This document shows positions 1 to 64,000 of a stretch of DNA of 64,000 nucleotides, in pieces. The stretch is from the NCBI GenBank assembly GCA_903843285.1, contig CAIMPC010000073.1, positions 20,578 through 84,577 on the forward strand, written 5' to 3'. Within the stretch, counting starts at the first letter, position 1. Every line of letters starts with the position of its first letter. The translations under genes were made by a program, and so were the position numbers. This stretch comes from Candidatus Omnitrophota bacterium. GTDB taxonomy: Bacteria; Omnitrophota; Gorgyraeia; 2-01-FULL-45-10. Below the pieces are notes generated by a model. It was not told the origin of the DNA and made no database searches. It worked only from the letters and a program-made list of their open reading frames with translations.

Positions 1-309
1 GATTATGCCGTTATGCACTACGGCTATCTTGCCGGCGCAGTCACTGTGAGGATGAGCATTGGCATCGCTGGGGACTCCGTGCGTGGCCCATCTCGTATGA
101 CCTATCCCAATGGTGCCTGCAATAGGGTTATCGGATAGCTCGGCGGCCAGGATCTTAAGCTTTCCCTGCTTTTTAATTATTTTTACCTTTTTCCCGCTCA
201 GGATAGCGGCTCCCGCGGAGTCATAACCCCTATATTCCAGACGACCTAAGCCCCTCAGGATCACATCCTGAGCTTTTCTATATCCTATATATCCTACAAT
301 CCCGCACAT
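1..309 (-). CDS. glmS: Glutamine--fructose-6-phosphate aminotransferase, N-terminal fragment (continues beyond window start)
   Basis: Reverse-complement translation from ATG at 309..307 reads [37 protein letters not shown]..., the class-II glutamine amidotransferase N-terminus (catalytic Cys2). Not in ORF track because truncated by window edge. Confidence 0.8.
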
Positions 310-313
310 ATTT

Positions 314-1399
314 CTAAAACCCTCTCTTTTGGTAAACTATTCTACCACGCACTATCGTCACTTTCACATCAAAATTTTTATCAAATATAACGAGGTCTGC
401 GTCTTTTCCTCTGGAGATAGCTCCTTTCCTCGCATCAACGCCCAGAAGCCTTGCCGGATTTATTGTAGCGAAGGCCACGGCGTCTCTTATATCAACTCCG
501 CAGAATCTCACCGCATTTTTTATAGCGTCTATCATGGTTAGATCGGAGCCTGCCATAGTGCCATCTCTTAATCTGTATACGCCTCCTACGGCTTTACGGC
601 CGCGCATCTCGGCTCTGACCGAATCTGTTATCAATATCATGTTATTTTTGCTCTTTATCTTAAGGGCTTTGCACAGTAGTCCGATGGGAACGTGCACCAG
701 ATCAAATATCATCTCCACTTTAACTCGTCCGTCGACCAGGCAGGCATGGACAGCGTTCTCGGGAGTTGGTTCCCGCCGCATCCCGTTAGGAAGATGTGTA
801 GCGTGTGTTATGCCGCATCTTATACCCCTAATGGCTTCTTTGTATCCCGCGTCCGTATGTCCCATAGACGCGATGATGCCGCGTTCGCCCAGTATCTTTA
901 TCAGCCGCTCCGCTCCTTCGAGCTCTGGAGCGATGGTCATGATCTTTAAAATTCCTCGCGCCTCTCCGATTATCTTGCGGAGAGTAGCCTCTGACGGCGA
1001 AACAATGAACCTCTTGTCCTGAGCGCCAGCCCTCCCCTTACTGATAAAAGGCCCTTCGATCCTCGCGCCAAGCACTGAGCTACCCATCGTGCCTGAATGT
1101 TGGTATTTCCTTATAAGATCCAGTGATTTCTTTATACCCTTAGGAGAGGAGCAGGATATGGCGGAAACGATCGCGGTCGTGCCATATCTCATCTGATAGT
1201 TAATAACTTTTTCGGGGTCACCATGTATGTGGGTATCTATAAAACCGGGAGAGATAAAACATTCTTTCGCGTCTATTGCGCCATCGCGGCGGCGCAATGG
1301 TTTCTTATTAAGGCTTTTTATCTTACCCTTTTCGATATTCAGGCAAGCGCCCTTTAGTATCGAATTACGAAGAAGAATGTTTCCATTTATTATTTTCAT
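314..1399 (-). CDS. nagA: N-acetylglucosamine-6-phosphate deacetylase (amidohydrolase)
   Basis: 361-aa ORF with [11 protein letters not shown] metal-binding motif and overall NagA-like amidohydrolase architecture; immediately upstream of glmS. Confidence 0.8.
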
Positions 1400-1573
1400 A
1401 ATTATGTAGCTGGCCGGTCAGTGTGGAAAGCTGTTGCTTGGGACTGCTGCGAGTGGTACGGTGGCGGCCTCACTTCGAATCCCTTGAGTTCTCTGACTAA
1501 AATTGGCCCGCCTTCGCGATCAGTTAGCAAGCTACTTGGTGCTTCGGCCGTCTTACCGTTGATGGCGAAGGCG

Positions 1574-1620
1574 GATGGCGTCCCCATGGGGATTCGAACC
1601 CCAGTCGTCAGAATGAAAAT
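1574..1620. repeat. 47-bp perfect direct repeat of the 3' end of tRNA-Glu (att-like island boundary)
   Basis: gatggcgtccccatggggattcgaaccccagtcgtcagaatgaaaat is identical to 6921..6967; covers acceptor 3' strand, T-arm and part of anticodon arm of tRNA-Glu, sequence diverges immediately after. Confidence 0.85.
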
Positions 1621-1698
1621 ATTGTCTCTGTGAACGCTACTTCTAGATTATACTTTATAACTGTAGTATTTGCAAGGCTTTACAGAGCCGCTGTCAAG

Positions 1699-3138
1699 CC
1701 AAAATAGAAATGTCCTATAGTTACCAAAGTAGAAATGTCCTATTTCTATGCTACTGTCAGTAGTAGCCCTTTCTCTTTTGGGGCTACCTTTTCTCTTTGT
1801 TGATACTGTTGATAGTGTGTATTAATCTTAAAGCGCCTCCAGGGATGATCTTTAGGAACCGGCATATATATTCTCTTTGGCTTAAACGCCTTCCTTGGCT
1901 CCTCTTTCTTCGAACGGACGGTTATCTCTATAAACTTCAGCATAGTCTTCTTATGCCAGATGATCATATCCCCATCTATTCTATCCTCAACGATTACTTT
2001 ATCTGTCCTTATATTGTCAAGTATCTGATAGAGCTTACCGTTATGGATAATGGTAAAATCATTCCTTAGAAATCTCTTTGTCTTAATGCAGAGAATTCTA
2101 TCAATATCCATGCCCTTAGACACAGGGCGGTGAAGATCATCTGATTTTAGCGCTTTTACACTAAATCTCTTGGCATAAGCAGGCAAGAAGCGCTCAGCTA
2201 CTTTATTAGCATCTTCTATGGTCCTGGAGTCTTCTAACCTTAGTTCTTTTGTAAGGCGATCTTGGAATGTATTAAATAGCCTCTCTACCCTTCCTTTGGC
2301 CTGTGGCGAATTGGCGTGTATAACATCAACCCCAAGCTCTTTAAGAGCCCTCTCAAATTGGCTTAAAGGCACTATATTATTAAGCTCATCTTCCATAGAA
2401 GGCTTGCCCGTAGACTTATACGTCGAGTGCTTATCCAAATATACGCTTATAGGAATACCATACTTCTTAATGTAGCGCTTGAAGCTGTCCATAGCCGGAA
2501 TAGTACCTTCGTATTTATAGAACCTTCCAAATGGTGTGCCTGTAGCATCGTCTATGTAGCCCATAAAGACGCATTTAGGGCCTCTATCCTCAAGCCATGC
2601 GTGATGAGAACCGTCCATCTGAACCATTTGGCCGAAGTGGTGTTTACGCTCGCGCCATTGACGATGCGGGCGCTTCTTGCGCTTTTTATATGGGATACCC
2701 TCATCTATGAGCCAGAGTCTGAGCGTCTCATCATTTACTTTAAGCTTATCTCTTTCAAAGAGCTTCTCGCTTGCCAATGTCGGACCGAAGTCCGGATATT
2801 TATCCTTAAACAATGATATGATTCTGTCCTTATGCGGCAATATTCTATTGGAAGATCTGCCGCGTAACTTACGGACTATACCTTTGTCACCTTCCTCCCT
2901 CATTACACTTATCTTCCTTCGCACTTGCCGTTCGCTTATATCGATTGATTCAGCAGCTTCCTTCTGCGTAATCACCTTATCGATCGCCTTACGAAGTATA
3001 TGTAAAGCTCTTAATTCCTCCTGCGTAGCCATGATAATGTCCCTTCCTGCCATAATATCCTCCCTTAGAGAAGATCATTATAGCAACTTCAGAATAGGAC
3101 ATTCTTAAATTGGTAGAATAGGACATTATCACTTTGGG
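1699..3138 (-). mobile_element. Insertion sequence (~1.44 kb) with compound terminal inverted repeats, IS481/ISNCY-like
   Basis: Single transposase ORF flanked by ~45-bp imperfect inverted ends, each containing two copies of AATGTCCTAT 25 bp apart separated by ACCAA (left 1705..1743; right as reverse complement 3091..3130). Confidence 0.75.
1746..3053 (-). CDS. DDE transposase with N-terminal HTH and rve (integrase-core) domain
   Basis: 435 aa; N-terminal HTH (ISERQVRRKISVMREEG), catalytic-core signature HANSPQAKGRVERLFNTFQ typical of rve-type DDE transposases (IS481/IS3/ISNCY clade). Confidence 0.8.
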   Translation of the reverse strand: MAGRDIIMATQEELRALHILRKAIDKVITQKEAAESIDISERQVRRKISVMREEGDKGIVRKLRGRSSNRILPHKDRIISLFKDKYPDFGPTLASEKLFERDKLKVNDETLRLWLIDEGIPYKKRKKRPHRQWRERKHHFGQMVQMDGSHHAWLEDRGPKCVFMGYIDDATGTPFGRFYKYEGTIPAMDSFKRYIKKYGIPISVYLDKHSTYKSTGKPSMEDELNNIVPLSQFERALKELGVDVIHANSPQAKGRVERLFNTFQDRLTKELRLEDSRTIEDANKVAERFLPAYAKRFSVKALKSDDLHRPVSKGMDIDRILCIKTKRFLRNDFTIIHNGKLYQILDNIRTDKVIVEDRIDGDMIIWHKKTMLKFIEITVRSKKEEPRKAFKPKRIYMPVPKDHPWRRFKINTHYQQYQQREKVAPKEKGLLLTVA

Positions 3139-3329
3139 ATGACATAGTCAATAACAAGATTTTTAATTTATCTACCTTTTTACCTAACATTTTCATATCT
3201 TCAACATTTGAACTTATAAAATAGTCTCTCATACAAACGATTATTTGATTCAGAGCTTTTATGCTCAATCAGTGTAGGTAATCACCGGAATGATACCAAT
3301 AATAATCATCGTGGTTCCTCGTATATAAA

Positions 3330-3914
3330 TCATACCAATAATAGTAGCTTTCTCTTCGCCCGACTTATAAGAGACGCAACCGTGTTAGCCGGAATATCCA
3401 TGATACTGGCTATGTCATCCTGTGTCTTACCGTCATAGACCTTAAGCCTTAATGCCCTTCTCTCCTTAATTCTGAGATTAGCCATCGACTCTTCAAGCCG
3501 TGACACCGCTTCCTTGGTTTCAACCAATTGTGCCGGATCAGGGTGCTTGCACGGGATGACATCCTCTAGGGTAGTAGTGACATCTTCGGATAGCCTATCA
3601 CTTAGAGACATTGTCATCCTGTCTATATTATTCCGCTTCCTACGATAAACTGCCATTTGATTCATCGTCACAATGGCAAGCCAGCCAGTTAAACATGAAA
3701 TATCCCGCAACTGGGCCAGCTTGTTATCTTCCCATAGCATCAAGAATACTTCCTGGGCTATATCATCAACATCGTTTATAGGTGCCCTGTAGCTCGTTTT
3801 ATAGAGCTTATAATAGACGACCTTTCGCACAATGCTTTGATGCTGCCGGATGAACTCGTTCCATGCAACCTTGTCCTTCCTTATGCAACGGCTTACCATT
3901 TCTTCTGTACTCAT
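3330..3914 (-). CDS. ECF-type RNA polymerase sigma-70 factor (group 4)
   Basis: 194 aa; sigma region 2 (DIAQEVFLMLWE) and region 4 HTH (ALRLKVYDGKTQDDIASIMDIPANTVASLISRAKRKL). SD aaagggga precedes ATG. Confidence 0.8.
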   Translation of the reverse strand: MSTEEMVSRCIRKDKVAWNEFIRQHQSIVRKVVYYKLYKTSYRAPINDVDDIAQEVFLMLWEDNKLAQLRDISCLTGWLAIVTMNQMAVYRRKRNNIDRMTMSLSDRLSEDVTTTLEDVIPCKHPDPAQLVETKEAVSRLEESMANLRIKERRALRLKVYDGKTQDDIASIMDIPANTVASLISRAKRKLLLLV

Positions 3915-4226
3915 ACTGGTCCCCTTTCTGGTCGGACAATAAAAAAGCGAACGCTTATCTATTAGATTTAATAGAAGAGCCTTCGCTATTTACTGTGACC
4001 TATTTAAACTATTTTAGTAACTTGGCACAAAAAGCCCCGTCAACCTTTCGATCGCCGGGGAATGGGTGGGGCACGAAATGAAGATCTATTTCAGATTATA
4101 ATGTCTCTCGGGTGTCGCGGGAATTTTTGCTGGAAAAATTGGTGCCTGATCTTGCTTGCTCACTGATAGGGTGTACCCGAATAGGACGTCTGCTATTAGC
4201 TCAATATCCATATCACTCGATCTTAT

Positions 4227-4523
4227 TCATACGGCGTTCTCGTTAAACAATTTCCGCACATTTTTTTTATGGGTTTCATATAATTCTAAGTCGTTATTTT
4301 CTCTTGCTTTGATTGCTTTCGATTCTTCCTCAATAATTGCATTCTTTATTTCATCTGGCAAAGCGTTCATTTTTTTCCAAAAGATTGATTCGTCTTGGAT
4401 TCTTTTTAGGCTATCTGCTCGTTCTTTTTTGTTATGTGTGCAGGCAAACGATATAGCTGAGATAATAGCTAGCCATTTAAAAAATGAATATTTAATTTTG
4501 GTATAAATATTGTCTTGTTTCAT
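4227..4523 (-). CDS. Hypothetical small secreted/lipoprotein-like helical protein
   Basis: 98 aa, N-terminal hydrophobic signal-like segment (FFKWLAIISAISFAC) followed by charged helical region; AT-rich island cargo. Confidence 0.4.
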   Translation of the reverse strand: MKQDNIYTKIKYSFFKWLAIISAISFACTHNKKERADSLKRIQDESIFWKKMNALPDEIKNAIIEEESKAIKARENNDLELYETHKKNVRKLFNENAV

Positions 4524-4619
4524 AAGACTCCTTTATTTAATCAACTCTGTTGGACCACACAGCACAGTATTATAAATATCTTTTTCATCACTCGCTATTT
4601 TGGTAAATTTTTCTGAAAT

Positions 4620-4940
4620 CTAAAACTTATTAAAAGCTATGATTGCCCAAGTAATGATACTGCCTATTATAAGTATTCTTATAAAAGTTGAGTTTAGAAA
4701 ATACCCTAGTATATCTAATTTTAATCCAACTCTATCTTTAAGTGGCTTCGATTTCGTGTGGCATTTATAACATACATAATTAGAATGCTCATTTGGATAA
4801 TTGTATATATCGAGCGAGGATATGGAAATTTGTTTTCCGCATTTTGAGCAAGGCCATAGGCGAACATTATGACAATAATAACATGTGGTGTCCTCTAAAA
4901 TTGATGCTACTTTTTCGCAATATGGACATTGTGACGCCAT
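4620..4940 (-). CDS. Double zinc-ribbon protein with C-terminal transmembrane helix (candidate anti-sigma factor)
   Basis: 106 aa with four CxxC pairs (CPYC, CYYC, CSKC, CYKC) then hydrophobic helix IRILIIGSIITWAIIAF; cotranscribed orientation with ECF sigma. Confidence 0.45.
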   Translation of the reverse strand: MASQCPYCEKVASILEDTTCYYCHNVRLWPCSKCGKQISISSLDIYNYPNEHSNYVCYKCHTKSKPLKDRVGLKLDILGYFLNSTFIRILIIGSIITWAIIAFNKF

Positions 4941-4990
4941 GCCACACCTCCGTTATTTCATCTTTAATATGCGCACTAGTAATCTTCTCG

Positions 4991-5314
4991 CTATTGTGAG
5001 CGTACAAATGCAATAAACGCCGCTAATAAACATATGCCATATACGATTAGATATGTTTTAAAAATCTGTAGCCAGTTCAAAGACTGCTTCTTCACCACTG
5101 TAAAGTTAAAGCTATAAGAAATTGGGAGGTTTTCGGCATTGCGCACATACCAAATCGGTTGTTTTATCCTATAAGATTTAAGCGGTATAATTGGAAGCCA
5201 AAAGATAGAAATCCATAATGTAGTATCAAGCTCCTCCGCTTCATTTTCTTTGTCTTCTACATAATTAGACTTTCCAAAATGTCTAGTTCCACAGCCATTT
5301 GTGCTACTCGGCAC
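4991..5314 (-). CDS. Hypothetical membrane protein
   Basis: 107 aa, two hydrophobic segments; island cargo, no recognisable family. Confidence 0.35.
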   Translation of the reverse strand: MPSSTNGCGTRHFGKSNYVEDKENEAEELDTTLWISIFWLPIIPLKSYRIKQPIWYVRNAENLPISYSFNFTVVKKQSLNWLQIFKTYLIVYGICLLAAFIAFVRSQ

Positions 5315-5435
5315 ATTAAACCTCCATTATTTTATCAGCTCTGTTATTGTAGTATTTAACGTCTGGGGATTCCATACATCGCATATACTTTTCCAAGAAA
5401 ACTGCGCTGTGCAATATAGGCAATATTTCCTACGA

Positions 5436-5726
5436 TTATAAATAAGCCGCCAATCCACGCACAGATTGTTCCGATGATATTACAAACCCTTGCTGCAGAC
5501 AATGCGCTACTTTTTCCCATGCTACTCTCTTTAATCCGCCTGAGATAAGTATAGACCAAGTTTTATTTGGAAAAGTAATCTGAAAGCCTAATGTTTTGTC
5601 ATAATATCCTTTTGCATTTTTACATTTTTCCACCATAGAATAAATAAGTGCCCCTAACAAAAATAATATAAAAAAAGTCCAGTTATTCTCATTTTTTGTT
5701 ATCCTGCTTAACAATATTTTATTCAA
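5436..5726 (-). CDS. Hypothetical small membrane protein (overlaps alternative-frame ORF 5356..5559; possible frameshifted single gene)
   Basis: 96 aa with N-terminal TM helix FFILFLLGALIYSMV; overlapping 67-aa hydrophobic ORF in another frame suggests frameshift or one spurious call. Confidence 0.3.
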   Translation of the reverse strand: MNKILLSRITKNENNWTFFILFLLGALIYSMVEKCKNAKGYYDKTLGFQITFPNKTWSILISGGLKRVAWEKVAHCLQQGFVISSEQSVRGLAAYL

Positions 5727-5822
5727 TCTCTATCTTTTAAAAGCAAGTATATAGTTACCGGCATGAAGGCATTGCTCATTATCCTATCGGTCTCTTTACC
5801 GCATAGGGATAAAGTTAAGATT

Positions 5823-6743
5823 TTATTCGAGCTTCTTAAAAGAAATATAAAAATTCATTTCTTCGCTCGGATTAACCGGGGAAAGAACCACTAATCGCAA
5901 ATTTCCTTCCCGATCAATGTCAGCATGCCCTGCTGCTTTATCGCGTAAAAAAGAAGTTTGTCGATATTTACTAGTGTCCAAGAAAAACTGCGATGTCAAT
6001 ACCGCGCACTTAGAGACAAAGCCTTTCTCCTCGTAAATCAGACTGCTAATCACGAACTGATAATTATTCTTGCAGCTTAACCCTAATATTATTTCTTCCT
6101 TATCGGTCCTATACCAATGTGCGGATATGTCTAACCTCAGTCCCTTCTCGAAATACCTCTTATAAATGACATCAATTGTTGTCTCTTGTATAAGTAGTGA
6201 GCTCAGGCGCTTGATGTCAATAAACATTTTTTTATTTATTACTCTAACATCTCTGATAAATGGATTTGTTTCGTAATTATTAAACTCTTCATTAGATGCC
6301 ACAGGAAACAATTCAACATTTTCCTTCAAGGGCGTAGTTACAAAAGAGACTATGGGAACTAGTGGGAATTTGATTTTGTATTCCGCTTCTTGTGTCAGCC
6401 AAAAACTACCTTTGTTCCCAAATATGTTACTGCTCTTTATGATCACGCTAGATATAACCGGTGACACAAGTGGCGTTACTGAGTTATTAACCCATATTGA
6501 TGAAAGCGTAGTAACGATTACAACTAAAATCGGTGATATTTTTTCTTTCTTAAACGACCATTGGTATGTTAAGATGTTTAAAAATATAAGCACCCATACG
6601 GTCCAACATAAGCCTATCCATTCCGGAATTATTCTTTTAGACAATAGCGCAGATAGTATTGCCGCTGCAATAGCTATTATGATCCAATAACATATTCTTA
6701 TCGTTTTCATGTGCCTGCCTAATATTCTCAATACCCGAATCAT
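5823..6743 (-). CDS. Hypothetical membrane protein (3 N-terminal TM helices plus ~200-aa soluble domain)
   Basis: 306 aa; strongly hydrophobic N-terminus then unrecognisable soluble domain; first gene of the island operon. Confidence 0.4.
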   Translation of the reverse strand: MIRVLRILGRHMKTIRICYWIIIAIAAAILSALLSKRIIPEWIGLCWTVWVLIFLNILTYQWSFKKEKISPILVVIVTTLSSIWVNNSVTPLVSPVISSVIIKSSNIFGNKGSFWLTQEAEYKIKFPLVPIVSFVTTPLKENVELFPVASNEEFNNYETNPFIRDVRVINKKMFIDIKRLSSLLIQETTIDVIYKRYFEKGLRLDISAHWYRTDKEEIILGLSCKNNYQFVISSLIYEEKGFVSKCAVLTSQFFLDTSKYRQTSFLRDKAAGHADIDREGNLRLVVLSPVNPSEEMNFYISFKKLE

Positions 6744-6920
6744 GATTTAACAAAAAAGCAACCCTTTGGAGGTTGCCAAGCGTTCAATCCATTTTGATTG
6801 TATTTATCAATCATCCTCCGGGGACCGTACGGGGACTATAATACCATAAAATACCACTAAATCCCATTATTTGCCATTAACACGAGTTTAGCTCTAACTA
6901 CTTGCTACTGCTACTTTTAA

Positions 6921-6967
6921 GATGGCGTCCCCATGGGGATTCGAACCCCAGTCGTCAGAATGAAAAT
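6921..6967. repeat. Second copy of the 47-bp direct repeat (within/adjacent to intact tRNA-Glu)
   Basis: Identical to 1574..1620. Confidence 0.85.
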
Positions 6968-7000
6968 CTGATGTCCTAGGCCAGACTAGACGATGGGGAC
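6923..7000 (-). tRNA. tRNA-Glu (anticodon UUC)
   Basis: Minus-strand sequence GTCCCCATCGTCTAG...CAGATTTTCATTCTG...GGGGTTCGAATCCCCATGGGGACGCCA; cloverleaf with anticodon loop UUUUCAU, close match to canonical bacterial tRNA-Glu, encoded CCA. Confidence 0.9.
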
Positions 7001-7022
7001 GCTATATTTAAAAATATTGTGC

Positions 7023-9623
7023 TTATTTCTTATTGCTATTTTTTGCTTTGGTTTTTACTTTTTTTTCGAGGTCCGGCTTCTCGACCGGCGCTGTATTCTC
7101 AATGGCCTTATCTTTCTCCTCGGGCTTCACCTGCTCAGGTGCTTTAGCACCAGGCTGGGGTGCTACCGGAGCCACTGCTTCGGGAACTTTTTCTGCCTCT
7201 TCCTCAGGGACTATCCTGGCGATGGATGTAATCACATCCCCGGAATCGATCCTCATTAATCTTACGCCCTGGGTCGAGCGGCCTGTCGCGCGTATGTCCT
7301 TCACCGGACATCGGACAACCATCCCCTTATCTGTGACGAGCATCAGCTCATCCTTATCCGAGACTGTTTTAAGCCCTACAGCCTCGTCATTCCTGCCCGT
7401 AACTTTGATGTTAATAATACCTTTTCCGCCCCGAGATTGCAACCTGTATTCTTTGAACGGAGTCCTCTTGCCAAAACCTAATCCCGTAACCGTGAGAACC
7501 GTTTGGTCGGCCTTCACGATCTGCATAGCTATAACAACGTCCTTCTTATTAAGGCTTATGCCCCGCACGCCTTTGGCTGAGCGTCCCATATCACGGACCT
7601 GCTCTTCCTTAAATCGTATCGCCTTGCCTTCGCGAGTCGCCAGAAATATCTCGTCGGAACCATTCGTCATCTCGACGCCTATCAGCTCATCATCCTTCTC
7701 GAGCCCCATACCGATAATGCCCCCCTTACGCGGATTAGAGTAGGCCTTAAGATCCGTCTTCTTAATAGAGCCGCTCTTTGTCGCCATAACGAGGAAATGC
7801 CCTTCTTTATATTCCTTTACGGGAACGAATGCGCTTATCTTCTCCCCCTGACCGGTCGTGATAAGATTAACTATTGCCTTGCCCTTGGATGCGCGGCCAG
7901 CCTCCGGTATCTCGTGCACCTTAAGCCAGTGCACTACTCCCTTGTCCGTAAAGAATAATATCGACTCATGCGTCGAAGCTATAAACAGATGCTCGATGAA
8001 ATCCTCTTCCTTTATCTCGGCGCCCGTAACACCTCTGCCGCCGCGATGTTGTTTACGATAGCTTGATATGGGCATTCTTTTAATATATCCGCCATGGCTC
8101 ATCGTTATAACAACGTCTTCTTCGGCTATAAGGTCCTCTATCTCGAGTTCCTCGGCCTCAGGAGCTATCTCGGTGCGCCTTTCATCACCGAATTTCTCCG
8201 ACAGCTCTTTCGTCTCCTGCTTAATTATCTGAAGCACCAGTTTTTCGCTGTCGAGAATAGATTTATAATATTCTATCTTCTTTATTAGCTCTAAATACTC
8301 TTTGTCTATCTTTTCTCGTTCCAGATTAGTTAAGCGCTGAAGCTGCATTTCGAGTATAGCCTGAGCCTGCCTCTCGGAAAGTTCAAACTTTTCCATCAGG
8401 CCGGCCTTAGCCACCTGAGGATCTTTCGATTCCCTGATAAGCTTTATTATTTTGTCGAGGTTCTTAAGCGCTATCTTCAGCCCTTCGAGGATATGCGCGC
8501 GATCCTGTGCCTTCTCGAGGTCAAATTTCGTTCTTCTTACAATAATATCTTTTCTGTGCCTGATGAATTCCGTCAACATCTCTTTCAGCGTCAGCACTTT
8601 AGGGCGGCCGTCGACAAGCGCCAGCATAATGACACCGAATGTCTGTTGCATCTGTGTGTGTTTATAGAGAAGGTTCAATACGACCCGCGCGATGGCTCCG
8701 CGCCTTAACTCTATTACTATACGCATTCCATCCTTATCGGATTCGTCCCTTAAATCGGTGATACCTTCTATCTTCTTATCCTGAACCAGATCTGCGATCG
8801 ATTCGATGAGGTTGGACTTATTAACCATATACGGTATCTCTTTGATGACTATCGCTTCCTTACCGCTCTTCATCTCTTCGACGTAGGCCTTCGCCTGAAT
8901 CCTTAATAAGCCCCTGCCCGTAAGGTAGGCATTCCTTATGCCTTCGTACCCGCGGATAATGCCACCCGTCGGAAAATCAGGACCTTTTATCTTCTTCAGC
9001 AGATCCTTACACTCACAAGCGGGATCATCTATCACATGGATGACGGCGTCGGCGACTTCCTTAATGTTGTGCGAAGGTATATTGGTTGCCATTCCTACGG
9101 CTATGCCGCTCGAGCCATTGATCAGAAGATTCGGAAGGCACGACGGAAGAACCGTCGGTTCCGTAAGTGACCCGTCGAAGTTCGGGGTGAAGTCTACTGT
9201 ATTCTTATCAATATCGAGAAGCATCCAATCGGTGATGTGTTCAAGCCTGGCCTCCGTGTACCTCATGGCGGCCGCTGAATCTCCGTCGATCGACCCGAAG
9301 TTTCCCTGCCCGTCGACCAGCGGATAGCGCAAACTAAAATCCTGCGCCATACGAACCAGCGTGTCGTATATCGACGCGTCGCCGTGCGGATGATATTTAC
9401 CCAGACACTCTCCGACGATCCTGGCGCTCTTCTTATGCGGTTTGTTATGCTCGAGCCCGAGCTCCCTCATCGCATATAGCACCCTCCTGTGGACCGGCTT
9501 AAGTCCATCGCGTATGTCCGGCAGTGCCCTGCCTACAATTACGCTCATCGCGTAATTGATATACGAATCCTTCATCTCCTCTTCAATACACCTGGGAACC
9601 AGCTTCTCATTAAGCGCGTACAT
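7023..9623 (-). CDS. gyrA: DNA gyrase subunit A
   Basis: 866 aa; [28 protein letters not shown] catalytic-Tyr region, long beta-pinwheel C-terminus and acidic/lysine-rich tail. Confidence 0.95.
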
Positions 9624-9636
9624 ATTTCTCCTTGCC

Positions 9637-13458
<3,822 letters not shown>

Positions 13459-13495
13459 TCATTATTACTATTTATTTATACCATTACTCCGACTC

Positions 13496-13846
13496 TTATT
13501 TTTTTATATCGCCTATTCGGAACCTGATCTCTTTAATCTTCTTTCCTTTTAATTGCAACTCCAAGGATTTTACCAACTCCTGTTTTCGGATGCTCAGCTC
13601 GTACAACCAGCTCGAGTTAGCCACATCGATCACCAGACTTGCCTTCTTAAACGATACGGGCTTCGCATGCCTGGCCGCGGCCTCGCCCGCTGAAATTCGC
13701 CACGCATCTTCGATCTCTTCTTTGCCCAGACGCTCCTTACCGCTCAGGCCTTCTATCACATTGCCGATCAGCTCGCTAAAATGCTCGGCCCCCTTGGGCT
13801 TATGCTTAGATCGGCTGTCGGGGCATGACGACATATACATATTCAT
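13496..13846 (-). CDS. DUF721-domain protein (DciA-like candidate helicase loader / small RNA-binding-like protein)
   Basis: 116 aa; WRISAGEAAARHAKPVSFKKASLVIDVANSSWLYELSIRKQELVKSLELQLKGKKIKEIRFRIG matches DUF721 pattern; positioned between gyrB and dnaN where recF/DUF721 usually sit; 41-nt overlap with dnaN. Confidence 0.6.
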   Translation of the reverse strand: MNMYMSSCPDSRSKHKPKGAEHFSELIGNVIEGLSGKERLGKEEIEDAWRISAGEAAARHAKPVSFKKASLVIDVANSSWLYELSIRKQELVKSLELQLKGKKIKEIRFRIGDIKK

Positions 13847-14906
13847 CCGCTATTCTGACGACTCCCGGTTTCTCCGCATCTACGAGCTCGAGCGCCACGG
13901 TCTCTTGATCGACGTTCTTAAGAAGGCTTACCAGATAGTCGGGGTTGAATCCTATAGACAGGTCCTTCCCTTTATACTGAACGTCGAGGGCCACCCGAGC
14001 CTCGCCCGTATGGGGATCGCTCTTAGACAGGACTATCTTATCTTTGGATGCATCCACCCTAATAAACATCGAGTCGGGACTGGTAAACAGCGCGACTCTT
14101 TTTATCGCGCCCAGAAGCGCGGTCCTGGAAACAACCATTTTATCTTTGGCCTCTTCCGGTATCACCCGTTCATAGTTGGGAAATTCCCCCTCTATAAGCC
14201 TCGATACTAGCTTCGTCGTCCCCGTATCAAACATTACCTGTTTCTCCGCAACCGATATCTTCACATCGCCATCGTCGGTAAGCATCCTGTCCAACTCGCT
14301 CACCGCCTTGGCCGGCAATATAAACTTTCCCTCGAGCGTTTTTGGCAGTTGCATCTTCTCCTCGGTCATAGCCAGACACCTGCCATCGGTGGCGACTAAC
14401 CTTAGGTGGGAGGGTTTCAATACAAACAATATACCGTTAAGCACATGTCTTATCTCATCATGCCCCGCCGCAAAACCCGTTCTGCGGAGTAGCGTCTTCA
14501 GCCTCGCCTGCTTCAGTGTAATATAATTCTTATCTTTAAACTCAGGGGGTTTGGAAAACTCTTCCTCCGACAGCCCCATAATTTTAAAATTACTATTCCC
14601 GCATTCTATGTTGATAATATTATTCTTTTTCACTGATATTGATATAATTTCGTCCGGCAGTTCTTTTATAATCTCCGCCAGCTTCTTTGCCGGCACCGTT
14701 ATAGCGCCCGTAATGGATGGCTTAACAGGTATGACTGTAATTATACCGATATTAAAATCTGTCGCTGTCAGGGTTATATTATCATTCGTTGCTTCCATTA
14801 ATATGTGGGACAAGATCGGTTGAATGGTTTTTGAATCAATAACAGTCTGTACGCTCTGTATCCCTTTTAATAATAAATCTTTTGGCGCCGATATTTTCAT
14901 TCCCAA
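13806..14906 (-). CDS. dnaN: DNA polymerase III beta sliding clamp
   Basis: 366 aa, three-domain clamp similarity, downstream of dnaA. Confidence 0.9.
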   Translation of the reverse strand: MGMKISAPKDLLLKGIQSVQTVIDSKTIQPILSHILMEATNDNITLTATDFNIGIITVIPVKPSITGAITVPAKKLAEIIKELPDEIISISVKKNNIINIECGNSNFKIMGLSEEEFSKPPEFKDKNYITLKQARLKTLLRRTGFAAGHDEIRHVLNGILFVLKPSHLRLVATDGRCLAMTEEKMQLPKTLEGKFILPAKAVSELDRMLTDDGDVKISVAEKQVMFDTGTTKLVSRLIEGEFPNYERVIPEEAKDKMVVSRTALLGAIKRVALFTSPDSMFIRVDASKDKIVLSKSDPHTGEARVALDVQYKGKDLSIGFNPDYLVSLLKNVDQETVALELVDAEKPGVVRIADEYVYVVMPRQPI

Positions 14907-14959
14907 AAACTCCCTTCTATTAATAAGTATTTAAAGATAGTAATAATCGTAGTAATGGC

Positions 14960-14968
14960 TGTGGATAA
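14960..14968 (-). promoter_or_regulatory. DnaA box (perfect TTATCCACA, reverse orientation)
   Basis: tgtggataa in dnaA-dnaN intergenic AT-rich spacer. Confidence 0.7.
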
Positions 14969-15038
14969 GTGTGTAACTCACTAACTGCTTATATACCAAT
15001 AAGTTGAGAAATTGTAATCCGCTAAAATAAGAGACTAC

Positions 15039-15047
15039 TTATCCACA
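15039..15047 (+). promoter_or_regulatory. DnaA box (perfect TTATCCACA)
   Basis: ttatccaca 22 bp downstream of dnaA stop; paired with box at 14960. Confidence 0.7.
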
Positions 15048-15068
15048 CAGCCAACAGGATATAAACCG

Positions 15069-16445
15069 CTATCCCTTAATACTTTCTATTAAGCGGTCCA
15101 ATAAAATCGTAAAACCCTCTTTAGTCTTCAAATCCCCTTCCACTTTAGAGCAGGCGTGCATTACAGTGGTATGGTCACGCCCGCCAAACTGATCCCCTAT
15201 CTCGGGAAGCGAGTATTCCGTGAGTTGCCTGGCCAGATACATCGCCACCTGCCTCGGGTATGCGATAGCTTTAGAACGCTTCTTCGCCCTCATATCCGAT
15301 AGTTTGATGTCGAAGTATTCGCTGACCTTTCGCTGTATAAGATCGATCGTGACCTTCTTCTCGCCCTCGATTATCATGTCCTTTAAAACTTCCTTCGCAA
15401 GCTCCACCGAAACAGTCTTGCCTATGAGCTTAGAATAGGCGACGACGCGTATTAAAGCACCTTCGAGCTCTCTGATGTTTGTCTTAACTTTCTCGGCGAG
15501 AAAATAGAATATGTCCTCACCGAGAGATGTGCCCGCCAACTCCGACTTTCTCTTTAGTATGGCGATCCTCGTCTCGAAATCAGGCGGCTGGATGTCGGTA
15601 ACCAGGCCATACAAGAACCGCGATACCAGGCGCTCTTCCAGCTTATTGATCTCCTTTGGCGGGCGGTCGCTCGTGACAACGATTTGCTTGTGGGCGTCGT
15701 ATAAAGTGTTGAAGGTGTGGAAAAACTCTTCCTGGGTGGAGTCTTTCCCCGCTATAAAATGTACGTCATCTATCAATAATAGATCGACGCTGCGGTACTT
15801 ATCCCTGAATTTAGTCATCGTGCGATTTTGAATCGCGCCTATCATCTCATTGCAGAAGTCCTCGCTGGATATATATAGTATCTTAACCTTCGGATTCTTT
15901 TGAAGCACACAATCGCCTATAGCATGCATTATGTGAGTCTTGCCGAGGCCGGTGCCCCCGTATATGAATAATGGATTATAGGCTTTAGCCAGGGAGTCTG
16001 ATACCGCCATCGCCGCCGCGTGAGCAAATCTATTAGACGGCCCGATGACGAAACTGTCAAATGTATATTTGGGGTTCAGGCCTATCTCTCCGGCGTGGTC
16101 CGAAATGTGTTTTGAAAAAGGCCAAAAACCTTTAGCCTCTTTTCTCTCCCCATCTTTTTTAGCGCTATCAGGGATCGCCGGCGCCGGCAGGCGATCATTC
16201 AATACGAATTCAATAGCTATATTAGCACCGCACGCCCTCCTGACGCCGGAATTGATAATAGGCATATATCTATTCATAAGCCAGTCCTGACAGAATTTGT
16301 TGGGGATCTCGAGAATCATCTTTTCCGACGTGCATGAAGAGCAGTTGATAGGACCGAACCATATATTAAAGGTTTGCTCATTATCGAGATCCTTCCTTAT
16401 ATGTTCTAGAGCCTTACTCCAGGCCGTGGCACCGGAATTACTCAT
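15069..16445 (-). CDS. dnaA: Chromosomal replication initiator DnaA
   Basis: 458 aa; AAA+ Walker A GGTGLGKTHIMHAIG, C-terminal DNA-binding domain. Confidence 0.95.
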   Translation of the reverse strand: MSNSGATAWSKALEHIRKDLDNEQTFNIWFGPINCSSCTSEKMILEIPNKFCQDWLMNRYMPIINSGVRRACGANIAIEFVLNDRLPAPAIPDSAKKDGERKEAKGFWPFSKHISDHAGEIGLNPKYTFDSFVIGPSNRFAHAAAMAVSDSLAKAYNPLFIYGGTGLGKTHIMHAIGDCVLQKNPKVKILYISSEDFCNEMIGAIQNRTMTKFRDKYRSVDLLLIDDVHFIAGKDSTQEEFFHTFNTLYDAHKQIVVTSDRPPKEINKLEERLVSRFLYGLVTDIQPPDFETRIAILKRKSELAGTSLGEDIFYFLAEKVKTNIRELEGALIRVVAYSKLIGKTVSVELAKEVLKDMIIEGEKKVTIDLIQRKVSEYFDIKLSDMRAKKRSKAIAYPRQVAMYLARQLTEYSLPEIGDQFGGRDHTTVMHACSKVEGDLKTKEGFTILLDRLIESIKG

Positions 16446-16463
16446 ATATTCCTTAATCTGTGG

Positions 16464-16472
16464 TTATCCACA
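16464..16472 (+). promoter_or_regulatory. DnaA box (perfect TTATCCACA) within tgtggTTATCCACAa; second near-box TTATTCACA at 16507..16515; adjacent AT-rich stretch 16561..16616 (candidate oriC/DUE)
   Basis: Located in rpmH-dnaA divergent intergenic region where transcription polarity of the whole window switches. Confidence 0.65.
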
Positions 16473-16610
16473 ATATAATCCGCGTAATCCTACGTAAAAT
16501 AACAAGTTATTCACATGTTGTGCACAGTTGAATTGGATGTAAAACAAAGGCAACATGCGCTATTATATAAAAGTATTTTCGCTAATGCAAGGAAAATTGA
16601 AATTAAATTA

Positions 16611-16638
16611 TTGACTGAAGGGGGCGATGTGCTATAAT
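16611..16638 (+). promoter_or_regulatory. Sigma-70 promoter of rpmH (TTGACT-16-TGcTATAAT, extended -10)
   Basis: ttgact at 16611..16616, tgctataat ending 16638, 16-nt spacer; SD aagggagaga before ATG 16678. Confidence 0.65.
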
Positions 16639-16677
16639 CTACTTCGCGATTAACGCAAAAAAGGGAGAGAAGAAAAA

Positions 16678-16815
16678 ATGAAATTAGGATTAAAACCAAA
16701 GTCAAATATAAAGAGAAAGAGAAAGCACGGATTCAGAAAGAGAATGAGCGATCGCTGGGGCAGGGAAGTCCTGAGAAGGCGCAGAAAAAAGGGACGTCAC
16801 AAGCTGACGGTATGA
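16678..16815 (+). CDS. rpmH: 50S ribosomal protein L34
   Basis: 45-aa [48 protein letters not shown] (below ORF-track cut-off), canonical L34; stop overlaps rnpA start. Confidence 0.9.
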
Positions 16816-17204
16816 CGGTTAGCGAAGACCGAACAGGCAGACGCTTAATCTCCGACGAGAAATTTAGCAAAAATGAGCATATGCTCAAGTCCGGAGAGTT
16901 CAGGGCCGTATATAAAAACGGCAGGTCTGTAAGGAGTGAGGGTTTTGTATTGTCTGTCGCAGGAAACGGCCTGGAGCATAACCGGCTCGGTTTTTCTATA
17001 AGCTCCTCATGTATAAAGCGCGCCCACATCAGAAACCGGATTCGCAGATTATTCCGCGAAGTTTATAGGAAGAACAAACCTTTATTTAAAAAAGCTTATG
17101 ATATCGTGATAATTGTGAGAAAAAACCCAGGGGACAACCTGTTTTATGAGAATGCGCATCGGATATTATTATCATTGGCAAGCAAGGCCGAAATATTAGC
17201 ATGA
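16812..17204 (+). CDS. rnpA: Ribonuclease P protein component
   Basis: 130 aa basic protein following rpmH; RNase P protein-like ([23 protein letters not shown]). Confidence 0.8.
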
Positions 17205-17419
17205 TATACTTAAAAAAATTGGTATTAGGCGCCTTAAATATATATCGTAAGTACTTATCCCCCATGAAGATACGGTGTTGCAGGTTCTATCCCTCCTGCT
17301 CCGATTATGCAATAGAAGCTATAGAAAAGCACGGGCTATTAGAAGGCTCATTTAAGGGACTCAAAAGGATTTTACGCTGCCAGCCATTTTCTGCGGGCGG
17401 GTATGATCCAGTAAGGTGA
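17201..17419 (+). CDS. yidD: Membrane protein insertion efficiency factor YidD
   Basis: 72 aa; YRKYLSP...CRFYPSCSDYAIEAIEKHG signature. Confidence 0.9.
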   Translation: MIYLKKLVLGALNIYRKYLSPMKIRCCRFYPSCSDYAIEAIEKHGLLEGSFKGLKRILRCQPFSAGGYDPVR

Positions 17420-17426
17420 TCTAAAA

Positions 17427-19016
17427 ATGGAAAAAAGACTTATATTAGCGATCGTTTTATCCGTACTTATAGTATTGGGATTTCAATATTTGGCACCGAG
17501 GCCACCCATTGTACCTGTGAGCCGGGCACCTGCAACCGCCATCGGACAAGCTCTGAAGCAGGCTGAAATTGCGCAGCCGGCCGTTCCTACCGTAGAAGAG
17601 ACAGAACTTAAGGCGGAGACGGACAATTATATATTGACTTTCAGTAACATAGGTGGCTCGATAAAGAAGATCGCATTAAAAAAGTTTAAGGATTCTCAGG
17701 CAGTAAATAATCTAGATTTGATTAGCCTATCGAAGCCGTCCGAATATATATTAAGCATATCTAGTAACAGCAATCCTGAGATTGATAACGCCGCTTACAT
17801 ACCACAGGTTAAAGACAATGTTATAATATATAGATTAAATAGCGGAAATCTTCTAATAACTAAAAAGTATACTCTCCATAAAGCTAAATACGGCATTGAT
17901 TTGGAGTTATCAAGCAAAAATACCGCAGACTCTCCCACCCCATTTAGTTACAGAATCGTGGGTGGAGCGGGTCTTACAGAAACCGGAATGCAGGATAAAA
18001 GATATGTAGAGGTCACGGCCGACATCAATGGTAAGGCGCTCGGATTTAAGAAGCCAAAACAGGATCAACGCACGATCAACCTCGGCGTTGTAAACTGGTC
18101 AGCACTCAAGAATAAATATTTTTCACTTGTTCTAAAACCTCTTTCATTGACAAGGGCACAGTTTTACAGCGAAGACAAAGACGGTGTGATCGTAATGGGC
18201 GTCGATGTCGATGCTGTTAATATTCAGCCGAACTCGACTATAGACAATAGATTTGTTCTATATTGTGGTCCGAGCAGTATCCAAACGCTAAAAGAGCTGA
18301 ATTATGGGCTAGAGGCGACGGTGAACTACGGATTTTTCGGCGGAATTAGCAAGGTTATGCTGGCGGTCATGGGGTTCTTTCATAACGTAACCCACAGCTG
18401 GGGCTTTTCCATAATATTATTGGCAGTATTCCTTAATCTGATACTATTTCCTCTTACCGTCAAAAGCTTTAAGTCGATGCAGAAGATGCAGGAGCTTCAT
18501 CCACAGATGGAACAGCTAAAAAAACAATATAAAGACAACCCAGAGAAAATGAATAAGTCCGTTATGGAGCTTTATAAGAAATATAATATTAATCCGCTGA
18601 GTGGATGTCTGCCGATAGTGCTTCAAATGCCTATTTTTATAGCACTCTATTCTGCACTAATGAAGTCGATAGAGCTTCGTAATACAGGTTTTTTCTGGAT
18701 AAAAGACCTGTCATCACCTGATGCTGTAAGGTTGCCATTCACCCTGCCGTTTCTCGGAAATAGTATAAATATACTTCCGCTCATCATGGTTGCTGCTATG
18801 GTCATGCAGCAGAAGATTTCGACGAAGACAATGGGAGGTGCGGTAACGCCCGAACAGAAAGAACAGCAGAAAATTATGTTGATAGTGATGCCCATCGTCT
18901 TCGGGTTTATTTTCTATAGCATGCCGTCAGGATTAGTGCTTTACTGGGTAGTGAATACTGCATTAACCATAGTCGAGCAATCGTCGTTAGCAAAAAATAG
19001 CGTATCAGTAGTTTGA
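17427..19016 (+). CDS. yidC: Membrane protein insertase YidC
   Basis: 529 aa; N-terminal TM, periplasmic domain, C-terminal 5-TM Oxa1/YidC core. Confidence 0.9.
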   Translation: MEKRLILAIVLSVLIVLGFQYLAPRPPIVPVSRAPATAIGQALKQAEIAQPAVPTVEETELKAETDNYILTFSNIGGSIKKIALKKFKDSQAVNNLDLISLSKPSEYILSISSNSNPEIDNAAYIPQVKDNVIIYRLNSGNLLITKKYTLHKAKYGIDLELSSKNTADSPTPFSYRIVGGAGLTETGMQDKRYVEVTADINGKALGFKKPKQDQRTINLGVVNWSALKNKYFSLVLKPLSLTRAQFYSEDKDGVIVMGVDVDAVNIQPNSTIDNRFVLYCGPSSIQTLKELNYGLEATVNYGFFGGISKVMLAVMGFFHNVTHSWGFSIILLAVFLNLILFPLTVKSFKSMQKMQELHPQMEQLKKQYKDNPEKMNKSVMELYKKYNINPLSGCLPIVLQMPIFIALYSALMKSIELRNTGFFWIKDLSSPDAVRLPFTLPFLGNSINILPLIMVAAMVMQQKISTKTMGGAVTPEQKEQQKIMLIVMPIVFGFIFYSMPSGLVLYWVVNTALTIVEQSSLAKNSVSVV

Positions 19017-19071
19017 TTTTTGAAATCGGAGTGTAATCTTTTAAGTAAATGAGCGTAGGAGTAGTGATTTT

Positions 19072-19083
19072 TTCCACGTGGAA
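19072..19083. promoter_or_regulatory. Perfect 12-bp palindrome TTCCACGTGGAA, variant parS-like site upstream of parA
   Basis: 16-mer ttttccacgtggaaca matches parS consensus tGTTtCACGTGaAACa at 13/16 with conserved CACGTG core; 10 bp upstream of parA start. Confidence 0.5.
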
Positions 19084-19093
19084 CATTTGGTAA

Positions 19094-19948
19094 ATGCCTA
19101 AAACAATCGCCATATGCAATCAAAAAGGTGGTGTCGGTAAGACGACAACCGCTATCAATCTTGCTACCTTTTTGGCTTTTCTCCAGAAGCGCACTCTACT
19201 TATTGACATAGACCCTCAGGGCAACGCTACGAGCGGTATTGGCATAAATAAACATAATATTAAGGAAAGCGTATATGAAATGCTCGTTGAAGATGCGGAC
19301 CCAAGATCTATAATTATCAGTAGCGGTATAGACCATTTCTCACTTGCACCCTCCACATTGAGTCTTACTGGAGCTGAGGTTGAGCTTGTGGCCGTAATGG
19401 GGCGCGAATATAAATTAAAAAAAGCCCTAATATCGATATCATCCGAATACGACTACATAATTATCGATTGTCCTCCTTCCTTGGGGTTATTGACGATCAA
19501 TGCTCTTGCTGCGGCGGATTCGGTCCTGATACCGGTTCAGTGCGAATACTATGCTCTCGAAGGCCTTAGTCAGCTAGTCAACACAATCAATCTAGTCAGG
19601 GAGAATATTAATTCGGCGCTTACTATCGAAGGTGTCTTGCTTACGATGGCCGATTTTAGGACTAAACTGACCACCGAAGTCATAAATGAGGCAAGGAACT
19701 TCTTTAAGGGCAGGGTTTATAATACAGTTATACCTCGCAATATTCGCTTAACTGAGGCACCTGGTTTTGGTAAACCGATAGCTCTTTACGATAAGCATTC
19801 TATCGGTGCCCAAAAATATCGAGAGTTTACCGAGGAACTGTTAGACGTTAAGAAAGATATCAATCAGCCAAATATAGCACATAGTGTAGATATCCCCAGT
19901 AATGTCAATGAGTTACAGAAGATTGGTGATATTGAGAAGAGTCAATAA
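19094..19948 (+). CDS. parA: Chromosome partitioning ATPase ParA/Soj
   Basis: 284 aa; deviant Walker A KGGVGKTT. Confidence 0.9.
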   Translation: MPKTIAICNQKGGVGKTTTAINLATFLAFLQKRTLLIDIDPQGNATSGIGINKHNIKESVYEMLVEDADPRSIIISSGIDHFSLAPSTLSLTGAEVELVAVMGREYKLKKALISISSEYDYIIIDCPPSLGLLTINALAAADSVLIPVQCEYYALEGLSQLVNTINLVRENINSALTIEGVLLTMADFRTKLTTEVINEARNFFKGRVYNTVIPRNIRLTEAPGFGKPIALYDKHSIGAQKYREFTEELLDVKKDINQPNIAHSVDIPSNVNELQKIGDIEKSQ

Positions 19949-19970
19949 AAATATCTAACGGGAGAAAACA

Positions 19971-20891
19971 ATGTCAAACAAAGCGCTTGGTCGCGGTTTA
20001 GAAGCTCTATTGAACTCAGCGACAGCCGGATCTATCCCATCAGCGATTACGCCGCCGGTAAGCAGTGAGCAGATATTGCAGGTACCGATAGCGCAGATTA
20101 AGACTAATAAGTACCAGCCCCGACTGGAATTTGATCAGGAGAAGCTAAAAGACCTTATTAGTTCTATCAAAGAGAAAGGTGTTATTCAGCCAGTGTTAGT
20201 TAGGAAGCGTGGCGATATCTATGAGCTTATAGCAGGTGAGAGGAGATTTCGAGCGGCGAAAGAGTTGGCAATAGAAACAATACCCGCGATCGTAAAAAAT
20301 GTAGCAGATATCGATATGCTCGAGATATCGCTTATTGAAAACATTCAGCGCGAAGAGCTTAATGCCATAGAAGAGGCGATCGCGTTCCAGAGATTTATTA
20401 CGGACTTTGGTTTTACACAGGAGAAGATTGCACAGGCCCTGGGTAAAGATCGCTCGACGATAGCCAATACCATCAGATTATTAGGGTTGCCTAAAAAGGT
20501 ACAGGATTACATTTCCAAGGGCATTATTTCAGCCGGCCACGCTAAGGCACTGTTATCTCTTCCGATGGAGATTGATCAGATCAGGGCTTGTAATCTTATA
20601 GTGAAAAAAGGCTTGTCCGTGAGGGAGACCGAATCTCTCGTCGGCCGTAGGGCGGGATCGACCAAGCCCGGCATTGAGGTTCGGAAAGAGCAGGGCATCG
20701 TAGATATAGAGAGCCATCTGCAGCAATTGTTCGGCACACGTGTTCGAATTTTACACGGGAAGAAGAGAGGTAGGATACAGATAGAATACTATTCCACAGA
20801 AGACATGAATCGCATACTGGATTTGCTAAATAAAAAAAGTTTATCCGCAACCACCAAGCCAAGCGAGGCCTCAAATTCCATAGCGATATAG
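19971..20891 (+). CDS. parB: Chromosome partitioning protein ParB/Spo0J
   Basis: 306 aa; ParB box GERRFRAA, HTH, C-terminal dimerisation domain. Confidence 0.9.
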   Translation: MSNKALGRGLEALLNSATAGSIPSAITPPVSSEQILQVPIAQIKTNKYQPRLEFDQEKLKDLISSIKEKGVIQPVLVRKRGDIYELIAGERRFRAAKELAIETIPAIVKNVADIDMLEISLIENIQREELNAIEEAIAFQRFITDFGFTQEKIAQALGKDRSTIANTIRLLGLPKKVQDYISKGIISAGHAKALLSLPMEIDQIRACNLIVKKGLSVRETESLVGRRAGSTKPGIEVRKEQGIVDIESHLQQLFGTRVRILHGKKRGRIQIEYYSTEDMNRILDLLNKKSLSATTKPSEASNSIAI

Positions 20892-20993
20892 AGATAGCGA
20901 GATAGCGAATAACTCTTGACGAGAAGCCGCTAAATTGATTAGAATAGACTGGCGGTATTTTGTGATATTACGTTTATTATAGGAGAGGATGTT

Positions 20994-21491
20994 ATGGTCG
21001 AACAAACTTTAGTGCTGATTAAACCGGATGGGTTAAGTAAATCGCTTACCGGTAATGTGTTGACACGATTATCAGAAACCAAGCTCGAGATAGTAGCGTC
21101 CAGGATCGTGGAGGTATCGAAGGAGCTCGCCGAGCAGCATTACGCGATGCTTAAAGACAAACCCTTCTTCCCAGATCTTATAAAATACTTGATGGGCGGT
21201 TTTCATAAGAAAAAAGTAATGGCTCTGGTCTATTATGGAGATGACGCAATAGCCAAGATCAGAAAGATTTGCGGTGCCACGAACCCCGAAGAAGCCGATC
21301 CGGTTTCGATACGCGGCGCATACGGCCGCATTACTACCAAGGGCGTGTATGAAAATGTGATACATGCGTCAACGAATCCCGAAGAAGCAGAGCGCGAGAT
21401 AAAATTATGGTTTGCTCCCGATGAGATCATAATGGATCTCTATCCGGTAAAAACGGTAAAGGGAACTTTTGAGAAGAAGATTTGGGTGTAG
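20994..21491 (+). CDS. ndk: Nucleoside diphosphate kinase
   Basis: 165 aa; NDK fold motifs (TLVLIKPDG, NVIHAS). Confidence 0.85.
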   Translation: MVEQTLVLIKPDGLSKSLTGNVLTRLSETKLEIVASRIVEVSKELAEQHYAMLKDKPFFPDLIKYLMGGFHKKKVMALVYYGDDAIAKIRKICGATNPEEADPVSIRGAYGRITTKGVYENVIHASTNPEEAEREIKLWFAPDEIIMDLYPVKTVKGTFEKKIWV

Positions 21492-21500
21492 GGGGATATA

Positions 21501-22379
21501 ATGATAAGGTCGATGACAGGCTTCGGTAAAGGCTCCGCAATATGTAAGAATGGCAGGGTTATCGTTGAGATAAAGACCGTAAACCATAAATATTTTGACG
21601 CCACGCTGAAGCTCCCGACGAATATAATGGCATTCGAAGACAAGATAAAGGAAATTTTGCAGAAGAATATCGTTCGCGGAAAGGTCAGCGTGAACATATC
21701 GTGTGACGGAAGATTATTGAAGGATGACAATTTTTCGATCAATAAAGATGTTGCAAAGATATATTACGCGCAGCTTATGCGGCTGAAAAAATTTCTGGAT
21801 TTAGGTGGCGATATTACCGTAAATGAGCTGGTTGCTCTGCCGGGAGTGCTTAACAACGATGCCGGAGACAGAAATGTAGCGAAGGCATGGCCGGTGGTGA
21901 AATCGGCCGTAGATAATGCATTGAAGCACCTAGTCATAGATAGGGCGAAAGAGGGTAAGGCTCTTTCTGCGGACTTATTATCCAGGACCAGGAAAATAAT
22001 AAAGATGCTCGGTGCGATAAAGCTTAGGGCACATCTCAATATCGATGAATATAAGAGGAGATTCGAAGACCGCGTTAAGTCGCTCACCGGAGGACGCAAT
22101 ATAGACATGGGAAGACTCGAGATGGAGGTTGCGATTTTTGCAAAGAATTGTGATATCTCGGAGGAGATAACGAGGCTTACCAATCATCTGGAGAATTTCA
22201 CTAAAACAATATCGTCTGGGAAAGAGGTTGGGAAGAAGCTTGACTTCATAGCGCAGGAACTTCATAGAGAGATCAACACTATCGGCTCGAAGGCGAGCGA
22301 TTTTAAGATAGCTAAGAACGTGATCGAGATAAAGAGCGAGATAGAAAAGATAAGAGAGCAGGCTAAGAACTTAGAGTGA
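21501..22379 (+). CDS. yicC: YicC-family stress-induced protein (UPF0701)
   Basis: 292 aa beginning MIRSMTGFG; conserved yicC-gmk-rpoZ arrangement. Confidence 0.8.
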   Translation: MIRSMTGFGKGSAICKNGRVIVEIKTVNHKYFDATLKLPTNIMAFEDKIKEILQKNIVRGKVSVNISCDGRLLKDDNFSINKDVAKIYYAQLMRLKKFLDLGGDITVNELVALPGVLNNDAGDRNVAKAWPVVKSAVDNALKHLVIDRAKEGKALSADLLSRTRKIIKMLGAIKLRAHLNIDEYKRRFEDRVKSLTGGRNIDMGRLEMEVAIFAKNCDISEEITRLTNHLENFTKTISSGKEVGKKLDFIAQELHREINTIGSKASDFKIAKNVIEIKSEIEKIREQAKNLE

Positions 22380-22975
22380 GAAGGAATGTCGGAAAATTGA
22401 GTAATGGGAAGGTGTTTGTGGTGTCAGCCCCATCGGGCTGTGGCAAGACCACGCTCTGCGATAAACTGCTAAGAGCCGGGTTCGCTTTGGCGAATTCTAT
22501 ATCGATGACTACCCGCAGTCCCAGGCCCGGAGAGAAGAGAGGAGTCGATTACCATTTTGTTTCGAGAGAGCACTTCCTCGAGTTAGTCAAGAAGGGCGCA
22601 TTTCTGGAGTACGAAGAGAATTTTGGCAATCTCTACGGCACCCCAACGGAATTCATAGAGGCCAATCTCGCCAAAGGAGCCAGCGTCCTCCTTAATGTAG
22701 ATGTAAAAGGCGCCATGAAAGTCCTCCGAGCGTATCCGGATAGAAGCGTCCTGATATTTGTATTGCCGCCATCGATAAAGGTACTTAAGGAGCGACTGCA
22801 TCAACGTAAATCTGATTCGCTGTCGGATATGGCCAGGAGATTGGCGTTGGCCAAGAAGGAAATATTATATAGCGATAAGTACGATTATAGAATAGTAAAT
22901 GATAAACTCGAAGACGCTTATAGAGAACTCAAGCGAATAGTAAAAAAAGAATTGGAGGATTCACATAATGCATAA
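22376..22975 (+). CDS. gmk: Guanylate kinase
   Basis: 199 aa; P-loop SAPSGCGKTT, guanylate kinase signature. Confidence 0.9.
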   Translation: MRRNVGKLSNGKVFVVSAPSGCGKTTLCDKLLRAGFALANSISMTTRSPRPGEKRGVDYHFVSREHFLELVKKGAFLEYEENFGNLYGTPTEFIEANLAKGASVLLNVDVKGAMKVLRAYPDRSVLIFVLPPSIKVLKERLHQRKSDSLSDMARRLALAKKEILYSDKYDYRIVNDKLEDAYRELKRIVKKELEDSHNA

Positions 22976-23171
22976 GGTAGACATCGCGCATTTATTTAAT
23001 CAGACAGGTAGTTCATATAAACTCGTTGTGCTTGCCGCCCGACGGGCGATCGAGTTAAGTGAGGGTGCTGCGAATCTCGTGGAGGCGCCGGCTGGCGCGA
23101 AGCCTATGAACGTCGCGATCGAGGAGATCTCGGAAGGCAAGATAACCTTTAAGGTTGACGCGGAGAAATGA
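22968..23171 (+). CDS. rpoZ: DNA-directed RNA polymerase subunit omega
   Basis: 67 aa; YKLVVLAARRAIEL motif, downstream of gmk. Confidence 0.85.
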   Translation: MHKVDIAHLFNQTGSSYKLVVLAARRAIELSEGAANLVEAPAGAKPMNVAIEEISEGKITFKVDAEK

Positions 23172-23713
23172 AGACGGACAAGAAAACTATAATTCTCGGA
23201 ATCACCGGGTCGATTGCGGCATATAGGGCATGTGACATTATAAGTCTTCTCAGGAAAGACGGTTTCGATGTTCATGTACTGCTTACCAAAGAAGCTAAAG
23301 AGTTCGTCACCATATTGACACTGCAGACATTGTCGCAAAATAAAGTTATTGCGGATATGTTTGACAGTTCCGATAAGTGGAATCCTGTTCATACATCTTT
23401 GGCGGTTAAAGCCGACTTGATATTGGTAGCGCCGGCCACAGCGAATGTTATAGCCAAGCTCGCAGGCGGCTTATGCGATGATATATTGACATGCACTATA
23501 TTTGCCACAGAGGCGCCGGTACTCATAGCGCCCGCTATGAATGATAAAATGTATGAGCACTCCATAACGAAATATAATATTGCGAAGCTGAAAAAGGTAG
23601 GATATCGGTTTATAGGTCCGATAAAGGGTAGGCTTGCCTGCGGATGCGATGCGGTAGGTCACATATCCGGATCAGATGACATAGCGGCTGAAGTGAAGAG
23701 GCTCGTTAAGTGA
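23168..23713 (+). CDS. coaC: Phosphopantothenoylcysteine decarboxylase (stand-alone CoaC flavoprotein)
   Basis: 181 aa; flavoprotein fold GITGSIAAYRA...PAMN; separate ORF overlapping coaB by 4 nt. Confidence 0.8.
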   Translation: MKTDKKTIILGITGSIAAYRACDIISLLRKDGFDVHVLLTKEAKEFVTILTLQTLSQNKVIADMFDSSDKWNPVHTSLAVKADLILVAPATANVIAKLAGGLCDDILTCTIFATEAPVLIAPAMNDKMYEHSITKYNIAKLKKVGYRFIGPIKGRLACGCDAVGHISGSDDIAAEVKRLVK

Positions 23714-24366
23714 CTACTGCGGCAAAAAAAACTCCGGTAGTTCTGATAGCCGCAGGCCCTACGCGCGAGAAGTTAGACCCGGTGCGGTTCATTTCCAACT
23801 ATTCCACAGGAACGTTTGGTTATGAACTAGCCTATGAGGCAATAAGGCGAGGCGCTCATGTCATTCTTGTCAGCGGGCCCACGAATCTTAAGGCCCCGCA
23901 GGGAGTCAAGCTCATAGGTGTGGAGACAGCTCTCGAGATGAGAAGAGCGGTATTGGCGGAACTTAGAAAAGCCGATTATATAATAATGTCAGCGGCCGTC
24001 TGTGACTGGAGGCTCGAGAAAGTAGCGCCACGAAAGATTAAGCGCTCTTCAGGGAAGACAACCCTTCGATTAATAGAGAACCCCGACATATTAAGCGAGG
24101 TATGTGCTCATAAGGCACACAGGGTAGTTGTAGGATTTGCCCTCGAGACGGAAAATCTCGAAAAGAATGCCCTCAAAAAACTTTTCAGAAAGAATGCCGA
24201 CCTTATAGTGGCAAACGCCCTTAGGAAGCAATCACCCATATTTGGCGATAATAATGTGAACGTGGTCATTATAGACAGGTTTGGTAATAGGCTCAGGGTG
24301 CGCAATAGGTCTAAAAGAGACTTGTCCAAGATTATTCTTGACAAGGTATTAAGCTTTAATATATAG
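23710..24366 (+). CDS. coaB: Phosphopantothenate--cysteine ligase (stand-alone CoaB)
   Basis: 218 aa; DFP motif ISNYSTG; GTG start overlapping coaC stop. Confidence 0.8.
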   Translation: MTTAAKKTPVVLIAAGPTREKLDPVRFISNYSTGTFGYELAYEAIRRGAHVILVSGPTNLKAPQGVKLIGVETALEMRRAVLAELRKADYIIMSAAVCDWRLEKVAPRKIKRSSGKTTLRLIENPDILSEVCAHKAHRVVVGFALETENLEKNALKKLFRKNADLIVANALRKQSPIFGDNNVNVVIIDRFGNRLRVRNRSKRDLSKIILDKVLSFNI

Positions 24367-24385
24367 TTAAAATTTTGGGGATTAT

Positions 24386-24844
24386 ATGAGAAGCTCTATA
24401 TTTGCGCAACATCCTAATAATAAAGGAGTTACGATTATAGAACTTATTGTGGTGGCGCTGGCATTTTTACTAATGATTGCGGCGCTTACGCCATTTGTCC
24501 GTATGGCGCGTTTCAGGTCGCAAAGGTTTACTTGCGAGGACAATCTAAGGAAGATCAGCCTTGCCTTGCATCTGTACGCTGCGGAACATGGCGACAAATT
24601 TCCGACTAGCATAGGGGAATTATATCCGCAATACGTCGATAGTGAGAGAATTTTTGATTGTCCGGCCTCGAAAAAGAACGGCAATAAGAACGAACCTGAC
24701 TATAAGTATGTATTTGGTTTAACAGAATTATCGCCGCCGAGAGAGGCCATAGTCGAAGATATCGATGGAAACCATAAGCTCTCGGGTAAGAATATATTGA
24801 GAATTGACGGCGCTATCGAGTGGGTAGACTCTAAGAGGCGGTAG
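24386..24844 (+). CDS. Prepilin-type N-terminal cleavage/methylation domain protein (DUF1559-like pseudopilin)
   Basis: 152 aa; N-terminus KGVTIIELIVVALAFLLMIAAL is a type IV pilin/T2SS pseudopilin signal. Confidence 0.7.
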   Translation: MRSSIFAQHPNNKGVTIIELIVVALAFLLMIAALTPFVRMARFRSQRFTCEDNLRKISLALHLYAAEHGDKFPTSIGELYPQYVDSERIFDCPASKKNGNKNEPDYKYVFGLTELSPPREAIVEDIDGNHKLSGKNILRIDGAIEWVDSKRR

Positions 24845-24859
24845 GGCAAAGTAATTCGC

Positions 24860-24934
24860 GGCGGCTTAGCCAAGCGGTAAGGCAGAGGTCTGCAAAACCT
24901 CTATTCTCCGGTTCGAATCCGGAAGCCGCCTCCA
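24860..24934 (+). tRNA. tRNA-Cys (anticodon GCA)
   Basis: GGCGGCTTAGCC...GGTCTGCAAAACC...GGTTCGAATCCGGAAGCCGCCTCCA cloverleaf; anticodon loop CUGCAAA. Confidence 0.9.
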
Positions 24935-25021
24935 GTTTTGTATTGATTCTCGATAGCAAAACTGTCCCATGAAGTCATAGCATTACAGTTGACGGAATTG
25001 GGACAATATATAATGTTTTAC

Positions 25022-25098
25022 GGGCAGTTAGCGCAGTTGGTTAGCGCACCACGTTGACATCGTGGGGGTCAGAGGTTCGAGTCCTCTACTGCCCACCA
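25022..25098 (+). tRNA. tRNA-Val (anticodon GAC)
   Basis: GGGCAGTTAGCGCAGTTGGTTAGCGCACCACGTTGACATCGTGG...GGTTCGAGTCCTCTACTGCCCACCA; anticodon loop UUGACAU. Confidence 0.9.
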
Positions 25099-25369
25099 GT
25101 TCTTTGGTTTGACAGTAGTATGGTGATTAGCGCAGGAGGACGAGTCCTCTCATGGGAAGGCATGAGCGAGCCTAATGTGGGACTATTGCAAAATGACAAA
25201 TTCCACGTCATTCTGAACGAAGCCCAAAGGGCGAAGCGAAGAATCTATACGGTAAATAGATTCTTCGGTCGGCCGATGGCCTCCCTCAGAATGACGGAAG
25301 TTGCATTTCGCAAAAGTCCCGAAGTAGCCGAGCCCAATATCTGTAGTTGCAAGTTGACACGGTATCATC

Positions 25370-25456
25370 GCCGGGATGGCGAAATTGGCAGACGCAAGGG
25401 ATTTAAAATCCCTCGGCCGCAAGGCCATGTGGGTTCGACCCCCTCTCCCGGCACCA
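25370..25456 (+). tRNA. tRNA-Leu (anticodon UAA), long variable arm
   Basis: GCCGGGATGGCGAAATTGGCAGACGCAAGGGATTTAAAATCCCT + variable arm CGGCCGCAAGGCC + T-arm + CCGGCACCA. Confidence 0.9.
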
Positions 25457-25508
25457 CCGTACCATTCACTTCGTTCGAGTACGGCGCACTTAAATAAGAG
25501 AAGGAATT

Positions 25509-27224
25509 ATGGATCTAAGCACATTAAGACATAGCACGTCGCATATTATGGCGCAGGCGGTTAAGGCATTATGGCCGGACGTGAAGCTTGGCATAGGGCC
25601 GTCGATCGAAGATGGCTTCTATTACGATTTTGAGAAGTCCGAACCGTTCGAGCCTCAAGACCTCGAGAAGATCGAAGAAAAAATGCACGAGATCATAAGC
25701 GCCGACTACAAGTTTGAACGCTCCGAGATGAAGAAGGAAGAAGCGATTAAATTATTCAAGAAGACGAATGAGAAATATAAGATTGAGTTAATAAACGAGA
25801 TTCCTGGGGAGACGGTCAGCATCTATAAGAACGGTAAATTCATCGATCTCTGCCGAGGGCCGCACATAGATTCCACCGGTCAGGTCAAATCGTTTAAGCT
25901 GTTATCTATTGCCGGCGCATACTGGCACGGCATCGAAACCAATCCCATGTTTCAGAGGATTTATGGCACGGCATTCGAGACCGAAGGGGACCTGGAGAAT
26001 TATCTGAATCTTATGGAGGAGGCCCGGAAGAGGGATCATAGGGTGCTTGGCAAACAGCTCGAGTATTTCAGTTTCCATGAGGAGATAGGGGCGGGGCTCG
26101 TCCTGTATCATCCTAAGGGCGCTATGCTCAGATATATCATCGAAGATTTTATTAGAAAAGAGCATTTGAAGCGCGGCTATCAACTGGTCGTTGGCCCACA
26201 CATAATGAAGAGCGACATATGGATAAAGTCAGGGCATTTCGGATATTATAAAGAGAATATGTACGTCTTTAAGATCGAAGGGCAGGACTATGCCATTAAG
26301 CCCATGAACTGCCCCGGCCATATACTCGTATATAAATCTAAGACGAGAAGCTATAGAGACCTCCCATTAAAATATTTCGAACTGGGGACCGTATATAGGA
26401 ACGAGAAATCCGGAGTATTGCATGGTTTATTGCGCGTGAGAGGCTTTACTCAGGATGATGCGCATATATTCTGCCTTAGGGAACAGGCCGAAGAGGAGAT
26501 AATAAAGGTCATAGACTTCGTTATGGACACACTGAATGTTTTTGGGTTCGAGGACTTTTCGGTAGAGTTGTCGACGAGGCCCGCGAAATCCATTGGCAAC
26601 GACGAAGACTGGGATGCCGCGCACCATGCGCTTTCTAACGCGCTTAAGAAGAAATACCTGCGATATAGTGTTAACGAAGGTGATGGCGCTTTCTACGGCC
26701 CCAAGATCGATATCAAATTAAAAGACGCCCTGAAACGCGAATGGCAATGCGCAACGATACAATGCGATTTTGCTTTGCCGGAACGCTTTGGCCTTACGTA
26801 TGTCGGTGAAGATGGAAAAGAATACCGTCCGATAATGCTTCACAGGGTCATTTTAGGATCGTTGGAACGCTTTACCGGAGCATTGCTCGAGCATTTCGGA
26901 GGAGCATTGCCGCTTTGGCTCGCACCGACGCAGGCTGTGATAATACCTGTATCGGAAAAATCTTTGAGTTACGCGAAGAAGGTTGAGAAGGCCTTAACGG
27001 AGAATGGCTGCCGGACGGAACTTGATTACAGGAACGAGAGACTGCAGAAGAAGATCCGTGATCACGAGATAGAGAAGGTGCCGTATATGCTTATCGTCGG
27101 TGAGAAAGAGGCCGCGGACGGTTCGCTCTCGGTGAGATCTAAGGCACAGGGTGAGATGGGGCGAGTTATGATGGACGATTTTATTCAGATGGTAAAAAAA
27201 GAGATACAGGAAAAGGTTAAGTAA
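25509..27224 (+). CDS. thrS: Threonine--tRNA ligase (short form lacking N-terminal TGS domain)
   Basis: 571 aa beginning at editing-domain HSTSHIMAQA motif; class II aaRS catalytic core and anticodon-binding domain. Confidence 0.9.
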   Translation: MDLSTLRHSTSHIMAQAVKALWPDVKLGIGPSIEDGFYYDFEKSEPFEPQDLEKIEEKMHEIISADYKFERSEMKKEEAIKLFKKTNEKYKIELINEIPGETVSIYKNGKFIDLCRGPHIDSTGQVKSFKLLSIAGAYWHGIETNPMFQRIYGTAFETEGDLENYLNLMEEARKRDHRVLGKQLEYFSFHEEIGAGLVLYHPKGAMLRYIIEDFIRKEHLKRGYQLVVGPHIMKSDIWIKSGHFGYYKENMYVFKIEGQDYAIKPMNCPGHILVYKSKTRSYRDLPLKYFELGTVYRNEKSGVLHGLLRVRGFTQDDAHIFCLREQAEEEIIKVIDFVMDTLNVFGFEDFSVELSTRPAKSIGNDEDWDAAHHALSNALKKKYLRYSVNEGDGAFYGPKIDIKLKDALKREWQCATIQCDFALPERFGLTYVGEDGKEYRPIMLHRVILGSLERFTGALLEHFGGALPLWLAPTQAVIIPVSEKSLSYAKKVEKALTENGCRTELDYRNERLQKKIRDHEIEKVPYMLIVGEKEAADGSLSVRSKAQGEMGRVMMDDFIQMVKKEIQEKVK

Positions 27225-27357
27225 CGAATCTCTTCGGGATAAGACCCGGAGTTGTTGACGAAATCCTCCGAAGCATCCGGTATCTTTACGGTTTACTGCG
27301 CAGGGGGATCAAATAGAAAGGGTAGGGTGATCGGGTATCGCAAGACAAGACCTCAGA

Positions 27358-27846
27358 ATTAATAACAGGATAAGAGCGAGAGAAGTCAGGGTGGTGGGCG
27401 AGGCCGGAGAACAACTGGGTGTAATGGCAACGCCGGACGCAATAAAATGCGCAGAGGAAGCAGGATTGGATCTGGTCGAATTAGCTCCGACCGCCGTGCC
27501 TCCCGTATGCAGAATAATAGACTACTCTAAATATAAATACGAGCAGGAGAAGAGAGAGAAAGAAGCCCGCAAAAAACAGCGCGTGATACATATAAAAGAG
27601 GTCAGGATGAGCCCGAAGATCGGCGAGCATGACTATCAGTTCAAGCTTCGCAATCTGGAGGATTTCTTGAAACGCGGTGATAAGGTTAAAGTTACGATGA
27701 TGTTTAAGGGGCGCGAAATGTCCCACATCAGCTTGGGAAGAAAGATCCTCGACAGGCTGGCCAGTGAAATATCGGCTGTTGGCGAGATAGAGGAGGCGCC
27801 GAGGTTAGAAGGGCGTATCATCGGAATGGTGATAAGGGCGAAGTGA
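27358..27846 (+). CDS. infC: Translation initiation factor IF-3 (likely non-AUG start AUU/AUC; ORF-track GTG start at 27391 is probably internal)
   Basis: In-frame upstream residues INNRIRAREVRVVGEAGEQLGV match IF-3 N-terminus (E. coli NRINGEIRAQEVRL); ATT at 27358, ATC at 27337; IF-3 genes classically use AUU. Confidence 0.8.
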   Translation: MNNRIRAREVRVVGEAGEQLGVMATPDAIKCAEEAGLDLVELAPTAVPPVCRIIDYSKYKYEQEKREKEARKKQRVIHIKEVRMSPKIGEHDYQFKLRNLEDFLKRGDKVKVTMMFKGREMSHISLGRKILDRLASEISAVGEIEEAPRLEGRIIGMVIRAK

Positions 27847-27935
27847 TTAATCGATAGCTAATAGTTGGTAGTTGATGGATCGATTTTCGATAACTATAAA
27901 CTATGAGCTTAAGAACTATTAACATGGGAGGCAAA

Positions 27936-28136
27936 ATGCCAAAGCTAAAGACAAATAAGAGCGCGAAGAAGAGGATAAGGATATCCAAGAAAGGCAAAGG
28001 CAAGCACTTCAGGGCGGGCCGGGGCCATCTCTTGATGATGAAGAAATCGAAAAGGAAAAGGCAGCTTGGAAGGCCTGCGTTCATTGCAGAAGGTGAGATG
28101 AAGAGTATAAAGAAGATGTTGCCTTACGGAGCATAA
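27936..28136 (+). CDS. rpmI: 50S ribosomal protein L35
   Basis: MPKLKTNKSAKKRIRISKKGK...; SD gggagg precedes ATG at 27936 (ORF-track start at 27903 is upstream in-frame). Confidence 0.9.
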   Translation: MPKLKTNKSAKKRIRISKKGKGKHFRAGRGHLLMMKKSKRKRQLGRPAFIAEGEMKSIKKMLPYGA

Positions 28137-28161
28137 CAGTAATTACCAGGAGGAATAACTA

Positions 28162-28509
28162 ATGCCAAAAGTCAAACATGCGGTTGCGACCAGGCGGCAC
28201 AGGAAAAGAGTTCTGAAAGCGGCCGAAGGTCAATACGGCGGCAGGTCGCGTTTTTACAGACGCGCAAAAGAATCAGTCGCTAAGGGAATGATGTACAGTT
28301 ATAGGGATCGTAAGGCCAAGAAGAGGAATTTCAGATCCCTCTGGGTAGTCAGGATAAACGCTGCTTGTAGAGAGAACGGTATAACATACTCGAAGTTTAT
28401 AGCCGGGCTTGCCAAGATAAAAGTTGTATTGGACAGGAAGGTCCTTGCCGATATAGCGGTTACCGATAAGAAGGTATTTGCTAAGCTGGTCGAGGCCGTA
28501 AAAGCATAG
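28162..28509 (+). CDS. rplT: 50S ribosomal protein L20
   Basis: 115 aa MPKVKHAVATRRHRKRVLK... canonical L20. Confidence 0.95.
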   Translation: MPKVKHAVATRRHRKRVLKAAEGQYGGRSRFYRRAKESVAKGMMYSYRDRKAKKRNFRSLWVVRINAACRENGITYSKFIAGLAKIKVVLDRKVLADIAVTDKKVFAKLVEAVKA

Positions 28510-28511
28510 AT

Positions 28512-29540
28512 ATGAAAGACCGTATAAAGGTTATCACCGAAGAGGCGCTGAAGGAGATAGGCGCCTGTCGGGCCGGTGAGGATACCGTAGAGGCCTTGAG
28601 GGTAAAATATCTTGGGCGTAAGGGTATAATTACGGAGTTGTTTAAACAGATAGGCTCTGTCCCCGCCGAAGATAAACCCGAGATCGGTAAGCTTATCAAT
28701 ATTCTGAAAGAGAGCGTTACTCGTTCCCTCGATGAGAAGTCCCTGCTTGTCCCGAGCGCCGAAGAAAAAGCCCCCCCGATAGACGTTACTCTGCCGGGTG
28801 AGAGCGGTCATATCGGCAGGATCCATCCGATCACCAGGACCATAGATGAGATAAATTCTCTATTTGTCTCTCTCGGTTTCAGGATAGTAGAGGGGCCGGA
28901 GATAGAGACCGAGCACTATAATTTCGAGACGCTGAATATTCCGCTCGAGCATCCATCCAGGGACGCCTTTGATACATTTTATGTATCGTTCGAAAAAAAG
29001 ACGCTTCTGCGTAGTCACACCTCTCCCGTCCAGACCCGCTTTATGGAAAAGAACAGGCCGCCTTTTGCCATAGTTGTTCCCGGGCGCGTATTCAGGCCGG
29101 ACGCTACGGATGCGTCACATTCATTTATGTTTCATCAGGTGGAAGGGCTTGTCGTAGGGCAGGACATTAAGTTCTCCGACCTAAAAGGCACGCTTACAAC
29201 TTTCGCAAGACAGATGTTTGGCAAGGAAGTGCGCATGCGTTTTCGCCCGAGCTTCTTTCCATTCACCGAACCGAGCGCCGAGGTGGACATATCATGCATA
29301 GTTTGCGGCGGTAAGGCGGGAGAAAAGCGCTGTTCGATGTGCGGCGGTAAGGGATGGCTTGAGATAATGGGAGCCGGCATGGTGAACCCAAAGGTCTTCG
29401 AAGCAGTCGGCTATAATCCGGAAAAGGTGACAGGATTTGCATTCGGGATGGGAGTTGAGCGCATAGCTATCCTGAAGTACGGAATAAATGATATACGCTT
29501 ATTTTTCGAAAACGATCTCCGGTTCCTAAGGCAATTTTAA
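28512..29540 (+). CDS. pheS: Phenylalanine--tRNA ligase alpha subunit (with Cys4 zinc-ribbon insertion)
   Basis: 342 aa; class II motifs; insertion CIVCGGKAGEKRCSMCGG. Confidence 0.9.
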   Translation: MKDRIKVITEEALKEIGACRAGEDTVEALRVKYLGRKGIITELFKQIGSVPAEDKPEIGKLINILKESVTRSLDEKSLLVPSAEEKAPPIDVTLPGESGHIGRIHPITRTIDEINSLFVSLGFRIVEGPEIETEHYNFETLNIPLEHPSRDAFDTFYVSFEKKTLLRSHTSPVQTRFMEKNRPPFAIVVPGRVFRPDATDASHSFMFHQVEGLVVGQDIKFSDLKGTLTTFARQMFGKEVRMRFRPSFFPFTEPSAEVDISCIVCGGKAGEKRCSMCGGKGWLEIMGAGMVNPKVFEAVGYNPEKVTGFAFGMGVERIAILKYGINDIRLFFENDLRFLRQF

Positions 29541-29541
29541 T

Positions 29542-31578
29542 ATGAAGATATCGTACAGTTGGTTAAAGGAATACGTAAACATCTCATTAGCCCCCGATAA
29601 GCTGGCCCATCTTCTTACTATGGCGGGATTAAGCGTCGAGTCGGTGAAGCGCTTCGGGGATGATTATGTCTTTGAGATAGAGATCACAGCGAACAGGCCC
29701 GACTGGCTTTCAGTGATAGGCGTTGCCCGCGAAATAGCCGCGCTTACAGGCGAAAAACTTAAGGCGCCGAAGGTGGCAAATATTAAGGCGGGTTCCTCGG
29801 TCGCCGGATTAAAGGTACGTATCGAAGAAAGATCTCTATGTCCGAGATATACGGCCAGGGTCATCAGAAATGTGAAGGTTGGCGAATCTCCGGCTTGGTT
29901 ACGCGCGCGCATAGAAGCTATGGGCCTGAGAAGTGTTAATAACATCGTCGATATAACGAACTTCTGCCTCTTTGAGACGGGTGAGCCAATGCATGCGTTT
30001 GATTTTGACAAAATATCGCTCGGCGAAATATTTATTAGGAAGGCGCTCGAAGGCGAGAAGGTCGTGTCTATCGAAGGGACCGAAAAGACTCTCGATAAGT
30101 CCATGCTCGTTATTGCTGATGGTAAGAAGACGATCGCAATAGCGGGCGTGATGGGAGCAGCGAATACGGAAGTTACCGGGGCGACTAAGAACATATTGCT
30201 CGAGGCGGCATATTTTGATCCCGTATCTGTAAGAAGAACATCGAGAAAGCTTGCGATCTCGACGGAGTCCAGTTACCGGTTTGAGCGCCGGGTAGATCCG
30301 GACAATATAGTCTGTTCCTCTAACAGGGCTCTTGAGATTATAATTAAGATAGTAGGAGGGGAACCCGGGCCCCTGATCGATATGGGCAATAAAGAGACGA
30401 AAAAGAATGCCATTAATTTGAGAATCGAGAAGGTTAATAAATTGCTCGGAACCGAGATCTCTGCCTCTATTATGAAAAAGATTGTCCTTGCGCTTGGAAT
30501 TAAAATAAAGGGGTCATCCGGTAAAAAGATGGCCCTCGAGGCCCCGAGCTTCAGATGTGACATTAAAAATGAAATCGACGTTATCGAAGAGATCGCCAGG
30601 GTATACGGTTACGATAAGATACCGATTACGCTCCCCAAGATAGTGGAACAGCCTACGAGATTCGATCGAACCATGGTTGTGCGTAAAAAGATCAGGGAAT
30701 GCTTAACGGCTCTTGGCTCAGACGAGATAATAACATATAGTCTTTTGAGCAGAAAGATGGTGGAAGCATCCGAGGCATCCGGCGATTCGATCGTCGGTAT
30801 AGCCAACCCGCTCACGAACGAGCAGGAGATGATGAGACCGAACCTTCTATCCGGAATGATGAACGCTATCCTTTGGAATATAAACAGAAAGACGAAAGAC
30901 CTGAAGCTCTTCGAGATAGGTAATGTCTATTTTAAAAAAGATGAGAAATACGGCGAACGGATGCATCTGGCCATCGGAATTACCGGAGAAAACGCTGTGG
31001 GCTGGGTGAGGGGATCGTCCGGAGCGAATTTCTTTGGGTTAAAAGGTATGATAGAGACGCTGTTCATGGAGCTTGGCATAGAGGCGCCGGAGTTTAAGTG
31101 CGCAAGGAAGAACGGTTTCCTGTCTGGCGAATGCGCTGAGATATCGATTGCCACAGAGAGCGTTGGAATGATGGGGCGCATATCCGGTAAAGTACTCCAC
31201 AACTTTGATATTAAGGAAAATGTTTACATGGTCGAGATCAATCTCGATACCCTATTAAAATACGTAAAGCTGGAAAAGCGCTTTGTCGAACTGTCGAGAT
31301 ATCCATCGGTATTTAGAGACATATCGATACTGGCTGAAAAAGGCCTGCCGAATGCCGAGCTCGTATCCGCGGCCAAGATTGCCGGCGGATCGATCTTAAG
31401 AGATATCAGGCTTATAGATAGATATGAAGGCAAGCAGATACCCGAGGGTAGACAGAGCCTTACCTATAGGCTCGAATACTGTGATCCATCGAAGACTCTC
31501 GAGGAAAAGGATGTGCTCGATATTCATGGTAGAGTTTTGGGCGAGCTTGAGGCCAAATTTGGCGCAAAGCTCAGGTAG
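29542..31578 (+). CDS. pheT: Phenylalanine--tRNA ligase beta subunit (short form)
   Basis: 678 aa; B3/B4, B5 and catalytic-like domains. Confidence 0.9.
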   Translation: MKISYSWLKEYVNISLAPDKLAHLLTMAGLSVESVKRFGDDYVFEIEITANRPDWLSVIGVAREIAALTGEKLKAPKVANIKAGSSVAGLKVRIEERSLCPRYTARVIRNVKVGESPAWLRARIEAMGLRSVNNIVDITNFCLFETGEPMHAFDFDKISLGEIFIRKALEGEKVVSIEGTEKTLDKSMLVIADGKKTIAIAGVMGAANTEVTGATKNILLEAAYFDPVSVRRTSRKLAISTESSYRFERRVDPDNIVCSSNRALEIIIKIVGGEPGPLIDMGNKETKKNAINLRIEKVNKLLGTEISASIMKKIVLALGIKIKGSSGKKMALEAPSFRCDIKNEIDVIEEIARVYGYDKIPITLPKIVEQPTRFDRTMVVRKKIRECLTALGSDEIITYSLLSRKMVEASEASGDSIVGIANPLTNEQEMMRPNLLSGMMNAILWNINRKTKDLKLFEIGNVYFKKDEKYGERMHLAIGITGENAVGWVRGSSGANFFGLKGMIETLFMELGIEAPEFKCARKNGFLSGECAEISIATESVGMMGRISGKVLHNFDIKENVYMVEINLDTLLKYVKLEKRFVELSRYPSVFRDISILAEKGLPNAELVSAAKIAGGSILRDIRLIDRYEGKQIPEGRQSLTYRLEYCDPSKTLEEKDVLDIHGRVLGELEAKFGAKLR

Positions 31579-31906
31579 TTGGCGAAGGACTGAGGAGCTT
31601 TGCAGAGCTTGCTTTTGGTAAATTTTATGATACACTTTAGATAGAAGAAAAATATCCCTGCGGTGCGCGCGATTTTGATCGAATAATCTTGAACCTTTAG
31701 CACTAAAATAGGGAGCCTAACTAAGTGTACGCCACGGCGTATGCGCGAGGGCACCCACCTGTTATAAACAGGATCAAGATAATTCAAATCTCAACGCCAC
31801 TCGCGGGGATTTTTATTGGCTCGCGATATTTTTAGCTATAGCGTACGGGCGGCTACCCAATCAGCCACTACCATACAGATGAAGCAATTAAATGTAGCGG
31901 GGGATT

Positions 31907-33208
31907 ATGGATTTGTTTGGGGAAGAGAAGAAGGATAAGGGCTATGAGCCGCTGGCGGCAAGATTAAGGCCGAGGACGCTCGATGACTTCGTCGGGCAGG
32001 AAGCGATATTAGGTAAGGATAAGCTGTTACGCCGCTTGATAGAGACGGATAAGATCTCATCCTTGATATTCTATGGTCCGCCCGGATGCGGCAAGACGAC
32101 CCTTGCTCTAATAGTAAGCGAGAAGACCAAATCCCACTTTGAGCGGATTAACGCGGCGTCGAATAATGTGGCCGATATGAGGCGCATAATAGACGGGGCT
32201 AAGAAGCGTGAGATGGTCGGGCAAGGGCGTACGATCCTCTTAGTAGATGAGATACATCGCTTCAATAAGGCTCAGCAGGATGTGCTGATGCCCGACGTTG
32301 AAGCCGGAAACCCCGTTCTGATAGGAACGACTACGCACAATCCATTTTTCTACGTTAATAACGCGCTTCTTTCGCGCTCCCAAGTATTTGAGTTTAAAAA
32401 ATTATCCGATAATGACGTCATCAATATAATTAAGCGCTCGCTCAAAGATAAAGAGGTTGGGCTGGGGAAGATCCCGATAGAGATCGACGAAGATGCCCTT
32501 AAACATCTCGCCAAGACGTCCGAAGGTGATGCCAGGCGGGCCCTTGGCGCGATCGAGGTTGGGGCTTTATCTACCGGCGCCGGTAAAGATAGCAAGGTCC
32601 ATTTTACTCTTAAGATAGCGGAAGAGTCTATACAGAAGAAGGCCGTCGTATACGATAAGGATGAGGATGAACATTATGATACGATATCAGCATTCATAAA
32701 GTCGATGCGCGGATCAGATCCAGATGCGGCGCTCTATTGGATGGCTAAGATGATCTATGCGGGTGAAGATCCGCGCTTTATCGCGCGACGTATCGTGATA
32801 TGCGCCTCTGAGGACGTCGGTAATGCCGATCCACAGGCGCTTATCATAGCTAACGCGGCCCTGCAGGCGTCCGAGTTTGTCGGAATGCCGGAGGCGCGAA
32901 TACCGTTGGCACAGGCGGCGGTTTATGTGGCATGTGCGCCAAAGTCAAACGCCGCATACCTCGGCATCGAGGCCGCTCTCAAAGACGTTGAATCGGGTAA
33001 GGTGCTCGATGTGCCGGACCACCTGAAGGACGCGACCCTCGACAAGGATGCTCTCGGTCATGGCAAAGGCTACCAGTATGCTCATGATTTTAAGGATCAT
33101 TATGTAAAGCAGGAATATAAGCCATCCAGCATTCAATACTATATACCTACGACGATGGGCTACGAAGCGAAGATCAAGGAGTGGCTGGAGAAGCTGAGGA
33201 GTCAATGA
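31907..33208 (+). CDS. rarA: Replication-associated recombination protein A (AAA+ ATPase RarA/MgsA)
   Basis: 433 aa; Walker A GPPGCGKTT, Walker B LLVDEIHRFNKAQQD, MgsA C-terminal domains. Confidence 0.9.
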   Translation: MDLFGEEKKDKGYEPLAARLRPRTLDDFVGQEAILGKDKLLRRLIETDKISSLIFYGPPGCGKTTLALIVSEKTKSHFERINAASNNVADMRRIIDGAKKREMVGQGRTILLVDEIHRFNKAQQDVLMPDVEAGNPVLIGTTTHNPFFYVNNALLSRSQVFEFKKLSDNDVINIIKRSLKDKEVGLGKIPIEIDEDALKHLAKTSEGDARRALGAIEVGALSTGAGKDSKVHFTLKIAEESIQKKAVVYDKDEDEHYDTISAFIKSMRGSDPDAALYWMAKMIYAGEDPRFIARRIVICASEDVGNADPQALIIANAALQASEFVGMPEARIPLAQAAVYVACAPKSNAAYLGIEAALKDVESGKVLDVPDHLKDATLDKDALGHGKGYQYAHDFKDHYVKQEYKPSSIQYYIPTTMGYEAKIKEWLEKLRSQ

Positions 33209-34197
33209 ATAGAAAGGCAATAGTATTATTTTCGGGTGGGTTGGATAGTATACTCGCTGCGCGGCTCATGATGGAGCTGGGCGTTGAAATTCACTGCGTA
33301 ACTTACTTTATCGAGTTTGCTATGTGCGGAGGAGGACCGTCTGCGGCTGTCAAAGCTGCGAATATGCTGGGCGTGTCGTTAAAGGTAGTCGATATAACGG
33401 CCGAGTACCTCGAAATGTTTAAGAAGCCGAAGCATGGCTACGGCGCTAATATCAATCCGTGCATCGATTGTAAGATATTCATGCTAAAGAAGGCTAAGGA
33501 ATACATGCACGAAGTCGGTGCGTCATTTCTCGTGACGGGTGAAGTGCTGGGGGAGCGGCCTATGTCACAACGCAAGGACGCGCTCAATATAATCGAAAAA
33601 TGTGCGGGAGTGCGCGGCATATTGCTGAGGCCGTTGTGCGCAAAGCTGCTCACGCCTACTATTCCTGAAGCAGAAGGCGTTATTGATCGGGAGAAGCTTC
33701 TCGATATCAGAGGACGCAGCAGAAAGCCGCAATTTGCGCTTGCGGAAAAGTTTGGCATAAAAGAATATCCGAATCCTTCGGGAGGATGCCTTTTAACTGA
33801 CCCGGGATTCACCAAGCGCGTGCGTGATCTTATGGCCCACGAAGGACTGAGCGTTCGCGGCTTGGCACTGCTGAAAATGGGGCGTCACTTCCGGCTGGGC
33901 GAAACAACTAAGCTTATCATAGGAAGGGACAGTGAAGAGAATGATGGTTTGACACGGCTTCTAAAGAAAGGCGACATCTGTTTCAGGCTGAGGGACCATG
34001 AGGGGCCTCTTGCGGTCTTGATTGGGCCATGCGATGATGAGCTGATAAAACTCGCGGCCGCAATGGCGGCTCATCATACAAAGCATCGAGGTACGGATGC
34101 GCTGAATATGCTTTGCTGGAGCTATGGGCAGAGCGCCATGAGCGTTCTCGTCGTAAAGGCGTCGTCCGCCGATGAGATCGCCAAAGTAAGGATTTGA
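33205..34197 (+). CDS. ThiI-like PP-loop ATPase / sulfurtransferase (no THUMP domain) heading thiamine operon
   Basis: SGGLDS PP-loop at N-terminus, CIDCK...TGEVLGERPMSQRKDALN...LRPL resembles ThiI adenylation domain; ATGA overlap with rarA stop (ORF-track start 33181 is upstream in-frame). Confidence 0.55.
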   Translation: MNRKAIVLFSGGLDSILAARLMMELGVEIHCVTYFIEFAMCGGGPSAAVKAANMLGVSLKVVDITAEYLEMFKKPKHGYGANINPCIDCKIFMLKKAKEYMHEVGASFLVTGEVLGERPMSQRKDALNIIEKCAGVRGILLRPLCAKLLTPTIPEAEGVIDREKLLDIRGRSRKPQFALAEKFGIKEYPNPSGGCLLTDPGFTKRVRDLMAHEGLSVRGLALLKMGRHFRLGETTKLIIGRDSEENDGLTRLLKKGDICFRLRDHEGPLAVLIGPCDDELIKLAAAMAAHHTKHRGTDALNMLCWSYGQSAMSVLVVKASSADEIAKVRI

Positions 34198-34220
34198 CAG
34201 ATCCTCTCGGGAGTGTTTTA

Positions 34221-34895
34221 ATGAATAAAATGAAGAAAAAGATACGTGGTATAAAATCGGGCAGTCTTTATCTCGTCGTAAGCGAAGAATATGGGAACGG
34301 TAGGAGCGCGATAGAGATCGTCGAAGCCGCTATAGCCGGAGGTGTTGACATATTACAGCTTCGGGAAAAAAAGAAGTCCGGTCAGGAGCTGATAGAGTTA
34401 GGAACAAAAATTGCAAAACTCTGCAGAGACAGCGGTGTGATATTTATAGTTAACGACGATCCCATGCTTGCCAAGAGGGTTGATGCCGACGGAGTTCATT
34501 TGGGGCAGGAGGATATGGGCCGGTTCTCGGTAGAGATGGCCCGCGACGCTATCGGGCCGGACAGGATCATAGGCGTCTCAACACATTCTCTTGAGGAATT
34601 CAAAAAATCCTCGGCTGACGATGTTGATTATCTGGCTTTTGGACCGATATTCCAAACGAAGACAAAAACTTACTGCATAGGGACGAAAGAGATAAAGGAG
34701 ATAGTGGAATTTTCGGCCAGGCCGGTTTTTTTTATAGGCGGCATAGATCTGTCGAACATCGATAACGTGCTTGACGAAGGCGCCTGTAATATAGCGCTGA
34801 TACGGGGCATTACCGAAGCGGCTAATATATCGGTGAGGACCAAAGAATTTAAAGAAAAACTTAATAAGCATAACAAGGCCAAGAGGCGGGCGTGA
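34221..34895 (+). CDS. thiE: Thiamine-phosphate synthase
   Basis: GGVDILQLREKK...DGVHLGQED motifs; alternative TTG start at 34194. Confidence 0.8.
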   Translation: MNKMKKKIRGIKSGSLYLVVSEEYGNGRSAIEIVEAAIAGGVDILQLREKKKSGQELIELGTKIAKLCRDSGVIFIVNDDPMLAKRVDADGVHLGQEDMGRFSVEMARDAIGPDRIIGVSTHSLEEFKKSSADDVDYLAFGPIFQTKTKTYCIGTKEIKEIVEFSARPVFFIGGIDLSNIDNVLDEGACNIALIRGITEAANISVRTKEFKEKLNKHNKAKRRA

Positions 34896-35092
34896 ATATA
34901 AATATAAATGGAAAACAGGTAGAGGTCGAAGGCGTTAAAAACATTTTCGACGTTGTTAATAAGCGGGCTCTTGCGCCTGAAAAAATAGTGGTAGAGCATA
35001 ATCATTGTATCATCTCCAGAGAAGATTGGCATAAGGTTGCTTTGAGAGAGAACGATAATCTGGAGATAGTGAGTTTCGTAGGGGGAGGATAG
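34892..35092 (+). CDS. thiS: Sulfur carrier protein ThiS
   Basis: 66 aa ending in GG. Confidence 0.75.
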
Positions 35093-35094
35093 TA

Positions 35095-35883
35095 GTGTCG
35101 GACCATTTAAATATAGGCGGTAAGGCGATAATCAACAGGCTCTTTATCGGAACGGGGAAGTATGCCGATTACGCGGTCATGGAACGCGCGCTGAAGGAGG
35201 CAAGGATTGAAGTGGCTACGGTCGCGTTAAGACGCGTTGACATCTCTGCCTCGGGCGAGAATATTTTAGATTATATCCCAAAGGATATAATCATTATGCC
35301 GAATACCTCAGGGGCAAGGACGGCGGATGAGGCAATACGTATGGCGCGCCTCGCCAGGGCGGGAGGATTGACGAATTGGATAAAGATAGAGGTTATACAG
35401 GATAATAAATATCTACTACCCGACAATCTCGAAACGGTCAAGGCTACGGAGGTCCTGGCGAAAGAGGGGTTCGTCGTATTGCCATACATGAGTCCGGATT
35501 TATCTATGGCCAGGCGGCTGGTAGATGCAGGAGCCAGCGCTATCATGCCGCTGGGATCGCCGATAGGCTCGAACCGTGGCGTGAAGACGAGAGAGCTCGT
35601 CGAAATATTGGTGCGTGAAATAAGAGTACCGGTTATTGTCGATGCCGGGCTCGGGTCACCATCGGACGCATGTGAATGCATGGAGATGGGATGCGCCGCG
35701 GTGCTTGTAAATACGGCTATCGCGGTAGCAGAAGATCCCGTAGGAATGGCCAAGGCCTTTGCGAGCGCTGTATGGGCTGGTCGACTGGCATACGTTTCAG
35801 GGTTGCCGGCAAGTTCCGCAAAAGCGAATGCCTCCTCACCGCTTACCGGATTCCTCCGGGACGACGTGAATAAATCCGCATGA
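35095..35883 (+). CDS. thiG: Thiazole synthase
   Basis: 262 aa; TIM-barrel ThiG motifs (IMPNTSG, conserved Lys region). Confidence 0.9.
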
Positions 35884-36995
35884 GTTATTATGATACATAT
35901 CTGCGTTACAGAGAGTGCGACTGGAACAGCCTTTTTGCCGAACCATCCGAGCGCCTTGTAAATAATGCCTTAGATGACGAAGAAGTCACGGTAGAGCAAT
36001 TTTTGGCCATGCTCTCGAAAAATGCTGTACCACGCCTGGAGGAGATGGCCCGCCGGGCCCACGAACTGACCTTAAGATATTTCGGCCGCACCATACAACT
36101 CTACACCCCGCTCTATCTTTCTAACTATTGCGACAATAGATGCGTCTATTGCGGATTTAATGCAGATAATGCTATCAGTAGGAAGCTGTTGTCAGCTGAA
36201 GATCTGGAGCGCGAAGCATCCCTCATATCAGCCACGGGGCTAAAGCACATACTGGTCCTTACGGGTGAGTCGAGGCAGATGAGCCCGGTGAGTTATATTA
36301 AAGAGTGCATTGAAATATTGCGCAAATACTTCACGTCCATATCGATAGAGATATATGCGCTTACCGAAAATGAATATGCGGAACTCGTTGGTGCCGGAGT
36401 GGACGGCCTTACGATATATCAGGAAGTTTACGACGAGAATATATACGCCGAAATGCATCCGATCGGACCGAAGAGTGACTATAGGTTCAGGCTCGACGCC
36501 CCAGAACGTGGCGCGCGCGCAGGCATTAGAGTTGTTAATGTAGGTGTTTTGTTCGGCCTCGACGATTGGCGCAAAGAAACATTCCTTATGGGGCTGCACG
36601 CAAAATATCTTCAAGATAAGTTTCCCGATGTCGAGGTAGGCGCATCGATACCGAGGCTACAGCCCCACGCGGGCAGTTTTATTTCCACGCACGTTGTGAC
36701 GGATGCCGATATAGTGCAGGCGATACTGGCACTGCGCATATTTCTTCCGAGATTATCGTTAACCATTTCGACCAGAGAGAGCGCGCGATTTCGGGAAAAT
36801 ATCTTGCCGCTGGGGATTACACGCATGTCCGCCGGATCGAGTACATGCGTGGGAGGGCACACTGCCGAAGCTATTGGGCCTGGCGAGAGGGTTCCGCAGT
36901 TTGAGATATCGGATATGCGCGATGTAGCCGGCATTAAAGAGATGCTGAAGAATAGAGGGTATCAGCCTGTGATGAAGGATTGGGTAAGCGTATGA
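35880..36995 (+). CDS. thiH: 2-iminoacetate synthase (radical SAM)
   Basis: 371 aa; [10 protein letters not shown] radical-SAM cluster motif; ThiH/BioB-like. Confidence 0.85.
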
Positions 36996-37600
36996 GCGCG
37001 GGCGCCTTTCGGGCAAATCTTATAAATAAACTGGGAAGTGAAAACTTTGGCAAAATACAGGATACGACGGTTGGCATAGCCGGGGCGGGCGGATTGGGCT
37101 CGAATTGCGCCTTGAACCTGGTTAGGGCGGGCGTAAAAAAGTTCATAATTATAGATTTCGATCGTGTTGAGCCGTCGAACCTGGACAGGCAGTTCTATTT
37201 TTTAGATCAGGTGGGAATGGTGAAGGTCGAAGCGCTGAAAAATAATCTGCTCAGAATTAATCCGGATCTAGAGTTGACACTCATAAGTAAGAAGGTGGCC
37301 AAGGATAATGTTGAAGAGCTATTTCATGGATGCGACATTGTAGCTGAGTGTCTGGACATGGCAGAGTCGAAACGAATGCTTGTAGAAGAGCTGATGAAGA
37401 TGGGCAAATTCATTGTATCAGCTTCCGGGTTAGGCGGCATAGGCTCAAGCGATGAAATAAAGACGCACGTTATTAAAAAGAATCTTATTATGATCGGAGA
37501 CCTGAAATCCGATATCTGCAACAAACCAGCCCTTTCCCCGCGCGTTAACGTAGCCGCCGCAAAACAAGCCGACGCCATTCTCGAACGAATCCTTTCCTGA
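36992..37600 (+). CDS. thiF: ThiS/MoaD adenylyltransferase (ThiF/MoeB family)
   Basis: GIAGAGGLGSNCALNLVRAGV Rossmann motif, DFDRVEPSNLDRQ; ATGA overlap with thiH (ORF-track start 36980). Confidence 0.8.
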   Translation: MSAGAFRANLINKLGSENFGKIQDTTVGIAGAGGLGSNCALNLVRAGVKKFIIIDFDRVEPSNLDRQFYFLDQVGMVKVEALKNNLLRINPDLELTLISKKVAKDNVEELFHGCDIVAECLDMAESKRMLVEELMKMGKFIVSASGLGGIGSSDEIKTHVIKKNLIMIGDLKSDICNKPALSPRVNVAAAKQADAILERILS

Positions 37601-37606
37601 GACTCA

Positions 37607-37767
37607 CTTGTACCGTTTGCAATTTTAAACCTTCACACTGTCCCCTTTTTTAAGATTAAGGCTGTCCCTGAATATGATTATAAGTATCTATAAAATATAG
37701 GGTGGGGACACGTTTAATATTAAAAAAGGGGACATGTTAAAGGTTGGATTCCCCAAACGGTACAAAG
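37607..37767. repeat. Nested imperfect palindrome (~160 bp) with outer 13-bp arms CTTGTACCGTTTG / CAAACGGTACAAG and inner TGTCCCCTTTTTT / AAAAAAGGGGACA plus further GTCCC/GGGAC copies
   Basis: Read directly: outer arms 37607..37619 and 37754..37767; inner arms around 37638..37652 and 37719..37733; centre AT-rich. Confidence 0.7.
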
Positions 37768-37797
37768 TAGTTTATTTTAGGAAAACACTTGACAAAA

Positions 37798-37825
37798 TCT
37801 TGTTTGAAGGTATAATATGACTAAG
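37798..37825 (+). promoter_or_regulatory. Sigma-70 promoter TTGACA-16-TATAAT for rrf2 operon
   Basis: ttgaca 37798..37803, tataat 37820..37825. Confidence 0.7.
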
Positions 37826-37827
37826 TT

Positions 37828-37849
37828 AATCATATTAGTCGTATTCAAA
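37828..37849. promoter_or_regulatory. Palindromic operator candidate GACTAA-N10-TTAGTC between -10 and start codon (Rrf2 autoregulation)
   Basis: gactaagttaatcatattagtc; position and symmetry typical of Rrf2 (IscR/CymR) sites. Confidence 0.5.
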
Positions 37850-37865
37850 TATCGGAGAAGGATTT

Positions 37866-38321
37866 ATGAAGATCACATATAAAGGGGATTATGCACTAAA
37901 GGCGATGCTCGAACTTGCCTTGCGCTACGAAGAAAATAGCGATAGCATAATTCCTATTAACGAAATAGTGAAGTTCGGTGATATGCCCAAGAAATTCTTA
38001 GAGCAGATACTGTTAACCCTGGTAAGGGCGGGATTTGTGAAATCAAAGCGTGGCTCAGGCGGTGGGTTCTATCTGGCACGATCTCCTAAAGACATAACGA
38101 TCGGGGAGGTCATCAGGTTAATAGAGGGCCCGATCGAGCCGATCGCATGTGTAAAAGAAGGATACCACGGCTGTGCCGATGTCAGAACCTGTATATTAAG
38201 GAATGTTTGGCAGGAGGTCGCGCAAGGTATTTCGGTGGTGGTAGACACAATTACTTTTCAAGATCTGGTCGGTCGATACAAAGCGAAGACTCGGAGCAGT
38301 AGCTACGAGTATATTATATAA
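37866..38321 (+). CDS. Rrf2-family transcriptional regulator (IscR/CymR-like, three Cys)
   Basis: 151 aa; Rrf2 wHTH (ALKAMLELA...ILLTLVRAGFVKSKRGSGGGFYLAR), Cys cluster CVKEGYHGCADVRTC. Confidence 0.85.
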   Translation: MKITYKGDYALKAMLELALRYEENSDSIIPINEIVKFGDMPKKFLEQILLTLVRAGFVKSKRGSGGGFYLARSPKDITIGEVIRLIEGPIEPIACVKEGYHGCADVRTCILRNVWQEVAQGISVVVDTITFQDLVGRYKAKTRSSSYEYII

Positions 38322-38350
38322 GGAAGATGGAATATAAAAACGGGAGGTAG

Positions 38351-39649
<1,299 letters not shown>

Positions 39650-39668
39650 TAATATCTGAAAGGCAGAC

Positions 39669-40604
39669 ATGGCTAGAATATTTAAAGATATAACTGAAAC
39701 GGTAGGGCATACACCGCTTGTCAGGATCAATAAGTTGACATCGGGTTCAAAGGCAACGGTGCTGGCGAAGCTCGAGAGCTTTAATCCGATGTCGAGCGTG
39801 AAGGACAGAATAGGTGTTAACATGATAGCGTCCGCCGAAGAGTGCGGTATATTGAAAAAAGGCGCTGTTATCATAGAACCGACGAGCGGTAACACCGGAA
39901 TAGCGCTTGCATTCGCATCCGCTGCCAAGGGATATAAGCTAATATTGACGATGCCGGATACGATGAGCGTCGAAAGAAGACAATTATTGAAGATTCTCGG
40001 AGCTGAGATAGTCCTGACGGAGGGCGTTAAGGGCATGAAGGGAGCTGTAGATAAGGCGGAGGAGCTTGCTAAAAATACGCCGGGCAGTTTTATACCTCAG
40101 CAGTTCAATAATCCATCGAATCCCGATATACACAGGCGGACCACAGCGGAAGAGATCTGGGATGATACGGACGGCAAAGTCGACGCATTCGTTGCCGGCA
40201 TAGGAACCGGCGGGACAATAACAGGCGTGGGAGAGGTGCTTAAGAAACGAAACCCTTTCGTTAAAATAATAGGCGTTGAACCCATCGATTCACCTGTGCT
40301 TTCGGGTGGTGAGCCCGGCCCTCACAAGATCCAGGGCATAGGCGCCGGATTCGTTCCAAAAGTATTGAATATGAAGTTATTGGATGAGATAATAAAGGTG
40401 TCGAGTGAAGATTCCGGCACCGTTGCCAAAAACCTGGCTCGCCAGGAGGGAATCTTTGTCGGCATATCCAGCGGTGCTGCGATGTGGGCGGCATTAGAGG
40501 TAGCTAAAAGAAAAGAGTTTGAAGGACGTACTATAGTGGTAGTGCTTCCCGACACGGGGGAACGCTATCTCTCAACGTGGTTATTTCAGGAGTTCTTAGG
40601 ATGA
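39669..40604 (+). CDS. cysK: Cysteine synthase A (O-acetylserine sulfhydrylase)
   Basis: 311 aa; [11 protein letters not shown]-lysine motif, GNTGIALA. Confidence 0.9.
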
Positions 40605-41746
40605 CAGATAAGAAACATAGCTTAGACACAGTGAATATTCAATACTACACATTTGCCGAACATCCAAACGAGCTGAAGCTCGTCTCAGGCAAAAGCCTGG
40701 GCCCCATCACGCTTGCCTACGAGACATATGGAGAATTGAATAAAGAAAAGTCCAATGCCATCCTCGTAGGACATGCCTTATCGGGCGATGCGCATGCCGC
40801 AGGATTTCATAAGGGCGACAAAAATCCCGGCTGGTGGGATGGCCTGATAGGGCCACAGAAGGCGATCGATACCGATAAATATTTTGTCATCTGTTCCAAC
40901 GTTATCGGAGGTTGTAAGGGAAGCACAGGACCTGCGTCGATAAATCCTAAGACCAGCAAGCCGTACGGTCTCGATTTTCCAATAATCACGATCGAGGATA
41001 TGGTTAGGGCCGAGAAATATCTTATAGACCATCTGGGCATAAAAAGACTGCTCTCCGTGATAGGCGGATCGATGGGTGGGATGCAGGCCCTACAATGGGT
41101 TGCGTTATATCCGGATCATGTGCAGAGCGCCATACCTATAGCGACCGCGCTAAAGCATTCTCCTCAGCAAATAGCATTTGATGAGGTTGGCAGACAAGCG
41201 GTGATGGCTGATCCGACATGGAATAAGGGGGACTACTATGACAAACCGGATAAGCCTGAGAAGGGTCTGGCGGTAGCGCGCATGATAGGCCACATTACAT
41301 ATATGAGCGATACATCGATGGAGGAGAAGTTCTCCCGGCGTCTTAAGGATAAAGACTACAACTTCGATTTCACAGCGGATTTTGAAGTCGAGGGTTATTT
41401 AAGGTACAGGGGCGATAATTTCGTCAAGAGATTCGACCCGAATTCGTATCTTTATATAACTAAGGCCATGGACTACTTCGATGTCTCAGGCGAAAAGCTT
41501 ATATCTAAGGCAAAGGCCTCGAGCGTCAGATTTTTGGTGATAGCGTTTAAGTCGGACTGGCTCTATCCACCTTACCAGGTTCAGGATATCGTCAGACAGC
41601 TCAAAATTAAAGGTTGTGACGCAACGTATTGCGAAGTGAAGTCGACCTATGGCCATGATGCGTTCCTTCTGGAGATCGAGGAGGAGACGCACCTGATTAA
41701 GCATTTTCTAAACAAGACTTTTCACGGGTATAACGTAGTGAGGTAA
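40601..41746 (+). CDS. metX: Homoserine O-acetyltransferase (alpha/beta hydrolase)
   Basis: [12 protein letters not shown] nucleophile elbow, MetX family; ATGA overlap with cysK (ORF-track start 40577). Confidence 0.85.
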
Positions 41747-41747
41747 T

Positions 41748-42341
41748 ATGAGCTTCGATCCTATAAGCCTGGATCACAGAATCATATATCAGCTGATCGC
41801 CCCTGGCGCCAGGGTGCTGGATCTCGGTTGTGGCGATGGGGAGCTCATGTACCTTTTGGCTAAGGATAAGAATGTCAAGGTTCAGGGGATCGAGATCGAC
41901 GAGGAAGCGATATATAAATGTGTAGCCAGAGGCTTGAGTGTTTTTCATGGTGATATCGACAGCGGATTAAAAGAGTACCCCGACGATTCGTTCGACTATG
42001 TGATACTAAATCAGGCCATGCAGCAGGCTAAGAAAGCAGACTTTGTGATCACGGAAGCGCTCAGGGTCGGGAAGAAACTGATCATCGGATTTCCAAACTT
42101 TGGCCACATAAATGCGCGGGTCAGCCTATTCTTCAGAGGAAAGACGCCCGTGACGCCGTCACTACCATACCGCTGGTACAATACGCCCAACCTGCATTTT
42201 CTGACGATAAGTGATTTTAAATCATACTGCGCCGACAGAAAGATAAAAATATTGGAAAGTCGATATCTCAGCGGCAATAGAATAGTGTATATCTGGCCGA
42301 ATTTATTTGCGACCGACGCGATATTCGAGATGACAAAATAG
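41748..42341 (+). CDS. metW: Methionine biosynthesis protein MetW
   Basis: 197 aa; SAM-MTase-like GCGDGEL, typical metX partner. Confidence 0.8.
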   Translation: MSFDPISLDHRIIYQLIAPGARVLDLGCGDGELMYLLAKDKNVKVQGIEIDEEAIYKCVARGLSVFHGDIDSGLKEYPDDSFDYVILNQAMQQAKKADFVITEALRVGKKLIIGFPNFGHINARVSLFFRGKTPVTPSLPYRWYNTPNLHFLTISDFKSYCADRKIKILESRYLSGNRIVYIWPNLFATDAIFEMTK

Positions 42342-42631
42342 TGGTAAAAAATAAAAAAATCAAAGTCGGCGACAGAAGTGTCGAAGCGCTCCTATTCGAG
42401 CTGTCGGATAAAAATCTTATAGTCTTAAGGGGTTCCCGTGGCTATATCATGTGCGGCTATCTGAATTTAAAAGTGGCTGAGAATTTCAAGGATGTTGCTG
42501 TCAAGATAACGGGTGTATCTACGATAGAAGGGGCTCTTGGCGCTGTCGTTCATTCCTGCACGAGCCGAGCGCGCGGGCTGGGAATCCATAAAGGGCAGAA
42601 GATTACGGACGTATTGGGTATCATCGCCTGA
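42341..42631 (+). CDS. DUF1805 (YunC-like) domain protein
   Basis: 96 aa; LIVLRGSRGYIMCGYLN...GV pattern of DUF1805. Confidence 0.55.
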   Translation: MVKNKKIKVGDRSVEALLFELSDKNLIVLRGSRGYIMCGYLNLKVAENFKDVAVKITGVSTIEGALGAVVHSCTSRARGLGIHKGQKITDVLGIIA

Positions 42632-42662
42632 GTAGCAGTCGACAGGAAGGACCGTTTTCCGG

Positions 42663-43583
42663 ATGGAACACTTTATTCATATATTTCTACACTATCTTAA
42701 AGAGGTCGTGCCGGCTCTGGCCGCGGGATTTTTGATAAGCGGTATCGTCCATGAGCTGGTGCCGGAGGACATAGTAGGCAAGTATCTCGGTTCCGGCGGA
42801 ATCATGCCGATATTTTATGCAAGCCTTATCGGGACACTTCTGCCCATATGCTGTTGGGGTACGCTTCCCATAGCCGTAAGCTTCTATAAAAAAGGAGCGA
42901 AGCTCGGGCCCGTGCTGGCATTTCTCGTGGCTACACCCGCGACTTCGATAAGCGCACTACTCGTCTCCTACAGCATTATGGGACCGCTATTCACCGTCTA
43001 TATATTCTTTGCCGTAATAATAATGGGAATCACGGTAGGTTTGGTCGGCAATTCCATCAAATACACCCAAAGGGTCTCCGAAGAACCTGCCAAATGTTCG
43101 CATTGCGAGCGCGACCCCGGGCATATCCACATGCATAAAAAGAAGACGGCAGGTGGGCGAGCCGTATCTATTTTAAAATATGCATGCATAAAGATGCCGC
43201 AGGAAATAGGCCTGGAGCTCTTTGTCGGTCTTATCCTGGCATCTTTTGTGGCGGTATTCCTGCCGATAGGAAATTTTATAAAGACATTTCTGGGTAATTG
43301 GATCGGTTACGCCTTCGCCATAATATTCGGAATCCTGACATACATATGCTCTACGGCCACCGTGCCCCTCGTAGACAGCCTCGTGCGTCAGGGCATGAAT
43401 GTGGGCGCCGGAATGACTCTTCTCCTGATTGGCCCGGTAACGAGTTACGGCACCATCCTTGTGTTGTATAAGGAGTATGGGAGTAAAGTCCTGGTGATAT
43501 TTTTAGTGACATTGATAATAGTATCGCTTACACTAGGCGTTGGTTTTGAGGCGATAGTTAATCATCTTCATCATCCCGTCTAA
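42663..43583 (+). CDS. DUF318-family permease (predicted redox/thiol-associated membrane permease)
   Basis: 306 aa multi-TM with CC motif (LPICCWGTLP) and duplicated halves characteristic of DUF318/YraQ permeases. Confidence 0.65.
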   Translation: MEHFIHIFLHYLKEVVPALAAGFLISGIVHELVPEDIVGKYLGSGGIMPIFYASLIGTLLPICCWGTLPIAVSFYKKGAKLGPVLAFLVATPATSISALLVSYSIMGPLFTVYIFFAVIIMGITVGLVGNSIKYTQRVSEEPAKCSHCERDPGHIHMHKKKTAGGRAVSILKYACIKMPQEIGLELFVGLILASFVAVFLPIGNFIKTFLGNWIGYAFAIIFGILTYICSTATVPLVDSLVRQGMNVGAGMTLLLIGPVTSYGTILVLYKEYGSKVLVIFLVTLIIVSLTLGVGFEAIVNHLHHPV

Positions 43584-43644
43584 AAAGAAGACTATATTGT
43601 CTTTTAGCGGCATAGTGATATAATGAAGCATAGGTAGGAGATGT

Positions 43645-43878
43645 ATGCGACAGAAGAGAGCCATTTTAATAATATCAATCCTTATAGTAGCCGGTGCGAC
43701 TATTTACGGGATTGTGGTGAGAGCAGTTCACGCTCAGGGCGCCGGAGACCATCCCGAGACAACGTTCTCGGAAAAGCTCGGCACTATCCTACAGAACCAG
43801 AAGTCTATAATGGAAGACCTCGCCTCGATTAAAGAGGACCTCAGGATCATAAAGATAAGAGTGACACAGTCCCAATAG
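43645..43878 (+). CDS. Small membrane-anchored hypothetical protein
   Basis: 77 aa, N-terminal TM, helical C-terminus. Confidence 0.4.
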   Translation: MRQKRAILIISILIVAGATIYGIVVRAVHAQGAGDHPETTFSEKLGTILQNQKSIMEDLASIKEDLRIIKIRVTQSQ

Positions 43879-43918
43879 CGCCTATGGCAAACACGCGCAA
43901 ATAATAAGGGTAGTTTTA

Positions 43919-44638
43919 ATGGCGGGAGAACATGTAGCGTATCTGGGAGCATTTACGGCAGGAGTGCTGACATTTCTTTCGCCGTGCATATTTCCCCTGA
44001 TACCTTCGTTTATAGCGTATATAGCCGGCGTCTCTTACAGCGAATTGACCGACGAGCAGAAAGATGTGCGCAGGAAGACGGTATCGCACACCATATTCTT
44101 TATTATAGGATTCTCGGTCGTATTTATTTTATTGGGGCTTACCGCAACAGCGGTAGGTAAGGCGCTCTTCGCGTATCAAAAGTTTATCAGAATTGCCGGC
44201 GGCGCGCTTATAATAATATTCGGCATAACATTGACCGGTATTATTAAGATGGGGTTTCTGGAAAAGAGCCTCCATATGCAATTTCGCGCCAAGAAAGCGA
44301 ATTATATAGGTTCTTTTTTGATCGGTGTGACATTTGCCGCGGCATGGACGCCCTGCGCCGGGCCGCTATTCGGGTCTATACTCGTGATAGCCGGGACCGA
44401 GGGTAGTGTGATCGAGGGCGCGAAATTACTGGCATTATATTCCCTGGGCATAGGAGTCCCGTTTCTGATCACGGCTTTGGCAATGCAGACGTTCCTGGCT
44501 TACTTAAACCGGTTCAAAAAAATAATGATGTATATTAATAGGGCCGCCGGCGCTATTCTCATAGTAGTCGGAATCCTTATAATAACGGATTCGCTGAATG
44601 TAATTACTGAGCGGATAGTGAGAATATTCGTAAAATAA
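43919..44638 (+). CDS. ccdA: Cytochrome c-type biogenesis / thiol-disulfide transporter CcdA (DsbD family)
   Basis: 239 aa; FLSPCIFPLIP and WTPCAGP conserved Cys motifs. Confidence 0.85.
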   Translation: MAGEHVAYLGAFTAGVLTFLSPCIFPLIPSFIAYIAGVSYSELTDEQKDVRRKTVSHTIFFIIGFSVVFILLGLTATAVGKALFAYQKFIRIAGGALIIIFGITLTGIIKMGFLEKSLHMQFRAKKANYIGSFLIGVTFAAAWTPCAGPLFGSILVIAGTEGSVIEGAKLLALYSLGIGVPFLITALAMQTFLAYLNRFKKIMMYINRAAGAILIVVGILIITDSLNVITERIVRIFVK

Positions 44639-44652
44639 TGGGAGGGCAGGTA

Positions 44653-45147
44653 ATGAGAAAGAGCACATTGGTTGTTATGCTTAGTTTGATTGTTCCGGCA
44701 ATTCTGCTGTACGGATGCGCGAGTATCTCCGCCCAGGACCAGTCGGCCCCGGATATTAAATTGCAAGATATTAAAGGTAACGCTATCCAGCTGTCCAGTT
44801 TTAAAGGCAAGGTCATAATACTCGACTTCTTTGCCACATGGTGCCCTCCATGCAGGCAGGAGATACCCGACTTCATCGCCCTTCAGGAAGAGTATAAAGA
44901 TAAGGATTTCGTCATGATAGGAGTTTCGCTAACTCCGCTGGATGACGTAAAGCCATTTACAGAAAAACTCGGTATTAATTATACCGTTCTTATCGGAGAC
45001 GATAAAGCGGAGAGCGCTTATGGTCCGATAAGGTCGATACCAACGACGTTCGTAATCGATAAAGATTTTAAGGTAGCGAAGAAGTATATAGGTTTCAGGG
45101 CAAAAGAAGTTTTTGAAAACGATGTTAAAGAGCTTTTGAGTAAATAG
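44653..45147 (+). CDS. Thioredoxin-fold thiol:disulfide oxidoreductase (TlpA/ResA family) lipoprotein
   Basis: WCPPCRQE active site, lipobox LYGCAS; SD gggagggcagg before ATG 44653 (ORF-track 44638). Confidence 0.85.
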   Translation: MRKSTLVVMLSLIVPAILLYGCASISAQDQSAPDIKLQDIKGNAIQLSSFKGKVIILDFFATWCPPCRQEIPDFIALQEEYKDKDFVMIGVSLTPLDDVKPFTEKLGINYTVLIGDDKAESAYGPIRSIPTTFVIDKDFKVAKKYIGFRAKEVFENDVKELLSK

Positions 45148-45160
45148 AAAGGAAATAACA

Positions 45161-45382
45161 ATGAAAGAGAAGATAGGGAAGGCGCTTGCAAAGGTAAGGG
45201 CGGGACTGCAACAAGACGGTGGTGACATCGAGTTCGTCTCTATAGAGAGCGGAGTGGTGAAGGTCCGGCTGAAAGGCGCATGCGCGGGCTGTCCGATGAG
45301 CCAAATGACGCTGGCTAACTTCGTAGAGCGAGAACTCAAAGCCGCAGTGCCGGAGATCACGCGCGTCGAGCCGGTGATATAG
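45161..45382 (+). CDS. NifU C-terminal-like domain protein
   Basis: 73 aa; GACAGCPMS CxxC motif of Nfu/NifU C-terminal domain. Confidence 0.75.
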   Translation: MKEKIGKALAKVRAGLQQDGGDIEFVSIESGVVKVRLKGACAGCPMSQMTLANFVERELKAAVPEITRVEPVI

Positions 45383-45464
45383 GGGGAGATCGTTTAATAG
45401 GAAAGCGTTGGCGGTCAATTAACCACTACCATGTAGCATAAACAATTTAACGTAGAGAGGTAAA

Positions 45465-45974
45465 ATGAAAAAGCGCACCAGCAGTAAAAGTAATACAGAA
45501 TCAACTCAGGGACTTCCGGCTATAATGGGTCTGATCGGTACTATGCAGCAACAGCTCGCGATTATAGAAAAGAAGATGGACACTCTCATTAATAAATCTT
45601 TGGCAACACCGCCTGCCGAGCGACGTTTTCCCAGGCTCTTCACGCATAGCGCGCCGCATGCACAGTCGCCCCAACGTCGCGATGAGAGACAGGACAATAA
45701 TTTCAGAGAAAGGATTCTGCATAAAGCAGTCTGCGCAGACTGCAAAAAGCAATGCGAAGTGCCTTTTAAGCCTACGGGTGATCGTCCGGTATACTGTAAG
45801 GATTGTTTTTCAAAGCGCAGGATCGACACTTCATTTAATCCCAATGTGGCCAGCACTCACTCTATGCCAAGTATCGCACCTGTGCGGCATCAGGAAAGGG
45901 TCAGAGTAAGCGAAACTGTAAAACCGGAACGGAAGAGGAGTGCGACCTTCAGCAAGAAAAAAAAGCGATCCTAA
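45465..45974 (+). CDS. CxxC-x17-CxxC zinc-ribbon domain protein with low-complexity basic regions
   Basis: 169 aa; CADCKKQCEVPFKPTGDRPVYCKDC (exact CxxC-x17-CxxC spacing). Confidence 0.5.
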   Translation: MKKRTSSKSNTESTQGLPAIMGLIGTMQQQLAIIEKKMDTLINKSLATPPAERRFPRLFTHSAPHAQSPQRRDERQDNNFRERILHKAVCADCKKQCEVPFKPTGDRPVYCKDCFSKRRIDTSFNPNVASTHSMPSIAPVRHQERVRVSETVKPERKRSATFSKKKKRS

Positions 45975-46025
45975 CGAGGCCCAGACAGTTCGGTATTATC
46001 CTGAAAGTAACTAAAATAGCTTGAA

Positions 46026-46057
46026 ATAGTTGTAACTTTATACTACGATAGTTGTAA
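46026..46057. promoter_or_regulatory. Two 10-bp direct repeats ATAGTTGTAA spaced 22 bp, upstream of mntA (candidate antitoxin operator)
   Basis: 46026..46035 and 46048..46057, 14 bp before ATG 46071. Confidence 0.4.
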
Positions 46058-46070
46058 AAAGAGACACTAT

Positions 46071-46646
46071 ATGGTCAGCGTTATTCAAGTGACAAAGTCA
46101 AGATTACGGCAGAAGATATTATCCTATTATTTTACAAATCCTGCAAAGCATCTATACGTAAGGCAACTGGCTTCAATTATTAATGAGGATCCCGGTAATC
46201 TGTCGAAAGAATTAGCCGCTCTCGAAAAGGGAGGGATATTTACTGTCCATATAAAAGGAAATCAAAAGCATTTTTACCTAAATAAGCAATATCCGCTATT
46301 TGGCGAACTCAAATCCATTTTTTTTAAAACCATCGGAGTAGAGGGAAGGTTGAGAGATATAATCATTAAGATGAAAGACATCGAGCTTTCTTTTATATAC
46401 GGTTCCTACGCCGCCAATAACGAGAATGCCGCAAGCGATATCGATTTGCTAATAGTTGGCAAACCCAATGAAGATGAATTGCTTAAAGCCATCGAATCTG
46501 CCGAGCGAATATTGGGCAGAGAAATAAATTATAACGTCTATCCGGAAAAAGAGTTTAAAGAAAAAGTGAAAAGAAATGACAATTTCATCCGGAATATTCT
46601 TGGCAGGCCAAAAATAATGTTAAAGGGAGAGATGCGTGCTATTTAA
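46071..46646 (+). CDS. Nucleotidyltransferase (MNT) with N-terminal wHTH — antitoxin-like MntA
   Basis: 191 aa; GSYA...SDIDLLIVG minimal NTase motif; overlaps HEPN gene by 11 nt. Confidence 0.75.
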   Translation: MVSVIQVTKSRLRQKILSYYFTNPAKHLYVRQLASIINEDPGNLSKELAALEKGGIFTVHIKGNQKHFYLNKQYPLFGELKSIFFKTIGVEGRLRDIIIKMKDIELSFIYGSYAANNENAASDIDLLIVGKPNEDELLKAIESAERILGREINYNVYPEKEFKEKVKRNDNFIRNILGRPKIMLKGEMRAI

Positions 46647-47085
46647 TGACCTGCTTAAAAATGGGCAAATAGTAAAAGAAAATACTACGAAAGAGAAGAT
46701 AGTTGAATTTTTACAGTTTGCGGAGGATGAATTAGCGGCCGCCGAATTTAACTTAAAAAGATTTCCTTTAACAGCGTACAAATGCGCATACGATGCGTTA
46801 ATACACGCAGGTAACGCGCTAATAAGATATTACGGTTACAGGCCAACAGATAAATATACTCATGCCACTATAACGGAATGTGTTGATAGGGTGCTGGGTC
46901 AGGAATGTGGAGATCTTGCGAGGGGGTTTAAGCGAATGCGTAAAAAGAGGCATCCTTTGCAATATGACGCGTTATTTTCCGAATCTCACAAGGAAGTGCA
47001 GGACAGTATAGTCAGGGCAGATAAGCTCATTGCTAAAATAGAAGAACATATTAAGATAAAACCATCGCAAAAAAGATTATTTTAA
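46636..47085 (+). CDS. HEPN-domain protein (HepT-like toxin)
   Basis: 149 aa; helical HEPN fold with R-x5-H motif (RMRKKRH). Confidence 0.7.
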   Translation: MLFNDLLKNGQIVKENTTKEKIVEFLQFAEDELAAAEFNLKRFPLTAYKCAYDALIHAGNALIRYYGYRPTDKYTHATITECVDRVLGQECGDLARGFKRMRKKRHPLQYDALFSESHKEVQDSIVRADKLIAKIEEHIKIKPSQKRLF

Positions 47086-47109
47086 TCTAATCTACAGAGG
47101 AAATAGATA

Positions 47110-47757
47110 ATGATAATAACAAAGCAGAAAGCATTTGAAGAGATACTGAAATCGCTCGATACGAAAAATAAGATATTTATCGTAGGATGCGGGGAATGCT
47201 CAACTGTTTGTAAAACAGGCGGCGAGGATGACGTTAAGAAGATAAAGGAGCTCCTCGAGAAGGAAGGCAAAATTGTTACCGGCTACTGTATTCCTTCGGC
47301 CCCGTGCGTCGCCGGAAAACTTAAAGTGGAGCTCGCGAAGAGCCGTAAGGAGATAGAGGCCTCGAATGCCATTCTGGTATTCGCTTGCGGTCTCGGTATG
47401 CAGTCGGTTAAAGACAATCTGCGCATTGAAAAGCCGATACACGTCGGATGTGACACTCTCTTCATGGGGCAGATAGATTCAAATAACGCGTTTCTCGAGC
47501 GGTGCACTGCGTGCGGTGACTGCGTTCTCGAACTGACCGGCCTTATCTGTCCTGTGACGCGCTGTCCGAAGTCGCTCATGAGCGGACCATGTGGCGGCCA
47601 GAACAATGGCAAGTGCGAAGTCGATAAGGACAAAGACTGCGCATGGATCCTGATATATAACGAACTTAAGAGGCAGAACAAGCTCGATCTATTCAGACAA
47701 CCAAGACCCCCCAAAGATCACTCCAAAAGCCTCAAGCCCCGTAATCTCAAATTATAG
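47110..47757 (+). CDS. Cys-rich protein with methylene-THF reductase C-terminal-like domain (MetV-like)
   Basis: 215 aa; CTACGDC, CPVTRCPKSLMSGPCGG (GPCGG hallmark of MTHFR_C), N-terminal GCGEC cluster. Confidence 0.55.
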   Translation: MIITKQKAFEEILKSLDTKNKIFIVGCGECSTVCKTGGEDDVKKIKELLEKEGKIVTGYCIPSAPCVAGKLKVELAKSRKEIEASNAILVFACGLGMQSVKDNLRIEKPIHVGCDTLFMGQIDSNNAFLERCTACGDCVLELTGLICPVTRCPKSLMSGPCGGQNNGKCEVDKDKDCAWILIYNELKRQNKLDLFRQPRPPKDHSKSLKPRNLKL

Positions 47758-47938
47758 TTATCGTAGACATCTAACCTGGTTAGATATTTTTATATAGCAT
47801 TAAACAGTTGAACGTAGCGGGGGATGCTTGACAAGTCTTCCGAAAATGGTATCGTATAAGTGATCAATTATTGTCCGTAGCCCACGATATTAGGATATCT
47901 CTGCCGTGAGGCGGACAAGATAAGATGAGGGAGACATT

Positions 47939-49108
47939 ATGAGACTTGTATATCTGGATAACAACGCCACAACCAGAATGCGCGAAGAGGTGCTGGAAGC
48001 GATGATGCCGTACTGTAAAGATGTTTACGGTAACGCATCGAGCATACATCGATTTGGCCGTCAGGCGCGCGTGGCTGTGGATAAGGCACGGCAGGAGGTC
48101 GCGAGTCTCTTGGGCGCGTCGAGCCCCGAGGAGATAATATTCACATCCGGCGGAACAGAAGCGGATAATTTTGCCATTAAGGGTGCAGTGCATGCGATGC
48201 GCAAAAAAGGGAATCATATAATTACATCGTCCATCGAGCATAGTGCGGTCCTTAATTCGATGAAAGCACTCGAGAAGGACGGATATAAGATTACATATCT
48301 GCCGGTGGATGGGTACGGCCTTATCAATCCGAACGACGTAAAGAAGGCAATAACGGACAGTACAGTGCTGATATCGATAATGTACGCGAATAACGAAGTC
48401 GGTACAATCGAGCCCATAGAGAAGATGGGGGAAATCGCGAAAGAGAGAGGCGTATACTTTCATACGGATGCCGTCCAGGCTGTCGGCAAGGTAACGTTTC
48501 AAGCGAAGGACTTGCCCGTCGATATCCTATCGATGTCCGCGCATAAAATCTATGGACCGAAAGGCGTTGGAGCCATCTACATTAAGAAATCTACTAAGGT
48601 CGATACGATAATGCATGGTGGGCACCAGGAGATGGGTAGGCGCGCGGGCACAGAGAATGTGCCGGGCATCGTCGGGCTTGGCAGGGCCGCGGAGTTTGCG
48701 AAGAAGGAAGCACAGGAGGAGCCTAAAAGATTATGCGAGCTCAGAGATTACCTGTATAAAAATATAGCCCAAGCTATACCGGATACGAGACTTAACGGGG
48801 AGCCCGAAAAGAGACTGCCTAACACATTGAATATTGGTTTCAAATATCTGGAAGGCGAGTCCATAATGCTGAACATGGATATGGAGGGAATAGCCGTCTC
48901 GACCGGCTCGGCTTGCACTTCCGGGACGCTCGAGCCGTCTCATGTGCTAACGGCGATGGGTATCGATGCGGGTGACGCACAAGGGTCTATAAGGTTTTCA
49001 TTGGGAAGAGATAATACAAAAAAAGATATCGATTATGTGCTGAAGGTACTGCCTCCGATCATACAGAGATTGAGAGACATGTCGCCCCTATATGAGAAAG
49101 GAAAATAA
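47939..49108 (+). CDS. nifS: Cysteine desulfurase (NifS/IscS type, PLP)
   Basis: 389 aa; SAHKIYGPKGVGAIY lysine motif, catalytic SGSACTS loop. Confidence 0.9.
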   Translation: MRLVYLDNNATTRMREEVLEAMMPYCKDVYGNASSIHRFGRQARVAVDKARQEVASLLGASSPEEIIFTSGGTEADNFAIKGAVHAMRKKGNHIITSSIEHSAVLNSMKALEKDGYKITYLPVDGYGLINPNDVKKAITDSTVLISIMYANNEVGTIEPIEKMGEIAKERGVYFHTDAVQAVGKVTFQAKDLPVDILSMSAHKIYGPKGVGAIYIKKSTKVDTIMHGGHQEMGRRAGTENVPGIVGLGRAAEFAKKEAQEEPKRLCELRDYLYKNIAQAIPDTRLNGEPEKRLPNTLNIGFKYLEGESIMLNMDMEGIAVSTGSACTSGTLEPSHVLTAMGIDAGDAQGSIRFSLGRDNTKKDIDYVLKVLPPIIQRLRDMSPLYEKGK

Positions 49109-49110
49109 AG

Positions 49111-49530
49111 ATGGAAGGACAGTATTCAGATCAGGTCATGGAACATTTCCGGAATCCGCGCAACGTGGGTGAGATACCGGACGCGGACGGCATTGGCAAT
49201 GTCGGGAACCCTGTTTGCGGAGATATCATGCGGCTGTATATAAAGGTCGATCCCGCAACTGAGACAATAATCGATGCGAAGTTTAAGACGTTCGGATGTG
49301 GCGCGGCAATAGCGACATCGAGCATGGTGACTGAGCTCGTTAAGGGCAAGACCATAGAGGAGGCCCTTAAGGTCTCTAATCACGCGGTTGCAGAAGCTCT
49401 CGGAGGATTGCCCAAGATAAAGATGCATTGTTCGGTATTGGCTGAACAGGCGCTTACCGGGGCAATAAACGATTACCTTAAGAAACATGGCAAGCCCGTT
49501 GTGGACAAGAAGTTTAAGGATGCACATTAA
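49111..49530 (+). CDS. iscU: Fe-S cluster assembly scaffold (IscU/NifU N-terminal type)
   Basis: 139 aa; three conserved Cys (VGNPVCGD, FGCGAAIA, HCSVLA). Confidence 0.9.
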   Translation: MEGQYSDQVMEHFRNPRNVGEIPDADGIGNVGNPVCGDIMRLYIKVDPATETIIDAKFKTFGCGAAIATSSMVTELVKGKTIEEALKVSNHAVAEALGGLPKIKMHCSVLAEQALTGAINDYLKKHGKPVVDKKFKDAH

Positions 49531-49558
49531 TAAATCCTTTGGGAGAGGCCCCTTATAA

Positions 49559-50107
49559 TTGAAGCATAAGATACGAAGCCATATTAAAGAGAAGATAAGG
49601 TCCTATTCGGCACTTGAAAAATCGAAAAAAAGTGCTATAATACAGGACAGGTTATTTAATGAGGAGGAGTTCAAAAGGGCACAGCTTGTGATGTTTTACG
49701 TCTCGCTTCGGGATGAAGTGAATACGCTTTCGATGATAGACGAGGCGGTAAAGATGGGGAAGAGAGTCTGCGTACCTGTGATACTAAAAGAAGAAAGACG
49801 CTTAATTGCAGGCGAAATAAAGGATAGGGAAAAAGACTTGGAAAGACAGCATTTTGGAATCTACCAACCGATAGTTGGACACGTGAAAGAGGTTCCTTTA
49901 GAAGATATAGACTTGGTTGTGGTGCCGGGCATAGCCTTTGACAAAAATAATGTTAGGCTGGGCCGAGGACATGGCTATTACGACAGGTTTCTATGCTGTC
50001 TTCCTAAAAAGACTAAGACGATAGGCCTGGCCTTCGACTTTCAAGTCTTGGAGTACCTACCCAGAGATTCTCACGACGTTCCCGTCTGGAAAACCATCAC
50101 AGCATAA
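49559..50107 (+). CDS. 5-formyltetrahydrofolate cyclo-ligase
   Basis: 182 aa; VPGIAFDKNNVRLGRGHGYYDR signature. Confidence 0.8.
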   Translation: MKHKIRSHIKEKIRSYSALEKSKKSAIIQDRLFNEEEFKRAQLVMFYVSLRDEVNTLSMIDEAVKMGKRVCVPVILKEERRLIAGEIKDREKDLERQHFGIYQPIVGHVKEVPLEDIDLVVVPGIAFDKNNVRLGRGHGYYDRFLCCLPKKTKTIGLAFDFQVLEYLPRDSHDVPVWKTITA

Positions 50108-50206
50108 CACCGTAAAGAGTGCTAAAGAAGGTTTTTCGATGCACATTAACTTGTGCATCGGGGCATGTTTCTTTGCCTTTTTCGGTTTCAACATAGGGGG
50201 GCATAT

Positions 50207-51781
50207 ATGCAACACCAGGAGATAACTATAATCTACATTGGCCTTGCCGGAATAGCTGCGGTTGCTTTCATTGGGCTGGGGTATTTCATACGCAAGTTTC
50301 ATGCAAAGAGCAAAGTCAGGGCGGCCGAAGATAAAGCTAAAAATATGGTTGAGGCGGCAAGGGGTGATGCCGATAAATTAAAGTATGAGGCAGAGCTTCA
50401 GGCAAAAGATATGCTTCTAAAGCTCAGGACGGAGTTTGAAAAAGAGACTAAGGACCGCCGACAGGAGCTCATAATACTGGAAAAGAGACTCATACAGAAG
50501 GAAGAGAATCTTGATCGGAAAGTAGATATCCTCGACCGAAAGGAAAAGGAAAACGATAGAAGAGACCATACCTTAATCGAGAAAGAGAAGCAGATTATAT
50601 CTAAAGATAAAGAGATGGACAGGTTACTGCAGGAAGAGAAAGAGAAGCTTCAGAATATATCGGGCATGACCAGAGATGAGGCGCGCCAACTGCTCTTGAA
50701 AAAACTTGAAGACGAAGTGAAGCAGGAGGCGGCGATATTTATAAAGCGCAGTGAGGAAGAGGCCAAGGAGAAAGCCGATAAAGAGGCCAGGAAGATCATA
50801 GGTTTAGCTATTCAGCGCTGTGCGGCCGATCATACCGTGGAGACCACGGTAAGTGTAGTCCACCTGCCCAGTGATGAGATGAAAGGCAGGATCATAGGGC
50901 GTGAAGGGCGCAATATACGGGCGCTCGAGATAGCCACGGGTATAGACGTTATAATTGACGATACACCGGAGGCCGTTATACTATCCGGGTTCGATCCGAT
51001 AAAGCGTGAAATAGCGAAGATATCGCTGGAGCGCCTTTTACAGGACGGACGTATCCATCCCGGCAGGATAGAAGAGATAGTCGAGAAGGTTAAGAAGGAG
51101 ATGGAGAACACGATGCGCGAAGAGGGTGAGAAGTCCTTATTTGATACGGGTTTGCACGGCGTTCATCCCGAGATAATAAAACTTTTAGGCCGCTTAAAAT
51201 ACAGAACGAGTTACGGACAGAATGTGTTGCAGCACTCTAAAGAGGTGGCGTATCTGATGGGTGTGATGGCGAGCGAATTAAAGCTGGACTTCACTCTGGC
51301 GAAGAGGATAGGCCTTCTGCATGATATTGGAAAGGCGATAAGCCATGAGGTCGAAGGCACACACTCGAAGCTCGGGGCAGACCTTGCCCGTAAGTACGGC
51401 GAGTCGGAGAACATCTGTCATGCGATAGAGGCGCATCATCAGGATATAGAACCTAAGACACTGCTGGCGGTTCTTGTGCAGGCGGCGGATGCCATCAGCG
51501 CGACCAGGCCGGGCGCCAGACGAGAGACGCTCGAGACATATGTTAAGAGGCTCGAAAAGCTCGAAGCGATAGCGGATTCATTTAAAGGGGTTGCTAAGGC
51601 ATACGCGATACAGGCCGGGCGCGAGATACGCGTAATGGTATTACCGGACAAAGTGACGGATGCTCAGGCCGCCGTCATGGCGCGTGATATCACGAAAAAG
51701 ATCGAAGAGGGGTTAGAGTACCCGGGACAGATCAAAGTTACCGTGGTGCGCGAAACCAGGGCTGTCGAGTACGCAAAATAA
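50207..51781 (+). CDS. rny: Ribonuclease Y
   Basis: N-terminal TM, coiled-coil, KH ([15 protein letters not shown]) and HD domains; SD agggggg before ATG 50207 (ORF-track 50153). Confidence 0.9.
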
Positions 51782-51824
51782 GGCGGACGAATAGTACCGT
51801 CAAAATAAATAGAACAAGGGGATT

Positions 51825-52610
51825 ATGCGAATATTGTTCATCGGGGACATAGTCGGCTCACCGGGAAGACGCGCTATCGAAGAGCTTGTACCGAAGATCA
51901 CTAAGCGTGAAAACTTAGATTTCGTTATAGCCAATGGTGAGAACACAGCCGCAGGCAGTGGGCTAACGAGCGCGCTGGCGGACCAACTATTAAGCTATGG
52001 CATCGATGTCATAACGTCCGGCGATCACATCTGGAAGAGAAAGGAGATGGTCGAGTCCCTCGGTAGCGATAGAAGAGTGCTTCGACCTGCCAATTACCCT
52101 CCAGGTGCGCCGGGGTTCGGTTATGGCATATTCGAATCGAAGTCGGGAGTCAACGTCGGAGTAATCAATCTGGTAGGACGTGTATTTATGCAGGCTGTGG
52201 AATGCCCATTCCGGACCGTCAAAGAAATAGTCGATAAAATAAAGGACAAGGTCAGGATAATAATAGTCGATATGCATGCCGAAGCTACAAGCGAGAAGAT
52301 CGCGTTAGGATACTTTCTGGATGGACAAGTCAGCGCTGTTCTCGGAACGCACACTCATATACAGACTGCCGACGAGAAGATTTTATCGGGCGGCACCGCA
52401 TTCATCTCTGATGTAGGAATGACAGGTCCGTTCGATGGCGTAATTGGCCGCAAGAAAGAGCAGATCATCCGCCGTTTCCTGTCACAGTTGCCCACGAAGT
52501 TCGAGATGGCCGAGGGAGATATTCAGCTCCATGGCGCTATCATTGACATAGACGATAAGACCGGCAGGGCTAACTCAATAAAGAGGGTCCAGGAGAAGCT
52601 GGGGGAGTGA
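51825..52610 (+). CDS. ymdB: YmdB-like metallophosphoesterase (2',3'-cAMP phosphodiesterase family)
   Basis: 261 aa; MRILFIGDIVG...NGENTA...GDH metallophosphatase motifs; conserved rny partner. Confidence 0.85.
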   Translation: MRILFIGDIVGSPGRRAIEELVPKITKRENLDFVIANGENTAAGSGLTSALADQLLSYGIDVITSGDHIWKRKEMVESLGSDRRVLRPANYPPGAPGFGYGIFESKSGVNVGVINLVGRVFMQAVECPFRTVKEIVDKIKDKVRIIIVDMHAEATSEKIALGYFLDGQVSAVLGTHTHIQTADEKILSGGTAFISDVGMTGPFDGVIGRKKEQIIRRFLSQLPTKFEMAEGDIQLHGAIIDIDDKTGRANSIKRVQEKLGE

Positions 52611-52632
52611 GTTTTTTGCTCTGCGGTACTCA

Positions 52633-52693
52633 GGCGGGATATCTGGTGGCCACCTTCCGCAGTCGCTCCAGGTGGGCCACCAGATATCCCGCC
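52633..52693. repeat. Long near-perfect hairpin (22-bp stem GGCGGGATATCTGGTGGCCACC / GGTGGGCCACCAGATATCCCGCC, 16-nt loop) immediately after ymdB
   Basis: Arms 52633..52654 and 52671..52693; no U-tract, so not a canonical intrinsic terminator. Confidence 0.7.
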
Positions 52694-52746
52694 ATCTGAC
52701 GCATGAGCGCAAAAATTTATCGGAGTGGAGTAATATTTGTAAGACC

Positions 52747-53024
52747 TAAGCCTAAGTTATAGTGAGCATATTGAAAATATTAGGTCTTTTGAGAAGCAAA
52801 AAAAGGGTTTAAAAGAACCGAGGATGCCGCAGTAGTATAAGTGCAGGCGTTATCCGCTATAAGATATCTTTAGTTTAACTATAGAATAAGCAGTGGCGGA
52901 TAATGAGGCCTCCTATGGAGGCCGAGTTCCGCAAGGTTCCCCTTTTTATGCTGAACAAAAGGCCGGTCCTCCTATAGCTAAAGCTTATGGGGAAATATTT
53001 TCAGTGCGAACATAACTTAGGCTT
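52747..53024. repeat. 278-bp element bounded by perfect 14-bp inverted repeats TAAGCCTAAGTTAT / ATAACTTAGGCTTA (MITE-like or structured ncRNA candidate)
   Basis: IRs at 52747..52760 and 53011..53024, each containing tandem CCTAAG; internal hairpins (GGCCTCC-tat-GGAGGCC 52906..52923 followed by T-run; TTATCCGC/GCGGATAA pair). Confidence 0.5.
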
Positions 53025-53045
53025 AGGGATAGTCCGGGTCAACAT

Positions 53046-54278
53046 ATGAAAAGACCTTTTAACGATATTTTGCAAGAGACCAAAGAGAAACATGTTTATA
53101 CAGTTTCAGAGCTGACTAGGTATATTCGTCAGATAATCGAGAGCTCGTTCCCGAATCTATGGGTCGAGGGTGAGATATCGAACTTCGTTCTGCATTCCTC
53201 CGGACACATGTACTTCAGCCTTAAAGACGCCGGCTCGGTTATCCAGTGCGCGATGTTCAAACGCGCGAATGAGCGGCTCAAATTCAAGCCTAAGGACGGA
53301 CAGAAGGTTATCTGTTTAGGTAAGATAAGCGTCTATGAACCTCGGGGCGGTTACCAGCTGATAATTGAGGAGATTGAGCCTAAGGGCATAGGCGCGCTAC
53401 AGCTACAGTTTCAGCAGTTAAAAGAGAGGCTCTTTAAGGAAGGATTATTCGACCAGTCCCACAAAGTTCCGATACCGCACCTGCCCACTAAAATCGGAAT
53501 TGTGACCAGCCCCACAGGCGCAGCTATACGTGACATGCTCAATATTGCCAGACGAAGATACTCGAATGTAGAGATAATAATATATCCGGTCAGAGTGCAA
53601 GGCGATGGAGCGAGGGATGAAATAGCCTTGGCCATCAGAGATTTCAACAAGCTTAAAAATATAGACGTGATGATCATAGGTCGCGGCGGAGGAAGCCTCG
53701 AGGACCTGTGGGCGTTCAATGAAGAAGTAGTAGCCCGCGCAATATACGACTCAGAGATACCGGTCATTAGCGCAGTCGGCCATGAGATAGATTATACGAT
53801 CGCGGATTTTGTAGCGGACCTGCGCGCTCCGACCCCGTCGGCCGCGGCGGAGCTCGTGATCCCCAAAAAAGAAGATCTCGTAAATAGTATTAAGACTAAT
53901 ACCTCGAGGCTGAAGAACGCACTCTTAAATATACTCGATCTTATGACGCACAGGCTCGCTCGCCTTAGAGAGAGCTATGCGCTTAAACAACCGCTTAAGA
54001 GGCTCGAGCAGTATGAGCAGATGATAGACGATCTCGGTAAAGATATGTCTATACGTTTGGAACACTTGGTAAAGATGCGGTTCGAAAGCCTTAATCTATT
54101 GACGCAGAAGCTGGAGGCATTAAGCCCGTTATCGATATTAAATCGCGGATATAGCATTTCGTCGCGGCTCTCAGATGGTAGAATCATAAAGAGCATAGTT
54201 GATATTAGTGCGGGCGACAGGATCGAAACTAAACTTGGTAAGGGTAAATTTATAAGCAAAGTCGAGGAGGTAGGATGA
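53046..54278 (+). CDS. xseA: Exodeoxyribonuclease VII large subunit
   Basis: 410 aa; OB-fold N-terminus and catalytic domain. Confidence 0.9.
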   Translation: MKRPFNDILQETKEKHVYTVSELTRYIRQIIESSFPNLWVEGEISNFVLHSSGHMYFSLKDAGSVIQCAMFKRANERLKFKPKDGQKVICLGKISVYEPRGGYQLIIEEIEPKGIGALQLQFQQLKERLFKEGLFDQSHKVPIPHLPTKIGIVTSPTGAAIRDMLNIARRRYSNVEIIIYPVRVQGDGARDEIALAIRDFNKLKNIDVMIIGRGGGSLEDLWAFNEEVVARAIYDSEIPVISAVGHEIDYTIADFVADLRAPTPSAAAELVIPKKEDLVNSIKTNTSRLKNALLNILDLMTHRLARLRESYALKQPLKRLEQYEQMIDDLGKDMSIRLEHLVKMRFESLNLLTQKLEALSPLSILNRGYSISSRLSDGRIIKSIVDISAGDRIETKLGKGKFISKVEEVG

Positions 54279-54279
54279 T

Positions 54280-54582
54280 ATGGCGGCTGAAATAAAATTC
54301 GAGGAAGCTCTGAAGAAGCTGGAGAAGATCGTGCAGGATCTCGAGGATGGAGACCTCCCTCTCGATGAGGCGCTCGAAAAGTATGAGGAGGGCATAAAAC
54401 TGTCGAAGACCTGCGCGAAGAAATTGGAGACGGCTAAAAAGAAGGTCGAGATATTATTGAAGAACGAAGACGGCTCAGTGGAGCTGAAAGAGTTCGATGA
54501 GTCATCGGATGAGGAAGATGAAAAACCGCAGGAACCAAGAAGGAAAAGGGCAAAGCTCGGTTCCAGAGAAGGGTTGTTATAA
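54280..54582 (+). CDS. xseB: Exodeoxyribonuclease VII small subunit (with charged C-terminal extension)
   Basis: 100 aa; FEEALKKLEKIVQDLEDGDLPLDEALEKYEEGIKL. Confidence 0.85.
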   Translation: MAAEIKFEEALKKLEKIVQDLEDGDLPLDEALEKYEEGIKLSKTCAKKLETAKKKVEILLKNEDGSVELKEFDESSDEEDEKPQEPRRKRAKLGSREGLL

Positions 54583-54585
54583 TAA

Positions 54586-55423
54586 GGTGGCCAAAAGTCT
54601 AAAGAGTTACATAGAAGATTCGAGGAGCCTCATCGACAAGGCGCTCGACAAGTATCTTCCCGAAATAGACCATGAGCCGAAGACGATCCACAGGGCCATA
54701 AGATACAGCGTCTTTTCCGGAGGTAAACGCATACGCCCGATAATCGTACTGGAGGCATGTAAAACTTGCATGCCCAGACGGCATCATTTCGCGGATGCGC
54801 TCGTTATTGCCTCGGCCATAGAGATGGTCCATACCTATTCGCTCATCCACGACGATCTTCCCTCTATGGATGACGATGACTACAGGCGCGGTAAGCCGAC
54901 AGTCCATAAAAAATTTGGCGAAGCCAACGCGATACTTGCCGGGGATGCGCTATTAACGCTCGCATTTAATGTCATATCGAAATGTCTCGATGCCAGGACC
55001 GGCTTTACCGCTGTAAAGAAATTGTCCGAAGCTATCGGTACATACGGGATGGTCGGCGGCCAAGCGATGGATATCAGCTTTAAAAATAAACGCATCAGCG
55101 CATTTACGCAAAAGCGTATAAATAATCTGAAGACGGCTAAGCTGTTTGAGGTGTCGGCTAAGTTGGGTGCAATAGCCGCCGGTACAAGCGATAAGAAGAT
55201 CAGGGCTATGGCGGAGTTTGGAGAGTCGGTAGGCTCGGCATTTCAACTCGTAGACGATATTATGGACAGCGATAACTTTTCCACTCCTTCGCTCGAGGCT
55301 CTTAAGATAAGGGCATTGGCGGGTGATGCGACCATTAAGGCGATAAGCGCTCTCGAGGTGTTCGGTTCAGATGCCGACAGACTTAGAGAGATCGCTGACT
55401 TTATGTTGAAGAGACGAATCTGA
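54586..55423 (+). CDS. ispA: Polyprenyl (farnesyl/geranylgeranyl) diphosphate synthase
   Basis: LIHDDLPSMDDDDYRRGKPT first DDxxD motif, second FQLVDDIMD; start ambiguous (GTG 54586 after xseB stop, or in-frame ATGs 54497/54518 overlapping xseB). Confidence 0.85.
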
Positions 55424-55424
55424 T

Positions 55425-57296
55425 ATGGGAAGAATACTCGATAATATTAATAGTCCGAGTGACCTGCGTAAGTTAAATGCCGCGCACCTGCCGGAGCTTG
55501 CCGAAGAGATAAGGGCAGCTATATTAGGCACTGTCTCGAGGACCGGGGGACACCTGGCTTCGAGCCTTGGCGCGGTGGAGCTTACGCTCGCGCTCCATTA
55601 TGTATTCAATACGCCGGATGATAAGATTATATGGGATGTAGGGCATCAGTCCTATACCCATAAACTAATAACGGGCAGGCGTGATAACTTTCACAGTCTA
55701 AGGCAATTGGGGGGCTTAAGCGGATTTCCGAACAGGGAAGAGAGTCCGCTTCATGACGTCTTTACATGCGGTCATGCGTCCACGTCGATATCCACCGCCC
55801 TGGGCCTGGTAGCATCGCGCGACTTACAGGGTTCTTCGGAGAAAATTATAGCGGTGATAGGCGATGCGTCTTTGGCCGGAGGCATGGCATTTGAAGCATT
55901 AAATCATGCCGGGCACACCCAGAAAGACGTGATAGTTATCTTAAATGATAATGAATTATCTATCACTCAAAGCGTCGGCGCCCTAAGCAAGTATCTTAAT
56001 AGGATAATAACCGCTCCGACTTACAATAAGATAAGGAAGGACATTGAGAAGTTGGTGAAACGCATACCGCGTTTCGGTTTCAGGGCATATCGCGCGGCGA
56101 GAAAGTTGGAAGAGGGATTAAAGAACCTGCTCACGCCCGGGATTCTATTTGAGGAGATGGGTTTCAGATATTTCGGGCCGATGGACGGACACGACCTGCG
56201 CCATTTAATATTAATGCTGCGTAATCTAAAAGATCTTAACGAGCCGATCTTTATACATTTGGTTACAAAGAAGGGCAAGGGGTATAAGTTTGCCGAAGAC
56301 GATCCTATGTCATTCCACGGTACGGGACCGTTCGATATAAATAGCGGAGAAAAAATAGGAGAAAAAAAGGCATCCGAGACATTTACTGATGCTTTTGCCG
56401 ATAAGATAGTGGAGCTTGGAGCCGTAGATTCTAAGATAATAGGGGTTACCGCGGCGATGATTGATGGAACCGGTTTTAAAAAGTATGCCAATAAGTATCC
56501 TGAACGTTTCTTCGATGTGGGAATTGCTGAGGAGCACGCGGTAGGTTTTAGCGCGGGGCTGGCTCGAGGCGGATTTAAACCGGTTATAGCGGCTTACTCT
56601 ACATTTTTGCAACGTTCTTATGATCAGATAGTGCATGACGTATGCCTGCAGAATTTGCCCGTGACACTATGCCTGGATAGGGCCGGGCTAGTGGGGGAGG
56701 ATGGGCCGACACATCATGGCTCATTTGATATAGCATATTTAAGGCATATTCCGAATCTTACATTCATGGCGCCGGCTACTCCTTTAGAACTAAAGGCGAT
56801 GCTCGAGTTCGCTGTATCTTTAAATTCACCTTGCGCTGTTCGCTATCCGAAAGGTGGCAGTTCGTTAAGCATGGCGCCGAGCCTTCCGATAGAGTTGGGT
56901 AAGGCCGAAGTTTTAAGAGATGGCGCGGATATTGCGATAATTTCAATCGGTGCTATGGCCGAAACAGCGCTTGGATTGGCAGATCTCCTGGCTAAAAAAA
57001 GAGTAAACGCCACGGTCGTGAACGCACGTTTCATAAAACCTCTGGATGAGACGCTATTAGTAGAGATTTTTGGCAGAATAAAGAGGTTTATAACCATAGA
57101 GGATGGCGTGCTGGATGGCGGATTTGGCTCGACAATCCTGGAATTCATCGAGCGAGCTCATATAGGCAGTATTAAGATTAAGCGTTTTGGCTTGCCGAAT
57201 AAATTCATAGAACACGGCAGGAGAGAAGAGCTATTTTCAAAGTATAACTTGACACCCCAGGCTATTTGCGATGTAATTATAAGAGAGATGATGTAA
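55425..57296 (+). CDS. dxs: 1-deoxy-D-xylulose-5-phosphate synthase
   Basis: 623 aa; TPP-binding GDASLAGGMAFEALNHAG, transketolase-like domains. Confidence 0.95.
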   Translation: MGRILDNINSPSDLRKLNAAHLPELAEEIRAAILGTVSRTGGHLASSLGAVELTLALHYVFNTPDDKIIWDVGHQSYTHKLITGRRDNFHSLRQLGGLSGFPNREESPLHDVFTCGHASTSISTALGLVASRDLQGSSEKIIAVIGDASLAGGMAFEALNHAGHTQKDVIVILNDNELSITQSVGALSKYLNRIITAPTYNKIRKDIEKLVKRIPRFGFRAYRAARKLEEGLKNLLTPGILFEEMGFRYFGPMDGHDLRHLILMLRNLKDLNEPIFIHLVTKKGKGYKFAEDDPMSFHGTGPFDINSGEKIGEKKASETFTDAFADKIVELGAVDSKIIGVTAAMIDGTGFKKYANKYPERFFDVGIAEEHAVGFSAGLARGGFKPVIAAYSTFLQRSYDQIVHDVCLQNLPVTLCLDRAGLVGEDGPTHHGSFDIAYLRHIPNLTFMAPATPLELKAMLEFAVSLNSPCAVRYPKGGSSLSMAPSLPIELGKAEVLRDGADIAIISIGAMAETALGLADLLAKKRVNATVVNARFIKPLDETLLVEIFGRIKRFITIEDGVLDGGFGSTILEFIERAHIGSIKIKRFGLPNKFIEHGRREELFSKYNLTPQAICDVIIREMM

Positions 57297-57388
57297 TTTT
57301 TGCTATTAAAGTGCCGAAAAGCTGAAAAATTACATGGTGAGGGAGAGTGGGTGGCTGGGTAGCCATTACCATATTACGGAATAATTTT

Positions 57389-57595
57389 ATGGCGAAGATA
57401 AAGATAAATAAGAATAAATGTAAGGGCTGTTACCTCTGTGTGGTGAACTGTCCAAATAACCTGATTAAGATCGAGAAGGAACTTAATATTAAGGGTATTA
57501 AATCGGCCTGTTTCTCCGAAGGTAAGTGCACGGGATGCGCCATGTGCGCTGTTATCTGTCCGGATGGTGCGATAGAGGTCTATAGAGATATATGA
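57389..57595 (+). CDS. 2-oxoacid:ferredoxin oxidoreductase delta subunit (2x[4Fe-4S] ferredoxin)
   Basis: CKGCYLCVVNCP and CTGCAMCAVICP motifs; ORF-track start 57347 upstream in-frame. Confidence 0.8.
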   Translation: MAKIKINKNKCKGCYLCVVNCPNNLIKIEKELNIKGIKSACFSEGKCTGCAMCAVICPDGAIEVYRDI

Positions 57596-58656
57596 GTAAA
57601 AATAGAGTGTTGATGTGCGGTAATGAGGCCTGCGGCGAAGGCGCGGTGTTAGCCGGATGTAAGTTCTACGCCGGCTATCCGATAACTCCGCAGAATGAGC
57701 TCACGAGCTATATGTCAAAGCGCATGAATGAGACGCTCGGCGTCTTTATTCAGTCCGAGAGTGAGACCTCGGCAATAAATATGGTATTTGGCGCAAGCGC
57801 CGCCGGCGTGCGGGTCATGACATCTTCGTCGAGCCCCGGCATAAGCTTGAAGCAGGAGGGCATTTCATATCTTTCCGCCTGCGAATTACCCTGTGTGATA
57901 GTAAATATGCAGAGAGGCGGTCCCGGGTTGGGCAATATAGCTCCCTCTCAGGGTGATTATTTTCAATCTGTGAAAGGCGGAGGCCACGGAGACTACAAAT
58001 TAATAGTGCTGGCGCCCGCATCGGTACAGGATATGTTGGATCTAACCATAACCGCCTTCGATCTTGCCGATAAATATAGAATGCCTGTCCTTATACTTGG
58101 AGATGGGCTTCTCGGCCAGATGATGGAGCCATTGACCATTCCTTCGGAAATAGAGCCCAAGCATTATGATAAACCTTGGGCGCTTACGGGATGTAAGGGC
58201 AGAGAGCCGCGCGTTATTAAGTCATTATTGCTGGCAGACGGCGCCCTCGAGGAGCACAATAAACATTTACAGGAAAAATTCAAAATTATTAAAGAGGTTG
58301 AAGTTTACAGCCAGAGTTTTAACACAAAAGATGCCGATATAATAATTGTCGCCTATGGCTCTGTGGCCAGGATAGCAAAGGCCGCTATGACCTTGGCTCG
58401 CGCCAAGGGGCTTAAAGTCGGTCTGATCCGGCCTATAACTCTCTGGCCGTTCCCTGATAAAGTTATTCAAGAAGCTTGTGCCAGAGCTAAGAAGTTCCTC
58501 GTCGTTGAGATGAGCGCAGGGCAAATGGTGGAAGATGTGAGGCTCGCGGTTAACGGTAAAGTGGAGGTGGATTTTTACGGTAGGATGGGCGGAGGGGTGC
58601 CCGGCGAAGGCGAGATACTGAAACATATCGAATCCCTGGGAGGCGCCGGCGTGTGA
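57592..58656 (+). CDS. 2-oxoacid:ferredoxin oxidoreductase alpha subunit
   Basis: 354 aa; PorA/KorA family. Confidence 0.85.
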   Translation: MSKNRVLMCGNEACGEGAVLAGCKFYAGYPITPQNELTSYMSKRMNETLGVFIQSESETSAINMVFGASAAGVRVMTSSSSPGISLKQEGISYLSACELPCVIVNMQRGGPGLGNIAPSQGDYFQSVKGGGHGDYKLIVLAPASVQDMLDLTITAFDLADKYRMPVLILGDGLLGQMMEPLTIPSEIEPKHYDKPWALTGCKGREPRVIKSLLLADGALEEHNKHLQEKFKIIKEVEVYSQSFNTKDADIIIVAYGSVARIAKAAMTLARAKGLKVGLIRPITLWPFPDKVIQEACARAKKFLVVEMSAGQMVEDVRLAVNGKVEVDFYGRMGGGVPGEGEILKHIESLGGAGV

Positions 58657-59414
58657 TGATCCAGAAAAAAGATACTGCTTTGAAAAATGCCGAAGCGAGC
58701 GTAAAAAGCTTAAGAGCCGTAGAGCACCACTACTGTGCGGGCTGTGGCCATGGGATAATTCACAGGCTTATTTGCGAAGCGATAGATGAGTACGGGATAC
58801 GGGACCGGGTTATTGCCGTCGCGCCGGTCGGCTGTGCTGTAATAGCGTACGAGTACTGGAATTTTGATGTTACAGAGGCTGCGCACGGGCGGACGCCCGC
58901 TGTGGCCACCGGCATTAAGAGGGTGCGACCTAATAATATAGTATTTACTTATCAGGGTGACGGAGACCTCGCAGCAATCGGCACAGCCGAGATAATACAT
59001 GCCGCCAATAGAGGCGAAAATATTACCGTTATATTTGTTAACAACGGTGTCTATGGCATGACGGGCGGACAGATGGCGCCGACAACGCTTGCCGGACAAA
59101 AGACATCTACTACGATGGAGGGGCGCAGTCTTCGTAGAGACGGGTACCCTTTAAAGATACTCGAAATGCTCGCTGTTTTGCCGGGAGTTAAGTATGTGGA
59201 GAGGGTGGCGGTAAATTCATCGCATGAGGTTTTACGGGCAAAACGCGCGATTTCGAAAGCATTCAAAATGCAGATAGACGGCAAAGGATTTTCAATAGTG
59301 GAAGTCCTGTCTATGTGCCCAACATACTGGGGAATGACGCCCATACAGGCTTCCGACAGGATTAAGAATGACGTCGCTATTTTTTATCCACTCGGGGTTA
59401 TCAAAAGTTGTTAG
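58653..59414 (+). CDS. 2-oxoacid:ferredoxin oxidoreductase beta subunit (TPP-binding)
   Basis: 253 aa; HYCAGCGHG Cys motif, GDG TPP-binding. Confidence 0.85.
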   Translation: MMIQKKDTALKNAEASVKSLRAVEHHYCAGCGHGIIHRLICEAIDEYGIRDRVIAVAPVGCAVIAYEYWNFDVTEAAHGRTPAVATGIKRVRPNNIVFTYQGDGDLAAIGTAEIIHAANRGENITVIFVNNGVYGMTGGQMAPTTLAGQKTSTTMEGRSLRRDGYPLKILEMLAVLPGVKYVERVAVNSSHEVLRAKRAISKAFKMQIDGKGFSIVEVLSMCPTYWGMTPIQASDRIKNDVAIFYPLGVIKSC

Positions 59415-59446
59415 CTGTTATCGAAATTAATATGAGGTTTGAATAA

Positions 59447-59998
59447 GTGCGGACCAAGAAAACGAGCAGTAATATTGAAGAGATTCTTTGCGCCGGTTTT
59501 GGCGGACAGGGGATCATGTTCATGGGAAAGCTGTTCGCTGAAGCTGCCCTTTTAGCAAAGAAGCATGTGACGTGGATGCCTTCCTACGGAGCCGAAGTCA
59601 GGGGAGGGACAGCTTATTCCATGGTGAAGATATCCAAAGAAGAGATAGCCAGTCCCGTAGTGGATAGCCCCAACATATTGATCGTGATGAACAAGCCGTC
59701 ACTGCTGAAATATGAAGGCAAGCTTAAAGAAGGCGGAGTATTGATTTTAAATAAGTCCATGATAGATGAGGGTTGTAAGAGAAGAGATGTGAAGGTATTG
59801 AACATACCTATGACGATTCTTGCCTCGAAGCTCGGCAACACTAAGTGTGCCAATATGGTCGCCGCCGGAGCCTTCGTTAAGCGTTCTAAGATGATCACTC
59901 TGCGTAATGTCATAGCCGCATTAAAAGAGATCCTGAAGGGCAAGGACGAACTATTCCTCCTGAATAAGAGCGCGCTCGAAAAAGGGTATAGGATTTAA
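59447..59998 (+). CDS. 2-oxoacid:ferredoxin oxidoreductase gamma subunit
   Basis: 183 aa; AGFGGQGI motif of PorC/KorC. Confidence 0.8.
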   Translation: MRTKKTSSNIEEILCAGFGGQGIMFMGKLFAEAALLAKKHVTWMPSYGAEVRGGTAYSMVKISKEEIASPVVDSPNILIVMNKPSLLKYEGKLKEGGVLILNKSMIDEGCKRRDVKVLNIPMTILASKLGNTKCANMVAAGAFVKRSKMITLRNVIAALKEILKGKDELFLLNKSALEKGYRI

Positions 59999-61279
59999 AT
60001 GGCCAGAGTTCGATTTGCTCCCAGCCCGACGGGCTATCTGCATATAGGAAGCGCCAGGACGGCGCTTTTTAATTGGGTTTACGCCAGGTCATCCGGAGGC
60101 AAATTCTTACTGCGCATAGAGGATACCGATATTGCCAGGTCGGAAGAGAGATTTCTTGAAGAGATAGTCACCGATCTGAAGTGGCTCGGTATTAACTGGG
60201 ACGAGCCGCCGCTACGCCAGTCAAAGCGTTTCGATGTATATCGCTCCTCCGCCGAATCATTAGTAAAGTCTGGTAAGGCGTATCGAGAAGGGGATGCCTA
60301 TATATTTAAAATGCCCGAAGGCAGGACGATCGAGATCGACGACATGATTCACGGAAAGGTGAGTTTCAATACCAACGACATCAAAGACCAGGTAATGATA
60401 AAATCGGATGGCTCACCTGCATATAACTTTTGTTGTGTGGTGGATGATGCGCATCTCGGCATAACGCATATCATAAGAGGAGATGACCACTTATCTAATA
60501 CACCGAAGCAGATCTTGTTTTACGAAGCCCTGGGGCTTCCAGTTCCCAAGTTTGGACATATGCCGTTAATAATGGGTGCCGATGGCGCGAAGTTATCTAA
60601 GAGGCATGGGGGCGTATCGGTGGAGGAATATAAGGCAGAAGGTTATTTGCCCGAGGCGCTCGTTAATTATTTACTGCTCTTAGGCTGGTCGCCGGGCGGT
60701 GATCGGGAGATTATAACATTAGATGAGGCGGTAAAGATATTTGATATAAAGAATATGACCGGGGTTCAGGCAAAATTTGATCTGCAGAAATTGAGATGGA
60801 TTAACGGTGAATATCTGGCCAGGAAGAGCGGGAAGGATCTATTGCCTATGGTGAAGAAGATTATGGCGGATTCCGGAAATACAAATTTAGCATCGGATGA
60901 AGTGCTTATACGGTTGATAGACCTATATAAGATAAGGATAAAGACATTAGCGGAATTTATTACGGCCACAGATCACTTCTTTGGCGACGTGTATTCTATC
61001 GATGAAAAAGGCGTAGAGAAACACCTGAAGAGCGCTGAAAATAAGAGCATCCTGAATCATTTTGCCGGACTACTGGAGCATATGGACGACTTTTCCCATG
61101 CTAAGCTCGAGGAGGCATGCCGGACTATGGCGGAAGATAAAGGCCTGAAGGCAGGGCAGATCATTCATCCGACCCGCGTCGCGATAAGCGGTAAGACGAC
61201 GGGTGCCGGGCTATTTGAGATGATGGAGATATTGGGTAAGCCCAAAGTCATAGAACGCATGCGTCGGGCAGGGTCTTAA
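59999..61279 (+). CDS. gltX: Glutamate--tRNA ligase
   Basis: 426 aa; HIGS ([12 protein letters not shown]) and KLSKR (AKLSKRHG) class I motifs. Confidence 0.9.
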
Positions 61280-61286
61280 AAGTTAC

Positions 61287-62984
61287 ATGGAGAAGCCCAC
61301 CCCGAATAATTTTATAAGAGATATAATAGACGAGCATTTGCGTCTCGGCAGGTTTGGCACAAAAGTCCACACACGTTTCCCTCCGGAGCCTAACGGTTAT
61401 CTGCATATAGGGCACGCCAAATCGATAGTCCTTAACTTCGGCATAGCGCGTGACTATAGCGGCCTCTGTAACCTGCGTATGGATGACACGAACCCCGAGA
61501 AGGAAGAGTCCGAATACGTGAATGCTATCATCGAGGATGTTAAGTGGATAGGGTTTGACTGGCAGGACAGGCTGTTCTACGCCTCAGATTACTTCGAACA
61601 GATCTATGATTATGCCGTACAGCTTATCAAATTCGGATCGGCTTATGTGGATGATCTCGATGCCGATACCATACGTAAATATCGTGGCACATTGACGGAG
61701 CCCGGGAAAGAGTCGCCGCATAGAGGCAGATCTGTCGAAGAGAACCTCGATCTATTTGCCCGGATGAGAAATGGCGAGTACGCCGACGGCTCGCGAGTCT
61801 TGCGCGCTAAGATCGACATGGCCAGTCCGCACATCGTTATGCGCGATCCCGTCTTATATAGGATTAAGCGCGAGCGCCATCATCGCACTTTAGATAAGTG
61901 GTGCATCTATCCGATGTACGATTTTGCGCACTGCATCAGCGATTCGATAGAAGGCATAACGCATTCGATCTGTACTCTCGAGTTCGAAAATAACAGGCCG
62001 TTATACGACTGGATACTGGATGCGCTTAAAACATATCATCCTCAGCAGATAGAATTTGCCCGGCTTAATCTGAGCAATACCGTTCTCAGCAAGAGGAAAT
62101 TATTACAGCTTGTTAAAGAGAATTATGTCATAGGGTGGGATGATCCGCGTATGCCGACCTTATCGGGCTTGCGCCGTCGCGGCTATACGCCGCTTTCGAT
62201 ACGGAATTTCTGTAATTCGATAGGTGTAGCGAAGATGGATTCGATAGTAGATATCACGGTATTGGAAAACTCGATACGGGAGGAACTTAATAAGACCGTA
62301 CCTCGCAGAATGGCCGTACTGCGTCCTCTGAGGGTCGTGATAACGAACTACCCCGAAGGAAATACCGAGGAGCTGGACGCAATTAATAATCCGGAAGATC
62401 TTTCTGCCGGGACGAGGAAGGTGCCGTTCGGCCGGGAGATATATATTGAGCAGGAGGATTTCCGCGAGGTCCCACCTCCTAAATTCCACAGGTTGTCACC
62501 GGGTAAAGAGGTGCGGCTAAGATATGCATACTTCATAACTTGCACGGAAGTGATTAAGGATCCGAAGACCGGCGAAATCGTGGAGGTGCGCTGTATCTAT
62601 GATCCTGCGACGCGTGGAGGTGATTCACCGGATGGACGAAAAGTCAAAGCCACGATGCACTGGGTGAGTCGAGAGAAGGCCATAGACGCAGAGGTCAGGC
62701 TATATGGCCCTTTATTTACAGAGAGAGATCCGGATCATATCCCCTCCGGAATGCCCGAGGGAACCGATTACAGGACAAATCTTAACCCGGGATCACTTGA
62801 AATTTTGAAGGGATGCAAATTAGAGCCATCGCTTGACCGAAGTGAGCCGGGAAGCAGGTATCAATTTGAGAGGCTTGGGTATTTTTATCTCGATCCTGTG
62901 GATGCGAAAGACGGCAAAATAGTGTTCAATAGGACGGTTTCGCTGAAAGACACCTGGGCGAAGGTAGAAAAAAGACCCGCTTAA
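61287..62984 (+). CDS. glnS: Glutamine--tRNA ligase
   Basis: 565 aa; [14 protein letters not shown], GlnRS-specific C-terminal beta-barrel domains. Confidence 0.9.
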
Positions 62985-63029
62985 AAAAGCATTGAAAAGC
63001 TGATAGTTATAGTATAATATTTAGCACGT

Positions 63030-63103
63030 TGACGGGTTGTGTAACGGTAGCACAGCAGACTCTGGATCTGCTTGTCTAGGTTCAAATCCTAGCCCGTCAG
63101 CCA
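63030..63103 (+). tRNA. tRNA-Gln (anticodon CUG)
   Basis: TGACGGGTT...GCAGACTCTGGATCTGC...CTAGGTTCAAATCCTAGCCCGTCAGCCA; U1:A72 pair typical of bacterial tRNA-Gln; directly downstream of glnS. Confidence 0.85.
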
Positions 63104-63141
63104 CCGTACCATTCGCAAGGTATCTGAATATTAGGAGAAGC

Positions 63142-63169
63142 TTGCTTTTATCGATATATTGGATATAAT
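63142..63169 (+). promoter_or_regulatory. Sigma-70-like promoter TTGCTT-16-TATAAT
   Basis: ttgctt 63142..63147, tataat 63164..63169, 12 nt before ATG 63182. Confidence 0.5.
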
Positions 63170-63181
63170 AAGTACCCCAGT

Positions 63182-63673
63182 ATGATAATATACGAAGATA
63201 TATTCAGGGAATTTCAGAAACATAAGGTGCGGTATGCGCTTGTGGGAGGCATAGCTTTTAATCTTCTGGGTGGCAATAGGAATACCCTTGACATGGATAT
63301 TCTTGCTGAAATGACGGATTCCAATCTTCGTAAAATAGTGAATATTCTTAAAAAAGCCGGTTATCATGTGAAGCAACCGGTGAATCCGATCGACGTGGCG
63401 GACGCTAAAATCCGAAAAGATTGGATAAAGAATAAAAATATGAAAGCCCTAAATTTTTATAAGGGCGATGAAACCTACGAAGAGGTTGACTTAATAATAG
63501 GCTCATCTGTTGATTATGACGAGGCTAGTAAAGACGTGATGAATATAAATGTTGGATCGTTGAAGCTTTCGGTTATTTCACCGAAGAAATTAATTAAGAT
63601 GAAGATAGAAGCAGGCCGTGATATTGATCTGCTCGATGTCAAAGCTCTGAAAATTTTGATGAGAAGAAAATAA
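63182..63673 (+). CDS. Hypothetical protein, possible nucleotidyltransferase-fold
   Basis: 163 aa; N-terminal ALVGGIAFNLLGGNRNTLDMDIL resembles NTase G-x-D-x-D signature; weak. Confidence 0.35.
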   Translation: MIIYEDIFREFQKHKVRYALVGGIAFNLLGGNRNTLDMDILAEMTDSNLRKIVNILKKAGYHVKQPVNPIDVADAKIRKDWIKNKNMKALNFYKGDETYEEVDLIIGSSVDYDEASKDVMNINVGSLKLSVISPKKLIKMKIEAGRDIDLLDVKALKILMRRK

Positions 63674-63831
63674 TGTTTGGCTGGGAATCGGAAAAGGCTA
63701 AGATACTTCGTGGCGCTAAAATATCCGTGGGAAAAAAAATGGAAGCTTTTCGCTTAATGAACGAATTGGGCGATAGAGTGCTGACTTTGCGCCAGAAAAT
63801 CGTCAGAAGACAGTTGAGACAAGGGCGATAA
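63673..63831 (+). CDS. Small basic hypothetical protein (52 aa), start overlaps upstream stop (ATAATG)
   Basis: MFGWESEKAKILRGAKISVGKKMEAFRLMNELGDRVLTLRQKIVRRQLRQGR; translationally coupled to 63182..63673; below ORF-track cut-off. Confidence 0.3.
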   Translation: MFGWESEKAKILRGAKISVGKKMEAFRLMNELGDRVLTLRQKIVRRQLRQGR

Positions 63832-63847
63832 TCGGATAAACTTTTAA

Positions 63848-63932
63848 GCGGAGATGGTGGAACTGGCAGACACGCATGTTTGAGGGGCATGTGCCGCAAG
63901 GCTTGGGGGTTCAAATCCCCCTCTCCGCACCA
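63848..63932 (+). tRNA. tRNA-Leu (anticodon GAG), long variable arm
   Basis: GCGGAGATGGTGGAACTGGCAGACACGCATGTTTGAGGGGCATG + variable arm + GGGGGTTCAAATCCCCCTCTCCGCACCA. Confidence 0.85.
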
Positions 63933-64000
63933 TACTACGCCTTCTACGGAAGGCGAGACAAGGCTTCGTATGGTAAACCAGGTGATAATGTATGTTTATA

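Follow-up and report, generated by a model that had tools for sequence, protein, structure and literature searches.

In staphylococci, the name pseudo-SCC is used for SCC-like cassettes at orfX/rlmH without the ccr recombinase genes. In the ICE/IME literature, the term cis-mobilizable element (CIME) was defined on elements related to ICESt1/ICESt3 in Streptococcus thermophilus (Pavlovic 2004, Bellanger 2011, reviewed in PMC5704250). Where elements integrate into tRNA genes (tDNA), the crossover sublocations are the anticodon loop, the T-loop and the 3' end (PMC4383910; bioRxiv 10.1101/2020.11.02.365908), and an attP centred on the anticodon, whose loop is a recognised crossover sublocation of tyrosine integrases, was present in 2083/3919 islands (PMC4383910). 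Here we compare with these systems a locus from Candidatus Omnitrophota bacterium, a member of an uncultivated phylum (GTDB lineage Bacteria; Omnitrophota; Gorgyraeia; 2-01-FULL-45-10), using a stretch of 64,000 nt (the window; GCA_903843285.1, contig CAIMPC010000073.1, 20,578 to 84,577, forward strand).

The gene context is as the initial annotation had described it, a housekeeping setting from nagA-glmS to gyrA beside the replication origin, with nagA at 314-1399(-) and gyrA at 7023-9623(-), followed by gyrB, dnaN and dnaA (15069-16445(-)). Between nagA and gyrA we find an inserted island of 5300 bp (island A, 1621..6920, all genes on the minus strand), which is foreign AT-rich DNA seated in a tRNA-Glu gene and is delimited by its composition and by its absence from 80 relatives. 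We regard it, with fair confidence, as what decay has left of a mobile element after its site-specific integration into the tRNA-Glu(UUC) gene of an Omnitrophota chromosome.

The tRNA-Glu(UUC) itself is intact with an encoded CCA and was called at 6923..7000(-) by ARAGORN (as tRNA-Glu(ttc)) and by Rfam RF00005 (58.6 bits vs a gathering score of 29); it is 100% identical to the tRNA-Glu of the relative L007. As had been claimed, a perfect copy of its 3' end lies in the same orientation at the other end of the island: 1574-1620 equals 6921-6967 over 47 nt with 100% identity, and not one of 100 dinucleotide shuffles contained any match to the repeat with 3 mismatches permitted. The repeat begins at tRNA position 34, the base that closes the 5' arm of the anticodon stem, and takes in the anticodon loop, T-arm and acceptor as well as the CCA plus 2 nt. 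It thus starts beside the anticodon loop at a recognised sublocation, and its span up to the CCA is likewise known as an attB extent for tyrosine integrases (PMC4383910; bioRxiv 10.1101/2020.11.02.365908). Beyond the repeat the identity is at chance level, with 12/40 matching positions inwards and 4/40 outwards. This sharp boundary agrees with the earlier reading of the two copies as the cores of attL (6921..6967(-)) and attR (1574..1620(-)), the latter being the displaced chromosomal 3' fragment of the tRNA-Glu gene, whereas the 3' 45 nt of the present tRNA-Glu (6923-6967) lie inside the attL core and are supplied by the inserted element. The native flank of the displaced fragment (1508..1574(-)) carries an inverted repeat with a 15-bp stem (I11, 1508-1522/1560-1574, 93% complementary) and then a T-run on the tRNA strand, and this hairpin with its T-run is probably the original tRNA-Glu terminator. 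The non-coding arm next to attL (6744..6920(-)) contains tandem 10-bp repeats (TA[TA]AATACCA, 6837-6856), which may represent arm-type binding sites.

One could also see in the 47-bp copy the remains of a second, tandem tRNA-Glu, with the insert having arrived by IS-mediated or illegitimate recombination and no att sites being involved. Partial copies of tRNA-Glu do occur near the gene in four relatives (L007, L028, L036 and L056), but these are 5' fragments upstream of the tRNA that are accompanied by a GIY-YIG ORF and represent a different structure. Moreover, the 47/47 identity drops to 27-30% exactly at the anticodon stem/loop boundary, which marks a recombination junction and not decay, neither ARAGORN nor Rfam called a tRNA or pseudo-tRNA at 1574-1660, the closest relatives possess a single tRNA-Glu, and the island boundaries show neither inverted repeats nor a target-site duplication of the kind left by IS. 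We consider this explanation highly improbable, and the copy is no degraded second tRNA.

The AT-richer composition noted previously between the repeats was evident from GC content, tetranucleotides and GC3. The GC content of 1621-6920 is 0.381 (0.368 without the IS) vs 0.469 in the rest of the window, making the island the lowest-GC 5.3-kb segment of the 64 kb (window mean 0.463, sd 0.025), and, measured against 107 host windows, 3145-6920 stands 10.8 sd higher in its tetranucleotide distance from the host. Five cargo ORFs have a GC3 of 0.27-0.38, host genes one of 0.45-0.58; as the sigma gene (0.50) and the IS (0.45) are host-like in this respect, the strongly AT-rich part comprises about 4000-6900.

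The 80 Omnitrophota relatives that we fetched all lack the island, and none of them has any island protein. In about 45 of the 80, gyrA-tRNA-Glu-(nagA)-glmS are contiguous with glmS ~0.1-1.3 kb from gyrA/tRNA-Glu, and in the relative L017 the tRNA-Glu is followed after 52 bp by nagA. This synteny, with tRNA-Glu abutting nagA or glmS, bears out the earlier reading of this DNA as an insertion, and the opposite finding, namely the same genes at this position in relatives without the repeat, was not made. The empty site is thus seen at the level of the clade (L017 and the about 45 relatives). Weak searches for one in the same species found no attB: the contigs reached by exact-protein look-ups with nagA, gyrA, o306, the sigma factor and the transposase either bear the island, break at the repeat, or show the alternative junction B described below. 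Contigs of the second kind could raise the suspicion of an assembly artefact, a foreign contig mis-joined at the tRNA-derived repeat, as breaks within or close to the 47 bp are seen in many short-read contigs (L002, L097, L098). However, independent assemblies from several samples and assemblers span both junctions, gyrA-tRNA-island in L087, L088 and L099 and island, IS, core and nagA in L001, L003 and L004, and a 151.7-kb JGI contig supports the junctions too, by which the artefact is effectively refuted.

The cargo was described correctly. It comprises an IS, a sigma factor of ECF type and five orphan ORFs that are small or encode membrane proteins, among them Cys-rich/TM ones, as judged by Pfam, PHROG, NCBIfam and hydropathy scans. 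The IS (1692..3144(-), about 1.45 kb) belongs to the ISNCY family, having a transposase of 435 aa (1746..3053(-); NCBIfam NF033594 with 359 bits vs a cut-off of 250; PHROG transposase families) and ~50-bp terminal inverted repeats with two sub-repeats each (1692-1744 and 3093-3144; I2, I5, I6, I10). No record of the exact transposase protein exists from any other locus. A gap of 71 bp separates the IS from the attR core, and the insertion may have interrupted one arm of the att site. Its sole candidate target-site duplication, the 5-bp GTCAA, is not significant (chance expectation about 0.2 across the offsets tried), and with no other clear sign of an adjacent deletion it neither supports nor excludes an IS-mediated loss of the integrase. 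We also considered the whole island as a transposon or IS-bounded element and rejected this, as its boundaries are the 47-bp direct repeat of the tRNA and the inverted repeats of the IS are internal.

The sigma factor, a member of the sigma-70 family (3330..3914(-), 194 aa; Pfam Sigma70_r4_2 3e-13, TIGR02937 1e-19, phrog_1740 7e-21), is the only mobile-element-type relic in the cargo. Its homologues (59-68% identity) adjoin divergent XRE/HTH_3 repressors, DUF2958 and HTH_17 genes, settings that look like modules of mobile elements and would support such an origin of the cargo. Upstream of it lies an ORF of 98 aa (4227..4523(-)), which is also a gene call on contig L086 and showed no family match in Pfam, PHROGs, NCBIfam or PADLOC; its hydrophobic N-terminal stretch ending in Cys is a possible lipoprotein signal. 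The next ORF encodes 106 aa with 8 Cys and a C-terminal TM helix (4620..4940(-); hydropathy, and a double zinc-ribbon PF12773 at E=0.004, weak and below the cut-off) and is followed by one of 107 aa, again with a C-terminal TM helix (4991..5314(-); ORF scan, hydropathy), and one called with 66 aa on metagenome contigs (5436..5636(-); L086 gene 1315-1515), which is the short form of a 96-aa ORF (5436..5726). The largest, o306 (5823..6743(-)), is a membrane protein of 306 aa (295 aa in the gene call); TM helices lie at its N-terminus and a beta-rich domain at its C-terminus, and it is not a recombinase. Apart from itself, a single homologue of o306 exists among 5.8 billion proteins, in a different setting that looks defence-like, and o306 shows no similarity to the membrane ORF beside the tRNA-Glu of L007. 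In viral contigs the sigma and o306 families gave only one match with 26% identity, and nothing resembling the island was present in IMG/VR or among the INPHARED phage records.

No tyrosine or serine recombinase was detected among the island ORFs by Pfam, PHROGs, NCBIfam and PADLOC scans and no integrase relic in 3145-6922 by six-frame Pfam scans (E<=1), in line with the absence of an integrase claimed before; precomputed Pfam calls hold no recombinase at 6-64 kb of the window or within 10 kb beyond nagA either. An integrase could be encoded elsewhere in the genome. The island would have lost its own rather than never having had one, and an integrase-bearing relative of it was not found.

For the decayed remnant we propose the following course. 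A tyrosine integrase, the class suggested by the type of site, would have joined a circular element, whose attP held the 3' 45 nt of the tRNA plus 2 nt, to the chromosomal tRNA gene, exchanging strands within or close to the anticodon loop. Such an event would yield what is present at the locus, a regenerated tRNA (attL, 6921-7000) and a displaced 3' fragment (attR, 1574-1620) followed by what is probably its own terminator. Deletions would later have removed the module for integration and excision as well as any module for transfer or replication, the ISNCY element would have landed next to attR, and what remains without this IS is 3.8 kb of cargo, a sigma factor of mobile-element type and five orphan membrane or Cys-rich ORFs. 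Keeping both att cores, the island should be unable to move by itself, and to move again it would need an integrase with the right specificity from another source, such as a second element that enters this tRNA. Disruption also seems to be going further, as the IS insertion and a population variant of island A with the sigma gene broken at codon ~148 support decay. The identical 47-bp copies together with the intact cargo ORFs argue for a recent event, which is slightly at odds with extensive decay.

By its features island A would correspond to a CIME, as it is flanked by integration-derived attL and attR with two identical cores, has no integration and transfer genes (which it probably once had), and is located at a site that other elements use and where accretion is conceivable. 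In contrast, a CIME would by definition descend from an ICE or IME, whereas island A contains no conjugation or relaxase relic, and cis-mobilisation was shown experimentally for CIMEs, whereas island A is known from the sequence of an uncultivated host. With the Islander tDNA islands (PMC4383910) it shares a tDNA with a same-orientation 3' fragment, an anticodon-centred block at a recognised crossover sublocation, foreign composition, a position directly downstream of the tRNA and, at clade level only, an empty site; unlike in those islands, where a tyrosine integrase gene is obligatory, there is none in island A. The island holds no relaxase, T4SS or phage gene, and genes for phage structure, packaging, replication or capsid hijacking, as expected of a prophage or phage satellite, are absent, the PHROGs matches being confined to the transposase and the sigma factor. 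Its 5.3 kb (3.8 kb without the IS) are small for an autonomous island. Like pseudo-SCC, which are thought to be movable only by the recombinases of other cassettes, it is recombinase-less and bounded by direct repeats of a site-specific system; the target there is the 3' end of a protein-coding gene and the enzymes are large serine recombinases, whereas here it is a tRNA gene and presumably a tyrosine integrase.

From the two alternatives offered by the initial annotation we thus favour the decayed element. A new minimal island type finds no support, because the gene set occurs together nowhere else, because the element is being disrupted further, and because elements with att flanks and no integrase already have a category name (CIME, PMC5704250). 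Island A is of a known kind, and a fairly ordinary one, and opens no new mechanistic question; its value is mainly that of a clean, well-delimited example in which the classic tRNA-integration signature can be read in the uncultivated phylum Omnitrophota. It indicates that islands in this phylum, like those of cultivated bacteria, decay to remnants that keep their att flanks and lack an integrase. Such remnants escape integrase-dependent island finders, and they point to docking sites at which new elements can stack.

The site is polymorphic, since two contigs (L100 and L101) carry gyrA-tRNA DNA identical to that of the window (0 differences over ~3.1 kb) and a different sequence right after the CCA (junction B). 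Sequence B shows a hairpin that resembles a terminator, along with three 13-bp direct repeats similar to arm sites, junction B was found in at least 5 sample-assemblies, and in one sample (ERZ27313081) both junction B (L101) and island A DNA (L104) are present. Together with a degenerate tRNA 3' fragment 120 bp after the tRNA-Glu of L007, junction B supports hot-spot behaviour at this tRNA gene, and the polymorphism could represent tandem accretion. Junction B, the intact and identical att cores, the intact island ORFs and the documented cis-mobilisation of CIMEs by accretion (PMC5704250) would also suit a functional integrase-less satellite or CIME in active use, for which another element targeting the same tRNA-Glu site supplies the integrase, either acting in trans or, once the two have accreted in tandem (tRNA - element B - core - island A - core - nagA), in cis. 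We think this unlikely, as element B is known only from its junction sequence, no contig joining B to A was found and those reaching upstream of island A (L087, L088) continue directly into the tRNA and gyrA, the nearby IS may have damaged attR, and the gene set was seen only at this locus. The excised circle considered earlier also received no backing from 0 matches of the exact 70-nt attP junction pattern in JGI metagenome contigs, a weak negative like the 0 matches of a 72-nt two-way degenerate pattern for the gyrA-tRNA junction or element B in the metagenome collection. The 72-nt pattern did match when applied locally, and the window's own source contig (a JGI record) should have matched it, so that either this contig is missing from the collection or patterns of this type go undetected there.

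Attempts to extend element B gave 0 matches for an exact 38-mer in IMG/VR, none by blastn against phage records and no candidate for its 17-aa ORF start padded with X, and a phage attP with the same core was not found in IMG/VR either (42-nt core, 0 matches). A 25-nt T-arm/acceptor pattern matched six stretches, which lie in unrelated GC-rich viral contigs using other tRNA-Glu genes and are not relevant here. That tRNA-Glu is a live shared docking site, which element B enters and from which the integrase-less island A is excised or moved with or by B via accretion and cis- or trans-mobilisation, is a speculative idea to which we give little credence; if true, it would be the first such system in this candidate phylum, with a CIME-like element of only ~4-5 kb. 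The locus occurs in three states, with island A, with junction B and with island A carrying the broken sigma gene, and would offer a handy strain-tracking marker in these metagenomes as well as a place to seek the integrase-bearing partner. Contig L099 additionally differs from the window by SNPs at 6840 and 6864, both in the attL-proximal arm.

Within the first 12 kb of the window ARAGORN found a single tRNA gene, tRNA-Glu(UUC) at 6923..7000 on the minus strand, which reaches 58.6 bits with the Rfam tRNA model (gathering score 29) and encodes its own CCA. Part of it belongs to a perfect 47-nt direct repeat (1574-1620 = 6921-6967), and when up to three mismatches are allowed the window contains exactly two matches to the repeat, whereas 100 dinucleotide-preserving shuffles gave none. 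In the orientation of the tRNA, the repeat starts at position 34, where the 5' arm of the anticodon stem has its last base, spans the anticodon loop, variable region, T-arm, 3' acceptor strand and CCA, and ends two bases past the CCA. Outside this block the identity is at chance level (12/40 towards the island and 4/40 towards the outside), and neither ARAGORN nor the Rfam tRNA model called anything tRNA-like in the surroundings at 1574-1660. Therefore the copy is a sharply bounded 3' fragment, and a decayed second tRNA gene at 1574-1620, which the initial annotation had named as a possible objection, was rejected. A regenerated tRNA gene together with a displaced 3' fragment in the same orientation is the defining footprint of integration mediated by a tyrosine integrase. 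The repeat is bounded at the anticodon loop, which is among the standard crossover sublocations (PMC4383910). Thus the reading of the two copies as attL (6921-6967) and attR (1574-1620) of a site-specific integration into a tRNA gene is well supported, with a tyrosine integrase as the probable enzyme class. The contig L099 differs from the window over 3.6 kb at only two positions, 6840 and 6864, both in the non-coding attL-proximal arm near tandem TA[TA]AATACCA repeats.

The bracketed DNA (1621-6920, here island A) is indeed AT-richer than its surroundings, as had been noticed before. Its GC content is 0.381 (0.368 without the IS) compared to 0.469 elsewhere in the window, and no 5.3-kb window has a lower value (mean 0.463, sd 0.025); the tetranucleotide distance of 3145-6920 to the host profile is 0.390 (z = 10.8; 107 host windows with a mean of 0.167 ± 0.021 and a maximum of 0.253). 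GC3 values range from 0.27 to 0.38 in the island ORFs of 98, 106, 107, 66 and 306 aa and from 0.45 to 0.58 in the host genes nagA, gyrA, gyrB, dnaN, dnaA, yidC, pheT, thrS and dxs; the sigma factor gene (0.50) and the IS transposase gene (0.45) of the island are host-like. The IS (1692-3144, minus strand) carries terminal inverted repeats of roughly 50 bp with two sub-repeats in each, and its 435-aa transposase scores 359 bits with the NCBIfam ISNCY model (cut-off 250); the exact protein is on record at this locus only. The 194-aa sigma factor is of the ECF type of the sigma-70 family and belongs to a small family with 13 homologues. The two whose context could be used (59% and 68% identical) adjoin a divergently transcribed XRE/HTH_3 repressor, and their neighbours also include DUF2958 and HTH_17 genes (homologue P0009) or patatin/lipase and unknown ORFs (homologue P0005). 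Such neighbourhoods are regulatory modules of the mobile-element kind; the short contigs carrying them hold neither a tRNA nor an integrase. For the remaining five ORFs (98, 106, 107, 66 and 306 aa) no significant family match was obtained with Pfam, PHROGs, NCBIfam or PADLOC. A C-terminal TM helix is present both in the 106-aa protein, which also contains eight cysteines, and in the 107-aa protein; in the 306-aa protein the TM helices are N-terminal.

The window DNA is contained in a 151,729-bp JGI metagenome contig (3300022555 Ga0212088_10000140), and the best relatives of its gyrA are from Candidatus Omnitrophota (74-92% identical). The gene order is nagA, island, tRNA-Glu, gyrA, gyrB (with an intein), dciA, dnaN and dnaA, followed by the divergent rnpA-yidD-yidC-parAB, which places the island about 8 kb from dnaA. 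An empty site with tRNA-Glu abutting nagA, as predicted in the initial annotation, is present in the relative L017 (gyrA 76% identical), where tRNA-Glu (7025-7102) is followed after 52 bp by nagA (7155-8231). Furthermore, glmS begins 0.1-1.3 kb past gyrA/tRNA-Glu in about 45 of 80 related loci, and none of the 80 encodes any of the island proteins, so relatives carrying the same genes without the flanking repeat were not among them. Together these arrangements support an insertion. Among the contigs matched via nagA and gyrA no island-free site of the same species was found, a weak negative since short-read contigs break within the 47-bp repeat. Independent assemblies from several samples cross the tRNA-side junction (L087, L088, L099) and the nagA-side junction (L001, L003, L004), and therefore an assembly artefact was rejected. 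The neighbouring gyrB (9637-13449, minus strand) encodes 1270 aa with an Intein_splicing domain on the called product; in the relative L007 the 1806-aa gyrA product (8405-13825) contains two large inserts that resemble inteins, and in several other relatives the gyrA matches span about 3.8 kb.

The reported lack of a tyrosine or serine recombinase was borne out, as ORF scans of the island with Pfam, PHROGs, NCBIfam and PADLOC revealed none and a six-frame Pfam scan of 3145-6922 for integrase relics (E<=1, stops masked) matched the sigma factor only. Precomputed Pfam calls from 6-64 kb of the window and 10 kb beyond nagA also contained no recombinase, only housekeeping genes. It is known that cis-mobilizable elements (CIMEs) originate when an integrated element decays, and that a newcomer may join them at the same site (PMC5704250). 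Island A is best read as an integrase-less, att-flanked, CIME-like remnant of an already known kind, here in an Omnitrophota genome. From the two alternatives offered initially we favour such a decayed remnant over a new minimal island family, because the gene set was found together nowhere else (searches including IMG/VR and phage records), only one regulator is left as a mobile-element-like gene besides the transposase of the internal IS, and the island is still undergoing disruption. The IS lies only 71 bp from the attR core, and the sigma gene of contigs L114 and L115 matches the window exactly up to 3467 (codon ~148), after which unrelated sequence takes its place. Against a great age of the remnant speak the att cores, which are still 47/47 identical, and the intact cargo ORFs. 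The replacing sequence in the two contigs (L114:1022-1186 and L115:719-883) codes for the final part of a converging membrane-protein ORF, and points to another insertion or rearrangement within the island. At the IS, the sole candidate target-site duplication is a non-significant 5-bp GTCAA (about 0.2 expected by chance over the offsets tried), which speaks neither for nor against a deletion by the IS as the cause of the integrase loss.

As a new observation we found that the site is polymorphic. Two contigs, L100 and L101, show 0 differences to the window across about 3.1 kb of gyrA and tRNA, but right after the CCA they continue with 293 bp (L100:3094-3386 and L101:3056-3348) that are neither island A nor the nagA flank. 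This sequence, here B, contains a hairpin that resembles a terminator, as well as three 13-bp direct repeats, and both contigs end at the same base. Contigs with the B junction are recorded in at least five sample-assemblies, one sample of which also holds island A DNA (L104). It seems that B is a second occupant of this tRNA site within the population, and it could be a further element stacked in tandem (accretion) or one that occupies the site instead of island A in a sibling strain; less likely, B belongs to a second tRNA-Glu locus joined via the 78-bp gene. Should B encode the matching integrase and form a stack with island A, this would be a working site of accretion and cis-mobilisation in an uncultivated phylum. 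No sequence extending B was found by pattern scans of IMG/VR and JGI metagenome contigs, by protein search or by blastn against phage records. Neither did the pattern scan of the JGI metagenome contigs reveal an attP junction, which is weak evidence as short-read contigs break in the 47-bp repeat. Moreover, a pattern for the window's own gyrA-tRNA junction had no match there, although the window is itself part of a JGI contig; either the source contig is absent from this collection or two-way degenerate patterns were missed, and negative scans of it are therefore weak. The tRNA-Glu of L007 is 100% identical to that of the window but is followed by different cargo. A degenerate copy of the tRNA-Glu 3' end (L007:14435-14472, 79% identity), located just 120 bp downstream from the intact gene, may have been left by an earlier integration into this site, and beyond it lie a 289-aa membrane ORF, an IS200-like Y1 transposase and an rve-type IS. 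In several of the closest relatives the contigs end at or near the tRNA. Junction B, the L007 locus and these contig ends suggest that tRNA-Glu is a recurrent docking site in this clade.

On the other side of the gene, between gyrA and the intact tRNA-Glu, several relatives (L028:12434-12867, L007:13833-14348, also L036 and L056) carry a 5' fragment of tRNA-Glu followed by a GIY-YIG ORF of about 80 aa, which looks like a small GIY-YIG-bearing insertion with a duplication of this tRNA's 5' part; the L007 fragment is additionally split by two inserts of about 64 bp. In the window two unannotated ORFs (163 and 52 aa) are located between tRNA-Gln and tRNA-Leu, and a GIY-YIG family gene, starting at about 63970 directly after tRNA-Leu(GAG) (63848-63932) and extending past the window end, echoes the association of GIY-YIG genes with tRNAs in the relatives.

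Follow-up and report, generated by a model that had tools for sequence, protein, structure and literature searches.

Does the run of same-strand genes at 3330-6743 form one transcription unit, in which an ECF-type sigma factor is governed by the membrane proteins encoded ahead of it, or does it merely look like one? The earlier note had favored the former, reading these genes as a six-gene operon that ends in the sigma factor and makes up a self-contained envelope-signalling unit. Our analysis of the window, the whole 64-kb stretch of DNA, instead indicates that 3330-6743 is probably the interior of a decayed integrative island of ~5.35 kb, in which two unrelated modules share nothing except their strand.

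A tRNA-Glu-flanked island near dnaA

The island and its borders comprise the following features.

6923..7000, minus strand: tRNA-Glu(TTC) gene (ARAGORN; Rfam tRNA, 58.6 bits)
6921..6967, minus strand: attL-side copy of a 47-bp repeat (D1, 100% identical), made of the last 45 nt of tRNA-Glu plus 2 nt
1692..3144, minus strand: probable ISNCY-family insertion sequence (transposase NF033594; inverted repeats I2, I4, I5 and I9)
1574..1620, minus strand: attR-side repeat copy (47 bp), corresponding to part of the tRNA-Glu 3' end; far end of the island

The two copies of the direct repeat (6921-6967 and 1574-1620) are identical throughout, correspond to the 3' end of tRNA-Glu and bound 5.35 kb of DNA; the intact tRNA gene lies just downstream of dnaA-dnaN-gyrB-gyrA. 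Base composition is atypical as well, with 35% GC in the cargo and 44% in the sigma module against 46-49% in the flanks. A direct repeat that includes a tRNA 3' end, together with this composition, identifies a tRNA-integrated genomic island and bears out the earlier proposal that the cargo was acquired horizontally. The att site is polymorphic: on two other contigs (L030 and L031), gyrA and tRNA-Glu are the same but a third sequence follows from the tRNA 3' end, and no contig with an empty site was recovered. Among the eight main island ORFs, no integrase or recombinase domain was found with Pfam or NCBIfam. The sole mobility gene is the DDE transposase (1746..3053; NF033594 at 359 bits, cut-off 250) of the insertion sequence, which has its own inverted repeats (1692-1744 and 3093-3144); these are imperfect and contain tandem subterminal repeats, and reading both flanks showed no target-site duplication. 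Because no site-specific recombinase is encoded inside, the island is best called decayed or similar to a cis-mobilizable element (CIME). It probably entered the 3' end of tRNA-Glu(TTC) by site-specific recombination, and the insertion sequence would have landed in it later.

CIMEs have been defined, and decayed tRNA-integrated islands described for remnants of streptococcal ICEs and IMEs, in previous work (PMC5704250). Like them, the present island lies between perfect direct repeats of a tRNA 3' end, is anomalous in base composition, and has kept both att-type repeats while being devoid of integration and transfer genes; the different sequence found at the same tRNA end on other contigs is also what an integration hot spot, or the accretion of elements, would lead one to expect. 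Unlike them, the island has no identified cognate integrase or helper element, its cargo is unrelated to theirs, and its host is an uncultured bacterium.

The low-GC block of envelope-protein genes

The first module lies between the tRNA gene and the sigma module.

6747..6777, minus strand: terminator-like hairpin (8 bp) with T-run (consensus scan and reading of the sequence)
5823..6743, minus strand: ORF of p295 (p306 at full length), likely start at 6710 (homologue alignment, gene callers)
5436..5726, minus strand: p96, one N-terminal TM helix, weak start signals
5356..5559, minus strand: p67, one strongly hydrophobic TM helix
4991..5314, minus strand: p107, GTG start, GGAGG Shine-Dalgarno sequence
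4620..4940, minus strand: p106, four CxxC pairs, C-terminal tail-anchor TM helix, GGAGGTG Shine-Dalgarno sequence
4227..4523, minus strand: p98, lipoprotein-type signal, AAGGAG Shine-Dalgarno sequence

Each ORF that the earlier note had listed was found on the minus strand at the coordinates it gave, although the stretch holds seven ORFs rather than six genes. The module proper (4227-6710, 35% GC) is compact, with five or six genes for envelope proteins and gaps of 41-96 nt between them. Counting ORFs of 60 aa or more, the minus strand is 85% covered over 4140..6760, compared with a mean of 6% and a maximum of 41% in 1000 dinucleotide-preserving shuffles. Given this density, the strong, canonical Shine-Dalgarno sequences of p98, p106 and p107, and the existence of p295 and p106 homologues, the cargo genes look real. 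As had been noted before for three of the ORFs, they belong to no recognisable family: no characterised family was matched in Pfam, NCBIfam, PADLOC or PHROGs. With PHROGs, no cargo protein had a match below E 0.01, and the only PADLOC match (PDC-M02B with p295, E 0.0012) was not reproduced by the homologues P0002, L011 and L014. No cargo relatives were found in IMG/VR viral contigs, GenBank phages or plasmids, and no homologues of p107, p98, p96 or p67 were detected. Structure prediction gave low confidence in both models (pLDDT about 62).

The largest protein most likely starts at M12 (6710) and has 295 rather than 306 residues, since gene callers use this start and the homologue P0002 aligns from it. 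The ATG at 6743 is disfavored because it has no Shine-Dalgarno sequence and directly follows the hairpin and T-run. Two or three N-terminal TM helices precede a beta-rich domain of ~215 aa. Its homologues are 36-45% identical and constitute a very small family, whose only genome-resolved relative is in a Planctomycetia MAG. Their neighbors are truncated large-serine-recombinase genes, an S24-peptidase-like fragment (judged by eye; no family match), or genes for TcmP, DUF5131 and methyltransferase proteins. Three related loci combine an intact p295 gene with a truncated recombinase gene beside it, which hints that p295 is retained while adjacent recombinases decay.

The overlap between p96 and p67 had been taken to suggest a frameshift or a programmed overlap, and our results are compatible with a frameshift: one extra A in the A5 run at 5511..5515 joins the p96 frame to that of p67, and the fused product would have 123 aa and two TM helices. 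An assembly error is ruled out as the cause, as 5356..5726 is 100% identical in contigs of four independent assemblies (L002, L008, L009 and L010). The last ~28 codons of p96, which overlap the next ORF, are probably out of frame, and p67 is more likely a 54-aa protein (p54) from the ATG at 5520, itself with weak start signals. A gene for a protein with two TM helices has probably been broken by a 1-nt frameshift, leaving p96 and p54; a -1 ribosomal slip at the same A5 run might be an alternative way of joining the two frames.

The three proteins nearest the sigma module are small. p107 combines a hydrophobic stretch, WISIFWLPIIPL, with a C-terminal TM helix. p98, previously described as a signal-peptide protein, has a signal of the lipoprotein type: its N-terminus (LAIISAISFAC) matches a lipobox pattern, with Cys28 and K2, where we required a Cys at positions 15-35, an uncharged hydrophobic stretch before it and an N-terminal K or R, which we take to be the PS00013-type pattern. 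Beyond Cys28 lie ~70 highly charged residues, and p98 is predicted to be a small lipoprotein. In p106, CxxC pairs at residues 5, 20, 31 and 57 form an N-terminal domain of ~65 aa that resembles a double zinc ribbon. Like membrane proteins with a double zinc ribbon (DZR, PF12773), it groups its four CxxC pairs into two ribbon-like knuckle pairs ahead of a TM helix; unlike them, it falls below Pfam membership (17.7 bits, gathering threshold 27.3) and belongs to a tiny family, with three detected members among 1.84 billion representatives. Both true homologues, P0027 (44% identity) and P0037 (32%), keep all eight Cys in four CxxC pairs and the tail-anchor helix, and stand on contigs of 0.5 and 1 kb, too short to show linkage to a sigma gene.

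The earlier description of p106 as a 106-aa protein with four CxxC pairs and a TM helix stands, but its reading as an anti-sigma-like zinc module is not supported. ZAS proteins are marked by HxxxCxxC in an anti-sigma domain (Pfam zf-HC2) at the N-terminus; a regex search of p106 found no such motif, and Pfam gave no zf-HC2 match at E <= 1. Only three residues follow the TM helix, so p106 has no external sensor domain, and p98 plus 312 nt separate its gene from the sigma gene. We suggest that p106 may be a tail-anchored protein whose zinc-ribbon domain faces the cytoplasm.

For the cargo, no promoter could be identified. The terminator-like hairpin separates the tRNA from the first cargo gene and lies 37 nt ahead of the probable p295 start. 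The cargo may be silent.

The sigma factor gene and its leader

The second module (3330-4137, 44% GC) consists of two features.

3915..4137, minus strand: conserved leader of the sigma gene, ~220 nt (DNA identity with L016, three-way alignments, folding)
3330..3914, minus strand: ECF-type sigma factor, 194 aa (TIGR02937, PF08281, family profile)

The protein is an ECF (group 4) sigma-70 factor with regions sigma-2 and sigma-4, scoring 70.5 bits against TIGR02937 (cut-off 42.9) and 49.6 bits against PF08281 (cut-off 25.7). A profile of it and 12 homologues aligns at positions 4-195 with E. coli sigma-E (PDB 1or7, E 2.5e-16). The protein departs from all 12 homologues in its last ~5 residues, and at 3348, near the C-terminus, the DNA ceases to match the metagenomic locus L016. 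An insertion sequence lies downstream, and no co-directional gene follows; in the homologue loci the downstream gene is convergent, of XRE type or unknown.

Upstream, DNA identity with L016 is 76% over 4128..3348, and the leader is kept in L016 and in a second metagenomic locus, L024, behind unrelated upstream genes. It runs from a motif, TTTCGTGCCCCACCC, through hairpin 1 (4035..4060, folding at -14.6 kcal/mol) and its T-run (4029..4034), a promoter-like block (GTTACTAAAA...CAGT, 3992..4021) and hairpin 2 (3946..3987) with a T-run to 3941, to a Shine-Dalgarno sequence, AAAGGGGA. Both hairpins and their T-runs are kept in the three copies, and both stems show compensatory changes, with 3 of the 11 pairs of hairpin 1 and two pairs of hairpin 2 changed on both sides. 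The promoter-like motif was found nowhere else in the 64-kb window. The step in GC content and the end of homology with L016 (which begins at about 4128-4137) coincide at about 4130.

Classical ECF modules begin with the sigma gene, which is co-transcribed with the anti-sigma gene behind it. The present locus resembles the sigma-E/RseA, SigW/RsiW and SigR/RsrA systems in having a bona fide ECF sigma factor with regions 2 and 4 and a Cys-rich membrane protein nearby. Unlike in classical modules, no co-directional gene follows the sigma gene, and the Cys-rich p106 is encoded two genes upstream, beyond a terminator. p106 also lacks the HxxxCxxC motif of ZAS-type pairs such as SigR/RsrA and any anti-sigma domain, and it does not co-occur with the sigma factor elsewhere. 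A further likeness is to PHROG 1740, 'RNA polymerase sigma factor' (phrog_1740, E 7e-21), and the neighbors of the sigma relatives, namely XRE-type repressor genes (convergent in two cases), a DUF2958 gene and an HTH_17 excisionase-like gene, fit a regulatory switch of mobile elements. Unlike phage and mobile sigma factors, it has no close relative in IMG/VR (best match 26% identical), and the downstream partner genes are missing in the window. The sigma factor may be a regulator that was brought by a mobile element and has here lost its downstream partners to an IS-associated deletion.

Two modules, and what they might do

The GC step, the conserved terminator and the private leader separate the two pieces, and for this reason we favor two modules over a single operon. 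The gap between p98 and the sigma gene measures 312 nt and contains both hairpin and T-run elements, and the gene order is not conserved in relatives. Nor is there the arrangement of a sigma/anti-sigma operon, as no anti-sigma gene adjoins the sigma gene, with the insertion sequence on one side and p98 312 nt away on the other. The upstream gene differs in all five sigma contexts (p98, lipase_3, an overlapping 80-aa ORF, a 589-aa protein, none). The earlier note had proposed looking for co-occurrence of the cargo with ECF sigma factors in other genomes; it is absent in nine related loci, with no cargo ORF in five sigma-homologue contexts (including tblastn of all cargo proteins) and no sigma gene in four p295-homologue contexts. 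Judged from the DNA, the sigma gene would be transcribed independently of the cargo, the very outcome that the earlier note had set against its operon. It is probably a stand-alone gene, expressed from its own conserved leader and insulated by hairpin and T-run from the cargo. Yet all the genes share a strand and terminators can be leaky, so transcription of the cargo may to some extent run on into the sigma gene.

It would be tempting to see here a single envelope-stress operon, in which p106 holds the sigma factor as its anti-sigma, with the remaining membrane proteins as sensors or accessories. The genes are close together on one strand, p106 has a Cys-rich, putatively zinc-binding cytoplasmic domain and a TM helix, superficially like single-pass anti-sigma factors, and no other anti-sigma candidate adjoins the sigma gene. 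Moreover, sigma-last operons exist in this family, as in L015, where the gene of a 59%-identical sigma factor closes a tight cluster and shares 4 nt with the ORF before it. We nonetheless find this very unlikely: a conserved hairpin with T-run and a private leader intervene, GC content and homology both break at about 4130, sigma and cargo co-occur in 0 of 9 related loci, and p106 is neither adjacent to the sigma gene nor equipped with HxxxCxxC, zf-HC2 or another anti-sigma domain, or with a sensor domain. A promoter-like motif that occurs once in the window also speaks against it.

Unlikely, but less so, is that a dead mobile element left the cargo behind as non-functional debris, in which the ORFs are relics, in part spurious, and have ceased to be expressed or selected. 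The integrase is lost, an insertion sequence has moved in, one gene is apparently split by a frameshift, p96 and p54 have weak start signals, four proteins are without detected homologues, and the hairpin directly upstream leaves no room for a promoter. Against this, four long ORFs are still open in DNA of 35% GC, where stop codons are frequent (85% coverage against at most 41% in the shuffles), three genes have canonical Shine-Dalgarno sequences, p295 and p106 are conserved at 32-45% identity with invariant motifs, and the intact p295 genes beside truncated recombinases hint at retention. Small proteins with one or two TM helices, a small lipoprotein and a polytopic protein in an att-flanked, low-GC island also recall a lysis or superinfection-exclusion cassette (holin-like TM proteins, a spanin-like lipoprotein and a membrane exclusion protein) from a tRNA-Glu prophage, all the more so as p295 relatives lie beside serine-recombinase fragments, a phage-type DUF5131 gene and the S24-like fragment recognized by eye. 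Yet with neither an endolysin nor any other phage structural or replication gene, no significant PHROGs match for the cargo, no relative in viral contigs, phages or plasmids, and a lone weak PADLOC match that three homologues fail to reproduce, such an origin is quite improbable.

Under the two-module reading, we speculate that the low-GC block may encode accessory envelope proteins of a mobile element, for example for exclusion or envelope modification, rather than a sigma/anti-sigma signalling pathway; the function named is a guess. Two bolder proposals, to which we give little credence, may be added. In one, the block would encode an undescribed multi-component envelope system of mobile elements, perhaps for entry exclusion or defence, with p295, the polytopic protein with a beta-rich domain, as its core, joined by the tail-anchored p106 with its double zinc ribbon, the lipoprotein p98 and the small TM proteins. 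In the other, the two-hairpin leader of the sigma clade would be a new cis-regulatory attenuator controlling a sigma factor that mobile elements carry.

These findings leave current understanding unchanged and are of modest interest. They carry a lesson for annotation, namely that same-strand neighbors in an island do not make an operon or a signalling module unless the module boundaries have been checked. For this uncultured bacterium, they reveal an integration hot spot at tRNA-Glu, about 10 kb from the replication origin, occupied by an integrase-less, att-flanked island. Furthermore, p295 and p106 each define a very small protein family, and the sigma factor defines an ECF clade that has a structured leader and seemingly travels with mobile elements.

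The island at tRNA-Glu

The 3' part of the tRNA-Glu(TTC) gene (6921..6967) is perfectly repeated, 47 of 47 nt, at 1574..1620. The 5.35 kb between these 47-bp repeats contain, in order, five or six low-GC ORFs (the cargo), a sigma gene with its leader (the sigma module) and an ISNCY-family insertion sequence (IS).

Features of the island and the adjacent tRNA gene
6923..7000, tRNA-Glu(TTC), directly downstream of gyrA
5823..6743, minus strand, 306-aa ORF; probable start at 6710, giving 295 aa (p295)
5436..5726 and 5356..5559, minus strand, overlapping pair of ORFs (p96 and p67)
4991..5314, minus strand, ORF p107
4620..4940, minus strand, ORF p106
4227..4523, minus strand, ORF p98
3330..3914, minus strand, sigma ORF
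1692..3144, ISNCY-family IS with its own inverted repeats and tandem subterminal repeats

The GC content is 0.35 in the cargo, 0.44 in the sigma module and 0.42 in the IS, as against 0.47-0.49 in the flanks. The horizontal acquisition proposed in an earlier note on this DNA is borne out by the low GC of the cargo and by the perfect tRNA-derived repeats that bracket the stretch. No site-specific recombinase was matched in the eight main island ORFs with Pfam or NCBIfam. By the published definition, a CIME has kept attL and attR and lost its integration genes (PMC5704250); the island, with attL/attR-type repeats and without an integrase, fits this definition.

The IS transposase matches NF033594 with 359 bits. 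Each inverted repeat, at 1692-1744 and 3093-3144, contains two tandem ~20-bp subterminal repeats (CCAAAnTAGAAATGTCCTAT). No target-site duplication is visible in the flanks of the IS, and the 47-bp repeat was rejected as such a duplication because the IS ends, 1692 and 3144, lie far from it. The sigma protein departs from 12 out of 12 homologues in its final ~5 residues, and DNA homology with L016, an unrelated metagenomic locus, ends at the same place, at ~3348. Taken together, the lack of a recombinase, the IS without duplication, the diverged sigma C-terminus and the stop in homology suggest that DNA downstream of the sigma gene was deleted or rearranged. A 16-bp direct repeat is found at 3289-3304 (AATGATACCAATAATA) and 3328-3343 (AATCATACCAATAATA), 39 nt apart; one copy supplies the stop and the aberrant final codons of the sigma gene, at the point where homology to other sigma loci ends, and the repeat may be a rearrangement scar.

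Two further assemblies (contigs L030 and L031) show that the att site varies within the population: their gyrA and tRNA-Glu are identical to those of the window, and from the tRNA 3' end onwards they continue with a third sequence, unlike either side of the island. This third sequence (L030:3094-3386, L031:3056-3348; junction at window position 6923) has a hairpin with a T-run and repeated TAGTCAC/TAGACAC motifs resembling recombinase arm sites, and then the start of an ORF (MRDFFQDTKDMYECQYG), which suggests that another element, or one inserted in tandem, is present at this att site. When the flanking nagA-like and gyrA genes were looked up by exact match, no empty-site contig came back, and many contigs break inside the 47-bp repeat.

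The gene order of the dnaA region and a sign change in GC skew at ~16500 place the island ~10 kb from the likely replication origin. That neighbourhood (~13450..17400) comprises dnaA (15069..16445), then dnaN, a DciA-family gene and, on the minus strand, gyrB-gyrA; gyrB (9637..13449, minus strand) codes for 1270 aa including an intein; for the identical protein in L027, another contig, PF14890 (Intein_splicing) is recorded. Elsewhere in the window are a 6S RNA gene (31652..31813, plus strand; Rfam RF00013, 61.9 bits) and tRNA genes at 24860-25453 and 63030-63929.

The cargo genes

All seven ORFs named in the earlier note were recovered on the minus strand at exactly its coordinates. In 4140..6760 (35% GC), 85% of the minus strand is taken up by ORFs of 60 aa or more, compared with a mean of 6% and a maximum of 41% in 1000 dinucleotide-preserving shuffles, so that the arrangement is not due to chance. 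The true start of the 306-aa ORF is probably M12 (6710), because gene callers choose it, the alignment with the homologue P0002 begins there, and the ATG at 6743 has no Shine-Dalgarno sequence and is directly preceded by a hairpin and T-run.

The overlap between p96 and p67 (5356..5726) is identical in four independent assemblies, and sequencing or assembly error was therefore rejected as its cause. The upstream frame (p96) encodes a TM helix and ~50 more residues, and the downstream frame a strongly hydrophobic helix; the final ~28 codons of p96 are that helix in another reading frame. With one A added to the A5 run at 5511..5515, the two ORFs become a single 123-aa protein with two TM helices, and a -1 ribosomal slip on GAAAAAG, which we do not regard as a canonical slippery heptamer, would have the same effect. 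Of the two options in the earlier note, frameshift and programmed overlap, the simplest reading of the sequence is thus a frameshift, in the form of a fixed 1-nt deletion that would have left a pseudogene or split gene.

None of the cargo ORFs could be credibly assigned with Pfam, NCBIfam, PHROGs or PADLOC, in agreement with the view that the cargo has no recognisable family, and no relatives of p295, p106, p107, p98, p96 or p67 were found among viral contigs, phages or plasmids. In the protein collection, p107, p98, p96 and p67 occur solely as sequences from their own genome; in p98, LAIISAISFAC, with Cys28, conforms to a lipoprotein lipobox. The four CxxC pairs described for p106 are present at residues 5, 20, 31 and 57, along with one C-terminal hydrophobic helix that has three residues beyond it. 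Scanned in full with HMMER, 1.84 billion representatives yielded two true homologues, P0027 (44%) and P0037 (32%), on contigs of only 0.5 and 1 kb, and both retain all eight cysteines and the TM helix. The proposal that p106 is anti-sigma-like found no support: both the HxxxCxxC motif and an anti-sigma domain are absent from it. Its DZR score is under threshold. Its PDB profile matches, all of them with eukaryotic zinc fingers (E >= 0.09), were dismissed as chance.

Among 5.8 billion clustered proteins, p295 has a single homologue besides itself, P0002 (45% identity); further homologues came from GTDB genomes and JGI metagenomes, namely an uncultured Planctomycetia MAG (L011, 39%) and three short contigs. 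Beside these homologues lie genes of mobile-element type that vary from locus to locus. At locus L007 they are a PglX-like methyltransferase fragment, TcmP (TIGR04474, 196 bits) and its DUF5131 partner; in L011 and contig L014, truncated Ccr-like serine recombinase genes lie immediately downstream of the p295 homologue. There (L011:2042-2251, L014:1713-1853), a large serine recombinase with a CcrB-like N-terminus is cut to 69 and 46 codons, respectively, and the p295 homologue is intact. L014 also has a fragment that by eye is S24 peptidase-like, with no match in either family library. The TM proteins upstream of the homologues (300 aa in L011, 255 aa in L007) proved unrelated to each other and to p295. 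AlphaFold2, run on a two-sequence alignment (pLDDT 61.8), predicted three N-terminal helices and a beta-rich C-terminal domain in p295. Foldseek matches of this model to the PDB were meaningless (TM-scores ~0.22), and the p295 profile matched no PDB sequence. A weak PADLOC match of p295 to PDC-M02B, absent for the homologues, was rejected.

The sigma module and its contexts

The sigma protein is of ECF type (TIGR02937, 70.5 bits against a cut-off of 42.9; PF08281, 49.6 against 25.7). A profile built from it and 12 homologues aligns near full length to E. coli sigma-E (PDB 1or7, E 2.5e-16), and it matches a phage sigma PHROG (E 7e-21). The p98 stop (4227) and the sigma ATG (3914) are separated by 312 nt, and it is within this gap, rather than in the cargo, that DNA homology with L016 begins: it extends from 4128 to 3348, with 76% identity. 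A conserved leader, with a terminator-like hairpin ahead of the sigma gene, emerges from three-way alignments of the window with L016 and another locus, L024.

Elements of the sigma leader (minus strand), in order
motif TTTCGTGCCCSACCC
4060..4029, hairpin 1 and T-run, -14.6 kcal/mol; 3 of 11 pairs changed on both sides with pairing retained
4021..3992, conserved block GTTACTAAAA...CAGT
3987..3946, hairpin 2 (16-bp stem) and T-run; two pairs changed on both sides
Shine-Dalgarno sequence, the last element

No Rfam family matched the leader at E <=1. The block GTTACTAAAA...CAGT appears promoter-like; this motif is found neither before the cargo genes nor elsewhere, its single occurrence in the 64-kb window being the leader itself. 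A ~100-bp pre-sigma element (TTTCGTGCCCGACCCC motif, hairpin, T-run) is present twice in L016 (2661-2790 and 6643-6793), 4 kb apart, the two copies enclosing four unknown genes together with the sigma and XRE genes; it may delimit a repeat-bounded cassette or be a reused terminator element.

The earlier note had read the stretch as a six-gene operon ending in the sigma gene. Against this reading speak the 312-nt gap with its conserved hairpins and T-runs, the gene's own leader and the homology with L016 that starts within the gap. In each context examined, the sigma gene also has a different upstream neighbour: p98 in the window itself, lipase_3 in L016-L018, an 80-aa ORF that overlaps the sigma gene in L015 and, on the P0018 contig, the gene of a 589-aa protein; in L024 there is none within 356 nt. 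Downstream of it, L015 and L016 both have a convergent XRE-type HTH gene. Co-occurrence of the cargo ORFs with ECF sigma factors, a suggested check on the operon, was not seen: tblastn with every cargo protein found no homologue in the sigma loci, and the loci of p295 homologues contain no sigma gene or other cargo ORF. As far as can be judged from sequence, the sigma gene would be transcribed independently, the very outcome that was said to speak against the operon; some leaky read-through from the cargo is conceivable, and a sigma-last cluster does exist in this sigma clade, in L015. That locus has a 130-nt direct repeat (2095-2224 / 3184-3313, 76% identity) that duplicates the sigma 3' end ~1.1 kb downstream, another sign of rearrangement around the clade. 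The results show cargo and sigma module to be compositionally and evolutionarily distinct.

A proposed decayed element

We propose that an integrative element entered tRNA-Glu and then lost its recombination and regulatory genes, probably via the IS, leaving two remnants. The sigma gene would most likely be an orphaned mobile-element regulator, given its PHROG match (E 7e-21) and two relatives paired with XRE-type repressor genes. For the element as a whole, the nearest known counterparts are decayed tRNA islands of the CIME-like kind, and for the sigma gene they are ECF sigma factors on mobile elements; the features of a classical ECF sigma/anti-sigma operon and of the ZAS anti-sigma class were looked for and are not seen here. 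What is new are the uncharacterised p295 and p106 families and the two-hairpin sigma leader. The cargo, made up of ORFans, most likely represents accessory envelope proteins of the element that may serve exclusion or envelope modification, a suggestion we make with low confidence.
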